Under the pieces are notes generated by a model. The model did not search any database, was not told where the DNA came from, and worked only from the letters and a program-made list of their open reading frames with translations. Of a DNA stretch of 53,888 nt, positions 1-53,888 are shown in pieces. How positions within the stretch are numbered: the first letter of the stretch is position 1; every line of letters begins with the position of its first letter. Where the stretch lies: the NCBI GenBank assembly GCA_964521095.1, contig CAZFPJ010000002.1, positions 215,108 to 268,995 of the forward strand, in the 5' to 3' direction. A program made the position numbers and the translations under genes. This DNA comes from an uncultured Candidatus Saccharibacteria bacterium (GTDB lineage Bacteria; Patescibacteriota; Saccharimonadia; Saccharimonadales; 2-12-FULL-41-12).

Positions 1-1
1 A

Positions 2-565
2 CTCAAACACAGTTTGCAGTTGGCTTATGATCCGGTAATTGCTTGTGGCAAGAACGCCACCACCCTACACTATACAAAGAACAATGCAGAGCTTTCTGGC
101 GAGCCAATTTTGCTAGATATTGGTTTGAGCTACAAGAATTATTCTGCAGATATTAGTCGTACAGTTAGCGTGGCACCCGATAGGCGCTTTGAGCAGGTTA
201 GAGGAGCTGTTTTGGAAGTCTATGATTTTGCGCTTGATATATTAAAGCCTGGCGTAATGTTGTCGGATTACGAGAAAAATATTGAACAGTTCATGGGCGA
301 TAAACTCATGAGTCTTGGGTTGATTGATGAGAATACCCATGAAAAAGTCAGAAGTTTTTATCCACACTCAACCTCACATTTTTTGGGTCTTGATGTGCAT
401 GATGTTGGCGATTACTCGAAACCATTAGCAGAAAACATGGTACTTACTTTAGAGCCAGGTATTTACTTGCCAAAAGAAAGCCTAGGGGTTCGCATAGAAG
501 ATGTTGTGTTAATAACAGAGGGTGGCGCAGAGTCATTGCTTTCGGGTGATCTTAGTAAAGTGTGA
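2..565 (+). CDS. Xaa-Pro aminopeptidase / M24 metallopeptidase, C-terminal part (5' end is upstream of the window)
   Basis: The ORF is open to the window edge. It carries pita-bread fold signatures HFLGLDVHD, LEPGIY and GVRIEDVV. Confidence 0.8.
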   Translation, partial: LKHSLQLAYDPVIACGKNATTLHYTKNNAELSGEPILLDIGLSYKNYSADISRTVSVAPDRRFEQVRGAVLEVYDFALDILKPGVMLSDYEKNIEQFMGDKLMSLGLIDENTHEKVRSFYPHSTSHFLGLDVHDVGDYSKPLAENMVLTLEPGIYLPKESLGVRIEDVVLITEGGAESLLSGDLSKV

Positions 566-577
566 TAATATAGCCCA

Positions 578-955
578 GTGATTTCACACAGACAAACATT
601 AGTAGGGAGTTTTATATTTAGGTGGTTGGTCAGTAGTCTTGGTCTTTGGGTAGCTGCAGGTTTGTTTGGTGGTATTAGCTATGACAGCTCTAGAGCAATC
701 ATAATATCCGGGTTTATCTTGGCGCTAATTAATATGGTTGTAAAGCCAATTGTAGTTATATTTTCATTGCCCGCATTGATATTCACGCTGGGGCTGTTCA
801 TGATTGTCATAAACGGTCTCATGGTTATGATCGCCAGCAAGCTGTATACGCCTCTGCACATAACTAGTTTTTGGACGGCCATGCTTGCAGGGATGGTGAT
901 TGGCTTGGTAAACTACCTAGTAGTAACTGTACTTGAGGACAAAGGAGCACGATGA
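578..955 (+). CDS. Small 4-TM membrane protein, DUF360 / phage-holin-IV-like family
   Basis: 125 aa with four hydrophobic helices. The LPALIFTLGLFMIVINGLMVM core is typical of DUF360. GTG start. Confidence 0.6.
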   Translation: MISHRQTLVGSFIFRWLVSSLGLWVAAGLFGGISYDSSRAIIISGFILALINMVVKPIVVIFSLPALIFTLGLFMIVINGLMVMIASKLYTPLHITSFWTAMLAGMVIGLVNYLVVTVLEDKGAR

Positions 956-1164
956 CAATATACGGATACATTACAATCATATCAGCAGTGATAATGACAA
1001 TTCTCATATTGGTGCAAACTCGTGGTGCGGGTTTGGGTGCTGGACTTGGCGGTGGAGGCGAAGTTAATACGGTTAGGCGAGGGTCAGACCGCACAATTCA
1101 TCAGATTACGATTATTTGTGCCTTAGTATTCGCTCTCTCGCTCATCTTGGGCGTTCTAGGCTAG
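952..1164 (+). CDS. secG: Preprotein translocase subunit SecG
   Basis: 70 aa with two TM helices flanking the Gly-rich loop QTRGAGLGAGLGGGGE. The start overlaps the upstream stop as ATGA. Confidence 0.75.
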   Translation: MTIYGYITIISAVIMTILILVQTRGAGLGAGLGGGGEVNTVRRGSDRTIHQITIICALVFALSLILGVLG

Positions 1165-1176
1165 AGGTTTATAGTC

Positions 1177-2964
1177 TTGAAATTAGTTAGCAGAAAAACC
1201 TCGCTACGCATAAGAAGAGTTTTTCGACGGCGCAAACGACAAGTCGAAGACATTAGTTCGGTCGCAGATAAACACATAGATAAACACATTTTTAGACGAC
1301 TCATCCGTTTGGCCGGTGTTCGTCGTTTTGTCGTTGGTTGGTCTTTACTGGTTGGCATCCTGATGGTTACTGTAGTTCTGCAAACACGAGCCATGGAGTC
1401 TCATTACAAAGACCTATCGCCAGTTGCAGGGGGTACTTTTACAGAGGGTATCTTGGGCTCTTTTACAGACGCCAACCCGATATACGCGACTAATGCTGTG
1501 GATAGTTCTGTGGCAAAGCTGGTCTTTGCTGGTCTTTTAAAGAATGACGCCAACGGACAGTTAGTAAATGACCTAGCCGATAAGTGGCAGGTTGATGAAT
1601 CTTCGCAGACCTACACAGTACACCTCCGGCCCAACCTAAAATGGCACGACGGAAAGCCCCTAACTGCTGATGATGTGGTGTTCACCTATGAGCTTATGCA
1701 AAATCCAGATGCGCGCTCACACCTACAGGCCAGCTGGAGGGGCATTAAAGTTAGTAAGGTAGATAACCGAACAGTTACTTTTAAGCTACCCAACAAACTA
1801 AGTGCTTTTCCGTATTCTTTAACAACCGGGTTGTTGCCTAAACATATCTTAAAAGATGTGCCCCCAGAACAACTACGGTCACATAAATTTAACACTCAAA
1901 GCCCAGTCGGAGCGGGTCCATTTAAATTTGATCGAGTTCAGGTGACAGGCGATGCAGTTCAGCGAGAAGAGCGGGTGGGTTTGAGTGGATTCGATGATTT
2001 TTATGCTGGCAAGCCTAAGATAAATCGGTTCATTATTAAAACCTTTAAAGACGAAGACGCTATGTCGTTGGCTTATTCCAAAAAACAGATAGATGCCATG
2101 GCAAACTTGCCGACAGTTTCTGATGAGTTCAACGATGACAGCACCACACAAGAGTTGTCTGCGAAGATGCTTGGGGAAGTGGCAGTATTTTTTAAGACCA
2201 GCCAGCCACCGCTCAACGATATGACAGTTAGGAATGCGTTGGTGTCGGCGTCTAACAGGGCTCAAGTTGTGGATAATATTCCATATCCACTGGCTATTGT
2301 CGACGAGCCTTTGCTTAAGTCTCATGTGGGATACAACAAAACATTCGCTCAGGTAGCAAACGGAGACACAGCCAAGGCCAATGGTTTGTTGGATGGCGCA
2401 GGCTGGGTAAAAGATCCTGCAACGGGTATCCGTTCTAAAGAAGGAAAGTCACTTTCCTTCAAGCTGGTGTCGCAGACTAATAGCGAATACGCTAGCGTTA
2501 CGCAGACCCTCCAGAAACAGTGGAAGGCTGTTGGGGTTGATGTCCAGGTGTCTTTGCAGTCCGAGCAAGAACTGCAATCTACAATTGCCCAGCATTCGTA
2601 CGATGCGTTATTGTACGCTGTATCACTTGGTTCAGACCCAGATGTTTTTGCATATTGGCATGGCTCGCAGGCAGACATAAGGTCCGAAACCAGGCTTAAT
2701 TTTAGTGAGTATAAATCATCTGTAGCAAATGAAGGTTTAGAAGGCGGTCGCACTCGGTATGATCCTGGTGTTCGGGCTGTAAAATACAAAACCTTTTTGG
2801 AATCTTGGCAGAAAGATGCCCCGGCGCTTGTGCTGTACCAGCCTAGATATTTATTTGTGGTCCGTTCGCCGTTTAGTGGTTTTAATACATCCGTTGTTAC
2901 TTCAGCAACTGACCGTTACGCTAATGTTACTGAGTGGACCGTCAAAGAAGACTATCGATATTAA
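1177..2964 (+). CDS. ABC transporter substrate-binding protein, family 5 (peptide/nickel type), N-terminally membrane anchored
   Basis: 595 aa with a basic N-terminus and one TM helix. SBP_bac_5-like segments include LVNDLADKWQVDESSQTYTVHLRPNLKWHDGKPLTADDVVFTYE. The TTG start is uncertain. Confidence 0.7.
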   Translation: MKLVSRKTSLRIRRVFRRRKRQVEDISSVADKHIDKHIFRRLIRLAGVRRFVVGWSLLVGILMVTVVLQTRAMESHYKDLSPVAGGTFTEGILGSFTDANPIYATNAVDSSVAKLVFAGLLKNDANGQLVNDLADKWQVDESSQTYTVHLRPNLKWHDGKPLTADDVVFTYELMQNPDARSHLQASWRGIKVSKVDNRTVTFKLPNKLSAFPYSLTTGLLPKHILKDVPPEQLRSHKFNTQSPVGAGPFKFDRVQVTGDAVQREERVGLSGFDDFYAGKPKINRFIIKTFKDEDAMSLAYSKKQIDAMANLPTVSDEFNDDSTTQELSAKMLGEVAVFFKTSQPPLNDMTVRNALVSASNRAQVVDNIPYPLAIVDEPLLKSHVGYNKTFAQVANGDTAKANGLLDGAGWVKDPATGIRSKEGKSLSFKLVSQTNSEYASVTQTLQKQWKAVGVDVQVSLQSEQELQSTIAQHSYDALLYAVSLGSDPDVFAYWHGSQADIRSETRLNFSEYKSSVANEGLEGGRTRYDPGVRAVKYKTFLESWQKDAPALVLYQPRYLFVVRSPFSGFNTSVVTSATDRYANVTEWTVKEDYRY

Positions 2965-3076
2965 AGATTTCTCGGCCGTATCATTGCAGACAATACTTTG
3001 TTCTATGCCAAAAACAATTCATGGTAATATATAATCTAGATGATAGCTAATGCTTACGGGGTTATGACAATAATTT

Positions 3077-4714
3077 ATGAGTAAAGTTGCGCATTATTTG
3101 CAAGAACACCTGTCTGGAGAGGTAACAATTGGGGCAGATGTTCGTAGATATTTTTCTACAGATGCAAGTGTTTTTGAGCTAGCCCCAGCAATTGTGGTTT
3201 ATCCTAGAAACGAAAACGACATCCGAAAGGCTACTCGATTTACTTGGCAGTTAGCCGAGAGAGGTCGAGCCGTGCCAATTACTGCTCGTGGTGCGGGTAC
3301 CGATCGTAGCGGCGCTGCTATAGGTAGTGGCATCATGTTGGTTTTTCCAGCTCATATGAATCGTATCCTAGAATTTGACGCCAAAACTGGTTCGGTCGCA
3401 GTCGAGCCCGGCCTTAACTATGCCAAAATGCAACAAGCCCTACATACGCATGGTCGTTTTTTGCCACCATTCCCTAGTTCTATAGAGTACTCAACTGTTG
3501 GTGGCGCTGTTGGCAATAATGCTGGAGGCGATAAGTCTGTAAAGTATGGTAATACCCGTAAATATGTCAAAGGCCTTAGGGTTGTCCTGGCTAACGGCGA
3601 AGTGATAGAAACTAGGCGACTTAATAAAAGAGAGTTAAACCGCAAGATGGGTCTTGCTACTTTTGAGGGCGAGATATACAGGGCTCTCGACACCCTAATA
3701 GAAGAAAACCACGACATAGTAAAAGCACTCCCATTGTCTGTTAGCAAAAACTCGGCAGGCTATGACTTGGCGTCAGTCAAAAACAAAGATGGCTCTTTTG
3801 ACCTAACTCCGCTAATTGTCGGCTCACAAGGCACTCTGGGGATAGTCAGCGAAATTAATTTTGCCACAGAGGCACATATACCTAGCAGTACGCTGGTGAT
3901 GGCGCAATTGCATGACCTAGAACAAGTGCAGGCACTCGTACGAGACCTAAAGAAGTTACAGTATCCACCTAGTGCCATAGAAATGGTAGACAAAAACCTG
4001 CTAGAGTTTGTTCACAAACAAAACCCCAACCAACTAAAAGATATCTTAAAGCCACCCTTTGCTAAGGCCATTTTATTTATAGAATTTGACGACCCTTCAC
4101 CGAGACATCAAAAGAAGATGCGTTCCAAGGTAGAAAAAATACTACACAAGTATACGGCAGAGTTCAGAGTTGAGACCGAAGAAGAAAAAAAAGAAGAGCT
4201 TTGGAAGGTTAGGCACGCTACAGCAGTTGTTACTGCCTACAGTAATGCCAAACAAAAAGCTGTGCCAGTTGTCGAAGATGGAATAGTGCCTACCGATAGA
4301 CTTGCCGAGTATCTGGACAACAGCTACTCTATTTTTAAGCGGTTCGGTGTAGATATTGCAGTATGGGGGCATATTGGTGACGGCAATCTGCACATGCAAC
4401 CATTCTTGGACCTTAGTCAGGTGGGCGACCGCCAAAAAGTCTTTAGGATGCTTGACGAGTATATGTCTATGGTCATAAGTCTAGGTGGTAGCACGACCGG
4501 AGAGCAGGGCGATGGTCGTTTAAGGGGAGCTTATTTGCCAAAACTTTACGGCGCAGAAACTTACGAATTGTTTGGAAAAGTAAAGAAGATATTTGACCCT
4601 TACAACATCATGAATCCAGGGGTAAAGATGGGCGTTACGCTGGACGATGCCAAAAAGTTGCTTCGTTATGACTATTCGCTAGACCATCTGCATGGCCACC
4701 TGCCAAGACTGTAA
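3077..4714 (+). CDS. FAD-binding oxidoreductase (GlcD / D-lactate dehydrogenase-like, PCMH-type FAD domain)
   Basis: 545 aa. The FAD-binding region reads VVYPRNENDIRKATRF...ITARGAGTDRSGAAIG, and the C-terminal FAD-oxidase_C-like part contains GHIGDGNLHMQPF and GEQGDGRLRG. Confidence 0.75.
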   Translation: MSKVAHYLQEHLSGEVTIGADVRRYFSTDASVFELAPAIVVYPRNENDIRKATRFTWQLAERGRAVPITARGAGTDRSGAAIGSGIMLVFPAHMNRILEFDAKTGSVAVEPGLNYAKMQQALHTHGRFLPPFPSSIEYSTVGGAVGNNAGGDKSVKYGNTRKYVKGLRVVLANGEVIETRRLNKRELNRKMGLATFEGEIYRALDTLIEENHDIVKALPLSVSKNSAGYDLASVKNKDGSFDLTPLIVGSQGTLGIVSEINFATEAHIPSSTLVMAQLHDLEQVQALVRDLKKLQYPPSAIEMVDKNLLEFVHKQNPNQLKDILKPPFAKAILFIEFDDPSPRHQKKMRSKVEKILHKYTAEFRVETEEEKKEELWKVRHATAVVTAYSNAKQKAVPVVEDGIVPTDRLAEYLDNSYSIFKRFGVDIAVWGHIGDGNLHMQPFLDLSQVGDRQKVFRMLDEYMSMVISLGGSTTGEQGDGRLRGAYLPKLYGAETYELFGKVKKIFDPYNIMNPGVKMGVTLDDAKKLLRYDYSLDHLHGHLPRL

Positions 4715-4783
4715 GGTTAGCTTCTTGGAATTTATAAGTACATAAGGTATCCTATAGTCTGACTTCTACCTCTATAAAATTAA

Positions 4784-4870
4784 GCGCAAGTGGCGGAATT
4801 GGTAGACGCGCAGGCTTGAGGGGCCTGTGGGAGCAATCCTGTGGAGGTTCAAGTCCTCTCTTGCGCACCA
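4784..4870 (+). tRNA. tRNA-Leu (anticodon GAG), long variable arm, CCA encoded
   Basis: Hand-folded cloverleaf. Acceptor stem is GCGCAAG/CTTGCGC, anticodon arm is CAGGC-TTGAGGG-GCCTG, T-loop is TTCAAGT. Confidence 0.92.
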
Positions 4871-4919
4871 ATTAACACTAGTAAAATGGTAAAAAAATTG
4901 GTAGAATATATCGACTCGT

Positions 4920-4996
4920 GGGTGATTAGCTCAGTTGGCTAGAGCACCTCGTTTACACCGAGGGGGTCGGGGGTTCGAATCCCTCATCACCCACCA
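4920..4996 (+). tRNA. tRNA-Val (anticodon TAC), CCA encoded
   Basis: Acceptor stem is GGGTGAT/ATCACCC, anticodon arm is CCTCG-TTTACAC-CGAGG, T arm is GGGGG-TTCGAAT-CCCTC. Confidence 0.95.
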
Positions 4997-5015
4997 CATA
5001 AATCTTTTACATTGT

Positions 5016-5104
5016 GGCTCTTTAGCTCAATTCGCAAAGGCAGAGGCCCGGAAGAGCAACGCCTGTGGCATATGATATAGTCCTCCTTGAGGGCACAAGG
5101 CTCT
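5016..5104 (+). pseudogene. Decayed tRNA-Phe-like copy (acceptor 5' strand and anticodon-arm remnant retained, no intact D or T arm)
   Basis: A 22-nt exact repeat, tacattgtggctctttagctca, occurs at 5008-5029 and 5137-5158. Diverged matches to tRNA-Phe follow it: gcagaggc..gaagagc, then gtcctc. Confidence 0.5.
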
Positions 5105-5144
5105 AAAGGTCTAGAACATTAATTACTTACACACACTACATTGT

Positions 5145-5220
5145 GGCTCTTTAGCTCAGTTGGTAGAGCAGAGGCTTGAAGAGCCTTGTGTCCTCGGTTC
5201 GAGTCCGAGAGGAGCCACCA
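5145..5220 (+). tRNA. tRNA-Phe (anticodon GAA), CCA encoded
   Basis: The fold is GGCTCTT-TA-GCTC-AGTTGGTA-GAGC-A-GAGGC-TTGAAGA-GCCTT-GTGTC-CTCGG-TTCGAGT-CCGAG-AGGAGCC-A-CCA. Confidence 0.95.
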
Positions 5221-5237
5221 AGTTTTTTCCTACATAT

Positions 5238-5371
5238 GCGGGCATAGCTCAATTGTTTAGAGTGAGGTATGTCTGTGACATATCGCAAGGAAACCTTCCG
5301 ATGGCAACTGGCTTGCCAATCGCGAAGTTTCGGGGTCGCAGAATGTGACCTTGCTTGCCAGGCCAAGGAGG
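5238..5371 (+). pseudogene. Decayed tRNA-Gly-like copy interrupted by about 85 nt of structured sequence
   Basis: Positions 5235-5264 match the tRNA-Gly leader, acceptor and D arm at 28 of 30 positions. An anticodon-arm-like remnant, accttgcttgccaggccaaggagg, lies at 5348-5371. There is no T arm. Confidence 0.5.
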
Positions 5372-5423
5372 CGCTAACTATAAGATTAGGGAATTAGCTT
5401 TCATTAACAGTTCAATACAGTAT

Positions 5424-5500
5424 GCGGGCATAGCTCAGTTGTTTAGAGCGCATCCTTGCCAAGGATGAGGCCGGGGGTTAGAGTCCCCCTGCCCGCACCA
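5424..5500 (+). tRNA. tRNA-Gly (anticodon GCC), CCA encoded, unusual D-loop and T-loop
   Basis: The fold is GCGGGCA-TA-GCTC-AGTTGTTTA-GAGC-G-CATCC-TTGCCAA-GGATG-AGGCC-GGGGG-TTAGAGT-CCCCC-TGCCCGC-A-CCA. Confidence 0.92.
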
Positions 5501-5827
5501 AATGTTTGAATTATGAGCCGCAAGGCTCTTTTTCTTTGTTTCAACGACTGTTCTAAAGGGGTCGTTGAGTATATAAGACAACTTCTTGTCCTTTAGCTCA
5601 ATGTTTGAAAGTACGTATTCCAGCAACTTCTGTCTTAGCCCCTCATCGCTCTCATTGAACAGCTGTTCAGCCCGTTGTGCCAAGTCTAACAGATAGGATG
5701 CGGTAACTTGAAAGTCTTTGTTGTCGCTTGTTAGCAACTTTAGGCGGTCATTTAGCTCCTGCTGTTTCTTTTCTAGCTCAGTTGCAATTTCATCGTGGAA
5801 TGTCTGTGTAATCCCCCCTAGTAACAC
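5435..5827 (-). pseudogene. C-terminal remnant of a large serine recombinase (no catalytic N-terminal domain); the ORF tail runs into tRNA-Gly
   Basis: The segment SYLLDLAQRAEQLFNESDEGLRQKLLEYVLSNIELKDKKLSYILNDPF resembles, from memory, the conserved C-terminal tail of large serine recombinases. The last ~25 codons are just the antisense of tRNA-Gly. Confidence 0.5.
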
Positions 5828-5831
5828 GCAC

Positions 5832-5861
5832 TTTACATAGTACCCCTAGGGGGTATATCAT
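5832..5861 (+). promoter_or_regulatory. Promoter with embedded CsoR-type palindromic operator
   Basis: The -35 is TTTACA (5832-5837). The palindrome TACCCC-tag-GGGGTA lies at 5841-5855. The -10 is TATATC or TATCAT (5854-5861), 6-8 nt before the ATG at 5868. Confidence 0.6.
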
Positions 5862-5867
5862 AGAAGT

Positions 5868-6152
5868 ATGATTAGCGACTTGAAGCAACGAGCGTTGCAC
5901 AGAGCCAAGATACTTGAGGGTCAGATGCGTGGTATCCAAAAGATGATTGAAAACGAAGACTATTGTATGGACATACTTACGCAAAACTTAGCCATTCAAA
6001 AGTCTCTCGGCTCTTTAAATAAGCTGATACTTGAAAATCACGTGCGAACACACATAAAAGAAAGCCTCAGTTCCGGCTCGGAAACAGACCAGGAGCAGGC
6101 AGTTACTGAAATGTTGAGTTTGTACGAGCTAACAAACATCAGGGGCAAATAG
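5868..6152 (+). CDS. CsoR/RcnR-family (DUF156) metal-sensing transcriptional repressor
   Basis: 94 aa containing HRAKILEGQMRGIQKMIENEDYCMDILTQNLAIQKSL...ENHVRTH, the family-typical helix pattern with Cys and His ligand positions. Confidence 0.85.
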   Translation: MISDLKQRALHRAKILEGQMRGIQKMIENEDYCMDILTQNLAIQKSLGSLNKLILENHVRTHIKESLSSGSETDQEQAVTEMLSLYELTNIRGK

Positions 6153-6154
6153 AG

Positions 6155-6523
6155 ATGAAGTACATAACAGCAATAAAGTCTGCCCTGATTTTATCAGCTG
6201 TTCTGCTCCTTAACTCTGTTGCTTTTGTTGGTCATACATCGGCAATGAGTACAATGTCGCACGATATGGGCGGGATGAGCCACAATTCCAGCGATACAAG
6301 CTCCTGTTCAACGCTATGCCGCACGGCGATTGTCAACCGAGAAGAAAATGCTGTCAGAAATGATGAAAATGAAGATGATGATGAGCCGGGGCTACCTTTT
6401 TATGTCCTAGATAATAACCGGGTATCTGACAGTAAAACACTTAAACAAGAACTTTATTCTGATGCGTTAAAACCGCCGCCAAAGATACCAGTCTATATTC
6501 TATATGGTGTATTCAGAGCTTGA
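6155..6523 (+). CDS. Secreted Met/His-rich hypothetical protein (possible metal-binding)
   Basis: It has a signal-peptide-like N-terminus followed by MSTMSHDMGGMSHNSSD. The start is 2 nt after the repressor stop. Confidence 0.55.
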   Translation: MKYITAIKSALILSAVLLLNSVAFVGHTSAMSTMSHDMGGMSHNSSDTSSCSTLCRTAIVNREENAVRNDENEDDDEPGLPFYVLDNNRVSDSKTLKQELYSDALKPPPKIPVYILYGVFRA

Positions 6524-6574
6524 GATTATGTTTGTTAGTGAGAAAGCACAATCTAAGACACCTCTGGAGAACAA

Positions 6575-7732
6575 ATGAAAAGAAAATATCTATGGCTAAT
6601 TGGCGGAACATCTGTCCTGCTCGTAGTAGTCGCTGCATTTCTACTTTTTCCTGTTATGGGAGCAAAAAACGCTAATGACAAAGTATATGTCGCAGCCGAA
6701 GACGCCGGGAGAATTGACGTTATCAGTCCCAAATCACGATCTGTCATTGCAAAAATAGACTTAGCCAATAAAGAAGATGCCGATGACACAATGTATATGG
6801 CACATAACGTCCAAGTTGCTCCTGATGGCAAATCTGTATGGGTTACTGCGAATGCTATGGCAAACCATACAGCGAGCTTGAAGACACGTATATTGAACAA
6901 GCTGTTCCCGACGGCGTATGCCGATGAAGGACACGATGAAGTAGCCACCAGTTCCGATCAAGTTGTTGTCATTGATCCTTTAACAGATAAGATAACAAGG
7001 CGGATTGATATAGGAACCGACCTGCACTTGGCACACGTGGTTCTAACGCCTGACAGTAAATTTGCTCTTGCTACATCACAGAATAAAGCTGAGGTTTACA
7101 AAATTGATACTGAAACCTTTAAAGTTGTCGGAACAGCAAAAGCAAAAACCAAAACCAAAACCAATGCAGAACCGCACGGGCTACGCATATCGCCGGACGG
7201 TAAAACCGCTTACGTTGCACTGATGGGAGATAAAAGTATTGGTAAGCTAAACCTGTCAACGCTAACATTTAAGTACATTCCATTGAATGGCACGCCTGTT
7301 CAAACTGGTATTACCGCAGATGGTAAATACGCTTTAGCATCTGTTTTTACTGACAAGAGTATGGCTATCGTTGATACTGCCAACGACAGCGTCAGGTATG
7401 CGTTATTACCGAGCGATGCAAAAGGACCGTTGCAGCTTTACCCGTCGTCTGATGCTCGCTATGCGTATGTCGCAGACCAGGGTAATGATTTTGGGCAACC
7501 GGCAGGAAACAGCTTGTATAAAGTTGACGTACAGCAAGCAAAGACTGTTCAGACTATACCAGTTGGCACAGCTCCGCACGGTGTGGTTGTATCGCCAGAC
7601 GATAGGTACACATACGTTACAAATATGGAGAGTGACGATGTTTCAGTAGTTGATAATAGCGTAGGAAAAGAAGTTGCTCGCATTAAAGTTGGCAAAAAAC
7701 CGAACGGAATAAGTTACTGGACTAAACAATAA
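6575..7732 (+). CDS. YVTN-type beta-propeller repeat protein, membrane anchored or secreted
   Basis: Repeated blades end in motifs such as TAYVALMGDKSIGKL, YAYVADQGN and YTYVTNMESDDVSVVD. An N-terminal TM helix is present. Confidence 0.7.
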   Translation: MKRKYLWLIGGTSVLLVVVAAFLLFPVMGAKNANDKVYVAAEDAGRIDVISPKSRSVIAKIDLANKEDADDTMYMAHNVQVAPDGKSVWVTANAMANHTASLKTRILNKLFPTAYADEGHDEVATSSDQVVVIDPLTDKITRRIDIGTDLHLAHVVLTPDSKFALATSQNKAEVYKIDTETFKVVGTAKAKTKTKTNAEPHGLRISPDGKTAYVALMGDKSIGKLNLSTLTFKYIPLNGTPVQTGITADGKYALASVFTDKSMAIVDTANDSVRYALLPSDAKGPLQLYPSSDARYAYVADQGNDFGQPAGNSLYKVDVQQAKTVQTIPVGTAPHGVVVSPDDRYTYVTNMESDDVSVVDNSVGKEVARIKVGKKPNGISYWTKQ

Positions 7733-7759
7733 TCGGATAATTAAGGATTGGAGATAACT

Positions 7760-8182
7760 ATGAAAAATAAGAGCATAATGACAATAGCACTGATTGCAAT
7801 CATCGTAGCGGCAGGATTTGGCGGCTACACGTTGGGTAATCAAAATGACGCTAAGAATACCAATACATCTGTTACCACTGAACAACAGTCAACGGCTACT
7901 GATCATAACTCAATGTCTATGATGGATATGAACAAACAGCTAGAGGGTTTATCGGGCGATGACTATGACAAAGCGTTCATTGAGATGATGATCACTCATC
8001 ACGAGGGAGCTGTTGATATGGCTGAGTTATCAGCCTCACGTGCAAAACACGATGAGATAAAACAACTAAGTCAAGCCATTATTACGGCTCAAGATAAGGA
8101 AATTGCGGATATGAAGCAATGGCAGCGAGACTGGGGCTATTCTACTGGCGAAATGAACGATATGATGCACGGTGGGCACTAA
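7760..8182 (+). CDS. DUF305 domain protein (copper-resistance associated)
   Basis: Contains FIEMMITHHEGAVDMA...AIITAQDKEIADMKQW. The ATG at 7760 follows GGAG by 6 nt and is preferred over the TTG at 7748 in the ORF track. Confidence 0.8.
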   Translation: MKNKSIMTIALIAIIVAAGFGGYTLGNQNDAKNTNTSVTTEQQSTATDHNSMSMMDMNKQLEGLSGDDYDKAFIEMMITHHEGAVDMAELSASRAKHDEIKQLSQAIITAQDKEIADMKQWQRDWGYSTGEMNDMMHGGH

Positions 8183-8183
8183 A

Positions 8184-9023
8184 ATGAACGACAAAGAGCC
8201 ACACGAGCAAGCTAAGAGCAGTAAACGTGCATTACGATTTAACAAAAAAGTCGCTACCTATGTATTAGGGGCTATAGCGGCAGTTGTACTACTGGCTGGC
8301 GGCTGGTACGGCTACGCATACGCATCTACTCCTGAACATCTCAGAAAACCGACCTATCAGCATTACCATTACCGCACACAAATACTGGTTAACGGTAAGG
8401 CGGTTGACTTTTCAAAGGATGAATTTCAAGTAGTAAGCGGTAATTCTGCCACGTGTAGTGCGGAAGTTGGCAGTATACCGATAGACTTTCACGATAAGAT
8501 GGATCAGCTGACACACGTTCATTGGAATGGGATGACGGGCGGTGAGTTTTTAAAATACTTCGGCTGGAACTTCATTGGTGGTGATGATGAAGTGCTCGGA
8601 CGACGGTACGATGCAGGTATAATGCCTAGCTCAGTAAAGATATATGGCAAGGTTCTGCCAGCCGTACCTGATAAAGCTAACTTCTACGTATATGTAGGCG
8701 ACAAGAGCGACTATCAGAAAAAAGATTGGAATGACTTTCTGAAACAGGATATTGAGACGTTCTTCGGCAAAAAGAGCAACATAGGACACAGCGAAGAAGT
8801 ATCATCTGCTAATGTCCTCAACTGGCTATTTCCAAAAGCCTCTGCTCACGGCGGCGTGATAGATGAGCATCCGTCCGAAAAATCAGAGGAAGAATTGACG
8901 CGTATTAACAACCTAGTTGGTAATGTAGCTATATTTGTACAAGAAAATGAACCTACCAAAGAACAAATACAGGCACGTTTTGATAACCTTGTGCCTTTAC
9001 ACGAAAGTACGTGCGGGGATTAA
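8184..9023 (+). CDS. Membrane-anchored hypothetical protein with conserved-looking His clusters
   Basis: One TM helix, then YQHYHYRTQILVNGKAVDF and QLTHVHWNGMTGGEF, and a C-terminal HESTCGD. The ATG at 8184 is preferred over the GTG at 8172. Confidence 0.55.
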   Translation: MNDKEPHEQAKSSKRALRFNKKVATYVLGAIAAVVLLAGGWYGYAYASTPEHLRKPTYQHYHYRTQILVNGKAVDFSKDEFQVVSGNSATCSAEVGSIPIDFHDKMDQLTHVHWNGMTGGEFLKYFGWNFIGGDDEVLGRRYDAGIMPSSVKIYGKVLPAVPDKANFYVYVGDKSDYQKKDWNDFLKQDIETFFGKKSNIGHSEEVSSANVLNWLFPKASAHGGVIDEHPSEKSEEELTRINNLVGNVAIFVQENEPTKEQIQARFDNLVPLHESTCGD

Positions 9024-9026
9024 ATT

Positions 9027-11051
9027 ATGGATCACTCACACCACGAACATCATCACGATAACAATGAGCGCCAGGAGCACGACAAGCACGCCGGTCATTC
9101 GGTAGCAATGTTTAAGGATAAGTTCTGGCTATCGTTGCTGCTGACTATCCCCGTGCTCGTCTATTCCGAAATGATACAGCATTGGCTGAACATTACGCCG
9201 CCAGCATTTCCTGGTTCGCAGTATGTGCCTTTTGTATTAAGTACCGTCATATTCTTTTATGGCGGTATGGTGTTCATTCGTAGTGCGTTGGGTGAGCTAA
9301 AAGCCAAACTGCCAGGTATGATGACTTTGATCAGCCTGGCAATTATTACGGCTTATGTATATAGCATTGCAACACAGTTTTTTATTGAGGGCGAGGGTTT
9401 CTTTTGGGAGCTTGCGACCTTAGTAACGATTATGCTGCTCGGACACTGGCTGGAGATGGCGTCGGTTGCCAAAGCTGAGAATGCCCTTGATGCCATCTCT
9501 AAGCTACTACCTGATAAAGCCGAAAAGTTGGTTAATGGTAAACCAAAACAGGTGCTAGTCAGTGAGCTAAAGGTCGGTGACTTGGTGCTAATCCGTCCAG
9601 GTGCAAGCATACCCGTTGATGGTGTGATTATGGACGGTAGCTCGTCAGTTGATGAAGCTGCTATCACTGGCGAAAGCAAACCCGTAACTAAAGGTGTAGA
9701 TGATGAAGTTGTCGCTGGTACTAACAATCAGGACGGCTCACTGACCGTAAAGGTTACAAAAATCGGTCAGGATACCGCACTGGCGGGTATTATGCGTCTT
9801 GTAGCTGAGGCTCAAAGCTCAAAGTCTAATGTGCAAGTGCTTGCAGATAAAGCAGCCTTTTATCTGACTATCGTTGCAATCGCAACTTCAATTGTTACTT
9901 TTGTATTCTGGCTGATTGCCAAAGATGCGGGTTTTGCATTAGAGCGGTCAGTCACGGTTCTGATCATCGCTTGTCCACACGCACTAGGTTTGGCTATACC
10001 ATTGGTTGTTTCAATCTCTACTGCACTATCAGCTCGCAACGGTCTGCTGGTACGCAAACGTCTTGCCCTTGAGGCAGCACGCAACTTAGATTGGGTACTT
10101 TTTGATAAGACAGGCACACTGACTAAGGGCGAACACGGTGTTACGGACGTATGGGCTACAAAAGGCTATACAGAGGAAGACATATTGCACCTCACAGCCA
10201 GCCTTGAACAAAACAGTGAACATATTGTTGGCAAGGGTATCGTCAGGAAAGCTGAGGAACAGCACGTTCATCTTGATAAAGTCGCTAATTTCAAAGCGTT
10301 ACCTGGTTTAGGTGTGCAAGGCACTTTGCACGGCAGTGAGGTGTATATTGCCGCCAGCTATCGCTATATTGAGGAAAATAAGCTAATTGTTCCCGCTGAA
10401 ATTGCCCACTCGGTGAAGCAAGCAGCAAAAGAGGGTAAGACAGAGGTATATCTGATAACAGATAAAAAGGTTGTTGGAGCGTTAGGTTTGGCTGACATTG
10501 TGCGTGAACAGTCCAAGCAGACTATAAAAACGCTCAAAGAAATGGGCATAAAGACTGCAATGATAACTGGCGACTCCGATGAGGTAGCCGCTTACGTCTC
10601 AAAACAACTTGGACTAGACCAGTATTTTGCTGAGGTTAAACCAGAGGATAAAGCGGCAAAAGTTAAAGAATTACAGAAAAATGGTCAACAAGTTGCAATG
10701 GTAGGCGACGGTATCAATGATGCACCTGCACTAACACAGGCAGATATTGGTATAGCTATTGGTGCTGGTACGGACGTTGCTATCAAGTCAGCAGATATAA
10801 TCCTTGTAAAAAGCGACCCTCAAGACGTAGTAAAGGTAATCAACCTATCCAAATGTACATATAGCAAAATGGCTCAGAACCTAGTTTGGGCTACTGGTTA
10901 CAATATATTTGCCATTCCTTTGGCGGCGGGTGTTTTGTTTGGATCAGGCATCGTACTAGCCCCTGCCTTGGGTGCGGTTCTAATGTCAGCCTCAACAGTT
11001 ATTGTTGCATTAAATGCTCAATTGCTCCGACGAGCCAATCTAGCAAATTGA
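9027..11051 (+). CDS. copB: Copper-translocating P1B-type ATPase, CopB-like (His-rich N-terminus, CPH motif)
   Basis: The N-terminus is MDHSHHEHHHDNNERQEHDKHAGH. The TM motif is IIACPHALGLAIP, the phosphorylation site is DKTGTLT, and the hinge is GDGINDAP. Confidence 0.9.
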   Translation: MDHSHHEHHHDNNERQEHDKHAGHSVAMFKDKFWLSLLLTIPVLVYSEMIQHWLNITPPAFPGSQYVPFVLSTVIFFYGGMVFIRSALGELKAKLPGMMTLISLAIITAYVYSIATQFFIEGEGFFWELATLVTIMLLGHWLEMASVAKAENALDAISKLLPDKAEKLVNGKPKQVLVSELKVGDLVLIRPGASIPVDGVIMDGSSSVDEAAITGESKPVTKGVDDEVVAGTNNQDGSLTVKVTKIGQDTALAGIMRLVAEAQSSKSNVQVLADKAAFYLTIVAIATSIVTFVFWLIAKDAGFALERSVTVLIIACPHALGLAIPLVVSISTALSARNGLLVRKRLALEAARNLDWVLFDKTGTLTKGEHGVTDVWATKGYTEEDILHLTASLEQNSEHIVGKGIVRKAEEQHVHLDKVANFKALPGLGVQGTLHGSEVYIAASYRYIEENKLIVPAEIAHSVKQAAKEGKTEVYLITDKKVVGALGLADIVREQSKQTIKTLKEMGIKTAMITGDSDEVAAYVSKQLGLDQYFAEVKPEDKAAKVKELQKNGQQVAMVGDGINDAPALTQADIGIAIGAGTDVAIKSADIILVKSDPQDVVKVINLSKCTYSKMAQNLVWATGYNIFAIPLAAGVLFGSGIVLAPALGAVLMSASTVIVALNAQLLRRANLAN

Positions 11052-11282
11052 ACCTGGAAATAAAAAACGGGCATTTCTGCCCAACTTGGTGATGTTTGAA
11101 AAGAGGGGTATCTAAATCAAGCTACCCTCTAACTGGAATTGTTCAACGAGGTATTTCAGTTTATAATCCTCTTGTGCATCAATAGCTGCCGTTTGAAATG
11201 CGTCAACTATGCTGCACCAAAGAAAGAGTCCAGTGAAAACTGGGCTTTTTCTTTGGCATAAAATGCCACTAAATCGGAAATG

Positions 11283-11309
11283 TCGCCCTGTGGGGCGATG
11301 TTTTGATTT
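11283..11309 (+). terminator. Intrinsic terminator (plus-strand sense)
   Basis: Stem TCGCCC, loop TGTG, stem GGGCGA, followed by TGTTTTGATTT. Confidence 0.55.
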
Positions 11310-11325
11310 AACTCAGAGATAAGAT

Positions 11326-11685
11326 TTAGTTTTTAGGCGGATCGGTTGACTCAGGAGGGGTTGAGGGATATTTGTCAGCTTGTTCGGCCTTTTTCTTTTC
11401 TGCAAAAAAGTAGATAATAGCTGCTATAAAGCTAAGGCCGAGGACAAATGATACTCCAAGAATTGCTATCCACATGGTTCTGTCGGGGCTGTTGTATTGT
11501 ATGGCGTGGATTAGCATCCAAAGCCAGAACGCAAAAGCAATAATTGACAACAGTATAATAATGGCAATTACGGCAATGCCAAGCCCCAAGAATGATCCGG
11601 CTTTGTTGGCCAGTTCGGCGCAGTCTACAGCCTGGCCGTTTAGGGTGCACTGCGAATTTGCAGATTGAGCGAATAATAAGTTCAT
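11326..11685 (-). CDS. Small membrane protein with PLDc_N-like (cardiolipin synthase N-terminal-like) segment
   Basis: The start at 11685 is preceded by AAGGAG. TM helices are present and the segment WLWMLIHAIQYNSPDRTMWIAILG fits the family. The ORF-track start at 11742 was rejected. Confidence 0.6.
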   Translation of the reverse strand: MNLLFAQSANSQCTLNGQAVDCAELANKAGSFLGLGIAVIAIIILLSIIAFAFWLWMLIHAIQYNSPDRTMWIAILGVSFVLGLSFIAAIIYFFAEKKKAEQADKYPSTPPESTDPPKN

Positions 11686-11875
11686 GGTTCTCCTTGATTC
11701 GTTATTGATGTCATTGAACCACAGAAATAATCTATTTTGCAACCGTTCGTAAACTGTTTTTATGATATAATTCTCGAGAAGTTGGTCGCATAGTTTAATG
11801 GTTTAGGGAGTTAGATTCTCGTCCTAAAATCCGGGTCCGATTTTTAGAGAATCACGGTTACAATTAATTGTTTTT

Positions 11876-11949
11876 GGCGCGTTGGCCGAGGAGTTAGGCA
11901 GTGGTCTGCAAAACCACATACACCGGTGCAAATCCGGTACGTGCCTCCA
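11876..11949 (+). tRNA. tRNA-Cys (anticodon GCA), discriminator U, CCA encoded, unusual T-loop TGCAAAT
   Basis: Acceptor stem is GGCGCGT/ACGTGCC, anticodon arm is GTGGT-CTGCAAA-ACCAC, T arm is ACCGG-TGCAAAT-CCGGT. Confidence 0.88.
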
Positions 11950-11962
11950 AAATTAACAATCT

Positions 11963-12045
11963 GGGCGAGTGGTGGAATTGGTATACACAGCGGACTTAAA
12001 ATCCGTGCCAACGGCATGAGGGTTCGAGTCCCTCCTCGCCCACCA
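11963..12045 (+). tRNA. tRNA-Leu (anticodon TAA), long variable arm, CCA encoded
   Basis: Acceptor stem is GGGCGAG/CTCGCCC, anticodon arm is GCGGA-CTTAAAA-TCCGT, T-loop is TTCGAGT. Confidence 0.92.
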
Positions 12046-12117
12046 AAATACAGGTGTTACGACTTTTTATAAAGTGGTATACTTTTATTTATAAGGATTA
12101 ACATTAAGGAGTTAGTA

Positions 12118-12681
12118 ATGGTATATGGAATTATTGGTGTAGCGGTTCTTTTGGTGGTGATTATTGTTTTTATTTATAACGGTTTGGTCCGAAGTAAGGT
12201 CCGTGTAGACGAAGCTTGGAGCGATATTACTGTACAAATGAAGCGCCGTTTTGACTTAATTCCTAACCTGGTTAGTGCTGTTAAGGGATACGCCAAACAC
12301 GAAGCAGAAACTTTACAAAAAGTTACTGAAGAACGAAGTACAGCATTGCAGGGTGGTGGTTCCGTAAAGGAAGCTGCCAAAGCCGATAATGTATTTAGTG
12401 AGGCATTGAAGAGCCTATTTGCGGTATCAGAGAGCTACCCAGACCTAAAGGCCAACCAAAACTTTATGCAACTGCAGGCCGAGATAACAGATACAGAAGA
12501 CAAAATTCAGGCTGCAAGACGGTTTTATAACGGTGCTGCTAGAGATCTGAACATCAAGATCAAAACATTCCCAAGCATCCTCTTTGCTGGGATGATGGGC
12601 TTTTCTGAACGAGAATTTTTTGAGGTTGACGAAGCAGAAAAGTCGCAAGTCGAGAAACCCGTAGAAGTTAAATTCCAATAA
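12118..12681 (+). CDS. lemA: LemA family protein
   Basis: An N-terminal TM helix is followed by YNGLVRSKVRVDEAWSDITVQMKRRFDLIPNLVSAVKGYAKHE. An AAGGAG RBS lies upstream. Confidence 0.9.
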   Translation: MVYGIIGVAVLLVVIIVFIYNGLVRSKVRVDEAWSDITVQMKRRFDLIPNLVSAVKGYAKHEAETLQKVTEERSTALQGGGSVKEAAKADNVFSEALKSLFAVSESYPDLKANQNFMQLQAEITDTEDKIQAARRFYNGAARDLNIKIKTFPSILFAGMMGFSEREFFEVDEAEKSQVEKPVEVKFQ

Positions 12682-12702
12682 GCATAAACAGGCAACTGTA
12701 AT

Positions 12703-14082
12703 ATGAGTTTGTTTAGCGTCCTTGGCTTTGGGTCGCTTGGCCAATACTTTGCTAGTGCTGGTGGTGGTGGCTCTGGTGGCGATTCTGGTGGCGGCGAAAT
12801 TTTGGCCTTGGTCAGTTATGTGCCCATGCACTTTTTGGGTAGGGTCTTCAGAAAGAAATGGCAAAAAAATGAAGATATCAAAATCCCTTTACAAATAGCT
12901 GGATGGGTCGTTGCGTTAGTGTATGGCGGGCTATTAGCGATCTTTGGGTTTATTGGATTTATTCTTGCTGTACTCTCTTTGGTGGGCATGGGGGCTGGAC
13001 TGTATGGTTGGTTTGGCGGAGTTGTAAAGCAAAGCAAAAAAGTTAAGCAAGCCTTGACTAAGGCTTCTGCTACAGACAGCTCATGGAACGAAGAGCAGTT
13101 ATTGGGATATGCCCGTCAAGTATTCGCGCAGTTCCAGCTGGACTGGTCAAAACAGGACTTTGAATCTTTTAAGCGATATTCGACAACAAAGTACGCTCAG
13201 CACAATTCGCTCTTAATCGGAGCGATGAAACAGATGGGGAGAGCCAACATAGTAGATAGCCCCGAAATTTCTGATATAGGGGTTACTTTTGTAGATGATA
13301 AGACTGGCAATGCAGGCGATAGAGTGGGGATTAGTATTGTAGCAACAGCTAACGATAAGTTGGTAGAAACATCTACCCAGAAGACACTGTTTGAAAATGT
13401 TAGTGACTTTGAAGAAACTTGGTATTTCACCAAGGATGAAGGGGTCTGGATGTTGGAGTCTATATGGCCAGGCACTAGCGACGAGGGACAAAAGAACCAA
13501 GCCCTAGAGGATTTTGCGAATAAAAACGGTTGTTTCTATAGGTTAGACATGGGCTGGCTACTCCTTCCTGCAAGGGGCGAGTTATTTAAAGATGGGAAGT
13601 TCGGCACATCAGATATCAATAACCATGTTATTGGTCTGTACAATACACAGTATATTTTGCAGATGTATACATACATCCCAGACCCCAGTAAAGACAAGCC
13701 AAAGAATTATTTAATAGCACAGACAAATGTTCCAAAAAATTACGGAAGAATTTTGGTTAAAAGAAAGAAATCTATATTTGACAAGATGGGTGCGACAGAT
13801 TTGCTCGGCGCTTTTAAGAGCGATGGTATGCAAAAAGTAAGCCTTGAGTGGGAGCAGTTCAATAAAAAGTATGAAGTATCGGCAAGTGATGCCGAGCAGG
13901 TTACAGCTTTTGAACTCTTGCATCCGGTTTTCTTAGAAAAACTCGAGGGGCTACCATTTGAAGTAAATATTGAGGTAGTCGATAATTTTGTATATCTGTT
14001 TACCGAGGCAAAAACAAGCCCCGAGCATTACACATCGATGTTAGCAATTTTGCAAGAAGCATATAAACAGATGAAACTGTAA
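12703..14082 (+). CDS. Membrane protein with Gly-rich N-terminus, Tim44-like domain and DUF3137-like C-terminal domain
   Basis: The N-terminus carries GGGGSGGDSGGGE and there are 2-3 TM helices. The Tim44-like part runs SWNEEQLLGYARQVFAQFQLDWSK...ETWYFTKDEGVWMLESI. The DUF3137-like part contains VSLEWEQFNKKYEVSASD..AFELLHPVFLEKL. Confidence 0.55.
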   Translation: MSLFSVLGFGSLGQYFASAGGGGSGGDSGGGEILALVSYVPMHFLGRVFRKKWQKNEDIKIPLQIAGWVVALVYGGLLAIFGFIGFILAVLSLVGMGAGLYGWFGGVVKQSKKVKQALTKASATDSSWNEEQLLGYARQVFAQFQLDWSKQDFESFKRYSTTKYAQHNSLLIGAMKQMGRANIVDSPEISDIGVTFVDDKTGNAGDRVGISIVATANDKLVETSTQKTLFENVSDFEETWYFTKDEGVWMLESIWPGTSDEGQKNQALEDFANKNGCFYRLDMGWLLLPARGELFKDGKFGTSDINNHVIGLYNTQYILQMYTYIPDPSKDKPKNYLIAQTNVPKNYGRILVKRKKSIFDKMGATDLLGAFKSDGMQKVSLEWEQFNKKYEVSASDAEQVTAFELLHPVFLEKLEGLPFEVNIEVVDNFVYLFTEAKTSPEHYTSMLAILQEAYKQMKL

Positions 14083-14106
14083 GCTTTTGTAGGTATAATA
14101 GGGTAT

Positions 14107-14976
14107 ATGTATTCAAATATCGCTGCAAACAAACGAAAGACTTTTTATATTTTCTTTGGATTCATGGCTTTGATAGGCGCTTTGGCCTGGATCATTGCTG
14201 CATATTTTGGTGAGCCAATCATTACACCGTATGTTTTTGTCGGTGGCCTAATTTACGCCACAGTTGTTTATTACAGTGGTTCGAAGATGTCGCTGGCAGT
14301 TAATGGTGCCCAGGAGATTAAAAAATCTGACAACCCACGATTGTTCCGTATGGTTGAAAACCTTGCCATAGCCAATGGTCTGCCAATGCCCAAAGTTTAT
14401 ATTATGCAAGATCCGTCGCTTAACGCTTTTGCGACCGGGCGTAACCCCGATCACTCTGCTGTATGTGTTACCACTGGACTATTAGAAGTGATGAACGACA
14501 ATGAGTTAGAAGGCGTCATGGCTCACGAGTTGGGGCACATAAAAAATTATGATATTCGGGTATCTATGTACGCTTTTGCGCTGGTTGCAGTTATCTCACT
14601 TTTAGCCGACATGATTATGTACATGACATGGTTTAGAGGTAACCGCGAGAATAACGGCGCAGTAGCAGTGCTTGGTATAGTGGCTATGATACTAGCACCT
14701 TTGATAGCTGGCTTAATACAAATGGCTATTTCTCGCAGGCGAGAGTACCTGGCAGATGCAACTGGTGCATTAACAACTCGATACCCAGAGGGTCTTGCAA
14801 GTGCTTTAGAAAAGATAGCTTCCAACGGCAGTGCTATACAAAAACAAAATACTTCTACAGCTCATTTATTTTTTGCAAACCCGCTCAAGGGTGGTTCGCT
14901 AATGGGCTTGTTTAGTACTCATCCGCCTATCGAAGCTAGAGTAAAAGCCCTTCGAGAGATGAGCATAAAAGAGTAG
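14107..14976 (+). CDS. htpX: Zinc metalloprotease HtpX (peptidase M48)
   Basis: The zinc motif is HELGHIKN, TM helices are present, and a REYLADA segment follows downstream. Confidence 0.9.
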   Translation: MYSNIAANKRKTFYIFFGFMALIGALAWIIAAYFGEPIITPYVFVGGLIYATVVYYSGSKMSLAVNGAQEIKKSDNPRLFRMVENLAIANGLPMPKVYIMQDPSLNAFATGRNPDHSAVCVTTGLLEVMNDNELEGVMAHELGHIKNYDIRVSMYAFALVAVISLLADMIMYMTWFRGNRENNGAVAVLGIVAMILAPLIAGLIQMAISRRREYLADATGALTTRYPEGLASALEKIASNGSAIQKQNTSTAHLFFANPLKGGSLMGLFSTHPPIEARVKALREMSIKE

Positions 14977-14986
14977 GTGCATTAAG

Positions 14987-17952
<2,966 letters not shown>

Positions 17953-18058
17953 CTGAAATTTGGTTACAATGCTTATGTTTCGTGCGTCGGCTCTTTATTT
18001 AGGCGAAAGCGCACATGCAAAAACAAAAAACAAAAGAGCCCGGTGGGCGCGCACGAAA

Positions 18059-18086
18059 ATCACCCCTGTCAAAGGGGTGATTTTAT
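18059..18086 (+). terminator. Intrinsic terminator
   Basis: A 9-bp stem, ATCACCCCT/AGGGGTGAT, has loop GTCAA and is followed by TTTTAT. Confidence 0.75.
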
Positions 18087-18110
18087 GATATAGTTTTATG
18101 AGTGTTGTGC

Positions 18111-18131
18111 ATGGGGATATAGCTCAGTTGA
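18111..18131 (+). repeat. Duplicate of the tRNA-Ala leader and 5' end (21-nt exact copy of 18230-18250)
   Basis: atggggatatagctcagttga occurs twice, 119 nt apart. The first copy has no remaining tRNA body. Confidence 0.8.
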
Positions 18132-18231
18132 GGAGTCTTCAGCAAAAGTATTGTTCTTGCGCTGTAATCAACTGGTGTACAAGGTGTGTTTGTTCCTGAT
18201 AAAATCTAGACTACCAAGTAATTTACAATAT

Positions 18232-18308
18232 GGGGATATAGCTCAGTTGATTAGAGCGCTACGCTGGCAGCGTAGAGGTCGAGGGTTTGAGTCCCTCTAT
18301 CTCCACCA
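18232..18308 (+). tRNA. tRNA-Ala (anticodon GGC), G3:U70 present, CCA encoded, unusual D-loop and T-loop
   Basis: The fold is GGGGATA-TA-GCTC-AGTTGATTA-GAGC-G-CTACG-CTGGCAG-CGTAG-AGGTC-GAGGG-TTTGAGT-CCCTC-TATCTCC-A-CCA. Confidence 0.92.
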
Positions 18309-18376
18309 TATAATTAGAGGATACATGCTACACTATAAGGGAATAAAATCGACAGGGAGTAAATAAGGTAATAGTT

Positions 18377-19363
18377 ATGGCAAAGAAAACGACCAAGGCA
18401 AAAAATAAGTCATCTAAAAAAAATAGCACCACAAAGATCAAGAAGACATTAAGTATAAAAAAACCTTCGCTATCTTTTCCTAGGCTCTCGTATAAAGCAA
18501 CAGTTAGCGTATTGCTGTTAATAGCTGTATTGCTTTTGACATTTAGCGTTTGGGGCTGGTGGAAATATGTCTTTGTAAACCCAGATAGACTGATGAGCGA
18601 TATGTTAGATACCAGTTTACAGGTTTCTAATACTAGTAAAGTGACATCACAGAATAGTACTCAGGGTAGTGCGACCCAAGCAGTTCGTCTTGGCTTTAAT
18701 CCAGGCGTTTATTCTCATACGCTAACACAGATGACTCAGGCTAATCAGAGTGGAGGCAAGAGTGTTGTTGTTACAGAAACCATCGGTACGCAAAATGCAG
18801 ATTTTGTTCGTTATAGAGCAATTGAGCTAGGAGCCAATGTCAAGGGCATAGACAAGATATTAAATGTATGGGCCTCGCAAAACGCTGACAAAGAAAAGGG
18901 AGTAGAACCTACCTTCTTAAATCAGGCGGGACTTACTGTAGTACCTTTCGGTAACTTGGGCACTGAAGATCGAGCTACTCTGACAAATATGTTCGACAGT
19001 AAAGATGTTTATCATATAGAAGGTAGCACTCTAGAGTGGAGTGGTCTCCGTCCACGAATGGTGTATAACATCAGCATTAAGCCAGCCGACCTCATTAGTG
19101 TACTTAGAGAATACTCAAAGATGACAGGCACCGGAGATCCTAGCCAGCTTAATCCAGATGACTACAAAAATGCCAGAAAACTTGAAGCACAGATGGTAGT
19201 TGATCCATGGAGCAGACAACTGGTGTCTATTAGCTACCCAGACTCAGGCCGAGTAGAAAACTACACAGGTTACGGTATTCGCGACAATCTTGGCACCAAG
19301 CTACCAGGCAACACAATCACCATGCAGGAGCTACAATCCCGCACGCAGTCTATAGCTCAATAG
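18377..19363 (+). CDS. Membrane-anchored extracytoplasmic hypothetical protein
   Basis: 328 aa with a Lys-rich N-terminus, a single TM helix and a large soluble domain. No motif recognised. Confidence 0.55.
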   Translation: MAKKTTKAKNKSSKKNSTTKIKKTLSIKKPSLSFPRLSYKATVSVLLLIAVLLLTFSVWGWWKYVFVNPDRLMSDMLDTSLQVSNTSKVTSQNSTQGSATQAVRLGFNPGVYSHTLTQMTQANQSGGKSVVVTETIGTQNADFVRYRAIELGANVKGIDKILNVWASQNADKEKGVEPTFLNQAGLTVVPFGNLGTEDRATLTNMFDSKDVYHIEGSTLEWSGLRPRMVYNISIKPADLISVLREYSKMTGTGDPSQLNPDDYKNARKLEAQMVVDPWSRQLVSISYPDSGRVENYTGYGIRDNLGTKLPGNTITMQELQSRTQSIAQ

Positions 19364-19436
19364 TTTTATTTTGCAAATAGAATCCCCTCAGACTATACTT
19401 GGGCTTAGTAGTTAAGTCATCAAGGAGGGATCTTGC

Positions 19437-20537
19437 ATGCAACCAAATAATAATTCCAATGTGGATTCTCGAAAGCCACAACCTTTAGCTTCAAGCTCAC
19501 CGAGTACTGGGGGCAATAAAAAACTTAAGATAGCTGGTATTACAGTTGTTGCAGTAGTGTTGGTTAGTGCCGTTAGCGCTGGCGCTTATTACGGTGTTTA
19601 TCTTCCAAATACACCAAAAAATACGCTGAAAAAATCGTTTACAAATCTACTAAAACAAGAGCAAACCTCTGCCAAGGGTCATGCTAGTTTTTCAGCCAAA
19701 GACTCATTTACTGCTACTTTTGACTACGATGTAAAAGTAGATACCGTCAAAAATGCTTCGGCCACCAAGTTGGACGCATCATTTAGTGGCGTCAAATTGC
19801 CGGTAGAAGCGCGATTTGTCGATAAATCAGCTTATGTAAAAGCCGACCTTAGCACAGTCAAATCTGTAGCAACTGCAGCCATTGGCGCAGAAGCAGGGCC
19901 GTATATAGACACAATAAGCAACAAAGTCTCCAACAAGTGGATAGAATTCGACGAGAGTCTAATCAAGACCGCTACAGGTAGCGACAAGTGCTCTGCCTTA
20001 ATGAGTCAGACAAAGTTCAGCGATAAAGATATAGATGCGCTTGTAAAGCTCTATAGTGATAACGAATTTGTAGATATCAAAAACAAATCTAGCGATACAA
20101 TAGACGGTCGAAAGGCTACCAAGATGGAGCTAGATATCAATAAAGATAAAGCCAAAAACTTTGGAAAAGATCTAAATAAGATTGACTACTTCAAGAAGAT
20201 AGAAGAGTGTGGTAACAGTAGCGACAAAACTAAGTCTGGCGACAAAGAGCTTAAAAAAGCTGAAGATTTTAAGGGCTCTTATGAGCTAACTGTTTGGGTA
20301 GACAAGGGTAAAAAAGAAATAGTAAAGATTGCTGTTAAAGTTAGCGACACAGATGGCTCTGCTGACTTTGATTTGGTATTTAACCACGATAAAGTTGATA
20401 TCCAGAAGCCAGAAGGGGCTGTGCCGGCTATGCAACTATTATCGGAGTTTGCTCCACTATTGGGTGTTGGTGCTACTAGCTCGAACGCCGGTGTAAACTT
20501 TGGTAACACAGTGCCCGAAGGTATGTTGACTAACTAA
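19437..20537 (+). CDS. Membrane-anchored extracytoplasmic hypothetical protein
   Basis: 366 aa with a GGAGGG RBS and a single TM helix after a Ser/Pro-rich N-terminus. No motif recognised. Confidence 0.55.
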   Translation: MQPNNNSNVDSRKPQPLASSSPSTGGNKKLKIAGITVVAVVLVSAVSAGAYYGVYLPNTPKNTLKKSFTNLLKQEQTSAKGHASFSAKDSFTATFDYDVKVDTVKNASATKLDASFSGVKLPVEARFVDKSAYVKADLSTVKSVATAAIGAEAGPYIDTISNKVSNKWIEFDESLIKTATGSDKCSALMSQTKFSDKDIDALVKLYSDNEFVDIKNKSSDTIDGRKATKMELDINKDKAKNFGKDLNKIDYFKKIEECGNSSDKTKSGDKELKKAEDFKGSYELTVWVDKGKKEIVKIAVKVSDTDGSADFDLVFNHDKVDIQKPEGAVPAMQLLSEFAPLLGVGATSSNAGVNFGNTVPEGMLTN

Positions 20538-20542
20538 AGAAT

Positions 20543-21790
20543 ATGCTCAAACAGCTTGCCAAAAGGGTCGTAGTTGCATTGTTATGGCGTAGGGTTGAAT
20601 CTCTGTGTCGGAACAACGACATTAAAATTGTTGCGGTTGCCGGTAGTATTGGCAAAACCAGTACTAAAAGGGCCATCGCCCAGGTGCTCAGTCAGAAGTA
20701 CTCTGTTGCCTGGCAAGACGGAAACTATAACGATATCGTTAGTGTACCGTTAGTATTTTTTGGTCTAAATATGCCTTCTCTATTAAACCCGCTTGCTTGG
20801 CTAGTGGTGCTTATGAGAATGAGTTCAATGATCAGACACTATCCATACGAGGTAGTTGTGCTAGAGCTAGGTACAGATGCTCCAGGACAAATTGCAGAGT
20901 TTGGTAAGTATATAAAAGTCGATGTTGGAGTGATAACTCCAATCGCCCCAGAGCATATGGAGTTTTTTGAATCCATAAAAGCGGTAGCCAAAGAAGAACT
21001 TTCTTTACAGAAGTTTTCTAATAATATTATTGTCTATGACAAGACGCTAAGCAATTTTGCTAGTTTAGTAGAGCCTTCGGCTAAAAGTTACGGCCAGACA
21101 AAGTCCAGTACTTCATCAATAGATACTGTGTCTACCCCCATCGTCATAAAGACCGATCAACTGTCATATAGCTTTACTTCGTCGCTGTTAGGCAAGCATC
21201 AACTCGAGAATTTATCGGCCGTTTGTCTGGTTGCAGAGATGTTAAATCTAAGTCCCCAGCAGATTATCGATGGACTAGAATCTATAACGGCTATGCCTGG
21301 CAGGATGCAAAAGTTAGAGGGTATCAAAGGTTCAGTGATTATTGATGATACTTACAACTCTAGCCCCGAGGCAGTCAAGGCAGCCATCGAGTCCTTTTAT
21401 GAACTGCCTGGCACCAAAAAGATAGCAGTGCTTGGTAATATGAACGAGCTAGGCAGTACGGCCAAAGATGCTCATATCGAAGTTGGTAAGCTTTGTAGTC
21501 CAAAAAAAGTCGATCTAATCATAACGATTGGCCCAGACGCCAATGAATATGTAGCCAAGACCGCAGAAGCGCAGGGTTGTAAGGTTCTCAGATCGGACTC
21601 GCCATATGCAATCGGCAAGATTTTACTAGAAGAGGTCGCTAAAGATTCGTTAATTTTGTTAAAGGGATCTCAAAATGGTGTATTTTTGGAAGAAGCTATT
21701 AAACCAATTTTGGCTAACTCGGCAGATACAGATAAACTGGTTCGTCAAAGCAATAGCTGGCTTGCTAAGAAAAGAAAAATGTTCTCATAA
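20543..21790 (+). CDS. murF: Mur ligase family protein, MurF-like (UDP-MurNAc-tripeptide--D-Ala-D-Ala ligase)
   Basis: The P-loop is VAGSIGKTSTKRA, followed by GNYNDIVSVPL and the C-terminal-domain segment DDTYNSSPEAVKAAI. Confidence 0.7.
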   Translation: MLKQLAKRVVVALLWRRVESLCRNNDIKIVAVAGSIGKTSTKRAIAQVLSQKYSVAWQDGNYNDIVSVPLVFFGLNMPSLLNPLAWLVVLMRMSSMIRHYPYEVVVLELGTDAPGQIAEFGKYIKVDVGVITPIAPEHMEFFESIKAVAKEELSLQKFSNNIIVYDKTLSNFASLVEPSAKSYGQTKSSTSSIDTVSTPIVIKTDQLSYSFTSSLLGKHQLENLSAVCLVAEMLNLSPQQIIDGLESITAMPGRMQKLEGIKGSVIIDDTYNSSPEAVKAAIESFYELPGTKKIAVLGNMNELGSTAKDAHIEVGKLCSPKKVDLIITIGPDANEYVAKTAEAQGCKVLRSDSPYAIGKILLEEVAKDSLILLKGSQNGVFLEEAIKPILANSADTDKLVRQSNSWLAKKRKMFS

Positions 21791-21841
21791 TTTTTCGATA
21801 ATTAGATATTCAACCTGACACCTCTGTTATAATAGGTTGCA

Positions 21842-24800
21842 ATGAAACGATACAATCCTAAAGATGCAGAGCCCAAATGGCAGAAAGCCTGGGCAGACAA
21901 GAAGCTGTACACAGCTGTAGATTTTGATGAACGGCCAAAGTTTGTCATGCTTACCGAGTTTCCGTATCCGTCTGGCGATGGCTTGCATCTAGGGCATGTC
22001 CGCGAATACACGCTGGGCGATATTATTGCTCGTAGACAACGCATGGCCGGCAAGAATGTGCTTTATCCAATGGGTTACGATGCTTTTGGCTTGCCGACAG
22101 AAAACTATGCAATAAAGAATAAAATTGCTCCGCAAGTTGCAACCGATCAGAATGTAGGTAATTTCCAAAAGCAGTTCGACAGTCTTGGCTACAGCATAGA
22201 CTGGGACAGGTCGTTTAGAACCACCGACCCAAGCTACTACAAATGGACGCAGTGGTTGTTTTTGCAGTTTTATAAGGCTGGGCTAGCCTATCAAGACGAG
22301 ATTGCTATAAACTGGTGCCCAAAATGCAAGACTGGTCTTGCTAACGAAGAGGTGGTGAATGGTCGGCACGAGCGATGCGACACCTTGGTAGAAAAAAAGT
22401 TCTTAAAACAGTGGATCCTAAAGATTACCGAGTACGCAGACCGTTTAATTGAAGGCCTGCAAACAGTCGATTACCCAAGCAGAATTGCCGACCAGCAAAT
22501 AAACTGGATCGGTCGTAGTGTTGGTGCAGAAGTAGATTTTGCTATCGATCAGGATTTGTCAGACAGAGAATTTGTTTTCTTTCATGGCAAAGGCTGGACT
22601 AAACAAGGGGCATTTTGGCCGTGGCTTAAGGGTCTGGTTGAAGAAAGAGGCGGCTCTGTGCAGATTCATAGCCTACCAAATACAGATAAGCCAAATATAG
22701 ACGAGCAAGTTGATTTTATTCTAAAAAATTATACCTTTAGTGACAAAACGACAATTGTTACTCACTCGCTTGGTGGTGTAGCCGCCATGAAGTTGTTGCC
22801 GATACTCCCTACAAAAATAGACAAGCTAATTATGGTAGCACCACCTCTGCGACCAGAATTTGTAGACGGCAAAGATCGTCCAGAGCTTGAGTCTTGCTGT
22901 GACTGGCAGTTTGACTTTGATGCTGTAAAGGCAAAAGCCAACGATATTATGGTGTTGCGTGATACAAATGATCATGTTGTCCCTCAAGATCATCCAGTTC
23001 AAATCGCGAGTAGACTGGAGGCTAGATTATTTGATTCTATTGGCAGTAAGCCACATTTTGATGGAACCAAAGAGCCGGCTGTACTGGAGCAGATAGTGCC
23101 GAGTATTAAAGTTTTTACAACTCGTCCAGATACGCTTTTTGGCGCAACTTATATGGTGCTCGCCCCAGAGCATCCACTAGTTTCTAGTTTAGTCCGTCCA
23201 GACACCAAAGAGGCTGTCGAAAAGTATATACAAGAATCTGCTGGCAAGACCGAGCTCGACAGGCAAGCCGACACAAAGGAAAAAACAGGCGTATTTACCG
23301 GGTCATATGCGATCAACCCAGTGAACGGCAAGAAACTTCCAATCTGGATTTCTGACTATGTACTTATGAGCTATGGTACGGGTGCCATTATGGCAGTACC
23401 AGCCCATGACGAACGGGACTTTGCCTTTGCCAAAGAATTTGACCTACCAATTAATGAAGTTATATCACCCTTCCTACCCAACAATGGTAAAAACGCGATG
23501 CGTCCAGGAATAGAAATTCTTAAGAGAGATGTCGTTGACGCTATTATCGTAAATGAAAATGGACAGTATCTTTTGATGGTAGAGCCCGATAACACACACT
23601 TCGTTGGGGGTGGCGTTGAGCCCGAAGATACAGACGATATTGAGGCTGTTAAACGAGAGGTCGTTGAAGAAACAGGCTATACAGATATTGAGAGTGTTCG
23701 CAAAGTTAGCTCTACTCTTATTACTGAAGGGTATCGCTTCACAAAAAATAAGAACCAACGGACCGTAGGTTGTTTTTATGAAGTGGTTTTGGCTTCTGAC
23801 AAGCAAATAAAGAGCGAGATCGACGAAGGCAAACACAAGATTAAATGGGTCTCAAAAGATGAAGTAGCTGAGTTGATTACTTGGGAAGGGCATGCATATG
23901 CTTGGGGCCAGTACTTAAATAATACGACTTGCTTTAGCGGCGAGGGGGTCATGATTAACTCTGGTGAGTATGATGGCTTGCCAAGCCAGGATTCACGGGA
24001 AAAGATTGTCGCAGATCTAGAAAAAGCTGGCAAGGGCGCAGAAAAAGTAAACTATAAGTTGCGAGATTGGGTGTTCAGTCGTCAGCATTATTGGGGTGAG
24101 CCAATCCCTATAATTCACTGCGACACAGACGGAGCAGTGCCCGTTCCTGAAGATCAGTTGCCAGTAGAGCTTCCACCAGTAGACCATTACGAGCCTACCG
24201 ACAACGGTGAGAGTCCGCTTGCAGATATCCAGTCCTGGGTTAATGTGGAGTGTCCAAAATGTGGCAAGCCGGCCAAGCGCGAAACGGACACTATGCCCAA
24301 CTGGGCCGGTAGTAGCTGGTATTACTTGCGTTATTACGATGCCCACAATGATAAAATTTTTGCCGGCCCTGAAAAGTTAAAATACTGGGGCGAGGTAGAT
24401 TTTTACTTAGGTGGTATGGAGCACACAACCCTGCACCTGCTTTATTCTCGGTTCTGGCATCAATTTTTGTACGACCAAAAACTTGTACCAACACCAGAGC
24501 CCTATGCGTCAAGGCGTGGGCAAGGGATTATCCTGGCCGAAGACGGCACCAAAATGAGTAAGAGTAAGGGTAATGTAATTAATCCAAACGACATCATTGC
24601 TCAGGGCTATGGGGCAGATTCTATCCGCCTGAGCATTGCATTTTTAGCGCCGTATGACCAAACAACTCCATGGAGTAGCGAAGGAGTAGCTGGAACTTTT
24701 CGGTTTATCCAAAGGTTATGGACACTAGTACAAGAATACCTCGAGAGTGACAAGCAAAAATATGAGCCCACCGAGCTCCGTCGGATAACTCACCGTGCAA

Positions 24801-25246
24801 TCCACAAAGTCTCTGACGACCTAGAAAAGCTAAACTTTAATACAGCTATCGCCTCTCTTATGCAGGCAACCAACGAGTTGTATAAGTTAAAAGCGAGCAA
24901 AGGTTTTAGTGAGGATTGGCAGGAAAGTCTGCTTGCCTTAGCTAAACTCCTAGCTCCTTTTGCCCCTCATATTACCGAGGAAATATGGCAAGAATTAGGC
25001 CAAAAAGGCTCGATCCATATCAGCCCTTGGCCAACCCATGACGCAAAATACCTAGAAGACGATCAAATTAATATCGTGATTCAAGTTAATGGCAAGCTAA
25101 GGACTACGGTGTTGGTTGATAAAAATGCCTCAGAAAACGAGATAGTAGAGCTAGCAAAAGCAGATCCAAAGGTTGCAGAACAAATAAAAAGCGGGGTAGT
25201 AAAAACTATTTACATACCCCACCGGTTGGTTAACTTCGTAGTTTAG
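21842..25246 (+). CDS. leuS: Leucine--tRNA ligase with two inserted domains (alpha/beta serine hydrolase and Nudix-like)
   Basis: The HIGH motif is GLHLGHV, CP1 is marked by TTRPDTLFGATY and GTGAIMAVPAHDERD, and KMSKS is TKMSKSKGN. At 1134 aa it is about 330 aa longer than the bacterial LeuRS I remember. Confidence 0.97.
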   Translation: MKRYNPKDAEPKWQKAWADKKLYTAVDFDERPKFVMLTEFPYPSGDGLHLGHVREYTLGDIIARRQRMAGKNVLYPMGYDAFGLPTENYAIKNKIAPQVATDQNVGNFQKQFDSLGYSIDWDRSFRTTDPSYYKWTQWLFLQFYKAGLAYQDEIAINWCPKCKTGLANEEVVNGRHERCDTLVEKKFLKQWILKITEYADRLIEGLQTVDYPSRIADQQINWIGRSVGAEVDFAIDQDLSDREFVFFHGKGWTKQGAFWPWLKGLVEERGGSVQIHSLPNTDKPNIDEQVDFILKNYTFSDKTTIVTHSLGGVAAMKLLPILPTKIDKLIMVAPPLRPEFVDGKDRPELESCCDWQFDFDAVKAKANDIMVLRDTNDHVVPQDHPVQIASRLEARLFDSIGSKPHFDGTKEPAVLEQIVPSIKVFTTRPDTLFGATYMVLAPEHPLVSSLVRPDTKEAVEKYIQESAGKTELDRQADTKEKTGVFTGSYAINPVNGKKLPIWISDYVLMSYGTGAIMAVPAHDERDFAFAKEFDLPINEVISPFLPNNGKNAMRPGIEILKRDVVDAIIVNENGQYLLMVEPDNTHFVGGGVEPEDTDDIEAVKREVVEETGYTDIESVRKVSSTLITEGYRFTKNKNQRTVGCFYEVVLASDKQIKSEIDEGKHKIKWVSKDEVAELITWEGHAYAWGQYLNNTTCFSGEGVMINSGEYDGLPSQDSREKIVADLEKAGKGAEKVNYKLRDWVFSRQHYWGEPIPIIHCDTDGAVPVPEDQLPVELPPVDHYEPTDNGESPLADIQSWVNVECPKCGKPAKRETDTMPNWAGSSWYYLRYYDAHNDKIFAGPEKLKYWGEVDFYLGGMEHTTLHLLYSRFWHQFLYDQKLVPTPEPYASRRGQGIILAEDGTKMSKSKGNVINPNDIIAQGYGADSIRLSIAFLAPYDQTTPWSSEGVAGTFRFIQRLWTLVQEYLESDKQKYEPTELRRITHRAIHKVSDDLEKLNFNTAIASLMQATNELYKLKASKGFSEDWQESLLALAKLLAPFAPHITEEIWQELGQKGSIHISPWPTHDAKYLEDDQINIVIQVNGKLRTTVLVDKNASENEIVELAKADPKVAEQIKSGVVKTIYIPHRLVNFVV

Positions 25247-25674
25247 TTTGTCGGTTTTCTAGCAAGCGCAAAATCTTGCAGAGGCACGCAGACTTCAACT
25301 GTGTCGCCTGGGCGCAAGATTCCGTCTTGTGAGCCAGAGGTTTCTATTGTAACCGCGCTACTCGGCAAAGCATCTAGGTTGGGGAGTGTCTTATGAGAAA
25401 GATCCCATTTTGTACTTCCAGAAATAGCCTTCGGACTAGTTACGCAAGCAGTCTCTGAGATGATTTCGCTTTTTTCGTGAGGCCTTGTTGCCACAAAAGC
25501 TCCGCCTGCTATCGCTAAAACAGCCAATCCCGCTCCTACCGTGCGACGGAGCATATTATTGCTCGGGGATGGGTTTTGCTCTTGTTCGGCCATGCGAGCA
25601 TTGCGCCTAGCTTCATAGTTATTAGACTGCTCAAAATGTCGTCTTGCGACATCAAAATCTCCAAAATACTTCAT
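25243..25674 (-). CDS. Hypothetical single-pass membrane protein
   Basis: 143 aa with a central TM helix, GAGLAVLAIAGGAFVA. It is convergent with leuS and overlaps it by 4 nt. Confidence 0.5.
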   Translation of the reverse strand: MKYFGDFDVARRHFEQSNNYEARRNARMAEQEQNPSPSNNMLRRTVGAGLAVLAIAGGAFVATRPHEKSEIISETACVTSPKAISGSTKWDLSHKTLPNLDALPSSAVTIETSGSQDGILRPGDTVEVCVPLQDFALARKPTN

Positions 25675-25779
25675 AACCTATCTATTATAACATTATAATA
25701 AAAATGTGTCAATAATATTATTTTGCTCACCCTTTTTTTGCAGGGTTTAACCTTGCAAAAGGTCGTGAGAGGATTTGGC

Positions 25780-25808
25780 TTGAATTTACAGGGGTATTAG
25801 AGTATAAT
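25780..25808 (+). promoter_or_regulatory. Sigma-70-like promoter upstream of rpmF
   Basis: TTGAAT, 17 nt, TATAAT. Confidence 0.6.
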
Positions 25809-25860
25809 AGTTGGCAATCTATACTAAATCTAAATAACACAGTGGAGTGGATTAACAGAT

Positions 25861-26013
25861 ATGGGAAAACCCAAAAAACGAACTAGTCATCGCAAAACCG
25901 GTACGCGCCGAAGCCACATAGTGGTCAAGTTGGCTCGTCAGGTCAATGCTAAAAGCCCTGTAAAGGCTTATACAACGCGCCGTGAATCTGGCGCCAAGAC
26001 TCTTGCAAAATAG
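25861..26013 (+). CDS. rpmF: 50S ribosomal protein L32
   Basis: This 50-aa ORF is not in the supplied track: MGKPKKRTSHRKTGTRRSHIVVKLARQVNAKSPVKAYTTRRESGAKTLAK. It has the typical L32 N-terminus (PKKRTS..R..RR.H). A GGAG lies upstream. Confidence 0.85.
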   Translation: MGKPKKRTSHRKTGTRRSHIVVKLARQVNAKSPVKAYTTRRESGAKTLAK

Positions 26014-26064
26014 AGTGCTATAATATCTAAGAAGCAAATTCTTTAAAACGAACGCGGATTAACA

Positions 26065-26571
26065 ATGAGTGCAAACCGACATTTAGGGCGAATCGTAACT
26101 TTGCAGACGCTTTATGAGCAGTCTCTAAGAGAGAGTTGTGGCGAAGAAAATGTTGGAGTTGAATCGATTCTCAAGAGAAACATCGATCGATATAGCAAAG
26201 AGCTCGACGATGTTGCGTTTGTGAACAACCTAACAAACGGGATTGTTAAGGAGGCAGAAAAGCTTGACGCTATTTTGCAACCGATTGCCCCAGAGTGGCC
26301 ACTACAGCAGATATCTCGTATCGATCACATGATCCTTCGGGTAGGGGCTTATGAGCTTGTGCACCACAAGGACATCCCTCCCAAAGTTGTCATTAACGAG
26401 GCGGTAGAACTAGCAAAAGCTTTTGGAGGAGACAACTCCTCGAAGTTCATCAACGGAGTGCTGGCTACACTACTAAGGCAAGAATATCCAGAAGAAGCCG
26501 AGAAAAACAAGAAGTCAAAAGAGGCTAAAAAACCCAACAAATCCGAACCACAGAAGGGAACTGATAAATAA
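26065..26571 (+). CDS. nusB: Transcription antitermination factor NusB with Lys-rich C-terminal tail
   Basis: The N-terminus [15 protein letters not shown] and the helical core ending [19 protein letters not shown] fit NusB. Confidence 0.8.
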
Positions 26572-26574
26572 TAT

Positions 26575-27075
26575 ATGAAACGACCAAAACCTAACTTACC
26601 CGGTTTTAAAAAGTTTATACCTAGGCGGAAGCCAGCTATTAACGAAGTCGTCCGCGAGCCAACCAGCGGTGGTATGGTTTTTCGTCGTAACAAAAAGGGC
26701 GAGGTAGAGATATTACTGATTCAAGACGCCAAAGATCGTTGGACTATCCCAAAAGGGCATATCGAAGAGGGCGAAACCGCCAAAGAGACTGCCGAGCGCG
26801 AGATTCAGGAAGAAACCGGATTACAAGAAATGAATGTGTTAAATTGGCTTGGCAAGATTAACTTTAGATATCGCAGGGCTAACAGTCTAGTCCTGATGAC
26901 TACCGAAATTTTTTTGGTACATGCTAAAGGCGACACCGATAAACTAAAACCAGAAGATTGGATGAACGGCATTAAGTGGTTTAGCGCCAACGAAGCCCTG
27001 GACAAGATAGAATATGAAGATATTGGCAAGATAATATTGCTAGGACTTAAAAAAATACGGAGCAACGGGCTCTAG
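26575..27075 (+). CDS. NUDIX hydrolase
   Basis: The Nudix box reads GHIEEGETAKETAEREIQEETGL. Confidence 0.85.
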   Translation: MKRPKPNLPGFKKFIPRRKPAINEVVREPTSGGMVFRRNKKGEVEILLIQDAKDRWTIPKGHIEEGETAKETAEREIQEETGLQEMNVLNWLGKINFRYRRANSLVLMTTEIFLVHAKGDTDKLKPEDWMNGIKWFSANEALDKIEYEDIGKIILLGLKKIRSNGL

Positions 27076-27099
27076 TAGACTGTTATAGGCGAGATTAAT

Positions 27100-27801
27100 A
27101 TGGATTTTTCTAAATACAAAAGATTTGCAGAAGATGTGCTAGGGGTGACATTTAACGACATAGAGTTGCTGGCTACTGCTTTTACGCACCGTTCTTACCT
27201 AAACGAGCACAAGAAATCTGTCAAAGAGCACAACGAGCGTCTGGAATTTCTTGGTGATGCCGTATTGGAATTGGTAGTAACAGAGTACTTATACAAGAAA
27301 TATCAAGAACCAGAAGGCATACTAACTAACTGGCGGAGTGCTTTGGTTAGGACAGAGAGTATTGGTTCTGCGGCTAATAGGTTCAATTTTGAGCCGTTAC
27401 TCCGTTTGAGTCGAGGCGAAAAGCGGGGCACAGATAGGGCTAGAGCACAGATACTTGCTAACACCTATGAAGCGGTGATTGGCGCATTGTACCTAGACCA
27501 AGGCTATGATGCAGTGCGCATTTTTATAGACAAAACTTTGTTGACTACATTGCCCCAAATATTGGAAAGTGGCTCGTGGATGGATGCTAAAAGTCATTTG
27601 CAAGAACTTGCCCAAAGCGCAGAAGGGTTTACCCCTGTTTATAAGGTTCTGGAAGAAGACGGGCCAGACCATGACAAGGTGTTTACTATAGGTGTTTTTG
27701 TGGGCGGGAAGCTGAGGGGCAAGGGCAGTGGTCCGAGCAAGCAGATCGGCCAACAGCAATCCGCCGAGCAAGCACTAGCCCACTATAAGAAAATTACTTG
27801 A
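27100..27801 (+). CDS. rnc: Ribonuclease III
   Basis: The signature is NERLEFLGDAVLELVV. A C-terminal dsRBD is present (PDHDKVFTIGVFVGGK...GSGPSKQIGQQQSAEQAL). Confidence 0.95.
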   Translation: MDFSKYKRFAEDVLGVTFNDIELLATAFTHRSYLNEHKKSVKEHNERLEFLGDAVLELVVTEYLYKKYQEPEGILTNWRSALVRTESIGSAANRFNFEPLLRLSRGEKRGTDRARAQILANTYEAVIGALYLDQGYDAVRIFIDKTLLTTLPQILESGSWMDAKSHLQELAQSAEGFTPVYKVLEEDGPDHDKVFTIGVFVGGKLRGKGSGPSKQIGQQQSAEQALAHYKKIT

Positions 27802-27809
27802 ATAACAGA

Positions 27810-27838
27810 TTGACAAGACGGCTTATAACCTGTAGAAT
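27810..27838 (+). promoter_or_regulatory. Sigma-70-like promoter upstream of rpsP
   Basis: TTGACA, 17 nt, TAGAAT. It lies about 90 nt before the rpsP start. Confidence 0.6.
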
Positions 27839-27927
27839 ATAGCCTAACCGTCAGATAGTAATCACTGTGTTTTGTAGTTGAGCATAAAATACAGAAATAA
27901 TTTTTGAAAGAGAGAAGAATTTACTAG

Positions 27928-28389
27928 ATGTTAAGTATCCGAATGCAACGCAGAGGCCGAAAGGGTCACGCAACTTACCGAATTGTAGTGCAGGATTCGC
28001 GTCAAGCGCCAACAAGTGGTAAGGTTGTGGCACATCTTGGTCACTATGACCCGCACGCCAAGACGAATAGTTTGTTAAAAGACAAAGCACAATTTTATCT
28101 TGACCATGGGGCACAACCAACCGATAGAGTTGTTGTATTGTTCAAAAATGAAGGCATTAAATTGCCTGACTGGGTGCAAACCTCGGCTAGACAGCAAAGG
28201 ACTACTCGTAACCCAGATAAGCTACGCAAGAATCGCCCAGCAGAAGAGGCTCCAGCAGTAGAGGAGCCGGCTACCGAGTCAGAAGCTCCAGAAGAAGCTC
28301 CTGCAGAAGCAACCGAAGCGGAGGCCGATGCCCCTGCTACCGATAGCGAAGCCAAAGAAGTTTCTGATTCTGAAGAAAAATCTGCCTAA
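27928..28389 (+). CDS. rpsP: 30S ribosomal protein S16 with acidic Ala/Glu/Pro-rich C-terminal extension
   Basis: The N-terminus is MLSIRMQRRGRKGHATYRIVVQDSR, and the tail reads PEEAPAVEEPATESEAPEEAPAEATEAEA. Confidence 0.9.
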   Translation: MLSIRMQRRGRKGHATYRIVVQDSRQAPTSGKVVAHLGHYDPHAKTNSLLKDKAQFYLDHGAQPTDRVVVLFKNEGIKLPDWVQTSARQQRTTRNPDKLRKNRPAEEAPAVEEPATESEAPEEAPAEATEAEADAPATDSEAKEVSDSEEKSA

Positions 28390-28452
28390 GTAAGTATTGT
28401 AAAATTCTGCTATAATAAAAAGCACAATAATTAAGTACATCCAAGGAGGAAA

Positions 28453-28926
28453 TTGGTGAGTATTGACCAACAATTTGTTGAATTTGTAGTAAAATCTCTG
28501 GTTAGCAATCCAGACGCAGTTAAGGTTGATCGACGGATCGACGAAAAGGGAGTTTTGTTAGAGCTAACTGTAGACCCAGAAGACCTAGGTCGAGTAATCG
28601 GTAAACGAGGTGCGACCGCTCAGAGCATCAGAACATTACTTCGAGCTCTTGGTACTAAAAACGAAGCTCGTTATAACATGAAGATTGTAGATAACGGCGA
28701 CCCAAGGCCCGAGCGAGCGGAGCGAAAGCAAGACGAATCTAGCAATGAAGAGCCTGCGCCACAAGAGGGTCAGACTGCAGTAACCGAGGGCGATAGCTAT
28801 GAAGACGCCTGGACAACTTCTTCCAGCGACAAGGACTCTAGCGATGAAGCTAGCGAGCCAGAAGAGAGCGATACTCTTGCTAAGACAAGGGCAGAGTTAG
28901 CCGATCTCGACGACCTAGATGTTTAA
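28453..28926 (+). CDS. KH-domain RNA-binding protein (YlqC-like) with long acidic tail
   Basis: The KH core is PEDLGRVIGKRGATAQSIRTLLRA. The start is TTG 28453 or, more likely, GTG 28456, which lies 6 nt after GGAGG. Confidence 0.7.
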   Translation: MVSIDQQFVEFVVKSLVSNPDAVKVDRRIDEKGVLLELTVDPEDLGRVIGKRGATAQSIRTLLRALGTKNEARYNMKIVDNGDPRPERAERKQDESSNEEPAPQEGQTAVTEGDSYEDAWTTSSSDKDSSDEASEPEESDTLAKTRAELADLDDLDV

Positions 28927-29065
28927 GGTTGTCTGAGTAAATACTGTGACAAGGGTTGTAGAGAAAAACCACATCTGCTACTATTAACTTAGTCGTTTTT
29001 CGACAAGAGAGAAGCTCGATTGCGAGTCAAGATCAAAAGATTTTGAGAGCTTTATGTGTTGAAGT

Positions 29066-29096
29066 AATCCCGCCGGAGTGCGGGATTGTTTTATTT
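29066..29096 (+). terminator. Intrinsic terminator
   Basis: An 8-bp stem, AATCCCGC/GCGGGATT, has loop CGGAGT and is followed by GTTTTATTT. Confidence 0.75.
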
Positions 29097-29126
29097 AGAG
29101 AGCTACCTCTGTTAGTATAAGTATAT

Positions 29127-29777
29127 ATGAAGCTGTTTTTTATTAGTTTATTTCCGGAGATGTTTGAATCTACTTTAGAAACAAGCATGCTATTCAAAGC
29201 CAAAGATAAAGGCATAGTTGAGTTTGAGTATATTAATCTGCGAGATTTTGGTTTAGGCCCAAGAAAACAAGTCGACGACACTCCCTATGGTGGTGGAGAT
29301 GGCATGCTACTCAAAGCAGAGCCTCTGGTTTCTGCCATTGAATTTGCGAAGAACAAAAGCCCAAGCGCAAAGGTTATCCTGATGACGCCACGAGGGGAGC
29401 GATATACACAAACAAGAGCCAAGAACTTGGCCGAGCAAAAGGAAGACCTAATATTTGTATGTGCTCGCTACGAGGGCTACGATGAACGAGTTGTTGAGTA
29501 TATTGACCAGCAGATTTCAATTGGAGACTATGTGTTGACCGGCGGAGAGCTCCCAGCTATGGTTGTCGCAGATAGTGTGGTGCGACTTATTCCGGGTGTG
29601 CTTGGTGGCGAGACCAGCGCCGAAATAGAGAGTTTTAGCGATGGACAAACACTTGAGTTTCCGCAATATACTAGGCCAGAAGAATTTCGTGGCAAGAAAG
29701 TGCCTGTCGTTTTGTTGAGTGGAGATCATGCAAAGATAGCCAAGTGGCGAGAGTCAAAACAAGAGTTGGCTAATTAA
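29127..29777 (+). CDS. trmD: tRNA (guanine37-N1)-methyltransferase TrmD
   Basis: Contains FPEMFES, DDTPYGGGDGMLL, CARYEGYDERV and SIGDYVLTGGELPAMV. Confidence 0.95.
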   Translation: MKLFFISLFPEMFESTLETSMLFKAKDKGIVEFEYINLRDFGLGPRKQVDDTPYGGGDGMLLKAEPLVSAIEFAKNKSPSAKVILMTPRGERYTQTRAKNLAEQKEDLIFVCARYEGYDERVVEYIDQQISIGDYVLTGGELPAMVVADSVVRLIPGVLGGETSAEIESFSDGQTLEFPQYTRPEEFRGKKVPVVLLSGDHAKIAKWRESKQELAN

Positions 29778-30766
29778 ATTCGGTTTGTTGTATGGTCGGA
29801 TTCGTCTACAATTTCTTGACCAATAATTTCTTCTATTAAGTCTTCGATAGTGATGATGCCAACTATGTTGTGGTTTTTTTCGACAGGCAGGAGATGGGTG
29901 TGACCGGATATAAATCGCTTAAACATTGTGTCGAGTGCTGTACGGCTACCTACTGCCTTGGTTGGGTATATCGGCAGCTCGTTTAATCGTCGGCTTTTTT
30001 CATCGAAATCTATATCTACAAGGTCTTTCATGCGCAATATGCCATGGCATTCTGACATAGACTTGTTGAAGATAGGTATTCTGCTGTAGTTGGCTTGCTT
30101 TATCTCGTCAATTTTTTTGCCGTCAATTATACTGTTTTCTTCTAACCAATAGACTTGCTTTATAGGAGTCATAATATCAGTAACTCTTTTTTCGCTAAGT
30201 TGCAGGGCTCCCTTTACAATCTCTACCTCGCTGTCGTCCAGTTCGCTGGACATCTCTTTGCCTAGGTGTTCGCTAATAATCATGCTGAGTTCGCGTCTGG
30301 TGTGCAAGCGATTTGCTTCATCGCTACCGTCGCCAAACAGTCGATCCATTATTATCTGCAGTGGCTTGGCGATTGGGTAGGTGATGAATATTAAGAGCTT
30401 TAACAGCCAGCTGAGTCGTCCACAAAATGACAGGGCTCTCCTGACAAAGAGCGCTTGAGGCATTAACTCGCTAAAGACGACCAATAACAGAGTGCTTGTT
30501 ATGCCTGCCACAAATCCGTTAAAGCGATCACCCAAAACAATTGCCGTTGCCGAGGCGAAACCAACATTTGCTAGCAATATGGCCGCCAGTGACAAGTGCG
30601 CATTTTTGCGCAAGGGTAATACATTTTTGGCATATTTGTTGCCTAGTTTAGCCTTGCGTCTCAGCTCGGCTGGATTGAGCGACATAATAGCAATATTTAG
30701 TCCAGAGCAGATAGCTGCTGAAGTAAGAAGTAGCAATACAATCAGAAAAGTCGCCCAAGATTCCAT
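29774..30766 (-). CDS. CNNM/DUF21 transmembrane domain plus CBS-pair protein (hemolysin-family / Mg-Co efflux-like)
   Basis: The N-terminal 4-TM DUF21 segment (FSELMPQALF) is followed by CBS repeats (VTDIMTPI..., ILRMKDLV..., IVGIITIEDLIEEIIG). Confidence 0.8.
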   Translation of the reverse strand: MESWATFLIVLLLLTSAAICSGLNIAIMSLNPAELRRKAKLGNKYAKNVLPLRKNAHLSLAAILLANVGFASATAIVLGDRFNGFVAGITSTLLLVVFSELMPQALFVRRALSFCGRLSWLLKLLIFITYPIAKPLQIIMDRLFGDGSDEANRLHTRRELSMIISEHLGKEMSSELDDSEVEIVKGALQLSEKRVTDIMTPIKQVYWLEENSIIDGKKIDEIKQANYSRIPIFNKSMSECHGILRMKDLVDIDFDEKSRRLNELPIYPTKAVGSRTALDTMFKRFISGHTHLLPVEKNHNIVGIITIEDLIEEIIGQEIVDESDHTTNRI

Positions 30767-30795
30767 GTAGTTAATCTATTATAGCAATGACTGGA

Positions 30796-32163
30796 CTATT
30801 TTATCCAAACTGTTTTAATATTCACAAACTCTTTGATGCCATGATGAGATAATTCGCGTCCATAACCAGACTTTTTGACACCACCAAAAGGCAAACGAGG
30901 ATCAGATTTTACCTGATTGTTAATAAATACAGCTCCACTCTCAATTTTGCTAGCAATTTTTTTAGCGTTTTCTATATTTTGACTAAATATGGTCGAGCCC
31001 AGGCCATACTCGTGGGAGTTTGCTAGTTTTATGGCTTCTGCCTGGTTTTTGGCAACGATAACAGGGATGCCTGGTCCAAAAACTTCTTCTTTAAATACTG
31101 GCATTTCGGGCGTTACTCCAGTAAGTACGGTTGGTGGGTAATAATAGCCTTGATCGTTATCGATCTTTCCGCCGATGGCGATTTTTGCCCCCATGGCGAC
31201 CGACTCTTTGACTTGTCTGTCAATGTCATCTAGCATTTGCTGGTTAGCCAAGGGCCCTATATCTGTGGATGGATCATTTGGGTCGCCCATTTTTAGCTTA
31301 CCTACAACAGCCACTAGTTCGTCGGTGAATTTGCTTGCAACATCTTCTGTAACAATAAACCGTTTAGCAGAGATACAACTTTGGCCAGCGTTGAATTGCA
31401 GACGGCCACTGACTGCACTTTGGGCTGCTAGGGTTAGATCGGCGTCTGGCATAACGATAAACGGGTCGCTCCCACCTAGCTCTAGGACGGTTTTTTTGAT
31501 TTCTTCGCCAGCTGTTTTGGCTACTTGGCTCCCGGCATATTCGCTACCCGTAAGAGTTATGGCTTTGACACGGCTATCGCGGATGACAGGTTCGACTTTG
31601 CTAGACCCAATAGCTAAGTTGGTGAATGCACCTTTTGGAAGACCAGCTTTAGTAAATACATCTTCTATGGCTTGAGCGCATAGCTGAACATTTGATGCAT
31701 GCTTGAGTAATCCCACATTGCCGGCCATTAAGGCGGGTGCTGCAAATCGAAAAACTTGCCAAAAAGGGAAGTTCCAAGGCATTACAGCCAATACAATACC
31801 AATAGGATCGTGCTGGACAAAACTTTCAGAGGCATCGGTTTTTATAACCTCTGGTTTCAAAAAGCCTTCTGCATTTTCGGCGTAATAGTCACAGGCTAGT
31901 GCTGACTTTTCGATCTCTGCTTCGCCAGCCGAAACAAGTTTGCCCATTTCGTCCGTCATGATTTGGGCGTATTTGGATTTGTTGCTTCTTAGTTCTTGTG
32001 CAACTTTTTTCATTAGTTTGGCTCGTTCATCAAAACTCGTCTCTCTCCATGACTCAAAAGTTGCCTGGGCCTGAGATAGTTTTTGCTCTATCTGGCTTTG
32101 GGATAGCTCGTCTTTTCTTGATATCTCAGCCTTAGTCGCAGGGTTAATAGATATTAGGGGCAT
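30796..32163 (-). CDS. NAD(P)-dependent succinate-semialdehyde dehydrogenase-like aldehyde dehydrogenase (YneI/Sad-like)
   Basis: It appears colinear with E. coli YneI as I remember it. Matching segments are ISINPAT, MPWNFPFWQV, LELGGSDPFIV, GQSCISAKRF, EEVFGP and FGGVKKSGYGRELS. Confidence 0.85.
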   Translation of the reverse strand: MPLISINPATKAEISRKDELSQSQIEQKLSQAQATFESWRETSFDERAKLMKKVAQELRSNKSKYAQIMTDEMGKLVSAGEAEIEKSALACDYYAENAEGFLKPEVIKTDASESFVQHDPIGIVLAVMPWNFPFWQVFRFAAPALMAGNVGLLKHASNVQLCAQAIEDVFTKAGLPKGAFTNLAIGSSKVEPVIRDSRVKAITLTGSEYAGSQVAKTAGEEIKKTVLELGGSDPFIVMPDADLTLAAQSAVSGRLQFNAGQSCISAKRFIVTEDVASKFTDELVAVVGKLKMGDPNDPSTDIGPLANQQMLDDIDRQVKESVAMGAKIAIGGKIDNDQGYYYPPTVLTGVTPEMPVFKEEVFGPGIPVIVAKNQAEAIKLANSHEYGLGSTIFSQNIENAKKIASKIESGAVFINNQVKSDPRLPFGGVKKSGYGRELSHHGIKEFVNIKTVWIK

Positions 32164-32165
32164 GG

Positions 32166-33794
32166 TTAATTTCTGGTCCTTTCCTCGAGGCTTTTAGAAG
32201 ATAGCAAATAGTTCTCACTATAGTCGATAGGTGTATCAATAAGGTGTATGCCTCCACTGGCCAAAGCTTCTTCGACTGTTTGCTTAAACTGCTCGGCAGT
32301 CTCTATACGGTGTCCGGTTACGCCAAAACTTTCTGCCAATGCAACAAAGTCGGGGTTTGAAAAGGAGAGCCCGAAATCTGCTAGACCCATGTCTTGTTGC
32401 TTCCACTTAATCATGCCGTAGCCAGCATCATTGAGGATAATGACTACCATGTCCAAACCAAGTCGTTTAGCGGTTTCGAGATCAGCGATATTCATCATTA
32501 TTCCACCATCGCCAGCTACAACTACAACCTTTTTGTCTGGGTTTATTAACTTGGCTGCCATGCCAGCTGGCAGGCCAGCACCCATAGTTGCTAGCGCGTT
32601 GTCTAGCAGTAGGGTATTTTGCTCTCTGGCCGCGTAATTGCGCGCTATCCAGAGTTTATACATGCCATTATCCAGCGACAAAAAGCCACTTTTAGGCACT
32701 AGCTCGCGCAGTTCTTTTACAAACCGCTGGGGTTTTATAGGAAAGCTCGAGGAATCGGTTTTTGTATCTATGTCGGCTTTTAGCAGATCTTTGAGCTTCA
32801 AAAAGGTTTCGAAATCCCATGCTTTGTTGGGCGTAATCTGCTCACTCATTGCCCAGAGCGAATGAGATATGTCGCCAATAACTTCTACCTGAGGTAGGTA
32901 CACGGCATCGATGTCTGCAGAATAGAAGTTGATGTGTACGATTTTTTTGTAAGCCAGGACAGGTGGTTTCTCTGTGATGTCGTGGCCGATCATTATCACT
33001 AGGTCAGCTTCACCAAGTGCTTGATGCACAAAGTCTTTGTCGCTCAGGGCGGCCGTCCCAATGTAAAGTGGGGAATCTTCGTTGATGACACCCTTGCCCA
33101 TCTGAGTTGCCACAAAGGGAATACCTGTTTTGTCTATAAAATTTTGTAATTGGTCATGAACCAATTTTCTGTTTGCTCCATTAGCGATAACTATAATCGG
33201 CTTTTTAGATTCCTCGATTGCGCTAACTACCGCGTCAATGCTTTTAGGGTCTGCGATTGGCCGGCGTACCTTTTTCCATGGCAATGGCGTAAGGTCGCTA
33301 GTTTCGTCGGCGATATCTTCGGGGAACTCTAGGTGTACGGCACCGGGTCTTTCTTTTTCGGCGGTACGAATTGCTTGGTGCACCATGCTCGGTATTCGGT
33401 CGGCACTAACAATTGTCTCGGTCATTTTTGTTATCGGCTTCATCATCCCAACCACATCGATAATCTGAAACTTGCCTTGTTTACTCTTCTTGATTGGTTT
33501 TTGGCCAGTTATAACAAGCAGAGGCATGCCCCCAAGTTGTGCATAGGCCACGCCAGTTACAAGATTTGTAGCCCCCGGTCCAAGAGTCGACAGGGCTACG
33601 CCAACTCGGCCGGTTAGTCGCCCTACTGTTGATGCCATAAAGACTGCAGTTTGTTCGTCGCGGGTAGTAATTAGTTCAATACTAGAGTCTTTAAGGGCTT
33701 CTACAAAAGCCAGGTTTTCTTCTCCTGGAACTCCAAACACATACTGCACTCCGGCGCTCTCTAAACTCTTTACAAAAAGGGTTGAAGCTTTCAA
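32166..33794 (-). CDS. Thiamine-diphosphate enzyme of the acetolactate synthase large-subunit family (AlsS or 2-oxoacid decarboxylase-like)
   Basis: Contains VFGVPGEENL, LGPGATNLVTG and the ThDP motif GDGGIMMNIADLETAKRLGLDMVVIILNDAGYG. Confidence 0.85.
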   Translation of the reverse strand: MKASTLFVKSLESAGVQYVFGVPGEENLAFVEALKDSSIELITTRDEQTAVFMASTVGRLTGRVGVALSTLGPGATNLVTGVAYAQLGGMPLLVITGQKPIKKSKQGKFQIIDVVGMMKPITKMTETIVSADRIPSMVHQAIRTAEKERPGAVHLEFPEDIADETSDLTPLPWKKVRRPIADPKSIDAVVSAIEESKKPIIVIANGANRKLVHDQLQNFIDKTGIPFVATQMGKGVINEDSPLYIGTAALSDKDFVHQALGEADLVIMIGHDITEKPPVLAYKKIVHINFYSADIDAVYLPQVEVIGDISHSLWAMSEQITPNKAWDFETFLKLKDLLKADIDTKTDSSSFPIKPQRFVKELRELVPKSGFLSLDNGMYKLWIARNYAAREQNTLLLDNALATMGAGLPAGMAAKLINPDKKVVVVAGDGGIMMNIADLETAKRLGLDMVVIILNDAGYGMIKWKQQDMGLADFGLSFSNPDFVALAESFGVTGHRIETAEQFKQTVEEALASGGIHLIDTPIDYSENYLLSSKSLEERTRN

Positions 33795-33816
33795 ATTTTA
33801 TCCTCCAATTTATTTT

Positions 33817-34419
33817 CTAATTAACTTTGCTTAGACGCTTTTCTACTTCGTTCCAGTCTACTACATTCCACCAAGCATCAATGTATTCTGGCCGTCTGTT
33901 TTGGTATTTTAGATAATAGGCATGCTCCCAGACATCTAGTCCTAGTATAGGGGTTTTACCATCAGAAATGGGGTTATCTTGATTAGCAGTAGAAGTTATT
34001 TGCAAAGTATTATTGTCGGTAACAAGCCAAGCCCAGCCCGACCCAAAGCGAGACACAGCCGTTTCGGTAAATTTGGTTTTAAAATTATCCAGACTACCAA
34101 AATTTGCGATAATTTTGCTTAGAAGCTGTTGGCTTGGTTGGCACCCACCGGGAGTCATGTTTTTCCAGAACAAGCTGTGATTGTAGTGTCCACCACCATT
34201 ATTTTGCACAGCAGTACGAACGGCTTCTGGCAGAGATTCGATATTTCGTACCAGATTGGCAATGTCTCTAGATAGTAACTCGTTCTGAGTTTCTAAAGCT
34301 GTGTTTAGCTTGTTTATGTAAGTTTGGTGATGCTTAGAATGGTGGATCTCCATGGTCTGGGAATCTATGTACGGCTCCAGAGCATCGTAGTCGTAGCCTA
34401 AATTTGGTAATGTAAACAT
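33817..34419 (-). CDS. sodA: Fe/Mn superoxide dismutase
   Basis: Contains [25 protein letters not shown] and [18 protein letters not shown]. Confidence 0.95.
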
Positions 34420-34578
34420 AATTTTTATCTCCCCTCTGTTTACTACTATTATAACCTAGGTTTGCAAGAGAGTTTTGGCAGAGAGCGTGATCACTCAGAT
34501 TGCTTACTCAGCAAAAAAGCATAAGTAGCTTGTGCAATACCTCTGTTCTAGCGTACAATCAGAAGTAAGATTTTTCTT

Positions 34579-36147
34579 ATGATTAAGGCAAAGAACGAGA
34601 GTGGGTATACGATAGTAGAGTTGGTCATAGCTCTATTTGTTATAGCTATAGTAGCGCTTAGTACATTGCAACTGTTTACTGCCCTTGTTAATAGCGCTTT
34701 GGTGGCAAAGAAAAAATCTGTAGCCTTGTCTTTGGCGACTAATCAGATGGAGTATTTGAAGTCCTTGCCATACAATAATCTTGCTGTCGCTGGCGGGAGC
34801 ATCGTTGCCAACAATCCTTTGCCAGCTTCGGTAGACATTAATAACTCAGGGTTTAATTACAAGGTTGAGACAGCTATCAACTATTCCGATGACGCTTTTG
34901 ACGGCTGTGGTTCCTACCCTAACACGCAGTTAAAACAGCAGTACTGTAGAAATTATCCACCCCCGAGCAATATGGCTAGCGTCACAGATTCCAATGCCGC
35001 CGACTACAAGGTGGTTAATGTAAGAGTGAAGAGTCAAAGCGGTGATGTTCTGGCAGATATAGATACTCAAATTGCTGCTCGTGTTGCCGAGACAGCTAGC
35101 AATACAGGGGCAATGTTTGTGAAAGTCATAGACTCTAACGGCAACCCTATAATCGGGGCTACAGCTCATGTAGTAAATTCTACCACTACTCCATCTGTTG
35201 ATGTTAGCGATACCACAGACTCTAATGGGATGGCTATATTTTATGGTTTGCCACCAGATACAGGGGCGGATTATAGAGTGGATGCTAGTCTTTCGGGTTA
35301 CTCTAGTCTTAGTACAATCGCTTCATCAGGCTCTTTGGTTGCTACTTATCCTAATCTACAATTGCTGTCGCAGTCTTCTTCGTACTCGACTTTACAACTC
35401 AAGCCTATGACAGCCAATAGTCTGGTGGTTGAAGCTGTCGACACAAACGGCAATCCACTTGGGAATATGAGAATCTACATCAAGGGTGGCTACAAAAGAT
35501 ACACCAGTACCTCTAATACTGCTTATTACTACGATAACTTAACCCCGTCAGATAGCCGACTAGTAACCGATGGTGGTGGTTTGGGTGCAGTTAGCAATCT
35601 TGCGCCGGGGAGTTATTATTTCTGCGGGGATACTGGCTCAACTAGCTGTTCGGTTGGGGGTACTTCGTATTACTTGGTGTCTGCCTTGCCATATGTTGGC
35701 GCTAGTCCGTTTAGCCCAATACAAATTCCCACCTACATAGCTAGTTCACCACCGACAACCCTATTTAGCTATGCAGGTAGTGACTATATACAGAAAGTCC
35801 GATTGGTATTTGCCACAAGCAGTAGCGCTCCAAGAGTCAGTTCGGTTAGCCCCTATGAAGCAAACCAATCCTCGTCTAATATGAGCGCTTTCGATTTTCA
35901 GATCAAAGGTACTAATCTGCCCTGCAGTAGTAACCCGTCTTCTTGTGCAACTACAGTTAGGCTTTTGCAAGGTAGCTCTACTTATACCGCAAGCTGTACT
36001 GGTAATTTTTCGGGGGTTCAGCTAAATTGTACCGTTAACATATCTAGCGCATCTTTGGGTTGGACTTCATTACAGATATCTGCCAGTGGGCATACTGTAA
36101 CCATGCCAGCTTCACCACCATATGGAGGCATAAATGTTACGCCGTAA
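34579..36147 (+). CDS. Prepilin-type N-terminal domain protein with large extracellular region (CarboxypepD_reg-like and IPT/TIG-like segments)
   Basis: The class III signal is KNESG/YTIVELVIALFVIAIV. It also has VKVIDSNGNPIIGATAHV-type beta-sandwich segments and a C-terminal PRVSSVSP...FQIKGTNL. Confidence 0.7.
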   Translation: MIKAKNESGYTIVELVIALFVIAIVALSTLQLFTALVNSALVAKKKSVALSLATNQMEYLKSLPYNNLAVAGGSIVANNPLPASVDINNSGFNYKVETAINYSDDAFDGCGSYPNTQLKQQYCRNYPPPSNMASVTDSNAADYKVVNVRVKSQSGDVLADIDTQIAARVAETASNTGAMFVKVIDSNGNPIIGATAHVVNSTTTPSVDVSDTTDSNGMAIFYGLPPDTGADYRVDASLSGYSSLSTIASSGSLVATYPNLQLLSQSSSYSTLQLKPMTANSLVVEAVDTNGNPLGNMRIYIKGGYKRYTSTSNTAYYYDNLTPSDSRLVTDGGGLGAVSNLAPGSYYFCGDTGSTSCSVGGTSYYLVSALPYVGASPFSPIQIPTYIASSPPTTLFSYAGSDYIQKVRLVFATSSSAPRVSSVSPYEANQSSSNMSAFDFQIKGTNLPCSSNPSSCATTVRLLQGSSTYTASCTGNFSGVQLNCTVNISSASLGWTSLQISASGHTVTMPASPPYGGINVTP

Positions 36148-36733
36148 AGCCGAAGAGGGATTTACTATTATTGAAGTTGTAGTAGTGCTCGTTGTTACGG
36201 GTATTGTGTCTACGATATTTTTTACTTTTTTTACGACTACGATTAACCAGTATTTTATGTTGCAGGCCGACGGCCTATCTTTTGGGTCAATCTCTTCCCA
36301 GTCGCAACGCATAGCAACAGTTACCAGAGGGCTGACAGATATCAGTTATGCCGATGATTCAGAGTTAACTATGTATGCTTATTTTTCTCCTCGCGACGCT
36401 ACTGTGTCGCTAATTCGTTATTACAAGAGTTCGGATGGTAAAAAATTTCTTGCAGATGTAACTCCGATGACAGCCAACCCGCCAACCGGCACACCAATAA
36501 CCGCAGACAAAAAAACCTATACGATCATTGATCCATTCCATACACTATCTGGCGTTAATACTTTTTCATATTTTGATGGTGGCGGTACCAAATTATCGAC
36601 ACCGGTGACTAACAGAAACACCATACAGCAAGTCCAGATCAACTTAGTATCTCCTTCAAAAGCACCAACGCCAAGTGGGTACAACCTTATGACCGTTCAG
36701 GTATCGTTGCGCAACAGAAAGGTTAATTTATGA
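36134..36733 (+). CDS. Prepilin-type N-terminal cleavage/methylation domain protein (minor pilin)
   Basis: The class III signal is KAEEG/FTIIEVVVVLVVTGIV. Confidence 0.75.
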   Translation: MLRRKAEEGFTIIEVVVVLVVTGIVSTIFFTFFTTTINQYFMLQADGLSFGSISSQSQRIATVTRGLTDISYADDSELTMYAYFSPRDATVSLIRYYKSSDGKKFLADVTPMTANPPTGTPITADKKTYTIIDPFHTLSGVNTFSYFDGGGTKLSTPVTNRNTIQQVQINLVSPSKAPTPSGYNLMTVQVSLRNRKVNL

Positions 36734-38328
36734 AATTCGTTGAGCATAACAAAACTAACGAACAAGGATTTGCCTTGCCTATGGTTTTGAGTATTTTGGT
36801 AGCTCTGATAATAATTCTTAGTGCCGTGACACAGCTGGTGGCATCTAACCTTGGTCTCGCTGGCAACAATGTCAGTAGCCAAAAAGCTCTTAATATTGCC
36901 GAGGCAGGTGTTAATTATTATCTGTGGCACCTTAGCCACAACCCGACAGACTTCAAAGATGGTCAATCCACACCAGCCACGCCAGATCCCAATTTGGGGT
37001 ATGGGCCATATGTGCATAATTATGTAGATGCTCTCGGTTATAGCGTAGGCACTTATACTTTATGGATAAAGCCAGACTCTAGTGCGTCTACATCGGCTAC
37101 CGTTAGGTCAATTGGTAAAGACACAAAGTCTGGGTTTACTAGGACTATTCAGGCTCAAATTGGTGCCCCGTCTTTTGCCAGTTATGGTTTGGTGGCAGAT
37201 GTGCCAGTTTGGTTTGGCAATACAGAATCATCTCACGGGCCAATACACTCAAATATTGGAGTGCGCATGGATGGCTCTAGTGATTCGGTTGTATCTTCTG
37301 CCAATACTACATATGTACCTCCATCAAATCTCGGAGGCAACGGTTCTACCAGTCGTCCGGGTGTGTGGTGTGACACTAGTGTCACTACGCCAGTAAACTG
37401 CAATACTAGATCAAAAGCCGACTGGACCTACCCTCAGCCATCTATAGATTTTAATCAAGTTACCGGTAGCTTGTGTACTCTCAAAAAGCAGGCTTTTGCT
37501 AGTGACCCGGCTACGGCCTCTCTAGCGTCACTATCCAATGCTTGTACCAGGGTGCCAACTACTAGAACGGCTAGCTACTTGCCTCAACGCAGTACCAGTG
37601 GTAGCTATAGTTTGGGTAGGGGATATTTGGTGCAGTTAAACACCAATGGCACATATGATTTATACAATGTTAACTCCGAAAATGACACTCGTACGCCGTA
37701 TACCTCAGCACTATCGTTGTCGTCGGTTGCTACTGGTGTGTCCGTGCCAGCGAACGGAGTAATCTTTGCCGAAGATAATGTATGGGTTCGTACTAATCCA
37801 ACATTTCACGGCAGGGTTACTATAGGTGCTGGGCGACTTGCTTCGGCCAGTGTCAATGCCGAGATAGTTATTGCTGATGATGTTGTCTATTCAACCAAAA
37901 ACGGTGAAGATGCTATAGGGCTAATTGCAGAGAATGATATTACGATAGCTCCTTATGCGGTACCTACTTCTGGGGCGTTTAATTTTGAAGTTAACGGTGC
38001 ATTGCTTGCCCAGTCGGGGAGCGTTCTGTATCCGGGGTCGTATCGTTCGAATAGTTGGGACTGCACACGAGGTTGGACAAACAGCAATCAGACCTTTAGT
38101 TTTTATGGGTCAGTTGCAACTAGGCAGACCTGGACTTGGTCGTGGCTCAACGGTTATTCTCAGTGTGGCGATGCTTCTAGAGACCCAATAACTAACAGAT
38201 ATATCTCAGGATTTCTAAATAACTCAACTCAGTATGACTACAATCTCAAATACTCTCCGCCTCCGAGCTACCCAGTAACTAGTACTTACAATATTTTGTC
38301 TTGGCGCGAGATTATAACTAGACCGTAG
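36730..38328 (+). CDS. PilX-like / minor pseudopilin-like protein lacking Glu5
   Basis: The N-terminus is NEQG/FALPMVLSILVALIIIL, followed by a large Ser/Thr/Gly-rich extracellular domain. It is translationally coupled to the preceding pilin genes. Confidence 0.6.
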   Translation: MKFVEHNKTNEQGFALPMVLSILVALIIILSAVTQLVASNLGLAGNNVSSQKALNIAEAGVNYYLWHLSHNPTDFKDGQSTPATPDPNLGYGPYVHNYVDALGYSVGTYTLWIKPDSSASTSATVRSIGKDTKSGFTRTIQAQIGAPSFASYGLVADVPVWFGNTESSHGPIHSNIGVRMDGSSDSVVSSANTTYVPPSNLGGNGSTSRPGVWCDTSVTTPVNCNTRSKADWTYPQPSIDFNQVTGSLCTLKKQAFASDPATASLASLSNACTRVPTTRTASYLPQRSTSGSYSLGRGYLVQLNTNGTYDLYNVNSENDTRTPYTSALSLSSVATGVSVPANGVIFAEDNVWVRTNPTFHGRVTIGAGRLASASVNAEIVIADDVVYSTKNGEDAIGLIAENDITIAPYAVPTSGAFNFEVNGALLAQSGSVLYPGSYRSNSWDCTRGWTNSNQTFSFYGSVATRQTWTWSWLNGYSQCGDASRDPITNRYISGFLNNSTQYDYNLKYSPPPSYPVTSTYNILSWREIITRP

Positions 38329-38333
38329 GGAAC

Positions 38334-39854
38334 TTAGTGAGCTTTGTCCGAAGTGTATCCTTTTAGAGGTTTGTCCTTTAACAAAAGTGCAATCACAAAA
38401 GAGGCTACCGCAAAAGGAATGCCTACCAAAAATACATCTCCAAAGGCTTGTCCAAAGGCGTTTTGTACAGCGTGTAGGACTTCTGGGGGTAATTGGTGCA
38501 TCTGAGAGGCGCTATTTTGCAGGTGACTAGAGGCGGTTGCTCCTGCTTCTCCTGGGAGCGCTTGAGATATATGAAAGACCAACCGGTTAGATAGCACAGC
38601 TCCAAAGACTGCCGCCCCTATTGCACTGCCTATACTCCTAAAAAATGTCACAGAAGAAGTCGCAGTACCCAGGTCTTTTGCATCAACGGCATTTTGTACA
38701 GACAGGGTCAGGATTGGCATAATCTGTCCAAGCCCCAGCCCAAGTATCGACATCCATACCCCTAGCAACACTCGACTTGTATCGGCAGTTATGTGTGCAA
38801 ATAGGAAAAAGCTAAGCGTAGTTAGTAGCGTTCCAATGATGGGGAATATTCGGTATTTACCAATTTTTGATACCAGCCTACCAGAGGCGATAGAGCCAAC
38901 CAGCATACCAGCCACAAATGGAAGCATCATTAGCCCCGATTTAGTAGCAGAGTCTCCGCGGATGAGTTGTTGGTATTCTGGTAAAAATATTAAGGCCCCG
39001 AACATGACTACCCCAAGCAAAAACGCTAGGGCGGTACTAGTGGTAAAGATACTGTTTTTAAATAGTCCTAGTGGAATTATAGGTTCTTTGGCGCGCTTTT
39101 CTTGCCAAACAAACAGTATTGCACTAACAATACTAACAATGAACAGTCCAATAATTTGGGCAGAGCCCCAGCCGTATTTATCACCACCCCACTCGGTGCC
39201 CAATAGCAGACTAATCCCCGCGATCGACAAGAATAATGCGCCAAGATAATCTACTTTGTGAGGAGATTTTTTAACTGGTAGGTGCAGTACAGTTGCAATA
39301 ACAAAAAGAGCCAACAGCCCAACGGGAACATTGATATAAAACACCCATCGCCAAGACGCATGATCTGTTATGAGCCCACCCAAAAGAGGCCCTGCGATGC
39401 TAGACACACCAAAGACTCCACCAAATAATCCTTGGTACTTTCCTCTGTCTCTTGGCGGTACAACATCACCAATGATTGCCATGACTAGAGTGAATAGCCC
39501 GCCAGCACCGATACCCTGGATGCCTCTAAACAAAATTAGTTGCGTCATATTCTGGCTCAGCCCACACAATACCGAGCCCACCAAAAATACACTTATAGAA
39601 AAAAGAAAGATCTTTTTACGGCCGTACATATCACTGACTTTTCCATAAAGGGGGGTGGAGATAGCGCTTGTCAGCAGGTATGAGGTGGCAACCCAAGAGT
39701 ATTCATTAAGTCCATTAAGATCACTAACTATCTTTGGTAGTGCTGTAGATATAATTGTTTGGTCTAGAGCTGCTAGCAATATCGCCAACATCAACGCCCC
39801 CATAATTACATTTATGTTTTGCGCTTTACCCTTAGATCTTAGTCTCTCAGTCAT
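38334..39854 (-). CDS. MFS transporter, DHA2 (EmrB/QacA, 14-TMS) family
   Basis: Contains LDQTIISTALPKI and GKVSDMYGRKKIF, with about 14 hydrophobic helices over 506 aa. Confidence 0.85.
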   Translation of the reverse strand: MTERLRSKGKAQNINVIMGALMLAILLAALDQTIISTALPKIVSDLNGLNEYSWVATSYLLTSAISTPLYGKVSDMYGRKKIFLFSISVFLVGSVLCGLSQNMTQLILFRGIQGIGAGGLFTLVMAIIGDVVPPRDRGKYQGLFGGVFGVSSIAGPLLGGLITDHASWRWVFYINVPVGLLALFVIATVLHLPVKKSPHKVDYLGALFLSIAGISLLLGTEWGGDKYGWGSAQIIGLFIVSIVSAILFVWQEKRAKEPIIPLGLFKNSIFTTSTALAFLLGVVMFGALIFLPEYQQLIRGDSATKSGLMMLPFVAGMLVGSIASGRLVSKIGKYRIFPIIGTLLTTLSFFLFAHITADTSRVLLGVWMSILGLGLGQIMPILTLSVQNAVDAKDLGTATSSVTFFRSIGSAIGAAVFGAVLSNRLVFHISQALPGEAGATASSHLQNSASQMHQLPPEVLHAVQNAFGQAFGDVFLVGIPFAVASFVIALLLKDKPLKGYTSDKAH

Positions 39855-39972
39855 TATTTTTTCCTTGTTTTATTGATTCAGCAGTTCACCAGTAGGCTAA
39901 TAATTATAAAATCTCAAGCATGTATTGTACCACGGCAAGATGATGAGGTTGTTGGGCGGGAAAAGCATTGCC

Positions 39973-40788
39973 CTAGACAGAGATGTCACGGCGTTTGAAG
40001 GCTACAGCGCCGATGCACGAAAATATTAATATGGTTAATATCATCACAAGGACAGACACGGAATTGATCTTGCCATTTATCAATGTTTCGCTAGGTACAA
40101 AATAATAAAAAATAGAGCCGTATTGTAATTTCTCAAGAGAGCTTACTAGCCCAGAGATCAGATTCATGACATACATAATCAATAGGCTACCACCCAGGGT
40201 TATATATACAGTACTGCGCTCTTTAGCTAGACTTGACAGCATCATGCCTGCCGAGAATACTACCCATCCAAACAAAAAACCGTACACAAAAGTCAGCCAT
40301 ACATGACTGCTGTTAATGCTGATATTCATGGCTATAGCGAGGGGAATTATAGACAATATAGAAGTGGCACAAAAGGCCAACAAGGCCAACAACCCGGCTA
40401 TATATTTAGACGCGAATATCTTGAGTCTAGGTAATGGCAGGGCAAGCAATAATGCTATGGTTCCGCGTTCAATTTCTCCCGCCAAAGCTCTGCCAGACAT
40501 AGACACGACTAACAAAATTGCCATAATTGGCCAGACAAAACTAAAGTGTTCTGTAGATAAAAATCCCTCAAGAGTCCCAATACTCATCTCCTTGATGTTA
40601 AAAGCCTCTAGCAGGGCTTTAGGATAAGAAGCAACGAGCTCATTGAACTTTGCTGATTCTTTGGCGAAACTTGGGAATATTGCCATGTACATCCATACAA
40701 AGCCCAACGCGATGAGGCAGTAGATAATGATTGTCCAGCGGAATTGGCGGAGCTCTTTTGCAATAGAGGGTATAAGCGATTGTTTCAT
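39973..40788 (-). CDS. ABC-2 type transporter permease
   Basis: 271 aa with 6 TM helices. It overlaps the ATPase gene by 4 nt. Confidence 0.7.
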   Translation of the reverse strand: MKQSLIPSIAKELRQFRWTIIIYCLIALGFVWMYMAIFPSFAKESAKFNELVASYPKALLEAFNIKEMSIGTLEGFLSTEHFSFVWPIMAILLVVSMSGRALAGEIERGTIALLLALPLPRLKIFASKYIAGLLALLAFCATSILSIIPLAIAMNISINSSHVWLTFVYGFLFGWVVFSAGMMLSSLAKERSTVYITLGGSLLIMYVMNLISGLVSSLEKLQYGSIFYYFVPSETLINGKINSVSVLVMILTILIFSCIGAVAFKRRDISV

Positions 40789-41660
40789 TTGTAGTACCTC
40801 AAAAATATATCTTCTAGACTTGCATGGTTAACCTGGATATCGTGCACTCGGTATTTCGATAGTCTATTAAGCAAGTCGTTTATGTCACCTGTCAGCTGTA
40901 GCTCCAGATTGGTTTTGTCAGCAGTCTTAATCTCTATATTGTTGGCTTCAAAGTCGCTTTTACGATACTCATCAGCAAATACGACTTTAACTATGTGAGT
41001 TTTCATTTTGTGTATAGATTGCATTGTCTCCTGGGTGACTAACTTTCCTGCGCGGATGATCCCAATCTGGTCGCAAACTTGCTCTACTTCACTCAGATTG
41101 TGCGAAGACATAAAGACTGTACCTCCACGCTTTTTGATGTTGCCTAGTATCGTATAAATCTCTTGCTGTAATATCGGGTCCAGCCCTCTTGTCGGCTCAT
41201 CTAGTATCAATATGTCGGGTTCATGCATTATTGCCAAGATTAGTCCAAGTTTTTGTTTGTTCCCCGATGATAAATATTGAAATTTTGTATTAGTATCTAG
41301 GCCAAACCGATCGGCTAGACTATATGCATCGTGACTTATCTGTCGTACCGAAGCTACAAACTCAATGTGTTCTTTGCTATTCCATCCACCGTAAAGCGCA
41401 TTATCGGCCGACAAGTATCCGATACTATTCTTGTACTCGACCCCAGACTTGGCTATATCTTTGCCAAATAATTTTATGCTTCCAGAAGTTGGGCTGATAA
41501 ACCCCATGATACTACGGATGGTAGTCGTTTTACCGGCACCATTTGGCCCCAAAAAACCAAATATTTGTCCTTGATCAACTTTAAGACTAAGGTTACTGAC
41601 AGCTTCTTTTTTGCCAAAAGATTTTGTTAGTTTAGTTAGCTCAATCATGTGTTTCTTCAT
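40785..41660 (-). CDS. ABC transporter ATP-binding protein
   Basis: Walker A is GPNGAGKTT, the signature is LSSGNKQK and Walker B is ILILDEP. Confidence 0.92.
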   Translation of the reverse strand: MKKHMIELTKLTKSFGKKEAVSNLSLKVDQGQIFGFLGPNGAGKTTTIRSIMGFISPTSGSIKLFGKDIAKSGVEYKNSIGYLSADNALYGGWNSKEHIEFVASVRQISHDAYSLADRFGLDTNTKFQYLSSGNKQKLGLILAIMHEPDILILDEPTRGLDPILQQEIYTILGNIKKRGGTVFMSSHNLSEVEQVCDQIGIIRAGKLVTQETMQSIHKMKTHIVKVVFADEYRKSDFEANNIEIKTADKTNLELQLTGDINDLLNRLSKYRVHDIQVNHASLEDIFLRYYK

Positions 41661-41768
41661 AGGGACTAGACCAATTCTTAAATAAACAATACCATAATTC
41701 TAAGAATTTGCTATAATGTAGGTTAAGAGTTGTACGCTCTCGGCATTAGATAGGGCGTATTTTTATTT

Positions 41769-43598
41769 ATGATAAACACCAACCAAGACCCAGACAAGAT
41801 TCGCAATATTGCTATTATTGCTCATGTTGACCATGGCAAGACTACTCTTGTCGATGGTCTTTTAAAGCAATCTCAGATTTTCCGAGCCAACCAGGCCGAG
41901 ATGAGCCAGGATCTTATCATGGACTCCGGCGACCAAGAAAAAGAGCGAGGCATAACCATCACCGCCAAGATTACCGCTGTTAGTCACGACGACTATCGAA
42001 TCAATATCATCGATACTCCCGGGCATGCAGATTTCTCTGGCGAGGTAGAGAGAACTCTCAATATGGCTGACGGTGTTATTTTGATAGTTGACGCCCAAGA
42101 GGGCCCGATGCCCCAGACCAAGTTTGTGCTTTCGTTGGCCCTAGCAAACGAACTCAAGCCGATTGTTATCATCAACAAAATAGATAAACCAGCTTCGCGC
42201 ATTCAAGAGGTAAAGGACGAGCTAGATGATCTCTTTTTGGAACTAGCTATCCATGAAGAACAGCTAAAATTCCCAATTTATTACGCCATTGGCCGAGAGG
42301 GCAAGGCTTGGGACGAGATACCAGCCAGCACTGAGGGTACGGCAGACTTATCGCCAATTTTTGACGCTATTATCTCGCATATTCCTGCGCCCAACCTAGA
42401 CACAGCCAAGCCACTGCAAATGATGGTTACAGCACTAGCTTATGACAGCTACAAGGGCAAATACGCTATCGGCCGAATCATGGCTGGCAGTATTAAGCCG
42501 GGCGACCCTATAACTCTCTGTAAAAAAGACGGCACTATAGCAAAAGCCAAGATAGACAAGGTTTATATGAGTCAGGGCCTAGCAAGGTTCGAGGTGGCTG
42601 GAGGAATTGCGGGGGATATCGTGCAGGTTACGGGTCTGGCAGACGCTCAGATTGGCGAAACAATCGCCGATGCGACTAATCCAGAAGCTTTGCCTCCGCT
42701 AGAGGTAGAGGAGCCAACTCTGCAGATTTATCTTGGCCCAAACACATCGCCGTTCAAGGGGCTAGAGGGCGACTTTACCACTAGTCGGCAAATTGGCGAT
42801 AGACTCAAAAAAGAGCTAGAGACCAATGTTGGCTTGCGTTTGGGCGAGCAGGGAATTGGCTTTTTAGTATCTGGTCGTGGCGAACTTCATCTTAGTGTGC
42901 TTATAGAAACCATGCGCCGTGAGGGTTATGAATTTGAAGTGGGGCGACCGCAGGTAGTTACTCGGGTCGAAGATGGCAAAACCTTAGAGCCAGTAGAAGA
43001 GCTAATTATCGAGGTGCCCGAAGAGCATGTCGGTACAGTCCAGATGGAGCTAGGCGCTCGTCGCGCAACCTTGCTGGAGCAATTCGCCAGCCCGAAGGGC
43101 CTAACCAAACTTATCTACAAAATCCCAACAAAGGCTTTGCTAGGACTTCGGGGCACTCTAATAACTCGGACAAAGGGAACGGTTATCATGAACTCACTTA
43201 TTTTAGGGTTCGAGCCCATAACTCCAGATCTCAAACAGCTTCGCGAAGGCGTTTTGATCGCCTTCGAGACAGGGGTTACCACGCCTTATTCTCTGCAGAC
43301 AGTAGAGAGCCGAGGAACATGTTTTGTGAATCCGGGAGTTAAAGTTTACGCTGGGCAGGTTATCGGCCAAAACACTCGCTCCGAAGATATGGAGATAAAT
43401 GTCTGCAAAGCCAAGCAACTCACTAACATGCGCAGTACCTCTAGTGATGGCGTAGTACAGCTAACTCCTCCAAAAATCATGAGCCTAGAAGAAAGCCTAG
43501 ACTTTATAGAAAAAGACGAATTATTAGAGGTAACCCCAGAGAGCCTTCGAGTTCGCAAAAAAGAGCTTAACCACAGCCAGCGCAAACGCTCTAACTAA
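41769..43598 (+). CDS. typA: Translational GTPase TypA/BipA
   Basis: G motifs are AHVDHGKTT, DTPGH and NKID. At 609 aa it has the BipA-type domain order. Confidence 0.95.
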   Translation: MINTNQDPDKIRNIAIIAHVDHGKTTLVDGLLKQSQIFRANQAEMSQDLIMDSGDQEKERGITITAKITAVSHDDYRINIIDTPGHADFSGEVERTLNMADGVILIVDAQEGPMPQTKFVLSLALANELKPIVIINKIDKPASRIQEVKDELDDLFLELAIHEEQLKFPIYYAIGREGKAWDEIPASTEGTADLSPIFDAIISHIPAPNLDTAKPLQMMVTALAYDSYKGKYAIGRIMAGSIKPGDPITLCKKDGTIAKAKIDKVYMSQGLARFEVAGGIAGDIVQVTGLADAQIGETIADATNPEALPPLEVEEPTLQIYLGPNTSPFKGLEGDFTTSRQIGDRLKKELETNVGLRLGEQGIGFLVSGRGELHLSVLIETMRREGYEFEVGRPQVVTRVEDGKTLEPVEELIIEVPEEHVGTVQMELGARRATLLEQFASPKGLTKLIYKIPTKALLGLRGTLITRTKGTVIMNSLILGFEPITPDLKQLREGVLIAFETGVTTPYSLQTVESRGTCFVNPGVKVYAGQVIGQNTRSEDMEINVCKAKQLTNMRSTSSDGVVQLTPPKIMSLEESLDFIEKDELLEVTPESLRVRKKELNHSQRKRSN

Positions 43599-44584
43599 TA
43601 TTTGTTGAGTTTGGGCGCTTGGTCTATAAGTCTTTGGGACATATCAAACAGCTCGTCTGGGGTTTTTGCGTCCATTACAACACCTATAAACAAATCACCA
43701 GAGGGTAGTTTGTCTGGAATCTTAGCAACAAACAGTAGGCACCAACCAGCCTCGTCGGTGTTGCCGGGCTTTCCACCCACTACGGCGGGGTTGATGTGCA
43801 GAAGCCTGTTGCCATTTTTTATTTTTCCGGCGACTGGTATGTTGGCCTCTTTTTGAGCTGTTATCTCTGCAATTACGGGGTTTTTCATGGCCATCTGAGT
43901 AACGATTACCATGTCTGACGGAGTGCTAACTGTATTTGGCAAAAACCCACTAGCATCCGATACTACAGTGCCTTTTAGGTTATATTTTTTGATCATATTA
44001 TTAGCGTATTTTGTGTAGTTTTCTGTACTGCCAAAAACTCGTCTAACCAACGAATCCGTCACATTATTGGAGCTAGGCAACAACATCGCCTGCAGGGCTT
44101 CATACTGGTTCATACTTTTGCCAACTTCAACTGGCGTTACGGCTCCGTCTTTGGCCTGGTACTCTGCAAAAATCCTTGCATCTTCTTCGTCAAAAACTAT
44201 CGTTATACCTTTTTCGCCCTGTTTTAGGGGAGCTTTTTCTAATATGGCAAGGGCGGTAATAATTTTTGCCATGCTAGCAATTGGTCTAGGGGTAATTGCC
44301 GTCTCAGAACTAGCTACTACCCCGGATTTTAGGGTTCCGACGGCAGTATATTTGGTTGGCCAATCAAATTTTGCAGATTGCTTTTGTTGACCACTGGTTT
44401 CTGTAGCAACTGGGGTGGTGCTTGTTGGATTTTTATGCCATATATTTAGGCCAAATGCAGAGCTAGCAACCAGCACAACAGTTGTCAGGATTATCTTTCT
44501 GTTTTTTCGAGCTTTGGCTTTGTCGCGCCCCCTCGAGCGCGGATTTTTGTAATAAACATACATGAGTCTATTATACAGGCGCAT
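43595..44584 (-). CDS. D-alanyl-D-alanine carboxypeptidase (serine peptidase S11-like), membrane anchored
   Basis: The SxxK motif is ASMAKI, the SxN motif is SSNN, and there is a KTG-like GKPGNT. An N-terminal TM helix is present. Confidence 0.8.
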   Translation of the reverse strand: MRLYNRLMYVYYKNPRSRGRDKAKARKNRKIILTTVVLVASSAFGLNIWHKNPTSTTPVATETSGQQKQSAKFDWPTKYTAVGTLKSGVVASSETAITPRPIASMAKIITALAILEKAPLKQGEKGITIVFDEEDARIFAEYQAKDGAVTPVEVGKSMNQYEALQAMLLPSSNNVTDSLVRRVFGSTENYTKYANNMIKKYNLKGTVVSDASGFLPNTVSTPSDMVIVTQMAMKNPVIAEITAQKEANIPVAGKIKNGNRLLHINPAVVGGKPGNTDEAGWCLLFVAKIPDKLPSGDLFIGVVMDAKTPDELFDMSQRLIDQAPKLNKY

Positions 44585-44655
44585 AACTATGGTTTTCTGT
44601 AAGTATCATAAAATAGTGCTACAATTTTCGTATTTTTTCGTTTAGCATATTAGGT

Positions 44656-45435
44656 ATGGGTAGCAATTCTTCGCTTAAACATGAAAATTATGAGATATTA
44701 AATTTACTTGGCTACGGGTTAGCTAAATTTGATAATAAGTTTATAGAAGAATTTGGCTTTTCAACTAAGCAGTCCTTCTTTAATTACTTTGTTGCTCTTG
44801 GATTGGTCAAAACTGCCAGCGTTGTCAAAAATCGTATGGATCTATTTGACCCATATTTTGATAATAACCGCAGAGGATGGTGGCAGAAAGCGGACGCATA
44901 CAGGCATAGAAAGATTTTGATAGACAGTTTGTTCGGTGATGAGAATGTAAGAGATTATGCTAACATCATAAAACTGTTCTTGTATGAAAACCATGATATC
45001 AAAGAATATTTTGAAAAAGTTAGGCCAATTACAAAGACAAGATTTAAGAAGTTACAGCAAACAGGTTTTGAGGCCGAACAGTATTTCATTACTAATTTTA
45101 GTGAAATTAAGCAATTCAGGAATGGAGATATTACAGATGCAAGATTGTATGGAGATGGTTATGACTTTCAGATAGATGTCGGTGGTAGGTCCTTGCTCGC
45201 AGAAGTAAAGGGAGTCAGGACGGCTAAGGGAAGGTTTAGGTTTACTGAAAACGAATATAAAAAAGCTTCTGAGTATAGAGAAGATTACTTTGTCGCTCTT
45301 GTCATGAATCTTGAGAATAAACCGACTTTTAAAATTGTGAATAATCCGATAATGAATCTAGTTTTTTTAGAGAAGATTGTCTCTTCTAAACAAACGAAAG
45401 AGTATCAGTTGGCTTCCGACATATCGCTGTACTAA
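44656..45435 (+). CDS. DUF3883-like PD-(D/E)xK nuclease-fold protein with unknown N-terminal domain
   Basis: The C-terminal part reads GFEAEQYF...GDGYDFQIDVGGRSLLAEVKGV...FRFTENEYKKASEYREDYFVALV, a D...ExK arrangement typical of DUF3883. Confidence 0.6.
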   Translation: MGSNSSLKHENYEILNLLGYGLAKFDNKFIEEFGFSTKQSFFNYFVALGLVKTASVVKNRMDLFDPYFDNNRRGWWQKADAYRHRKILIDSLFGDENVRDYANIIKLFLYENHDIKEYFEKVRPITKTRFKKLQQTGFEAEQYFITNFSEIKQFRNGDITDARLYGDGYDFQIDVGGRSLLAEVKGVRTAKGRFRFTENEYKKASEYREDYFVALVMNLENKPTFKIVNNPIMNLVFLEKIVSSKQTKEYQLASDISLY

Positions 45436-45454
45436 GTACAGCTTAGTTGTTTCT

Positions 45455-45497
45455 TGGCTAGGGTGGAGGGATTCGACCTACCTTCGGCAGGCCCGTC
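45455..45497 (-). pseudogene. Partial copy of the tRNA-Gln 3' part (T arm, acceptor 3' strand, CCA)
   Basis: tggctagggtggagggattcga (45455-45476) is identical to 45643-45664. Weaker similarity extends toward the anticodon arm. Confidence 0.6.
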
Positions 45498-45595
45498 GCA
45501 ACATCTTTCAAAACAAGTTTTGAAGAGTTGGCTCCCTTGCGAAATGCCACTGGCATTTCTCACCCCGATCATTGTCGGGGGTACGAACCACATGC

Positions 45596-45642
45596 ATTAA
45601 AACAGGGTTGTCTCAACACTATGAAAGTGTCGATGACAACCC
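45596..45642 (-). terminator. Intrinsic terminator directly after tRNA-Gln
   Basis: On the minus strand an outer 8-bp stem, GGGTTGTC/GACAACCC, and an inner ACACT/AGTGT stem are followed by TGTTTTAA. Confidence 0.7.
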
Positions 45643-45716
45643 TGGCTAGGGTGGAGGGATTCGAACCCCCGATCATGGGACCAGAACCCACTGCCTTACC
45701 ACTTGGCTACACCCTA
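45643..45716 (-). tRNA. tRNA-Gln (anticodon CTG), U1:A72, discriminator G, CCA encoded
   Basis: On the minus strand the fold is TAGGGTG-TA-GCC-AAGTGGTAA-GGC-A-GTGGG-TTCTGGT-CCCAT-GATC-GGGGG-TTCGAAT-CCCTC-CACCCTA-G-CCA. Confidence 0.92.
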
Positions 45717-45754
45717 TTGATGCGTTCTATTTTAGCGTAACTAGCAGGGAATCG

Positions 45755-46489
45755 CTAGTTTTTGAATGCTGACTTTACTTTGGTGGCTACTTTGCCGATC
45801 TTGCTGGCCTTTTCTTCTTTTTTGAGGTCTACCATTAGCAAGGCTGCCTCGCTGAATGTATCGGCATGGACTCCGCGCAGGGTAGTCCGGGCATCTTCGG
45901 TGGCAACTGTATCGCCATATTTATCGACTATGTGGTGATGCAGATACCTTACCAAATCTTTAGGAGCAATAATGGCAAATTCGTCACCGCCTACTCTGAA
46001 AACCCTCTCCCCAACGCCGTACTTTTCGGCTTCGGATTTTATAAAGTTGGCAACTTTGACTATCTCTTTGTCTCCCTCGTCTTGACCATAGGTGTTGTTG
46101 ACGGCTTCAAAATTGCGGGCATCTAAAAACAAAAAGGCTGTTTCTGGGTCTGATTCGGCTGTTTCGCGGGCAAGGGTAAACACCTCTTTATCGGCAAGGC
46201 CAGTTAGTGCATCTGTGTTGGCTTTGCGTTGCAAAATTCGCTTTTCTTCGCCAACAACTGGCACCAATAGCTCGGCAAGTTCTACCAAGTCTTCGGGGGT
46301 GCCAATCTGAAAATCTCGTTCGGCAATCCAGGTAGTAGCAATATCTATAAAATTAACGCATTTCTCTAGATCGCGCTGGGTTGGGGCACCCTTGGCAACC
46401 CATTCAACAGCAAAGTCATGGGCCTGGTGGACCATGTCTGCTTTTTCCTCTGGGGTTAGAGGCTGTTCTCTGGGTTCAAATTCATGCAT
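45755..46489 (-). CDS. GGDEF-domain protein (putative diguanylate cyclase) with unknown N-terminal domain
   Basis: Contains DALTGLADKEVF, LDARNFEAVNNTYGQDEGDKEIV and the active-site loop RVGGDEFAII. Confidence 0.8.
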   Translation of the reverse strand: MHEFEPREQPLTPEEKADMVHQAHDFAVEWVAKGAPTQRDLEKCVNFIDIATTWIAERDFQIGTPEDLVELAELLVPVVGEEKRILQRKANTDALTGLADKEVFTLARETAESDPETAFLFLDARNFEAVNNTYGQDEGDKEIVKVANFIKSEAEKYGVGERVFRVGGDEFAIIAPKDLVRYLHHHIVDKYGDTVATEDARTTLRGVHADTFSEAALLMVDLKKEEKASKIGKVATKVKSAFKN

Positions 46490-46582
46490 ATCTTTATATT
46501 ATACCATGTATTGCAAACAAAAACAATATATTTGGTAGTTAATTTTTACTCCTCACTACTTTCTAGAGTACAATAATAGCCA

Positions 46583-47491
46583 ATGCAACGAAAAATTTTT
46601 GTGGGGATTGGGGTTGTTGGCACGATCGCATGTTTGGCGGTTTTTACTGCTCAACCTAGTTTTCCTACACCAGATAAATTGTTAGTTTTTGCCATTTTTG
46701 TAGCTATGTTGTTTGGCCAAGCCAAGGAGTTAACCAAACGGTTAGCGCCCTTTGTGGCGTTGCTACTTGTATACGAGTCGTTTAGGGGAATTGCTGACCA
46801 CCTGAATAACCATGTCAATTATATGTTTATGCCCGAGGCCGATAAATTTCTGTTTTTTGGGCATTTGCCCACGACAGTATTACAGGGGTGGTGGTGGCAT
46901 GGTGCAGTCCAGTGGTATGACTTTGTATTTTATCTAGCCTATATGATGCACTTTGTATTGCCGATTGCATTGGCTGTACTAATTTGGAAAACTCGAGACT
47001 CGCAGTACTGGCGATTTGTGACCACCTATGTGGTCTTGTCTTTCGCAGGATTTTTTACCTATTTAGTGTTTCCGGCGGCACCCCCTTGGATGGCCAGCGA
47101 TATGGGGTTGATAGAGCCAATTACTAGGGTTTCTAGTCAGGTCTGGTCGGCGCTTGGGATTCACGATTTCCCAAGTTTATACAACGACATCTCGCCCAAC
47201 CCTGTCGCTGCAGTGCCGTCTCTGCATGCTGCATATGCACTGCTGTTTGCGCTATTTTTGACAGTTTTATACAAAACACGCTGGCGACTACTAGCTTGGA
47301 TCTATCCAGTCTTAATATGGACAGGCACAGTCTACCAGGGAGAGCATTATGTGATAGATGCAGTCTTGGGGGTTATCTATGCTGGTTTGGCTTATCTGTT
47401 AGCGCCGTATGTTATCAAGGGGATTGGGCTGGGCTGGAACAAGCTAAAGAGTGTGGGCTTGGCTAAAAGGTTGGCAAATAAGTTACAATAG
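46583..47491 (+). CDS. PAP2-superfamily membrane protein (PAP2_3 / inositolphosphotransferase-like)
   Basis: A polytopic protein with FPAAPPW, SLHAAYA and GEHYVIDA (PAP2 C2/C3-like His and Asp). Confidence 0.65.
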   Translation: MQRKIFVGIGVVGTIACLAVFTAQPSFPTPDKLLVFAIFVAMLFGQAKELTKRLAPFVALLLVYESFRGIADHLNNHVNYMFMPEADKFLFFGHLPTTVLQGWWWHGAVQWYDFVFYLAYMMHFVLPIALAVLIWKTRDSQYWRFVTTYVVLSFAGFFTYLVFPAAPPWMASDMGLIEPITRVSSQVWSALGIHDFPSLYNDISPNPVAAVPSLHAAYALLFALFLTVLYKTRWRLLAWIYPVLIWTGTVYQGEHYVIDAVLGVIYAGLAYLLAPYVIKGIGLGWNKLKSVGLAKRLANKLQ

Positions 47492-47496
47492 TCCTT

Positions 47497-48423
47497 ATGA
47501 TTACTGCTTATCACAGCACGGCTAGGGCTAGAAAACTAAATATAGTTGAAGAACCAAAGGCGGGTAGCTGGGTTCATGTTGTTGCGCCAACCAGCGAAGA
47601 GCTAGACAAGTTAGCTGGTGATTTTGGGCTAGCCAGAGACTTACTAAGCGATGCTGTTGACCTTTATGAAGCCCCTCGTGTCGAAACCGACGATGGGCGA
47701 GTTTATGTTTTTACCAGATACGCTCATATTGGCGGGGCTGACACCTCTACAGAACCGCTGTTAATCATCTATACCAATAACAACATTATTACGATTATGC
47801 GCACCAGCGATGCCTTGCTGGACCTAGTGATAAACGGTCAAGTAGAGGCTATAACTACTCAAAAAACCAAAATATTTTTGCAGATATTAGAGCAAATAAA
47901 TCGTTCTTACCGAGTTCGACTGACTACTATGTCTCGGCACATACTGCGAATCCGCCGAGAGATGCGTCAGTCCGAGATTAGTACCAAAGAATTTTTGAGT
48001 TTTATAGAGCTAGAAGAAGACTTGGATGAGTTTTTATCGGCATTGCAACCACAATCTCTGGTAATTAATGCACTCGAGAGTGGCAAATATATGCGCCTGC
48101 ACGAAGAAGATAGGGACTTGGTGGAAGACCTCAATCTAGATACGAACGAGTTGATAGAGCAGTGTCGGGCCAAGATACGAACCTTGATAAACCTGAGACA
48201 GGCTTATGAAGCCATTGCCACCAGCAGTCTAAACCGCACTTTTCGCCACCTGACATCTATTGCTATATTTTTAGCCATACCAACTACCATAAGCGGGCTG
48301 TACGGCATGAATGTTTTGGTGCCAATGCACGATAATCCTAAGGCTTTTTGGCTTATAGGAGGATTGATTGGCCTGGTTGTAGCTATAACGATTACTATTT
48401 TTAATAAACGGCGGTGGTTATGA
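47497..48423 (+). CDS. corA: CorA-family magnesium/cobalt transporter
   Basis: The YGMNV motif lies before the last TM helix. Two C-terminal TM helices are present. Confidence 0.85.
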   Translation: MITAYHSTARARKLNIVEEPKAGSWVHVVAPTSEELDKLAGDFGLARDLLSDAVDLYEAPRVETDDGRVYVFTRYAHIGGADTSTEPLLIIYTNNNIITIMRTSDALLDLVINGQVEAITTQKTKIFLQILEQINRSYRVRLTTMSRHILRIRREMRQSEISTKEFLSFIELEEDLDEFLSALQPQSLVINALESGKYMRLHEEDRDLVEDLNLDTNELIEQCRAKIRTLINLRQAYEAIATSSLNRTFRHLTSIAIFLAIPTTISGLYGMNVLVPMHDNPKAFWLIGGLIGLVVAITITIFNKRRWL

Positions 48424-48728
48424 TGATAAAAAAGTCTAAGATCTTGCAAGAATACAGAAATACAGAGCTTGCTTTGTTGGTAGTACTGGTAGTAATGGTG
48501 TTGATTGTGGGGGTGTTTGTTTTTCTGCAAAGACAAGATAGTAAACAAACCCCTAGCGACAGAGCGATTAAGCACGGTCCGCTAGTAGATATAGAGAGAG
48601 ATCTGCAGAGCGATGTTAGCGTAGAGAAAAAACTAGACAATGACGCAGAGAAAGAGTTATCTTCGGAATCTCAGGCGGAATCTGAGGCATTTGATAAGGC
48701 GGGGGATGGCTATGAAAGTGCTTTTTAG
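48420..48728 (+). CDS. Small single-pass membrane protein, acidic C-terminus
   Basis: The ATG at 48420 overlaps the corA stop as ATGA. The TM helix is LALLVVLVVMVLIVGVFVFL. Confidence 0.5.
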   Translation: MMIKKSKILQEYRNTELALLVVLVVMVLIVGVFVFLQRQDSKQTPSDRAIKHGPLVDIERDLQSDVSVEKKLDNDAEKELSSESQAESEAFDKAGDGYESAF

Positions 48729-49488
48729 ACTTTTAGCGCTTATGGCCATTGTGGCAATATTTGTGCCTTCTTCGGCCTCGGCAATTTTGGATAACACTCA
48801 GAGCGGAAATGTCCGCCAGCAGGTTGAGGCGTCTGCTTGCCAGCAAATAGTCGGCGTGGCAGAGAGAGTCAGGTCAACGGCCGAGCAGAGACAGCAGAGT
48901 ATTACTGCCCAGAGAGAGCAAAGTAAAAACGCGCGCGTCAAGGCTCAGCAGACCGCATCAGACAAGATTAAAGAACATCGGCAAAGCTGGGACACCAGGT
49001 TTAGCCAAGGTATTGAAAAACTCAAAAGCGTGGCCAGCACCGAAGATCAGCAGTCTGCAGTTAAATCTTACGACGAGGCAATCAGGCAATCGGTAGAAGC
49101 TAGGCGGGTTGCTCAGGATAATGCTCGCTTAGCGCATCGAACTTCTGCGGATACACTTATCACTAAACAGCGAGAAGCTAATGATAGCGCTCTGAACAAT
49201 ATGAATGTACGAATTAACCAAGCGATTGACAGGGCAACCGCAGACTGCCGAAACGGTACTCCTGTGGGTGAAGTATTGTCTTCACTAAAATCTGGTATCA
49301 AAGACGCTGGTAGCTCGTATGCTCAAGCTCGCAAAGGTTTTGCGTTTGATTCTCAGCTGAGTGCTACTAATCAAGCCAGAAGTCAGGCCGAAGATATTGC
49401 CAATAAAGCCTTTAACGACAAGATAAGTCAAGCTAGGCAGGAGCTAGTAAAAGCCTTCGGTCAACAGGCGAATTTGCTAGAAAACTAA
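48712..49488 (+). CDS. Secreted Gln/Ala/Arg-rich (probably alpha-helical) hypothetical protein
   Basis: The ATG at 48712 lies 5 nt after GGGGGA. The signal peptide is MKVLFRLLALMAIVAIFVPSSASA. The ORF-track start at 48640 was rejected. Confidence 0.55.
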   Translation: MKVLFRLLALMAIVAIFVPSSASAILDNTQSGNVRQQVEASACQQIVGVAERVRSTAEQRQQSITAQREQSKNARVKAQQTASDKIKEHRQSWDTRFSQGIEKLKSVASTEDQQSAVKSYDEAIRQSVEARRVAQDNARLAHRTSADTLITKQREANDSALNNMNVRINQAIDRATADCRNGTPVGEVLSSLKSGIKDAGSSYAQARKGFAFDSQLSATNQARSQAEDIANKAFNDKISQARQELVKAFGQQANLLEN

Positions 49489-49547
49489 GGCTTGCAAAAT
49501 CAAACACAAGCGCTTACAGTAGGGTGTGGAAGTGTGAGGCTTCCGTA

Positions 49548-49580
49548 GACCCTGGGCATTAGCCTGGGGTCCTTGTTTTC
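49548..49580 (+). terminator. Intrinsic terminator
   Basis: A 10-bp stem, GACCCTGGGC/GCCTGGGGTC (two G-U pairs), has loop ATTA and is followed by CTTGTTTTC. Confidence 0.7.
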
Positions 49581-49627
49581 TTGTCATTTGCAATTATGGC
49601 GTGTGGACAGATACACTTATTGGATAG

Positions 49628-50353
49628 ATGATTATTATATTGCTTGCCGTTATTAGTGCCGGAGCTGCCGAATTAGGTGGTTTTTTAGCATTATCAAATT
49701 CTAAAAGACTTAACGAAATACTTGGTTTTACTGCCGGAGCTTTGATTGGGTTGGTAGCCTTTGACTTGATACCAGAGATTTTTGAGGGAGTTGAGTCAAC
49801 CGGCTTGGATATTATTTGGCCGATGAGCGCTCTGGTAACGGGCTTTTTGCTTTTTCATGCTGTAGAAAAATTTATTTTGGTGCATCATTCTCACGAGAGC
49901 GACTATGTGATGCACACGCACCCCCATGTAGGCCTGGCTGGAGCTTTTGCTTTGGTTGGCCACAGCCTATTGGACGGCGCTAGTATTGGTCTAGCGTTTC
50001 AGGTTAATAGTTCGGTAGGTTGGGCAGTAGCTATAGCAGTTATTGGCCACCGTTTTGCAGACGGGTTTAATGGTGTAAACTTGATGCTTCGTCACGATAA
50101 TAAGCCACAACTAGCCAAGAAGATATTAGTTGTTGTAGCGGTAGCCCCGATAGTCGGTGCGTTATCTACTCTGTTTTTTACGGTTTCGGCCAGCGCACTG
50201 GTTATCTATCTTGGATTTTTTGCGGGCTTTTTGCTTTATATTGGCGCTAGCGATATCTTGCCTCAAGCGCACAGCAAAGGTGCATCTAGGCGGACAATTC
50301 TGCTGACTATTTTGGGTGCTGTGTTCATGTTTGGCGTTACTCGCTTGCTGTAG
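49628..50353 (+). CDS. ZIP-family divalent metal transporter (ZupT-like)
   Basis: 241 aa and polytopic, with a His-rich loop HHSHESDYVMHTHPH and GHSLLDGASIG / IGHRFADGF segments. Confidence 0.8.
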   Translation: MIIILLAVISAGAAELGGFLALSNSKRLNEILGFTAGALIGLVAFDLIPEIFEGVESTGLDIIWPMSALVTGFLLFHAVEKFILVHHSHESDYVMHTHPHVGLAGAFALVGHSLLDGASIGLAFQVNSSVGWAVAIAVIGHRFADGFNGVNLMLRHDNKPQLAKKILVVVAVAPIVGALSTLFFTVSASALVIYLGFFAGFLLYIGASDILPQAHSKGASRRTILLTILGAVFMFGVTRLL

Positions 50354-50369
50354 GGTACAATATATAACT

Positions 50370-51419
50370 ATGGAAATTGTTTGGATAATTGTCTCATTGG
50401 TAATTGCCGTAATCGCTGTATTTGGGGTTGGCTACATGTTGCTCCTAAAACTGACGGCTCTTAACGCGCAACAGCATCAGGGAAACAAAGAAGACATAGA
50501 GTCTGGGGTAAAGGGTATTTTGGATGACAACCAAAAACTTTTGTCACAGATTACTAAAAACCTAGAAAAACAACTAGACAATAGCCGAAAAGAAGTAGGT
50601 GGACTAAAAGAACAAAATGCGGCTATTCGTGAGCAGTTGGCTAATACCGCCAAAATTACCGAGGGTTTGCAGATATCCACTGAAGGCCTAAAAAACTTAT
50701 TGTCAAACAATCGCCTGCGAGGCGACTGGGGCGAGCAAGTAGCAGAGGATCTATTGTTGGCTGCTGGATTTGTTGAGAAAGTCAATTATGTCAAACAAAC
50801 CAGTTCTGGTGAGGGTAGGCCAGACTTCACTATTCTTTTGCCTGACGGCTCAAAGCTAAATGTTGATGCCAAGTTCCCCTTTGATAATTTGATCGAATAT
50901 CAAGAGGCCAAAACAGAGTCGGCCAAAAATGTGGCTCTTGCCAAATTTTCGACAGCAGTAAAGAGTAAAGTAAAAGAAGTTACGACCAAGGGTTATATTA
51001 ATCCACAAGACAATACGCTAGATTTTGTGGTGATGTTTATACCGAACGAGATGATTTTTAGTTTTATTTATGAAAAATTGCCAGATATTAACGACTACTG
51101 CAACGAGCGAAAAGTGGTGCTGGCTGGGCCGTTTGGTTTTACTGCGGTTTTGCGACTGGTCTTGCAGGCTTACAAAAATTTTAAGTACGAAAGAGGTTTG
51201 CAGGAAATTTTTGCCCTCATCTCAAAATTTCAGAGCGAATACGACAAATACGGCGAAGGCATGGAAAAGTTAGGTAAACAGCTCGAAACCGCCCAAAAAA
51301 CCTATTTTGAAGTCGAGGGCACTCGTTCTAGACAACTAACAAAAGTGGTAGACCAAATAACTAATCATTCTCAACTAGAGGTTGAAGATAAAAGTTTACT
51401 GAATTCTAAAAACGATTAA
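50370..51419 (+). CDS. rmuC: DNA recombination protein RmuC
   Basis: An N-terminal TM helix and coiled coil are followed by GRPDFTILLPDGSKLNVDAKFP and MFIPNEMIF. The ATG at 50370 is preferred over the track start at 50316. Confidence 0.85.
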   Translation: MEIVWIIVSLVIAVIAVFGVGYMLLLKLTALNAQQHQGNKEDIESGVKGILDDNQKLLSQITKNLEKQLDNSRKEVGGLKEQNAAIREQLANTAKITEGLQISTEGLKNLLSNNRLRGDWGEQVAEDLLLAAGFVEKVNYVKQTSSGEGRPDFTILLPDGSKLNVDAKFPFDNLIEYQEAKTESAKNVALAKFSTAVKSKVKEVTTKGYINPQDNTLDFVVMFIPNEMIFSFIYEKLPDINDYCNERKVVLAGPFGFTAVLRLVLQAYKNFKYERGLQEIFALISKFQSEYDKYGEGMEKLGKQLETAQKTYFEVEGTRSRQLTKVVDQITNHSQLEVEDKSLLNSKND

Positions 51420-51438
51420 GCTGGTATAATCTGTAACT

Positions 51439-51717
51439 ATGAATGAAGAAAATAACAAAAAGCAACCAATAATTAAAGATCCAAAACAAGTCGCCAAGGC
51501 ACTAGAAGTGTTGTTTGCGAGCAACTACATAGATGTTAAGCGTTTGCACTGGGAGAACTTTTTGCGTGGGATATTTTTTGGGGCGGGTAGCGTAATCGGC
51601 GCCACTGTGTTCATCGCAATTTTCCTGTGGTTCTTGAGCCTGTTTGACACGATACCGGTTATTGGCCCATTGTTTGATAACACCAAACAGACTATCCAGC
51701 ACAACCAAGCTCAATAG
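51439..51717 (+). CDS. DUF5665-like small membrane protein
   Basis: 92 aa containing NFLRGIFFGAGSVIGATVFIAIFLWFL. Confidence 0.55.
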   Translation: MNEENNKKQPIIKDPKQVAKALEVLFASNYIDVKRLHWENFLRGIFFGAGSVIGATVFIAIFLWFLSLFDTIPVIGPLFDNTKQTIQHNQAQ

Positions 51718-51724
51718 TTTATCG

Positions 51725-52219
51725 TTATCGGAAGTTGGTAAATTCTACAGGGAAGTCAAAGTCGGTTTCTCGGACTTTTTGCATGGCCATTTGTAGTTCG
51801 TCTTTTTTCTGGCTGGTTACCCGAATTTCTTCGCCCTGGATTTGAGTTTTTATTTTTGGCAGTTCTTCCCTGATGAGTTTGGTAATTTTTTTGGCTTTTT
51901 CTTGGTCCAAGCCCTTTCTGAACGAAACGGTCCAGGTAATTTTGAGGTTGGAAGTTACGGGCTCTGCGGAAACATCTAAGATTTTTTGGCTGACCCCACT
52001 GCCGGCCAGGCGTTTGCGTAAAATGTCTATGATGCTGTCCAGATGGAATTGATTGTCTCCCACAATCTTTACGCCTTTTTTGTCGTCTATAAACTCTAGG
52101 TTTGCCGATGTGCCCTTGAAGTCATAACGGTTAGCAATATCTCGCTGTGACTGCTCTACAGCGTTGGTTACTTTTGCTAGGTCGTAGTCGCTTACAATAT
52201 CAAAACTAAAATTTGCCAT
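51725..52219 (-). CDS. yajQ: YajQ-family nucleotide-binding protein (UPF0234; cyclic-di-GMP binding reported for the family)
   Basis: The N-terminus is MANFSFDIVSDYDLAKVTNAVEQSQRDIANRYDFKGT. The start at 52219 is preferred over the track start at 52273. Confidence 0.85.
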   Translation of the reverse strand: MANFSFDIVSDYDLAKVTNAVEQSQRDIANRYDFKGTSANLEFIDDKKGVKIVGDNQFHLDSIIDILRKRLAGSGVSQKILDVSAEPVTSNLKITWTVSFRKGLDQEKAKKITKLIREELPKIKTQIQGEEIRVTSQKKDELQMAMQKVRETDFDFPVEFTNFR

Positions 52220-53202
52220 AGTTAGTATTATACCTTGCAATGACTGGATAGAACATGAAAAACTGAGGTTCAACTGCTACAATATAGGATAAGTATGGCA
52301 ATTGATGAAAAACTTGTTAATTCTTTGGTCGAGCGAGCGCAAAAAGGCGATCGGGCCGTTTTGCGTAGCATGGAGCTAAAAAGCTTATTTGACCAGATTA
52401 AAACTTTGCCCGACGAAGAGCGAGCTAGCTTTGGGCAAGAGACGAATAGGCTTAGACAAAAACTGCAGTCTATCTTGGATGAAGCTCATGAGGAAACCGA
52501 CGATAGACCTCCCATTGATGTTACGGCACCGATGGATCTCAACGCACCAATTCCCGACTTGTTGCCAGCGACCGATGGTTCTATACACCCGACAATGCGC
52601 GAGATCGCCAAAATAAACGATATTTTCTCTCGGATGGGCTTTGAGGCTTGGGAGAGTCGCAACATAGACAACGACTACAATATGTTTACTAGCCTTAACT
52701 TTCCAGAGGATCACCCAGCCCGAGATGATTACGACACTTTTATTACCGAAGAAGGCCTCATAGCTCCGGCGCACACTAGCACTATGCAAAATCGGATATA
52801 CAAAGCTCGCAAGAAAGACCTAGAAGCCGGCAAGCCAATCGCGGTTGTGGTGGCGGATCGGGTTTTTCGCAACGAAGACCTAGACGCTCGGCACGAACAT
52901 ACTTTTCATCAGCTTGAAGGCGTTTATGTTGGCACAGATGTAAATGTTGGTAATTTAATCGCAACTTTAGAAGAGTTTTTGTCTAGTTATTTTGGCAAAA
53001 AAGTAGAGAGTCGGGTTAATCCGTTTTACTTTCCTTTTACAGAACCCAGTTTTGAATTTTCTCTTTCTTGCCCGTTTTGCGACAAAGCAGGGTGTAATAT
53101 CTGTAGCCAGACTGGCTGGATAGAGCTACTGGGCTGTGGCATGATACACCCAAATGTTTTAGAAATGGGCGGCATAGATCCAAAAGTCTACAACGGATTC
53201 GC

Positions 53203-53868
<666 letters not shown>

Positions 53869-53888
53869 ATAACTAAAACAATATGAAA

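What the first reader, a model, noticed from the sequence alone, without database searches (positions are those of the whole stretch)
22550..23101. A complete alpha/beta serine-hydrolase domain is inserted in-frame into LeuRS just before the CP1 editing domain
In the bacterial LeuRS I know (E. coli, from memory), only about 10 residues separate NWIGRS.G.E..F from the (V/T)TTRPDT start of CP1. Here about 185 residues (aa 237-420) intervene. They read as a whole YdeN/RBBP9-type serine hydrolase. The N-terminal segment is FVFFHGKGWTKQGAFWPWLK. The nucleophile elbow is THSLGG, with Ser309 at nt 22766-22768. The acid region is VLRDTNDHVVP and the His region is SKPHFDG. The reading frame is uninterrupted, and both flanks are colinear LeuRS sequence: GRSVGAEVDFAI upstream and SIKVFTTRPDTLFGATY downstream. 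An ester hydrolase sitting next to the aminoacyl-ester editing site could be an additional or alternative deacylase. I am not aware of such an architecture being described.
Basis: partly seen in the sequence, partly recalled or inferred. Interest (0 to 1): 0.8.

Follow-up and report, generated by a model that had tools for sequence, protein, structure and literature searches.

The report
Active esterase nested inside LeuRS editing domain
The leucyl-tRNA synthetase of this Saccharibacterium carries a complete, apparently active small serine esterase (YdeN/RBBP9 type) spliced in-frame into a loop of its proofreading domain; this turns out to be a widespread, swappable and so far undescribed habit of ultra-small bacteria, whose purpose is still unknown.

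Summary
Residues 236-420 of the 1134-aa LeuRS (window 21842-25246) form a complete YdeN/RBBP9-family serine hydrolase. It passes the Pfam PF06821 cut-off, matches YdeN by profile (E=2e-29) and by fold (TM 0.83, domain pLDDT 95). Ser309, Asp377, His405 and the His248-Gly249 oxyanion motif are intact.

It lies inside CP1, at the tip of the first beta-hairpin, five residues before the TTRPDT editing motif. It is not an assembly artefact: many independent assemblies carry it, in conserved synteny, and dN/dS is about 0.1.

- A NUDIX domain is nested in a second CP1 loop.
- The hydrolase behaves as an exchangeable cassette. LeuRS 95% identical exist with and without it, and LeuRS 90% identical carry modules only 34% identical.
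- The same module, triad intact, sits at CP1 junctions of IleRS and ValRS, in AlaRS, UvrA, UvrB, SecA, TsaD, Der and Fmt, and free-standing, across Patescibacteria and DPANN-labelled genomes.

CP1 editing motifs remain intact. The "extra deacylase" idea is therefore plausible chemically (RBBP9 cleaves alpha-aminoacyl bonds) but unproven, and the non-tRNA hosts weaken it. I found no paper describing this architecture.

The parts
21842..25246 (+). leuS: bacterial-type leucyl-tRNA synthetase, 1134 aa, the host protein. HIGH motif = HLGH at aa 49-52; KMSKS at aa 904-908.
   Evidence: ORF. TIGR00396 scores 971 bits against a cut-off of 548. The full-length model matches T. thermophilus, E. coli and N. 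gonorrhoeae LeuRS structures at E down to 1e-72.
22487..22546 (+). First beta-strand of the CP1 editing domain (aa ~216-235, ...NWIGRSVGAEVDFAI). This is the N-terminal arm of the hairpin that carries the insert.
   Evidence: PF13603 profile positions 1-21 lie here in LeuRS without the insert (P0141, P0185). It aligns to T. thermophilus LeuRS 207-237. The model has a strand at 225-235.
22547..23101 (+). Nested YdeN/RBBP9-type serine hydrolase module (aa 236-420). It has no lid and an alpha/beta hydrolase fold.
   Evidence: PF06821 scores 27.4 bits, above the cut-off of 22. The profile matches YdeN at E=2e-29. Domain model: pLDDT 95.1, TM 0.83 to 1uxo. dN/dS is 0.096 between two close homologues (L001 vs L002) and about 0.095, with saturated dS, for the window against L001.
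22583..22588 (+). His248-Gly249, the oxyanion-hole HG motif of the hydrolase.
   Evidence: His is invariant in the 17 LeuRS inserts and is present in 151 of 153 non-truncated modules.
22766..22768 (+). Ser309 (TCG), the nucleophile in T-H-S-L-G-G (GxSxG elbow).
   Evidence: Codon checked. Invariant in the 17 inserts and present in 158 of 159 modules from all hosts. It aligns to RBBP9 Ser75.
22970..22972 (+). Asp377, the catalytic acid (NDHVVP).
   Evidence: It aligns to RBBP9 Asp138. The position is Asp or Glu in 154 of 159 modules.
23054..23056 (+). His405, the catalytic base (KPHFDG).
   Evidence: Invariant in the 17 inserts and present in 151 of 153 non-truncated modules. It aligns to RBBP9 His165.
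23102..23482 (+). Body of the CP1 editing domain (aa 421-547). The editing site is intact: T426, T427, D430, T431 (TTRPDT, nt 23117-23134) and D523, R525, D526 (AHDERD, nt 23402-23419).
   Evidence: PF13603 scores 208 bits, aa 421-543 = profile 22-142. These residues are invariant in 56 Saccharibacterial LeuRS. They align to T. thermophilus T247/T248/T252 and D344/D347.
23483..23923 (+). Second nested enzyme: a NUDIX hydrolase domain (aa ~548-694; Nudix box at aa 589-613, nt 23606-23680). It replaces the CP1 loop that corresponds to T. thermophilus 364-376.
   Evidence: PF00293 scores 50.6 bits against a cut-off of 21.1, aa 561-684. The model pLDDT is 87-96 in the 10-residue blocks spanning this stretch. 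Loop mapping is and the box position.
23924..24046 (+). C-terminal part of CP1 (aa ~695-735), which returns to the Rossmann fold.
   Evidence: leuS_bact profile resumes at position 366 at aa 695. It aligns to T. thermophilus 377-419.

Best explanation
The segment is an independently folding, catalytically competent YdeN/RBBP9-family serine hydrolase. It has no lid; its triad is Ser309-Asp377-His405 and its oxyanion motif is His248-Gly249. It is nested at the tip of the first beta-hairpin of the LeuRS CP1 editing domain, giving three levels of nesting: Rossmann fold > CP1 > hydrolase.

It is one item of a set of small-enzyme 'cargo' modules (YdeN-type hydrolase, NUDIX, GNAT, HAD, LMW phosphatase). 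Patescibacteria and DPANN-labelled genomes carry these in permissive loops of large housekeeping proteins, above all at the CP1 junctions of the class Ia synthetases LeuRS, IleRS and ValRS. The modules are gained, lost and swapped like cassettes between closely related genes.

How it most likely works: LeuRS keeps its own synthetic and CP1 editing sites. The module works as a separate hydrolytic site on small, water-soluble esters or amides, by family precedent probably alpha-aminoacyl esters or amides. It is expressed stoichiometrically with LeuRS and held within roughly 20-25 A of the editing pocket.

Shown: identity, fold, intact catalytic residues, purifying selection, insertion point, cassette behaviour and host range. 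Inferred: that it is active, its substrate class, and that LeuRS is mainly a permissive carrier rather than a functional partner.
For: Identity and fold.

Catalytic residues are conserved in 17 LeuRS inserts and in 159 modules from all hosts.

Purifying selection: dN/dS is 0.096 for the module against 0.036 for the LeuRS core.

Insertion point: hairpin strands at 225-235 and 421-426, linkers of 7 and 2 residues, and junction pLDDT of 88-90. It maps to T. thermophilus loop 238-241.

Real, orthologous gene: the synteny Mur ligase-leuS-small ORF-NusB-NUDIX-RNase III-S16 is conserved in four other assemblies, covering the plain form and the hydrolase form.

Cassette behaviour: L002 (with module) and L004 (without) are 95.5% identical in the core. 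The window and L005 are 89.7% identical in the core but only 33.9% in the module. At least three module subfamilies occupy the same LeuRS site, and free-standing and nested forms are intermixed.

Other cargo in the same loops: NUDIX, GNAT, HAD, LMWPc and an IS200 Y1 transposase domain.

Other hosts: ValRS, AlaRS, IleRS, UvrA, UvrB, SecA, TsaD, Der, Fmt and Ham1, plus about half of the top 150 hits free-standing at about 180 aa.

CP1 editing motifs are equally conserved with and without the module.

Family chemistry: YdeN has no lid and its relative ML-005 is a short-chain esterase (PMC6119806). RBBP9 cleaves N-terminal aminoacyl amides and needs a free alpha-amine (PMC8866121). RBBP9 is also reported as a valacyclovir (L-valyl ester) activating enzyme (Shenoy 2020, known here only from its title in the reference list of PMC7730578).
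Against: No activity has been measured.

The host distribution is strongly skewed to class Ia editing synthetases and, within them, to the two CP1 junction loops. About 60 of roughly 75 nested hits are in LeuRS, and all 80 of the best species-level loci are in LeuRS or IleRS. This is more than a purely passive 'any permissive loop' model predicts. However, both searches were seeded with LeuRS-derived modules and are biased.

One genome (L068) has a divergent free-standing copy (29% identity) next to a leuS that also carries a nested module. The nested copy there is therefore not simply the relocated single-copy gene.

I could not obtain model coordinates, so the orientation of the triad relative to the CP1 pocket is unknown. 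The full-length pTM is only 0.66.
Confidence: 0.55

Rival explanations
1. Functional coupling. The module is a second hydrolytic proofreading or detoxifying site that serves the synthetase. It would deacylate mischarged or otherwise unwanted aminoacyl-tRNA 3' ends. Alternatively it would cleave aminoacyl-nucleotide compounds, either mis-activated adenylates or natural aminoacyl-adenylate-mimic antibiotics that target LeuRS and IleRS. The NUDIX and GNAT cargo would then act on the same class of molecules.
For: The module's last helix ends 8 residues before the T-rich editing motif.

The same enzyme family was recruited repeatedly to CP1 junctions of three paralogous editing synthetases. In LeuRS it sits at the pre- and post-CP1 loops. 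In IleRS it ends at ileS profile position 215. In ValRS it lies between valS profile positions 332 and 461.

Several module subfamilies occupy the same LeuRS site. AlaRS, Fmt and TsaD, which also bind tRNA or aminoacyl/adenylate-type substrates, are among the other hosts.

RBBP9 hydrolyses alpha-aminoacyl bonds and requires a free alpha-amine (PMC8866121). A divergent free-standing paralogue coexists with a nested copy in L068.
Against: Hosts unrelated to tRNA or aminoacyl chemistry exist: UvrA, UvrB, SecA, Der and Ham1.

Unrelated cargo, including a transposase domain, sits in the same loops.

LeuRS 95.5% identical in the core exist with and without the module, so it is dispensable for LeuRS function.

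CP1 editing residues are fully retained, so there is no obvious gap to fill.

The RBBP9 alpha-amine anchor (Glu108) has no clear counterpart in the profile alignment.

To my knowledge no alpha/beta-hydrolase is known as an aminoacyl-tRNA deacylase.
Confidence: 0.3
2. Selfish or mobile insertion. The module is a parasitic DNA or protein element, intein-like or transposon-borne. It persists because it sits in an essential gene, not because its activity is useful.
For: It shows presence/absence polymorphism and cassette swapping among close relatives. It has many unrelated essential hosts. An IS200-type transposase domain sits in-frame in the same LeuRS region in P0181.
Against: The window LeuRS has no Hint/intein or endonuclease family hit, and the junctions show no intein-type residues. 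There are no flanking direct or inverted repeats and no GC step. Purifying selection is strong and the catalytic residues are almost universally retained, which is not expected if the enzyme activity were irrelevant. Free-standing homologues are ordinary genes.
Confidence: 0.07
3. Non-catalytic appendage. The fold is retained as a structural, tRNA-binding or regulatory domain of LeuRS, and the triad is vestigial.
For: Alpha/beta-hydrolase folds are sometimes reused as receptors; D14/KAI2 are among the weaker fold matches. A few post-CP1 LeuRS modules have F, Y or A at the acid position.
Against: Ser, His and the HG oxyanion motif are conserved in about 99% of modules at pairwise identities as low as about 30%. 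The window copy has all four elements.
Confidence: 0.05
4. Artefact: a chimeric assembly or a disrupted gene.
For: None beyond the unusual length of the protein.
Against: The exact protein was seen on 2 contigs. Homologues with the same architecture come from NCBI, JGI, ENA and Logan assemblies. Eighty species-level genomes carry it. Synteny is conserved. The frame is uninterrupted and under purifying selection. The model is confident across both junctions.
Confidence: 0.01

Closest known systems
B. subtilis YdeN (PDB 1uxo) and the Pfam PF06821 / COG3545 'Ser_hydrolase' family
   Same: It has the same lid-less alpha/beta-hydrolase fold of about 185 aa (TM 0.83). The profile match covers the full length at E=2e-29. 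It has the same GxSxG nucleophile, Asp and His. Free-standing Patescibacterial homologues are about 50% identical to the nested modules.
   Different: YdeN and its known relatives are free-standing proteins. Here the domain is nested in-frame inside another enzyme's inserted domain. The physiological substrate of YdeN is itself unknown; its relative ML-005 is a short-chain esterase (PMC6119806).
Human RBBP9 (PDB 2qs9, 7oex, 9fcr)
   Same: Fold match at TM about 0.8 and profile match at E=1e-17, with Ser75/Asp138/His165 aligned to Ser309/Asp377/His405. RBBP9 cleaves alpha-aminoacyl amides and needs a free alpha-amine (PMC8866121). It is reported to activate the L-valyl ester prodrug valacyclovir (title cited in PMC7730578). 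That bond type is the same as in aminoacyl-tRNA.
   Different: Sequence identity is only about 20%. The RBBP9 amine-anchoring residues (Glu108, Tyr99, Ser76) are not clearly conserved in the alignment. RBBP9 is eukaryotic and free-standing. No link to tRNA is known.
Canonical bacterial LeuRS with its CP1 editing domain (T. thermophilus 1h3n/2bte, E. coli 4aq7/4arc)
   Same: The host is an orthodox bacterial LeuRS with HIGH and KMSKS motifs, the CP1 T-rich motif and the conserved Asp.
   Different: CP1 itself hosts two further enzymes, a hydrolase at loop 238-241 and a NUDIX domain at loop 364-376 (T. thermophilus numbering). This adds about 330 residues. A 2026 survey of domain insertions reports the LeuRS editing domain (PF13603) as insertion-only, with no instance of acting as a host (PMC13114784).
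Synthetases with extra catalytic domains already recognised in annotation, e.g. NCBIfam NF040702 'isoleucine--tRNA ligase, N-acetyltransferase domain-containing'
   Same: A class Ia synthetase carries an unrelated small enzyme in-frame. GNAT-bearing LeuRS with the hydrolase also exist (P0196).
   Different: The cargo is a different enzyme family. The window LeuRS scores far below that model's cut-off (72 bits against 1999). I found no curated model or paper for the hydrolase-bearing architecture.
Free-standing trans-editing deacylases (YbaK/ProXp, AlaXp, DTD)
   Same: If the coupled reading is right, the job would be the same: hydrolysis of an aminoacyl ester on tRNA outside the synthetic site.
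   Different: The fold and catalytic mechanism are unrelated, since those proteins are not Ser-Asp-His alpha/beta hydrolases. Pfam and NCBIfam found no such family in this protein. Action on tRNA is unproven here.

Membership tests
YdeN/RBBP9 serine hydrolases (Pfam PF06821) | Significant match to the family profile above the curated cut-off | tested here: met
   PF06821 scores 27.4 bits against a cut-off of 22, aa 279-407. A profile of 17 inserts matches YdeN at E=2e-29 and RBBP9 at E=1e-17, both over the full length.
YdeN/RBBP9 serine hydrolases (Pfam PF06821) | Compact lid-less alpha/beta-hydrolase fold of about 180-190 residues | tested here: met
   The domain model has pLDDT 95.1. Its best PDB matches are 1uxo (TM 0.83) and RBBP9 (TM 0.78-0.82), at E about 1e-13 against 1e-7 for the next family.
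YdeN/RBBP9 serine hydrolases (Pfam PF06821) | Ser (GxSxG) - Asp - His triad plus the HG oxyanion motif, conserved in homologues | tested here: met
   Ser309, Asp377, His405 and His248-Gly249 are present. Across 159 modules: Ser 158/159, Asp or Glu 154/159, His 151/153. They align to RBBP9 S75/D138/H165.
YdeN/RBBP9 serine hydrolases (Pfam PF06821) | Hydrolase activity that depends on the nucleophilic serine | not testable with these tools
   This needs recombinant protein, esterase or amidase assays, fluorophosphonate labelling and an S309A control.
RBBP9-type alpha-aminoacyl hydrolases specifically | Acidic residue that anchors the substrate's free alpha-amine (RBBP9 Glu108) | tested here: inconclusive
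   In the profile alignment Glu108 falls in a loop of different length, opposite a non-acidic consensus position. Acidic residues are conserved nearby (E in the xEPxF / RPEF and PFE motifs). No coordinates were available for a superposition.
Bacterial leucyl-tRNA synthetase (TIGR00396) | Equivalog model above cut-off, HIGH and KMSKS motifs, and a CP1 with the T-rich motif and conserved Asp | tested here: met
   971 bits against a cut-off of 548. HLGH at aa 49-52 and KMSKS at aa 904-908. TTRPDT at 426-431 and AHDERD at 521-526 are invariant in 56 relatives and align to T. thermophilus T247/T248/T252 and D344/D347.
Known aminoacyl-tRNA trans-editing families (YbaK/ProXp, AlaXp/tRNA_SAD, DTD) | Homology to one of those folds | tested here: not met
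   Pfam and NCBIfam scans of the whole protein gave no hit to any of these families. The insert's fold is an alpha/beta hydrolase.
Inteins | Hint domain with splice-junction residues (Cys/Ser/Thr at the N-junction, His-Asn + Cys/Ser/Thr at the C-junction) | tested here: not met
   There is no Hint or endonuclease family hit. The junctions read ...DFAI|DQDL... and ...IVPS|IKVF..., with no His-Asn. The whole insert is accounted for by the hydrolase fold.

The most novel reading that the evidence does not exclude
In Patescibacteria and DPANN-labelled genomes, the CP1 domain of class Ia synthetases (LeuRS, IleRS, ValRS) would serve as a docking platform for cassette-exchangeable accessory enzymes that act on aminoacyl-ester or aminoacyl-nucleotide chemistry at the synthetase. 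The YdeN/RBBP9-type module would then be a new, alpha/beta-hydrolase class of aminoacyl-tRNA deacylase, or a detoxifier of aminoacyl-adenylate mimics. The NUDIX and GNAT cargo would serve the same end, for example as on-target protection against the LeuRS and IleRS inhibitors made by the symbionts' actinobacterial hosts.
Probability: 0.2. Interest if true: 0.85.

Novelty: new variant of a known kind. Interest (0 to 1): 0.65.

Why it matters
Aminoacyl-tRNA synthetases are textbook examples of modular enzymes, and CP1 is the classic inserted editing module. Here CP1 is itself a host, which contradicts a recent survey (PMC13114784). The cargo consists of complete, selected, apparently active enzymes that are swapped between near-identical genes.

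If the cargo acts on synthetase-related substrates, it would be a new proofreading or self-protection mechanism and a new fold for aminoacyl-ester hydrolysis.

If it does not, the finding documents a general and undescribed way in which ultra-small symbionts (CPR, possibly DPANN) package accessory enzymes inside essential proteins. Hosts include LeuRS, IleRS up to 1762 aa, ValRS, AlaRS, UvrA/B, SecA, TsaD, Der and Fmt. That has practical consequences:
- Genome annotation: these enzymes are invisible as genes.
- Marker-gene phylogenies that use these proteins.
- Estimates of the metabolic repertoire of these organisms.

Tried and rejected
1. The word-index homologue search with the domain alone returned nothing. 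This was a limit of the tool. The full-length search and the exhaustive profile search found hundreds of relatives.

A 6-sequence subset worked, but its patterns bias the result towards one module subfamily.

3. Mobile-element signature: there are no meaningful direct or inverted repeats at the module boundaries and no GC step. Rejected.

4. Intein: there is no Hint domain and no splice-junction residues. Rejected.

5. 'The hydrolase compensates for a degenerate CP1': rejected, because the CP1 motifs are equally conserved with and without the module.

6. 'The nested copy is just the relocated single free-standing gene': weakened by L068, where a copy only 29% identical sits 1 kb upstream of a module-bearing leuS. 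No second copy lies in the 54-kb window.

7. Distance and orientation of the triad relative to the CP1 pocket: not obtainable, because model coordinates are not exposed to scripts. I give only a tether-length estimate from secondary structure.

8. Literature: nine accepted searches were run (a tenth query was rejected for syntax). Six of them looked for this architecture or related nested-domain synthetases and found no description. The library does not hold most subscription journals.
Full report
**1. Observation**

The window holds one uninterrupted ORF, 21842..25246 (+), of 1134 aa. It is an orthodox bacterial LeuRS:
- TIGR00396 scores 971 bits against a cut-off of 548.
- HLGH lies at aa 49-52 and KMSKS at aa 904-908.
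- The full-length model has pLDDT 84.8 and matches T. thermophilus, E. coli and N. gonorrhoeae LeuRS structures at E down to 1e-72.

Typical relatives are about 810 aa. The excess comes from two insertions, not one. Pfam finds Ser_hydrolase PF06821 at aa 279-407 (27.4 bits, cut-off 22) and NUDIX PF00293 at aa 561-684 (50.6 bits, cut-off 21.1). These split the LeuRS editing-domain model PF13603, whose positions 22-142 match aa 421-543.

The codon at 22766-22768 is TCG = Ser309, and 22550-23101 correspond to aa 237-420.

**2. What the insert is**

I aligned the inserts of 17 homologous LeuRS, which are 27-73% identical to the window's. His13, Ser74, Gly76 and His170 are invariant in that alignment; these are His248, Ser309, Gly311 and His405 of LeuRS.

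The profile of this alignment matches B. subtilis YdeN (1uxo) at E=2e-29 over its whole length. It matches human RBBP9 at E=1e-17, with RBBP9 Ser75/Asp138/His165 aligned to Ser309/Asp377/His405.

Folded alone, the domain gives pLDDT 95.1 and pTM 0.92. Its best PDB matches are YdeN (TM 0.83) and RBBP9 (TM about 0.8) at E about 1e-13. The next family (D14/KAI2) is at 1e-7.

**3. Where it sits**

Against T. thermophilus LeuRS, the hydrolase replaces the 4-residue loop 238-241, between ...FPVE237 and R242-IPVFTTRPDT. The NUDIX domain replaces loop 364-376. Both sites lie within the editing domain: the hydrolase splits the Pfam CP1 model PF13603 between profile positions 21 and 22, and the NUDIX interrupts it near position 142. 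From memory, not tested here, the T. thermophilus editing domain spans roughly residues 224-417.

In the full-length model, the hairpin strands at 225-235 and 421-426 are kept. The hydrolase emerges from the hairpin tip through linkers of 7 and 2 residues, and the junctions are confident (pLDDT 88-90). Its last helix ends at aa 418, and the editing threonines are T426, T427 and T431. The module is therefore tethered within about 8 residues of the editing pocket, which I estimate from tether length as no more than about 25 A.

I could not read coordinates, so the orientation of the triad is unknown. The full-length pTM is 0.66.

**4. It is real and under selection**

- The exact protein occurs on 2 contigs.
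- Among the 120 best homologues, all labelled Saccharibacteria, Saccharimonadales or Patescibacteria, four architectures occur: plain (about 810 aa), +NUDIX (about 960 aa, the commonest), +hydrolase (about 988 aa) and both (1132-1180 aa). Seventeen of the 120 carry the hydrolase.
- Four related loci share the synteny Mur ligase-(Ddl)-leuS-small ORF-NusB-free NUDIX-RNase III-S16. This is therefore the single orthologous leuS.
- Between L001 and L002, dN/dS is 0.096 in the module, against 0.036 in the LeuRS core and 0.072 in CP1.
- There is no GC step and no flanking repeats.

**5. Cassette behaviour**

L002 (with the module) and L004 (without) are 95.5% identical in the core and 95% in CP1. In the plain form the hairpin loop reads ENSAE.

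The window's closest backbone, L005, is 89.7% identical in the core. Its module at exactly the same site is only 33.9% identical and belongs to another subfamily. P0060 carries yet another subfamily, whose nearest relatives are free-standing proteins and the UvrB and Ham1 modules.

The NUDIX domain is likewise present in the window but absent from its four closest relatives.

**6. Host range**

An exhaustive profile search of 1.84 billion representative proteins gave 3956 hits at E<=1e-3 and 106 at E<=1e-30. Among the best 150, about half are free-standing proteins of about 180 aa and about 60 are LeuRS. The remainder, examined with Pfam and NCBIfam, include:
- LeuRS with the module in the second CP1 loop (P0141, P0185), or behind a NUDIX domain (P0166).
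- LeuRS with GNAT plus hydrolase (P0196), with HAD (P0152), and with an in-frame IS200-type Y1 transposase domain (P0181).
- ValRS (P0174), where the module lies between valS profile positions 332 and 461.
- AlaRS (P0158), UvrB (P0212), UvrA (P0195), SecA (P0150), TsaD (P0175), Der (P0192), Fmt (P0199) and Ham1 (P0191).
- A Peptidase_S51 fusion (P0200).

A pattern scan of one genome per GTDB species confirmed 103 loci. The best 80 lie in about 65 LeuRS and 15 IleRS. The IleRS are from oral Saccharibacteria (Nanosynbacter), are up to 1762 aa, and carry LMW phosphatase + NUDIX + one or two hydrolase modules that end at ileS profile position 215, the start of CP1.

The organisms named are:
- Patescibacteria: Saccharibacteria, Sungiibacteriota, Berkel-, Uhr-, Magasanik-, Doudna-, Levyi-, Curtiss-, Pacei-, Taylor- and Kerfeldbacteria.
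- MAGs labelled Nano-, Woese- and Pacearchaeota.

Across 159 modules from all hosts, Ser is kept in 158/159, His in 151/153, the acid (Asp or Glu) in 154/159, and the oxyanion-motif His (His248) in 151/153.

**7. Interpretation**

Shown: a complete, selected, catalytically intact hydrolase, nested in CP1 and exchanged like a cassette.

The CP1 editing motifs (TTxxDT, xHDxRD) are as conserved in module-bearing LeuRS as in the others. The module therefore does not replace a lost editing site.

Family chemistry gives a lead:
- YdeN has no lid and is thought to act on soluble esters. Its relative ML-005 is a short-chain esterase (PMC6119806).
- RBBP9 removes N-terminal amino acids and needs a free alpha-amine (PMC8866121).
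- RBBP9 is reported as a valacyclovir-activating enzyme (title in the reference list of PMC7730578).

An alpha-aminoacyl ester is therefore a credible substrate, and that is what an aminoacyl-tRNA end is.

Against a synthetase-specific role:
- The module is dispensable among near-identical LeuRS.
- Unrelated cargo, including a transposase domain, occupies the same loops.
- Hosts such as UvrA, UvrB, SecA and Der have nothing to do with aminoacyl esters.

For a synthetase-specific role:
- Hosts are heavily skewed to class Ia editing synthetases.
- The same family was recruited repeatedly to CP1 junctions in three paralogues.
- tRNA-related hosts are also found (AlaRS, Fmt, TsaD).
- A divergent free-standing copy coexists with a nested one in L068.

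Both of my surveys were seeded with LeuRS modules, so the skew is not yet a clean statistic.

I therefore rank the explanations as follows:
- Autonomous accessory hydrolase carried in a permissive CP1 loop: 0.55.
- Functionally coupled deacylase or detoxifier: 0.30.
- Selfish element: 0.07.
- Non-catalytic appendage: 0.05.
- Artefact: 0.01.

**8. Novelty**

Nine accepted full-text searches were run; six of them targeted this architecture or related nested-domain synthetases and found no description of it. NCBI has a model for a GNAT-bearing IleRS (NF040702, seen), so cargo-bearing class Ia synthetases are known at the annotation level. A 2026 survey states that the LeuRS editing domain never acts as a host (PMC13114784), and these proteins contradict that.

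I class the finding as a new variant of a known kind: a domain-inserted synthetase and a new context for the YdeN/RBBP9 family. The broader nested-cargo phenomenon is the more interesting result.

Noticed in passing
window 23483-23923 (aa ~548-694; Nudix box at 23606-23680): A second complete enzyme, a NUDIX hydrolase domain with an intact REx2EExGU box, is nested in another CP1 loop (T. thermophilus 364-376). It is the commonest LeuRS insert among Saccharibacteria (about 960-aa forms). It is absent from the window's four closest relatives.
   Followed up: partly
window 26575-27075: A free-standing 166-aa NUDIX gene lies two genes downstream of leuS, after NusB. It is conserved in synteny in the related loci L002, L004 and L005. 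The genome therefore has both a nested and a separate NUDIX enzyme near leuS.
   Followed up: no
L019:2354-7639, L022:2438-7057, L028:2804-6895, L054:3242-6877 (oral Saccharibacteria / Nanosynbacter): Isoleucyl-tRNA synthetases of 1212-1762 aa carry an LMW phosphotyrosine-phosphatase-like domain, a NUDIX domain and one or two tandem YdeN-type hydrolase modules at the start of CP1.
   Followed up: partly
P0181 (998 aa LeuRS, aa 269-374): An IS200-type Y1 transposase domain (PF01797, 52.8 bits) lies in-frame in the pre-CP1 loop of a LeuRS. The same protein carries the hydrolase in the post-CP1 loop. This suggests the loops accept mobile DNA.
   Followed up: no
P0212, P0195, P0150, P0175, P0192, P0199, P0158, P0174: The same hydrolase module, with its triad intact, is nested in UvrB, UvrA, SecA, TsaD, Der/EngA, Fmt, AlaRS and ValRS.
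   Followed up: partly
L017, L020, L026, L044, L053, L068, L076, L081: MAGs labelled Nanoarchaeota, Woesearchaeota, Pacearchaeota or 'archaeon' encode LeuRS whose N-terminal part is 44-51% identical to the Saccharibacterial enzyme and which carry the same module at the same site. This points either to transfer between CPR and DPANN or to mis-binning. Several MAGs labelled 'uncultured Gammaproteobacteria' show the same thing and look mislabelled.
   Followed up: no
L068:1678-2244 and L068:3221-6256: A free-standing 189-aa YdeN-type gene lies 1 kb upstream of a leuS that also carries a nested module. The two are only 29% identical.
   Followed up: yes
P0021, P0054 and a few others (LeuRS CP1 motifs): A minority of LeuRS, mostly module-bearing (6 of 7), have TTAHDT instead of TTRPDT; GEDxRD/GQDERD variants of AHDERD are similarly concentrated in module-bearing LeuRS (6 of 7). 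The threonines and aspartates are kept.
   Followed up: partly
window 20543-21790 vs L001/L004 2075-2975: In the window and in L005, the Mur-ligase gene directly abuts leuS. In L001 and L004 a D-Ala-D-Ala ligase gene lies between them. This fits the window's LeuRS backbone being closest to L005.
   Followed up: no
P0121 (350 aa), P0187 (1169 aa): Tandem duplications of the hydrolase module exist, both as a free-standing two-domain protein and within LeuRS.
   Followed up: no

Follow-up and report, generated by a model that had tools for sequence, protein, structure and literature searches.

Background

Few enzymes are as conserved as the aminoacyl-tRNA synthetases, and in leucyl-tRNA synthetase (LeuRS) the CP1 domain is both a drug target and a textbook example of a proofreading domain. 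What, then, is to be made of a LeuRS in which this domain appears to harbor further enzymes? The question is raised by a leuS gene in a 53,888-nucleotide stretch of DNA from an uncultured Candidatus Saccharibacteria bacterium (the whole of this stretch is called the window below), where a first-pass annotation had noted some 150 extra residues with a Nudix-box-like sequence inside CP1. Here we ask whether these residues form a genuine domain, how the domain came to lie where it does, and what it might do in an enzyme of translation.

A leucyl-tRNA synthetase with two nested hydrolase domains

The leuS product is a bacterial-type LeuRS, which scores 971.2 bits against the TIGR00396 (leuS_bact) HMM (cut-off 548.4) in an alignment that two inserts break into three stretches and that runs through to the C-terminus (Table 1). 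The Pfam models tRNA-synt_1, tRNA-synt_1_2 and Anticodon_1 (aa 980-1099) are likewise matched, and the AlphaFold model of the full-length protein has a mean pLDDT of 90.6 and a pTM of 0.74. At 1134 aa the protein compares with about 810 aa for insert-free LeuRS of Saccharibacteria. The class I signatures are present as HLGH (aa 49) and KMSKS, and the editing residues T426, T427, D430, T431, D523, R525 and D526 are invariant among 116 relatives, whatever their insert state. Judged from its sequence, the window LeuRS is thus otherwise intact; as every synthetic and editing motif is kept, it is presumably still the leucine-charging enzyme of the cell.

Table 1. Features of the leuS gene in the window (nucleotide positions are those of the window)
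Feature	Nucleotides	Strand	Residues	Evidence and remarks
leuS open reading frame	21842..25246	+	1134 aa	ORF list; stop codon inside the coordinates, uninterrupted; two nested hydrolase domains
Insert 1, alpha/beta serine hydrolase	22547..23095	+	~236-418	CP1 entrance, between the GAEVDFAI strand and IKVFTTRPDT
HSLGG with nucleophile Ser309	22763..22777			within insert 1
CP1 editing domain before the Nudix domain	23096..23464	+		PF13603 match; 164 bits to T. thermophilus LeuRS 243-363
TTRPDT, threonine-rich editing motif	23117..23134		426-431	
AHDERD, conserved editing Asp	23402..23419		521-526	
Insert 2, Nudix domain	23465..23929	+	542-696	PF00293, AlphaFold, Foldseek; supplants a 12-13-residue CP1 loop
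Pfam core of the Nudix domain	23522..23893		561-684	
Nudix box GGGVEPEDTDDIEAVKREVVEETGY	23606..23680	+	589-613	translation; catalytic helix R605, E606, E609, E610
Tyr631, X-loop position	23732..23734	+	631	+18 after the Nudix box; then family-specific K(+22), N(+25)
Post-Nudix CP1 (CFSGEGVMINSG...), Rossmann second half, anticodon-binding and C-terminal domains	23930..25243	+		aligns from T. thermophilus LeuRS residue 377
KMSKS, in the Rossmann second half	24551..24565	+	904	

The first insert is recognized by PF06821 (Ser_hydrolase) with 27.4 bits in context and 31.8 bits alone, against a cut-off of 22, and its pLDDT in the AlphaFold model is 91-97. Ser309 and His405 are invariant in all 17 hydrolase-bearing relatives, and the acidic residue of the triad aligns as D/E with no single clean column; the whole segment is missing from 103 of the 120 closest LeuRS. 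Because this LeuRS carries an alpha/beta serine hydrolase besides the Nudix domain, the earlier description of the protein as a three-enzyme mosaic is fair.

The second insert separates the conserved AHDERD...LPI strand of CP1 from its GEGxMINSG strand. In Thermus thermophilus LeuRS (1H3N/2BYT) the matched stretches stop at 363 and restart at 377, leaving about 13 residues where the window has about 155, in agreement with the short loop that the first-pass annotation had given for E. coli LeuRS at this position; between LPI and NSG, insert-free close relatives have 27 residues against 174 in the window. The extra segment had been placed precisely, since nt 23474-23926 (+) translate to LPNNGKNAMRPG...GQYLNNT, aa 545-695 of the 1134-aa frame, and both of the flanks named for it, a 32-letter upstream stretch and CFSGEGVMINSGEYDGL, are present. 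The search with PF00293 that had been proposed for this segment gives 50.6 bits in context, far beyond chance expectation and well above the gathering cut-off of 21.1, and 55.6 bits (E 7e-15) when the segment is taken by itself. Structure prediction for the isolated domain (pLDDT 94.2, pTM 0.88) yields an alpha/beta/alpha sandwich of the Nudix type, with which Foldseek agrees: it gives 327 matches in the PDB at E<=1e-3, the 50 listed are Nudix proteins without exception, and the best is 2AZW (E 6.7e-10, query-normalised TM-score 0.72).

Could the feature nevertheless be spurious, because a lineage-specific but otherwise ordinary extension of CP1 happens to contain a Nudix-like motif, or because assembly or a frameshift created a chimera? 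leuS assemblies can indeed be noisy, as some supposedly stand-alone relatives in the databases proved to be frameshift fragments of leuS. However, the window frame is uninterrupted, dozens of independent assemblies show this architecture, profile search, fold prediction and structure search concur, and the Nudix fold and the REx2EE helix are both present; the probability of an artifact is thus negligible, and we regard it as ruled out. A foreign origin cannot be read from base composition, as the GC content of the insert (0.42, against 0.46 for the LeuRS core) is not distinctive.

Conservation of the Nudix box and the X-loop

The box had been located at nt 23606-23677 (GGGVEPEDTDDIEAVKREVVEETG), which is correct, the last box residue, Y, being encoded by 23678-23680. 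The catalytic helix REUXEEXGU is satisfied by REVVEETGY (R605-E606-V-V-E609-E610-T-G-Y613). The unusually long spacing before RE that had been remarked upon is real, as the window has G-x5-E-x9-RE (or G-x5-D-x8-RE) against the canonical G-x5-E-x7-RE; accordingly it fails the strict 23-residue pattern GX5EX7REUXEEXGU, which 61 of 78 embedded relatives fit. In the family alignment the window box has a one-residue loop insertion common only to P0005, P0007 and P0010, and lacks the canonical Gx5E glutamate, with an ED pair immediately before that position. As far as the alignment goes, the insertion is a minor loop variation that leaves the catalytic helix unaffected.

Conservation across the 78 LeuRS-embedded Nudix domains bears on whether they are enzymes at all. 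It is conceivable that the domain is a non-catalytic appendage, serving in nucleotide sensing, regulation or structure, that tunes the movement of CP1 or the binding of partners. Non-enzymatic Nudix domains are known in the clan (PMC5389931), the window box is off the canonical spacing, and 11 of the 78 relatives have lost both the box arginine (kept in the other 67) and the Gx5E glutamate. Against this, E-x2-EE is invariant in 78/78, the 11 variants included, as is the GG of the box, at a mean pairwise identity of only 28%. Also conserved are the X-loop, where positions +16 to +18 hold an aromatic residue in 78/78 (Tyr in 71/78, Pro in 2/78) and the NADH array in 0/78, and the motif beyond it (K+22 in 66/78, N+25 in 59/78). 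Such a pattern is typical of active enzymes, and a non-catalytic role appears highly improbable.

Spread of the fusion and exchange of cassettes

A survey of related LeuRS, which the first-pass annotation had advised, places a Nudix domain in the same loop of 78 of the 120 closest LeuRS. When 1.84 billion representatives were searched exhaustively, only 265 matches reached E<=1e-3, and LeuRS sequence is contained in 73 of the best 150 of these 265. In P0124, P0129, P0141 and P0146 Pfam detects two or three Nudix domains within one LeuRS, and in P0200 a Nudix domain together with a Ser_hydrolase at a third site. A whole-protein scan of genome contigs was dominated by Firmicutes LeuRS through the generic motif FWHQFLYD and resolved Saccharibacteria poorly. 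It incidentally exposed Nudix-LeuRS fusions in Firmicutes-type LeuRS of 26-27% GC, a tandem Nudix pair in L010, and a different insert of about 120 aa at the same CP1 loop in Chloroflexi; a Patescibacteria LeuRS has a low-complexity insert there. Database entries for the fusion proteins read 'leucine--tRNA ligase' or 'class I tRNA ligase family protein' and nothing more.

Taken together, these findings make it virtually certain that the roughly 155 inserted residues form a genuine Nudix domain, lodged in a CP1 surface loop of a Saccharibacteria (Saccharimonadales-type) LeuRS, and that this domain belongs to a distinct clade tied to LeuRS CP1, with one to three copies per LeuRS in up to three loops. 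By the domain matches, the PF06821 serine hydrolase sometimes trades places with the Nudix domains of this clade or accompanies them, and the Nudix-LeuRS is best described as one member of a large modular family, not a one-off fusion. Our search of the literature for a Nudix domain within LeuRS found nothing, and the 2017 review of the Nudix clan (PMC5389931) makes no mention of a synthetase. This set of hydrolase cassettes in the LeuRS of Saccharibacteria and some low-GC Firmicutes is widespread and seemingly undescribed.

The Nudix inserts have a mean identity of 28%, against 71% for the LeuRS core. Where the scaffolds are near-identical, insert identity falls into two classes, 70-85% and about 20%, and the boundaries are sharp, a pattern that points to cassette exchange; fast drift of the inserts was considered as the source of their low identity and is rejected on the same two grounds, the bimodality at equal scaffold distance and the sharp boundaries. 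These patterns indicate that the inserts behave as exchangeable cassettes, of which at least five old, divergent types and an empty state would have been recombined at conserved CP1 flanks.

The window LeuRS itself nests among Nudix-free relatives with 84-89% core identity. All seven of its nearest relatives lack the Nudix domain and have the ancestral-type linker RVIKNxAxDDEC seen in distant insert-free clades, and the window flanks (NEVISP..., ...CFSGEG) resemble those of Nudix-bearing alleles. Hence a history of losses alone, considered on a neighbour-joining tree with short internal branches, is rejected for the window clade, and its lineage probably gained the Nudix domain recently, through cassette exchange.

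Relatives outside LeuRS and rival accounts of the domain

The clade also includes stand-alone proteins of about 160 aa, which are common in Patescibacteria and usually not adjacent to leuS. Two apparent free-living donor genes with 57-61% identity to the window insert, P0121 and P0122, were rejected as leuS frameshift fragments, having LeuRS flanks and tRNA-synt fragments adjacent. Annotation in this group is erratic: leuS fragments are mislabelled 'MutT', and stand-alone Nudix relatives are labelled 'leuS' in two cases. The separate Nudix gene of the window at 26575-27075 is no close paralogue of the insert (24% identity over 82 aa, E 0.004), as had been supposed.

The abundance of stand-alone members bears on the possibility that the insert is a general house-cleaning Nudix enzyme, acting for example on NTPs that are oxidised or non-canonical, on ADP-sugars or on CoA, which settled in a permissive loop of LeuRS. 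There it would gain co-expression, in a genome that is streamlined, and have no mechanistic tie to leucylation or editing. This account is consistent with the acceptance of unrelated inserts by the same loop in Chloroflexi and Patescibacteria, with the dispensability of the domain (missing in 42 of the 120 closest LeuRS) and with MutT and NudI types among the sub-threshold NCBIfam matches. It does not readily explain why the same clade occupies two or three loops of LeuRS, does so in two phyla and reaches three domains in a single protein, or why it recurs beside leuS and in proteins with a miniature CP1; furthermore, the nusB-rnc operon of these genomes already holds a separate, conserved stand-alone Nudix gene. 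We therefore favor a functional link to LeuRS, since so repeated and specific an association is otherwise hard to explain, and regard uncoupled house-cleaning as unlikely.

The miniature proteins, of 270-287 aa, are free-standing and combine a degenerate CP1 with the Nudix domain, and one is encoded directly upstream of a complete leuS. Their editing motifs have often decayed (TTRPDT to LASAEL, HD to HI). CP1 is the domain that captures the 3' end of tRNA, and the Nudix clade remains nested in CP1 even after detachment from LeuRS and decay of the editing motifs. This raises the possibility that CP1 and Nudix together act on the acceptor end of tRNA, or on an adenosine-linked adduct bound by CP1, and remove a pyrophosphate-containing block such as a 3'-pyrophosphate, an ADP-ribose-type adduct or a 5' cap-like group beside the CCA end. 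The module would then serve repair or counter toxins, under selection of the kind seen in biological conflicts. Such selection would accord with the exchange of several old cassette types and an empty state among near-identical scaffolds, with the Nudix copy number of one to three, with the neighbors of one free-standing member (two Fic genes, a Zeta toxin, an AAA_15 ATPase and an APH kinase) and with the RNA-end-directed Nudix enzymes AvrM14, Dcp2 and RppH among the nearest PDB relatives. However, that toxin-rich neighborhood was seen only once, the other contexts being housekeeping or uninformative. A link to defence systems or phages was rejected: the only PADLOC-DB match is a weak one to the generic Nudix candidate PDC-S07 (19.7 bits, E 1.3e-4), for which the housekeeping stand-alone Nudix scores higher, and tblastn against 50,697 phage records found no match to the window insert and, for a stand-alone member, only short, weak matches in Burkholderia phages. 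By our own reasoning, moreover, Nudix cleavage of a 3'-diphosphate would leave a 3'-phosphate, which still blocks charging, and we know of no such activity on tRNA ends for any Nudix enzyme in this setting. Action at the tRNA end is the main rival to the reading that we prefer, and we hold it to be unlikely too.

A possible role in the removal of diadenosine polyphosphates

We prefer, with a probability of about 0.35, the reading that the embedded domain is an active Mg2+-dependent hydrolase which would clear a nucleoside-diphosphate-linked by-product at or near LeuRS, the likeliest being Ap4A or Ap3A. That it is active is suggested by the invariance of E-x2-EE. Ap4A and Ap3A are classic Nudix-type compounds made by aminoacyl-tRNA synthetases. 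In the scheme we envisage, enzyme-bound Leu-AMP would react with ATP or ADP to yield diadenosine polyphosphates, which the embedded domain would hydrolyse at or near the site of their formation. CP1, already a hydrolytic clean-up domain, might in this way have gained a Nudix module for pyrophosphate bonds and a serine hydrolase for ester bonds.

The solved structures nearest to the domain include Ap4A/Ap6A hydrolases, DIPPs and decapping enzymes, with the Ap4A/Ap6A hydrolases at Foldseek ranks 2, 3, 8, 20, 22 and 23 among the matches listed and fourth in the profile search. NudI, MutT1, DIPP, RppH and AvrM14 score like the ApnA hydrolases, and by Foldseek E-values the latter hardly stand apart from MutT, NudI or RppH types. 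NCBIfam matches are all far below cut-off and mixed (YtkD, MutT, RppH, NudI). The markers of ADP-ribose and NADH enzymes are not a feature of the embedded domains, in all of which the X-loop is aromatic. A tyrosine about 17 residues past the box marks the ApnA subgroup (Dunn et al. 1999, as summarised in PMC5389931). Here the X-loop tyrosine carries little weight, since a Tyr, at +16, is found in the unrelated stand-alone Nudix of the window as well. It may be said that the tyrosine and the nearest structures are compatible with a role in Ap4A removal but do not set it apart from other Nudix activities. For LeuRS in particular as a strong producer of Ap4A, our literature search gave only general reviews.

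A simple clean-up role does not obviously explain why the domain is nested in CP1 instead of being fused terminally, why the free-standing versions retain a degenerate CP1, or why there should be at least five divergent types, retained and swapped. A bolder reading, which we consider quite improbable as a whole, sees the CP1 domain of LeuRS, in Saccharibacteria and some Firmicutes, as a platform on which a recombining set of hydrolases docks (at least five ancient Nudix types, the serine hydrolase and the empty state, in one to three copies at three loops). Jointly with CP1, these might recognise acceptor ends of tRNA, or molecules resembling adenylates, and repair or detoxify damage by toxins, by antibiotics or by factors of phages or the host, as an exchangeable, immunity-like layer within an essential enzyme of translation, in which the free-standing mini-CP1-Nudix proteins would be trans-acting versions or donors of cassettes.

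Catalytic domains nested in CP1 are unexpected, the more so in several loops, in two phyla and in up to three copies per protein; equally so are the swaps of cassettes between nearly identical scaffolds and the recurrence of the domain in detached, degenerate CP1 proteins. If the Nudix domain clears Ap4A, it would provide a direct physical link between the synthesis of an alarmone and its removal at the source. Should its target be the tRNA end or an adenylate-like toxin, the domain would represent a new kind of proofreading or repair activity. The fusion would also be a rare polymorphism of presence, absence and type in a core gene of translation.

Comparison with known systems

Canonical LeuRS, as in T. 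thermophilus (1H3N/2BYT) and Escherichia coli (4AQ7/4ARC), shares with the window enzyme the HIGH-type HLGH, KMSKS, TTRPDT and the Asp of AHDERD, and the second CP1 segment of the window aligns to T. thermophilus residues 377-440 with 67 bits, complementing the match of the first (Table 1). The canonical enzyme differs in having the 13-residue loop 363-377 in place of the 155-residue Nudix domain, and the 180-residue serine hydrolase at the CP1 entrance is found in the window enzyme alone of the two.

Among Nudix proteins, the ApnA hydrolases and their relatives (Aquifex aeolicus 3I7U, T. thermophilus Ndx1 1VC8, lupin 1F3Y, human NUDT2 4IJX, DIPP/DDP1, RppH and AvrM14), together with the uncharacterised Enterococcus faecalis 2AZW, have the same alpha/beta/alpha fold (query-normalised TM-scores 0.55-0.72), the REx2EE helix and an aromatic residue or Tyr at the X-loop position, at only 17-25% sequence identity. 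The window domain is unlike them in one extra residue in the box loop, the K-x2-N-R/Q motif past the X-loop, an invariant Trp, and its nesting inside another enzyme, whereas they stand alone.

Other fusions offer partial parallels. NF040702 of NCBIfam ('isoleucine--tRNA ligase, N-acetyltransferase domain-containing') is likewise a class Ia synthetase with an added catalytic domain; it is a different synthetase with a different added enzyme, and the window LeuRS, with 72 bits against a cut-off of 1999, is not a member. In NadM-Nudix (NMN adenylyltransferase/ADP-ribose pyrophosphatase) a Nudix domain is fused to an enzyme of ATP-using nucleotidyl transfer. That fusion is end-to-end and of the ADP-ribose type, whereas the LeuRS-embedded Nudix domain is nested internally, in a loop, and does not have the proline that marks ADP-ribose enzymes; the PRK05379 (NadM-Nudix) models give only weak matches, to the stand-alone Nudix gene of the window. 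Finally, AlaX and the YbaK/ProX types are free-standing paralogues of synthetase editing domains, and the mini-CP1-Nudix proteins resemble them as stand-alone copies of such a domain. Unlike AlaX and YbaK/ProX, they derive from the CP1 of LeuRS, are shortened and often devoid of the editing motifs, and carry a Nudix domain in the same loop as the window enzyme.

Identification of a Nudix domain nested in the LeuRS editing domain

The leuS gene of the window is a single unbroken ORF whose product, a bacterial leucyl-tRNA synthetase (LeuRS), scores 971 bits against TIGR00396 (cut-off 548), the match falling into three stretches. Pfam recovers tRNA-synt_1, tRNA-synt_1_2 (the LeuRS editing domain) and Anticodon_1, and HLGH, KMSKS, TTRPDT (the editing motif) and the editing aspartate of AHDERD are all retained. 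The editing residues are invariant across 116 relatives, regardless of insert state. The first-pass annotation had placed a Nudix-like domain within CP1, and its coordinates proved exact; the Nudix box that it pointed to translates as GGGVEPEDTDDIEAVKREVVEETG. PF00293 (Pfam NUDIX) matches residues 561-684 with 50.6 bits in the context of the whole protein (gathering score 21.1), and the segment taken alone scores 55.6 bits (E 7e-15). In comparisons to solved LeuRS structures the flanks of the insert align with residues 243-363 and 377-440 of the T. thermophilus enzyme, and hence the segment of ~155 residues stands in for a 13-residue CP1 loop. Likewise, the stretch from LPI to NSG spans 27 residues in insert-free close relatives as against 174 in the window.

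An AlphaFold model of the domain alone (residues 541-700, 30 sequences) has a pLDDT of 94.2 and a pTM of 0.88, and its order of strands and helices is that of the Nudix sandwich. The AlphaFold2 model of the whole LeuRS (116 homologues) reaches a mean pLDDT of 90.6, with values of 93-97 along the Nudix insert. A Foldseek search of the PDB with the domain gave 327 matches at E<=1e-3. The 50 matches listed are Nudix enzymes without exception, beginning with E. faecalis 2AZW, the A. aeolicus Ap4A hydrolase, AvrM14 and NudI/YfaO; further neighbors include the T. thermophilus Ap6A hydrolase Ndx1, MutT1, DIPP/DDP1, animal Ap4A hydrolases, MutT and RppH. A profile search of PDB sequences led to the same structural neighborhood. 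The catalytic helix, R605-E606-x2-E609-E610-x-G-Y, is canonical, and the loop preceding it is, as first remarked, longer than in GX5EX7RE, namely by one residue, which is shared only with the database homologues P0005, P0007 and P0010. A chance motif or an artefact is excluded as the source of the segment. The window protein is an intact LeuRS with a structurally sound Nudix domain, the catalytic glutamates of which are conserved.

A second enzyme, an alpha/beta serine hydrolase, is nested at the CP1 entrance, and its Ser309 (HSLGG) and His405 are kept in all 17 hydrolase-bearing relatives. The initial description of the protein as a three-enzyme mosaic is therefore a fair one. Three antisense ORFs overlapping the Nudix/CP1 coding region fall entirely inside the leuS frame, which is modelled with confidence, and are in all likelihood spurious. 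The window also holds two tRNA-Leu genes, with the anticodons GAG and TAA, among eight tRNAs in total; no Rfam family besides tRNA came up to its gathering score there.

Features of the window, and related loci from database contigs (L-numbers) with homologous proteins (P-numbers)
Feature	Location	Strand	Remarks
leuS	21842-25246	+	1134 aa
Serine hydrolase insert	22547-23095	+	aa ~236-418; PF06821 above Pfam threshold
Nudix insert	23474-23926		aa 545-695
Nudix box	23606-23677
Antisense ORFs	23474-23836, 23776-24033, 24017-24346	-	85-120 aa
Stand-alone Nudix	26575-27075		166 aa; PF00293 69.6 bits; conserved nusB-Nudix order, usually then rnc and rpsP
tRNA-Leu genes	4784-4870, 11963-12045
LeuRS with tandem Nudix pair	L010:1655-5065		Saccharimonadia
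Nudix-in-CP1 LeuRS outside Saccharibacteria	L007:6001-8823, L009:220-3066, L012:1833-4598		PF00293 32-45 bits
LeuRS with unrelated insert	L016:6001-8790, L018:3296-6250, L019:699-3443		Chloroflexi (Anaerolineae/Chloroflexaceae)
Frameshift-broken leuS	L001:317-715, L002:1016-1462		database proteins P0121, P0122
Mini-CP1 + Nudix proteins	L089:3584-4414, L090:940-1752		also P0367, P0369, P0370, P0376, P0378, P0382, P0384

Architectures and distribution of the inserts

Going by how its closest matches among database proteins and loci are named, the window comes from a Saccharibacteria (TM7) bacterium of Saccharimonadales type. Among the 120 best LeuRS homologues, a sample skewed to insert carriers because the query has both inserts, 70 contain the Nudix domain only (~958-965 residues), eight contain both inserts (~1132-1180 residues), nine the hydrolase only (~985-990 residues) and 33 neither (~810 residues). 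Mean pairwise identity is 28% over the 78 embedded Nudix domains, as against 71% over 789 core columns. The GG and E-x2-EE positions are nonetheless invariant, the box arginine is present in 67 domains and the strict canonical box in 61; that the embedded domain is non-catalytic appears very improbable. In 11 proteins (P0013, P0018, P0038, P0039, P0059, P0064, P0067, P0068, P0096, P0105 and P0108) the arginine is lost, to M, T, A or S, jointly with a change of the Gx5E glutamate to glutamine and often of G to A, while E-x2-EE is kept. Judging from the alignment, the arginine loss and the Glu to Gln change look like a co-varying pair, and activity is possibly altered in these domains.

When 1.84 billion representative proteins were searched exhaustively with phmmer, no more than 265 hits came out at E<=1e-3; LeuRS sequence is present in at least 73 of the top 150. 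According to Pfam, P0124, P0141 and P0146 have two Nudix domains each and P0129 has three, and P0200 combines a Nudix domain at the second site with a Ser_hydrolase domain at a third site, after CP1. In P0124, as at the Saccharimonadia locus, the two Nudix domains stand in tandem in one loop, and in some other multi-Nudix LeuRS the first CP1 site is occupied by a Nudix domain.

The architecture also occurs at three loci of MAGs labelled Ruminococcus, Clostridia and Mycoplasmatota (GC 26-27%), labels that we take as given and checked by GC and LeuRS similarity. The N-terminal parts of these LeuRS compare at 60-67% with Firmicutes LeuRS as against 53-57% with those of Saccharibacteria, and by sequence the scaffold is Firmicutes-type; their Nudix inserts share 38-46% identity with particular inserts of Saccharibacteria, more than the average Saccharibacteria insert pair does. 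In Chloroflexi LeuRS the same CP1 loop is occupied by an unrelated insert of ~120 residues with no match in Pfam, which marks the loop as an insertion hot spot. One of these proteins (L018) has an additional insert in its N-terminal half, and a Patescibacteria LeuRS (L048) has a low-complexity insert rich in Pro, Gly and Glu at the same loop.

Free-standing relatives were also recovered. Two database "MutT/Nudix" proteins, P0121 and P0122, were rejected as stand-alone close relatives, being frameshift fragments of leuS in public assemblies. More remote short hits were used to build a profile, which retrieved a large family of genuine Nudix proteins of 155-195 residues from Patescibacteria; two of these stand-alone proteins, P0300 and P0301, were named "leuS" by their submitters. 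The same search retrieved a class of 270-287-residue proteins combining PF13603 with PF00293, which are shortened, free-standing CP1-like domains (mini-CP1) with the Nudix domain in the same loop as in LeuRS. Their editing motifs are often degenerate, with TTRPDT replaced by ETNRLD or LASAEL and HD by HI. P0370 follows a Nudix gene (164 residues) and immediately precedes an entire insert-free leuS (804 residues), all three on one strand, P0376 has as neighbors two Fic genes, a Zeta toxin, an AAA_15 ATPase and an APH kinase, and the remaining contexts of free-standing members are uninformative. Two further proteins were observed: in P0203 (388 residues) ~190 N-terminal residues are joined to a piece of degenerate CP1 (HIQEDWEYAKK...) and to a Nudix domain, with the C-terminal end GEGIMINSEKLDD, and the stand-alone P0132 (379 residues) is built from two or more Nudix repeats of the LeuRS-associated clade in tandem. 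The Nudix clade of the window is repeatedly and specifically tied to LeuRS CP1; that its members are house-cleaning enzymes uncoupled from LeuRS seems unlikely to us.

Exchange of inserts as cassettes

A neighbour-joining tree of the LeuRS core columns, which is distance-based and has short internal branches, shows the four insert states intermingled throughout. The Nudix domain is absent from all seven nearest relatives of the window LeuRS (78-89% core identity), which have a RVIKNxAxDDEC(T/S)xAEG linker that is also found in distant insert-free clades. The flanks of the window insert (NEVISP..., ...CFSGEG) are of the type seen in Nudix-bearing alleles, and the linkers of the insert-free P0065, P0081, P0082 and P0085 resemble deletion scars of such alleles. 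The most economical reading of these sequences is that the window lineage gained its Nudix domain through recombination with a Nudix-bearing leuS allele.

In LeuRS pairs with 80-89% core identity the Nudix identity is bimodal, at either 70-85% or 18-26% (e.g. 86.7% core versus 21% Nudix for P0024/P0025 and 85.5% versus 20% for P0005/P0028), and identity falls and returns within ~20 residues of the insert edges. This bimodality and the sharp edges indicate that vertically inherited inserts evolve at about the scaffold rate, and that the insert diversity, comprising at least five clusters at 40% identity, reflects replacement by old divergent cassette types. The serine hydrolase has been replaced in like manner, because between the window protein and P0004 the flanking core (residues 21-239) is 92-100% identical and the hydrolase insert just 18-50%.

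The gene order murF-like, leuS, small ORF, nusB, stand-alone Nudix, rnc and rpsP is the same in relatives whatever their insert state, except that at locus L083 the gene after the stand-alone Nudix has no recorded RNase III family. This stand-alone gene, present in relatives with or without a Nudix domain in leuS, was first described as not obviously a close paralogue of the embedded domain, and it is indeed a different conserved gene, with 24% identity to that domain; its best NCBIfam match is MutT1-like, far under the cut-off.

Functional implications

We infer that the embedded Nudix domain is an active pyrophosphohydrolase with a substrate connected to LeuRS chemistry. Ap4A and Ap3A are classic Nudix-type compounds that aminoacyl-tRNA synthetases make from the enzyme-bound adenylate and ATP or ADP. 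The embedded domain would hydrolyse the Ap4A or Ap3A arising from the LeuRS-bound adenylate, a tentative proposal to which we assign a probability of roughly one in three. The X-loop position ~17 residues past the box is aromatic in all 78 embedded domains and tyrosine in 71, a marker associated with ApnA hydrolases (PMC5389931), and the NADH array is absent from all 78, with proline, the ADP-ribose marker, at that place in only two. This marker and the presence of ApnA hydrolases among the nearest structures support ApnA hydrolysis; the poor specificity of the tyrosine and the flat, mixed, sub-threshold matches to subfamily HMMs weaken it. It is further weakened by leaving unexplained the nesting in CP1, the degenerate CP1 kept in free-standing versions, and the upkeep and exchange of many cassette types. 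These very features favor the main rival, namely that CP1 and Nudix together target the acceptor end of the tRNA or an adduct linked to adenosine, possibly in the context of a conflict, but PADLOC and phage searches lent it no support and we consider it rather improbable.

Relationship to known systems

Nudix-bearing LeuRS proteins are already present in public databases under generic names. In the literature searched, including a comprehensive review of the Nudix clan (PMC5389931), we found no description of a Nudix domain, or of any enzyme, nested in LeuRS CP1. Both component families, LeuRS and Nudix, are well known; what is new is the nested Nudix-in-CP1 architecture with its modular diversity, its spread over two phyla, the mini-CP1 + Nudix paralogues and the dynamics of cassette exchange.
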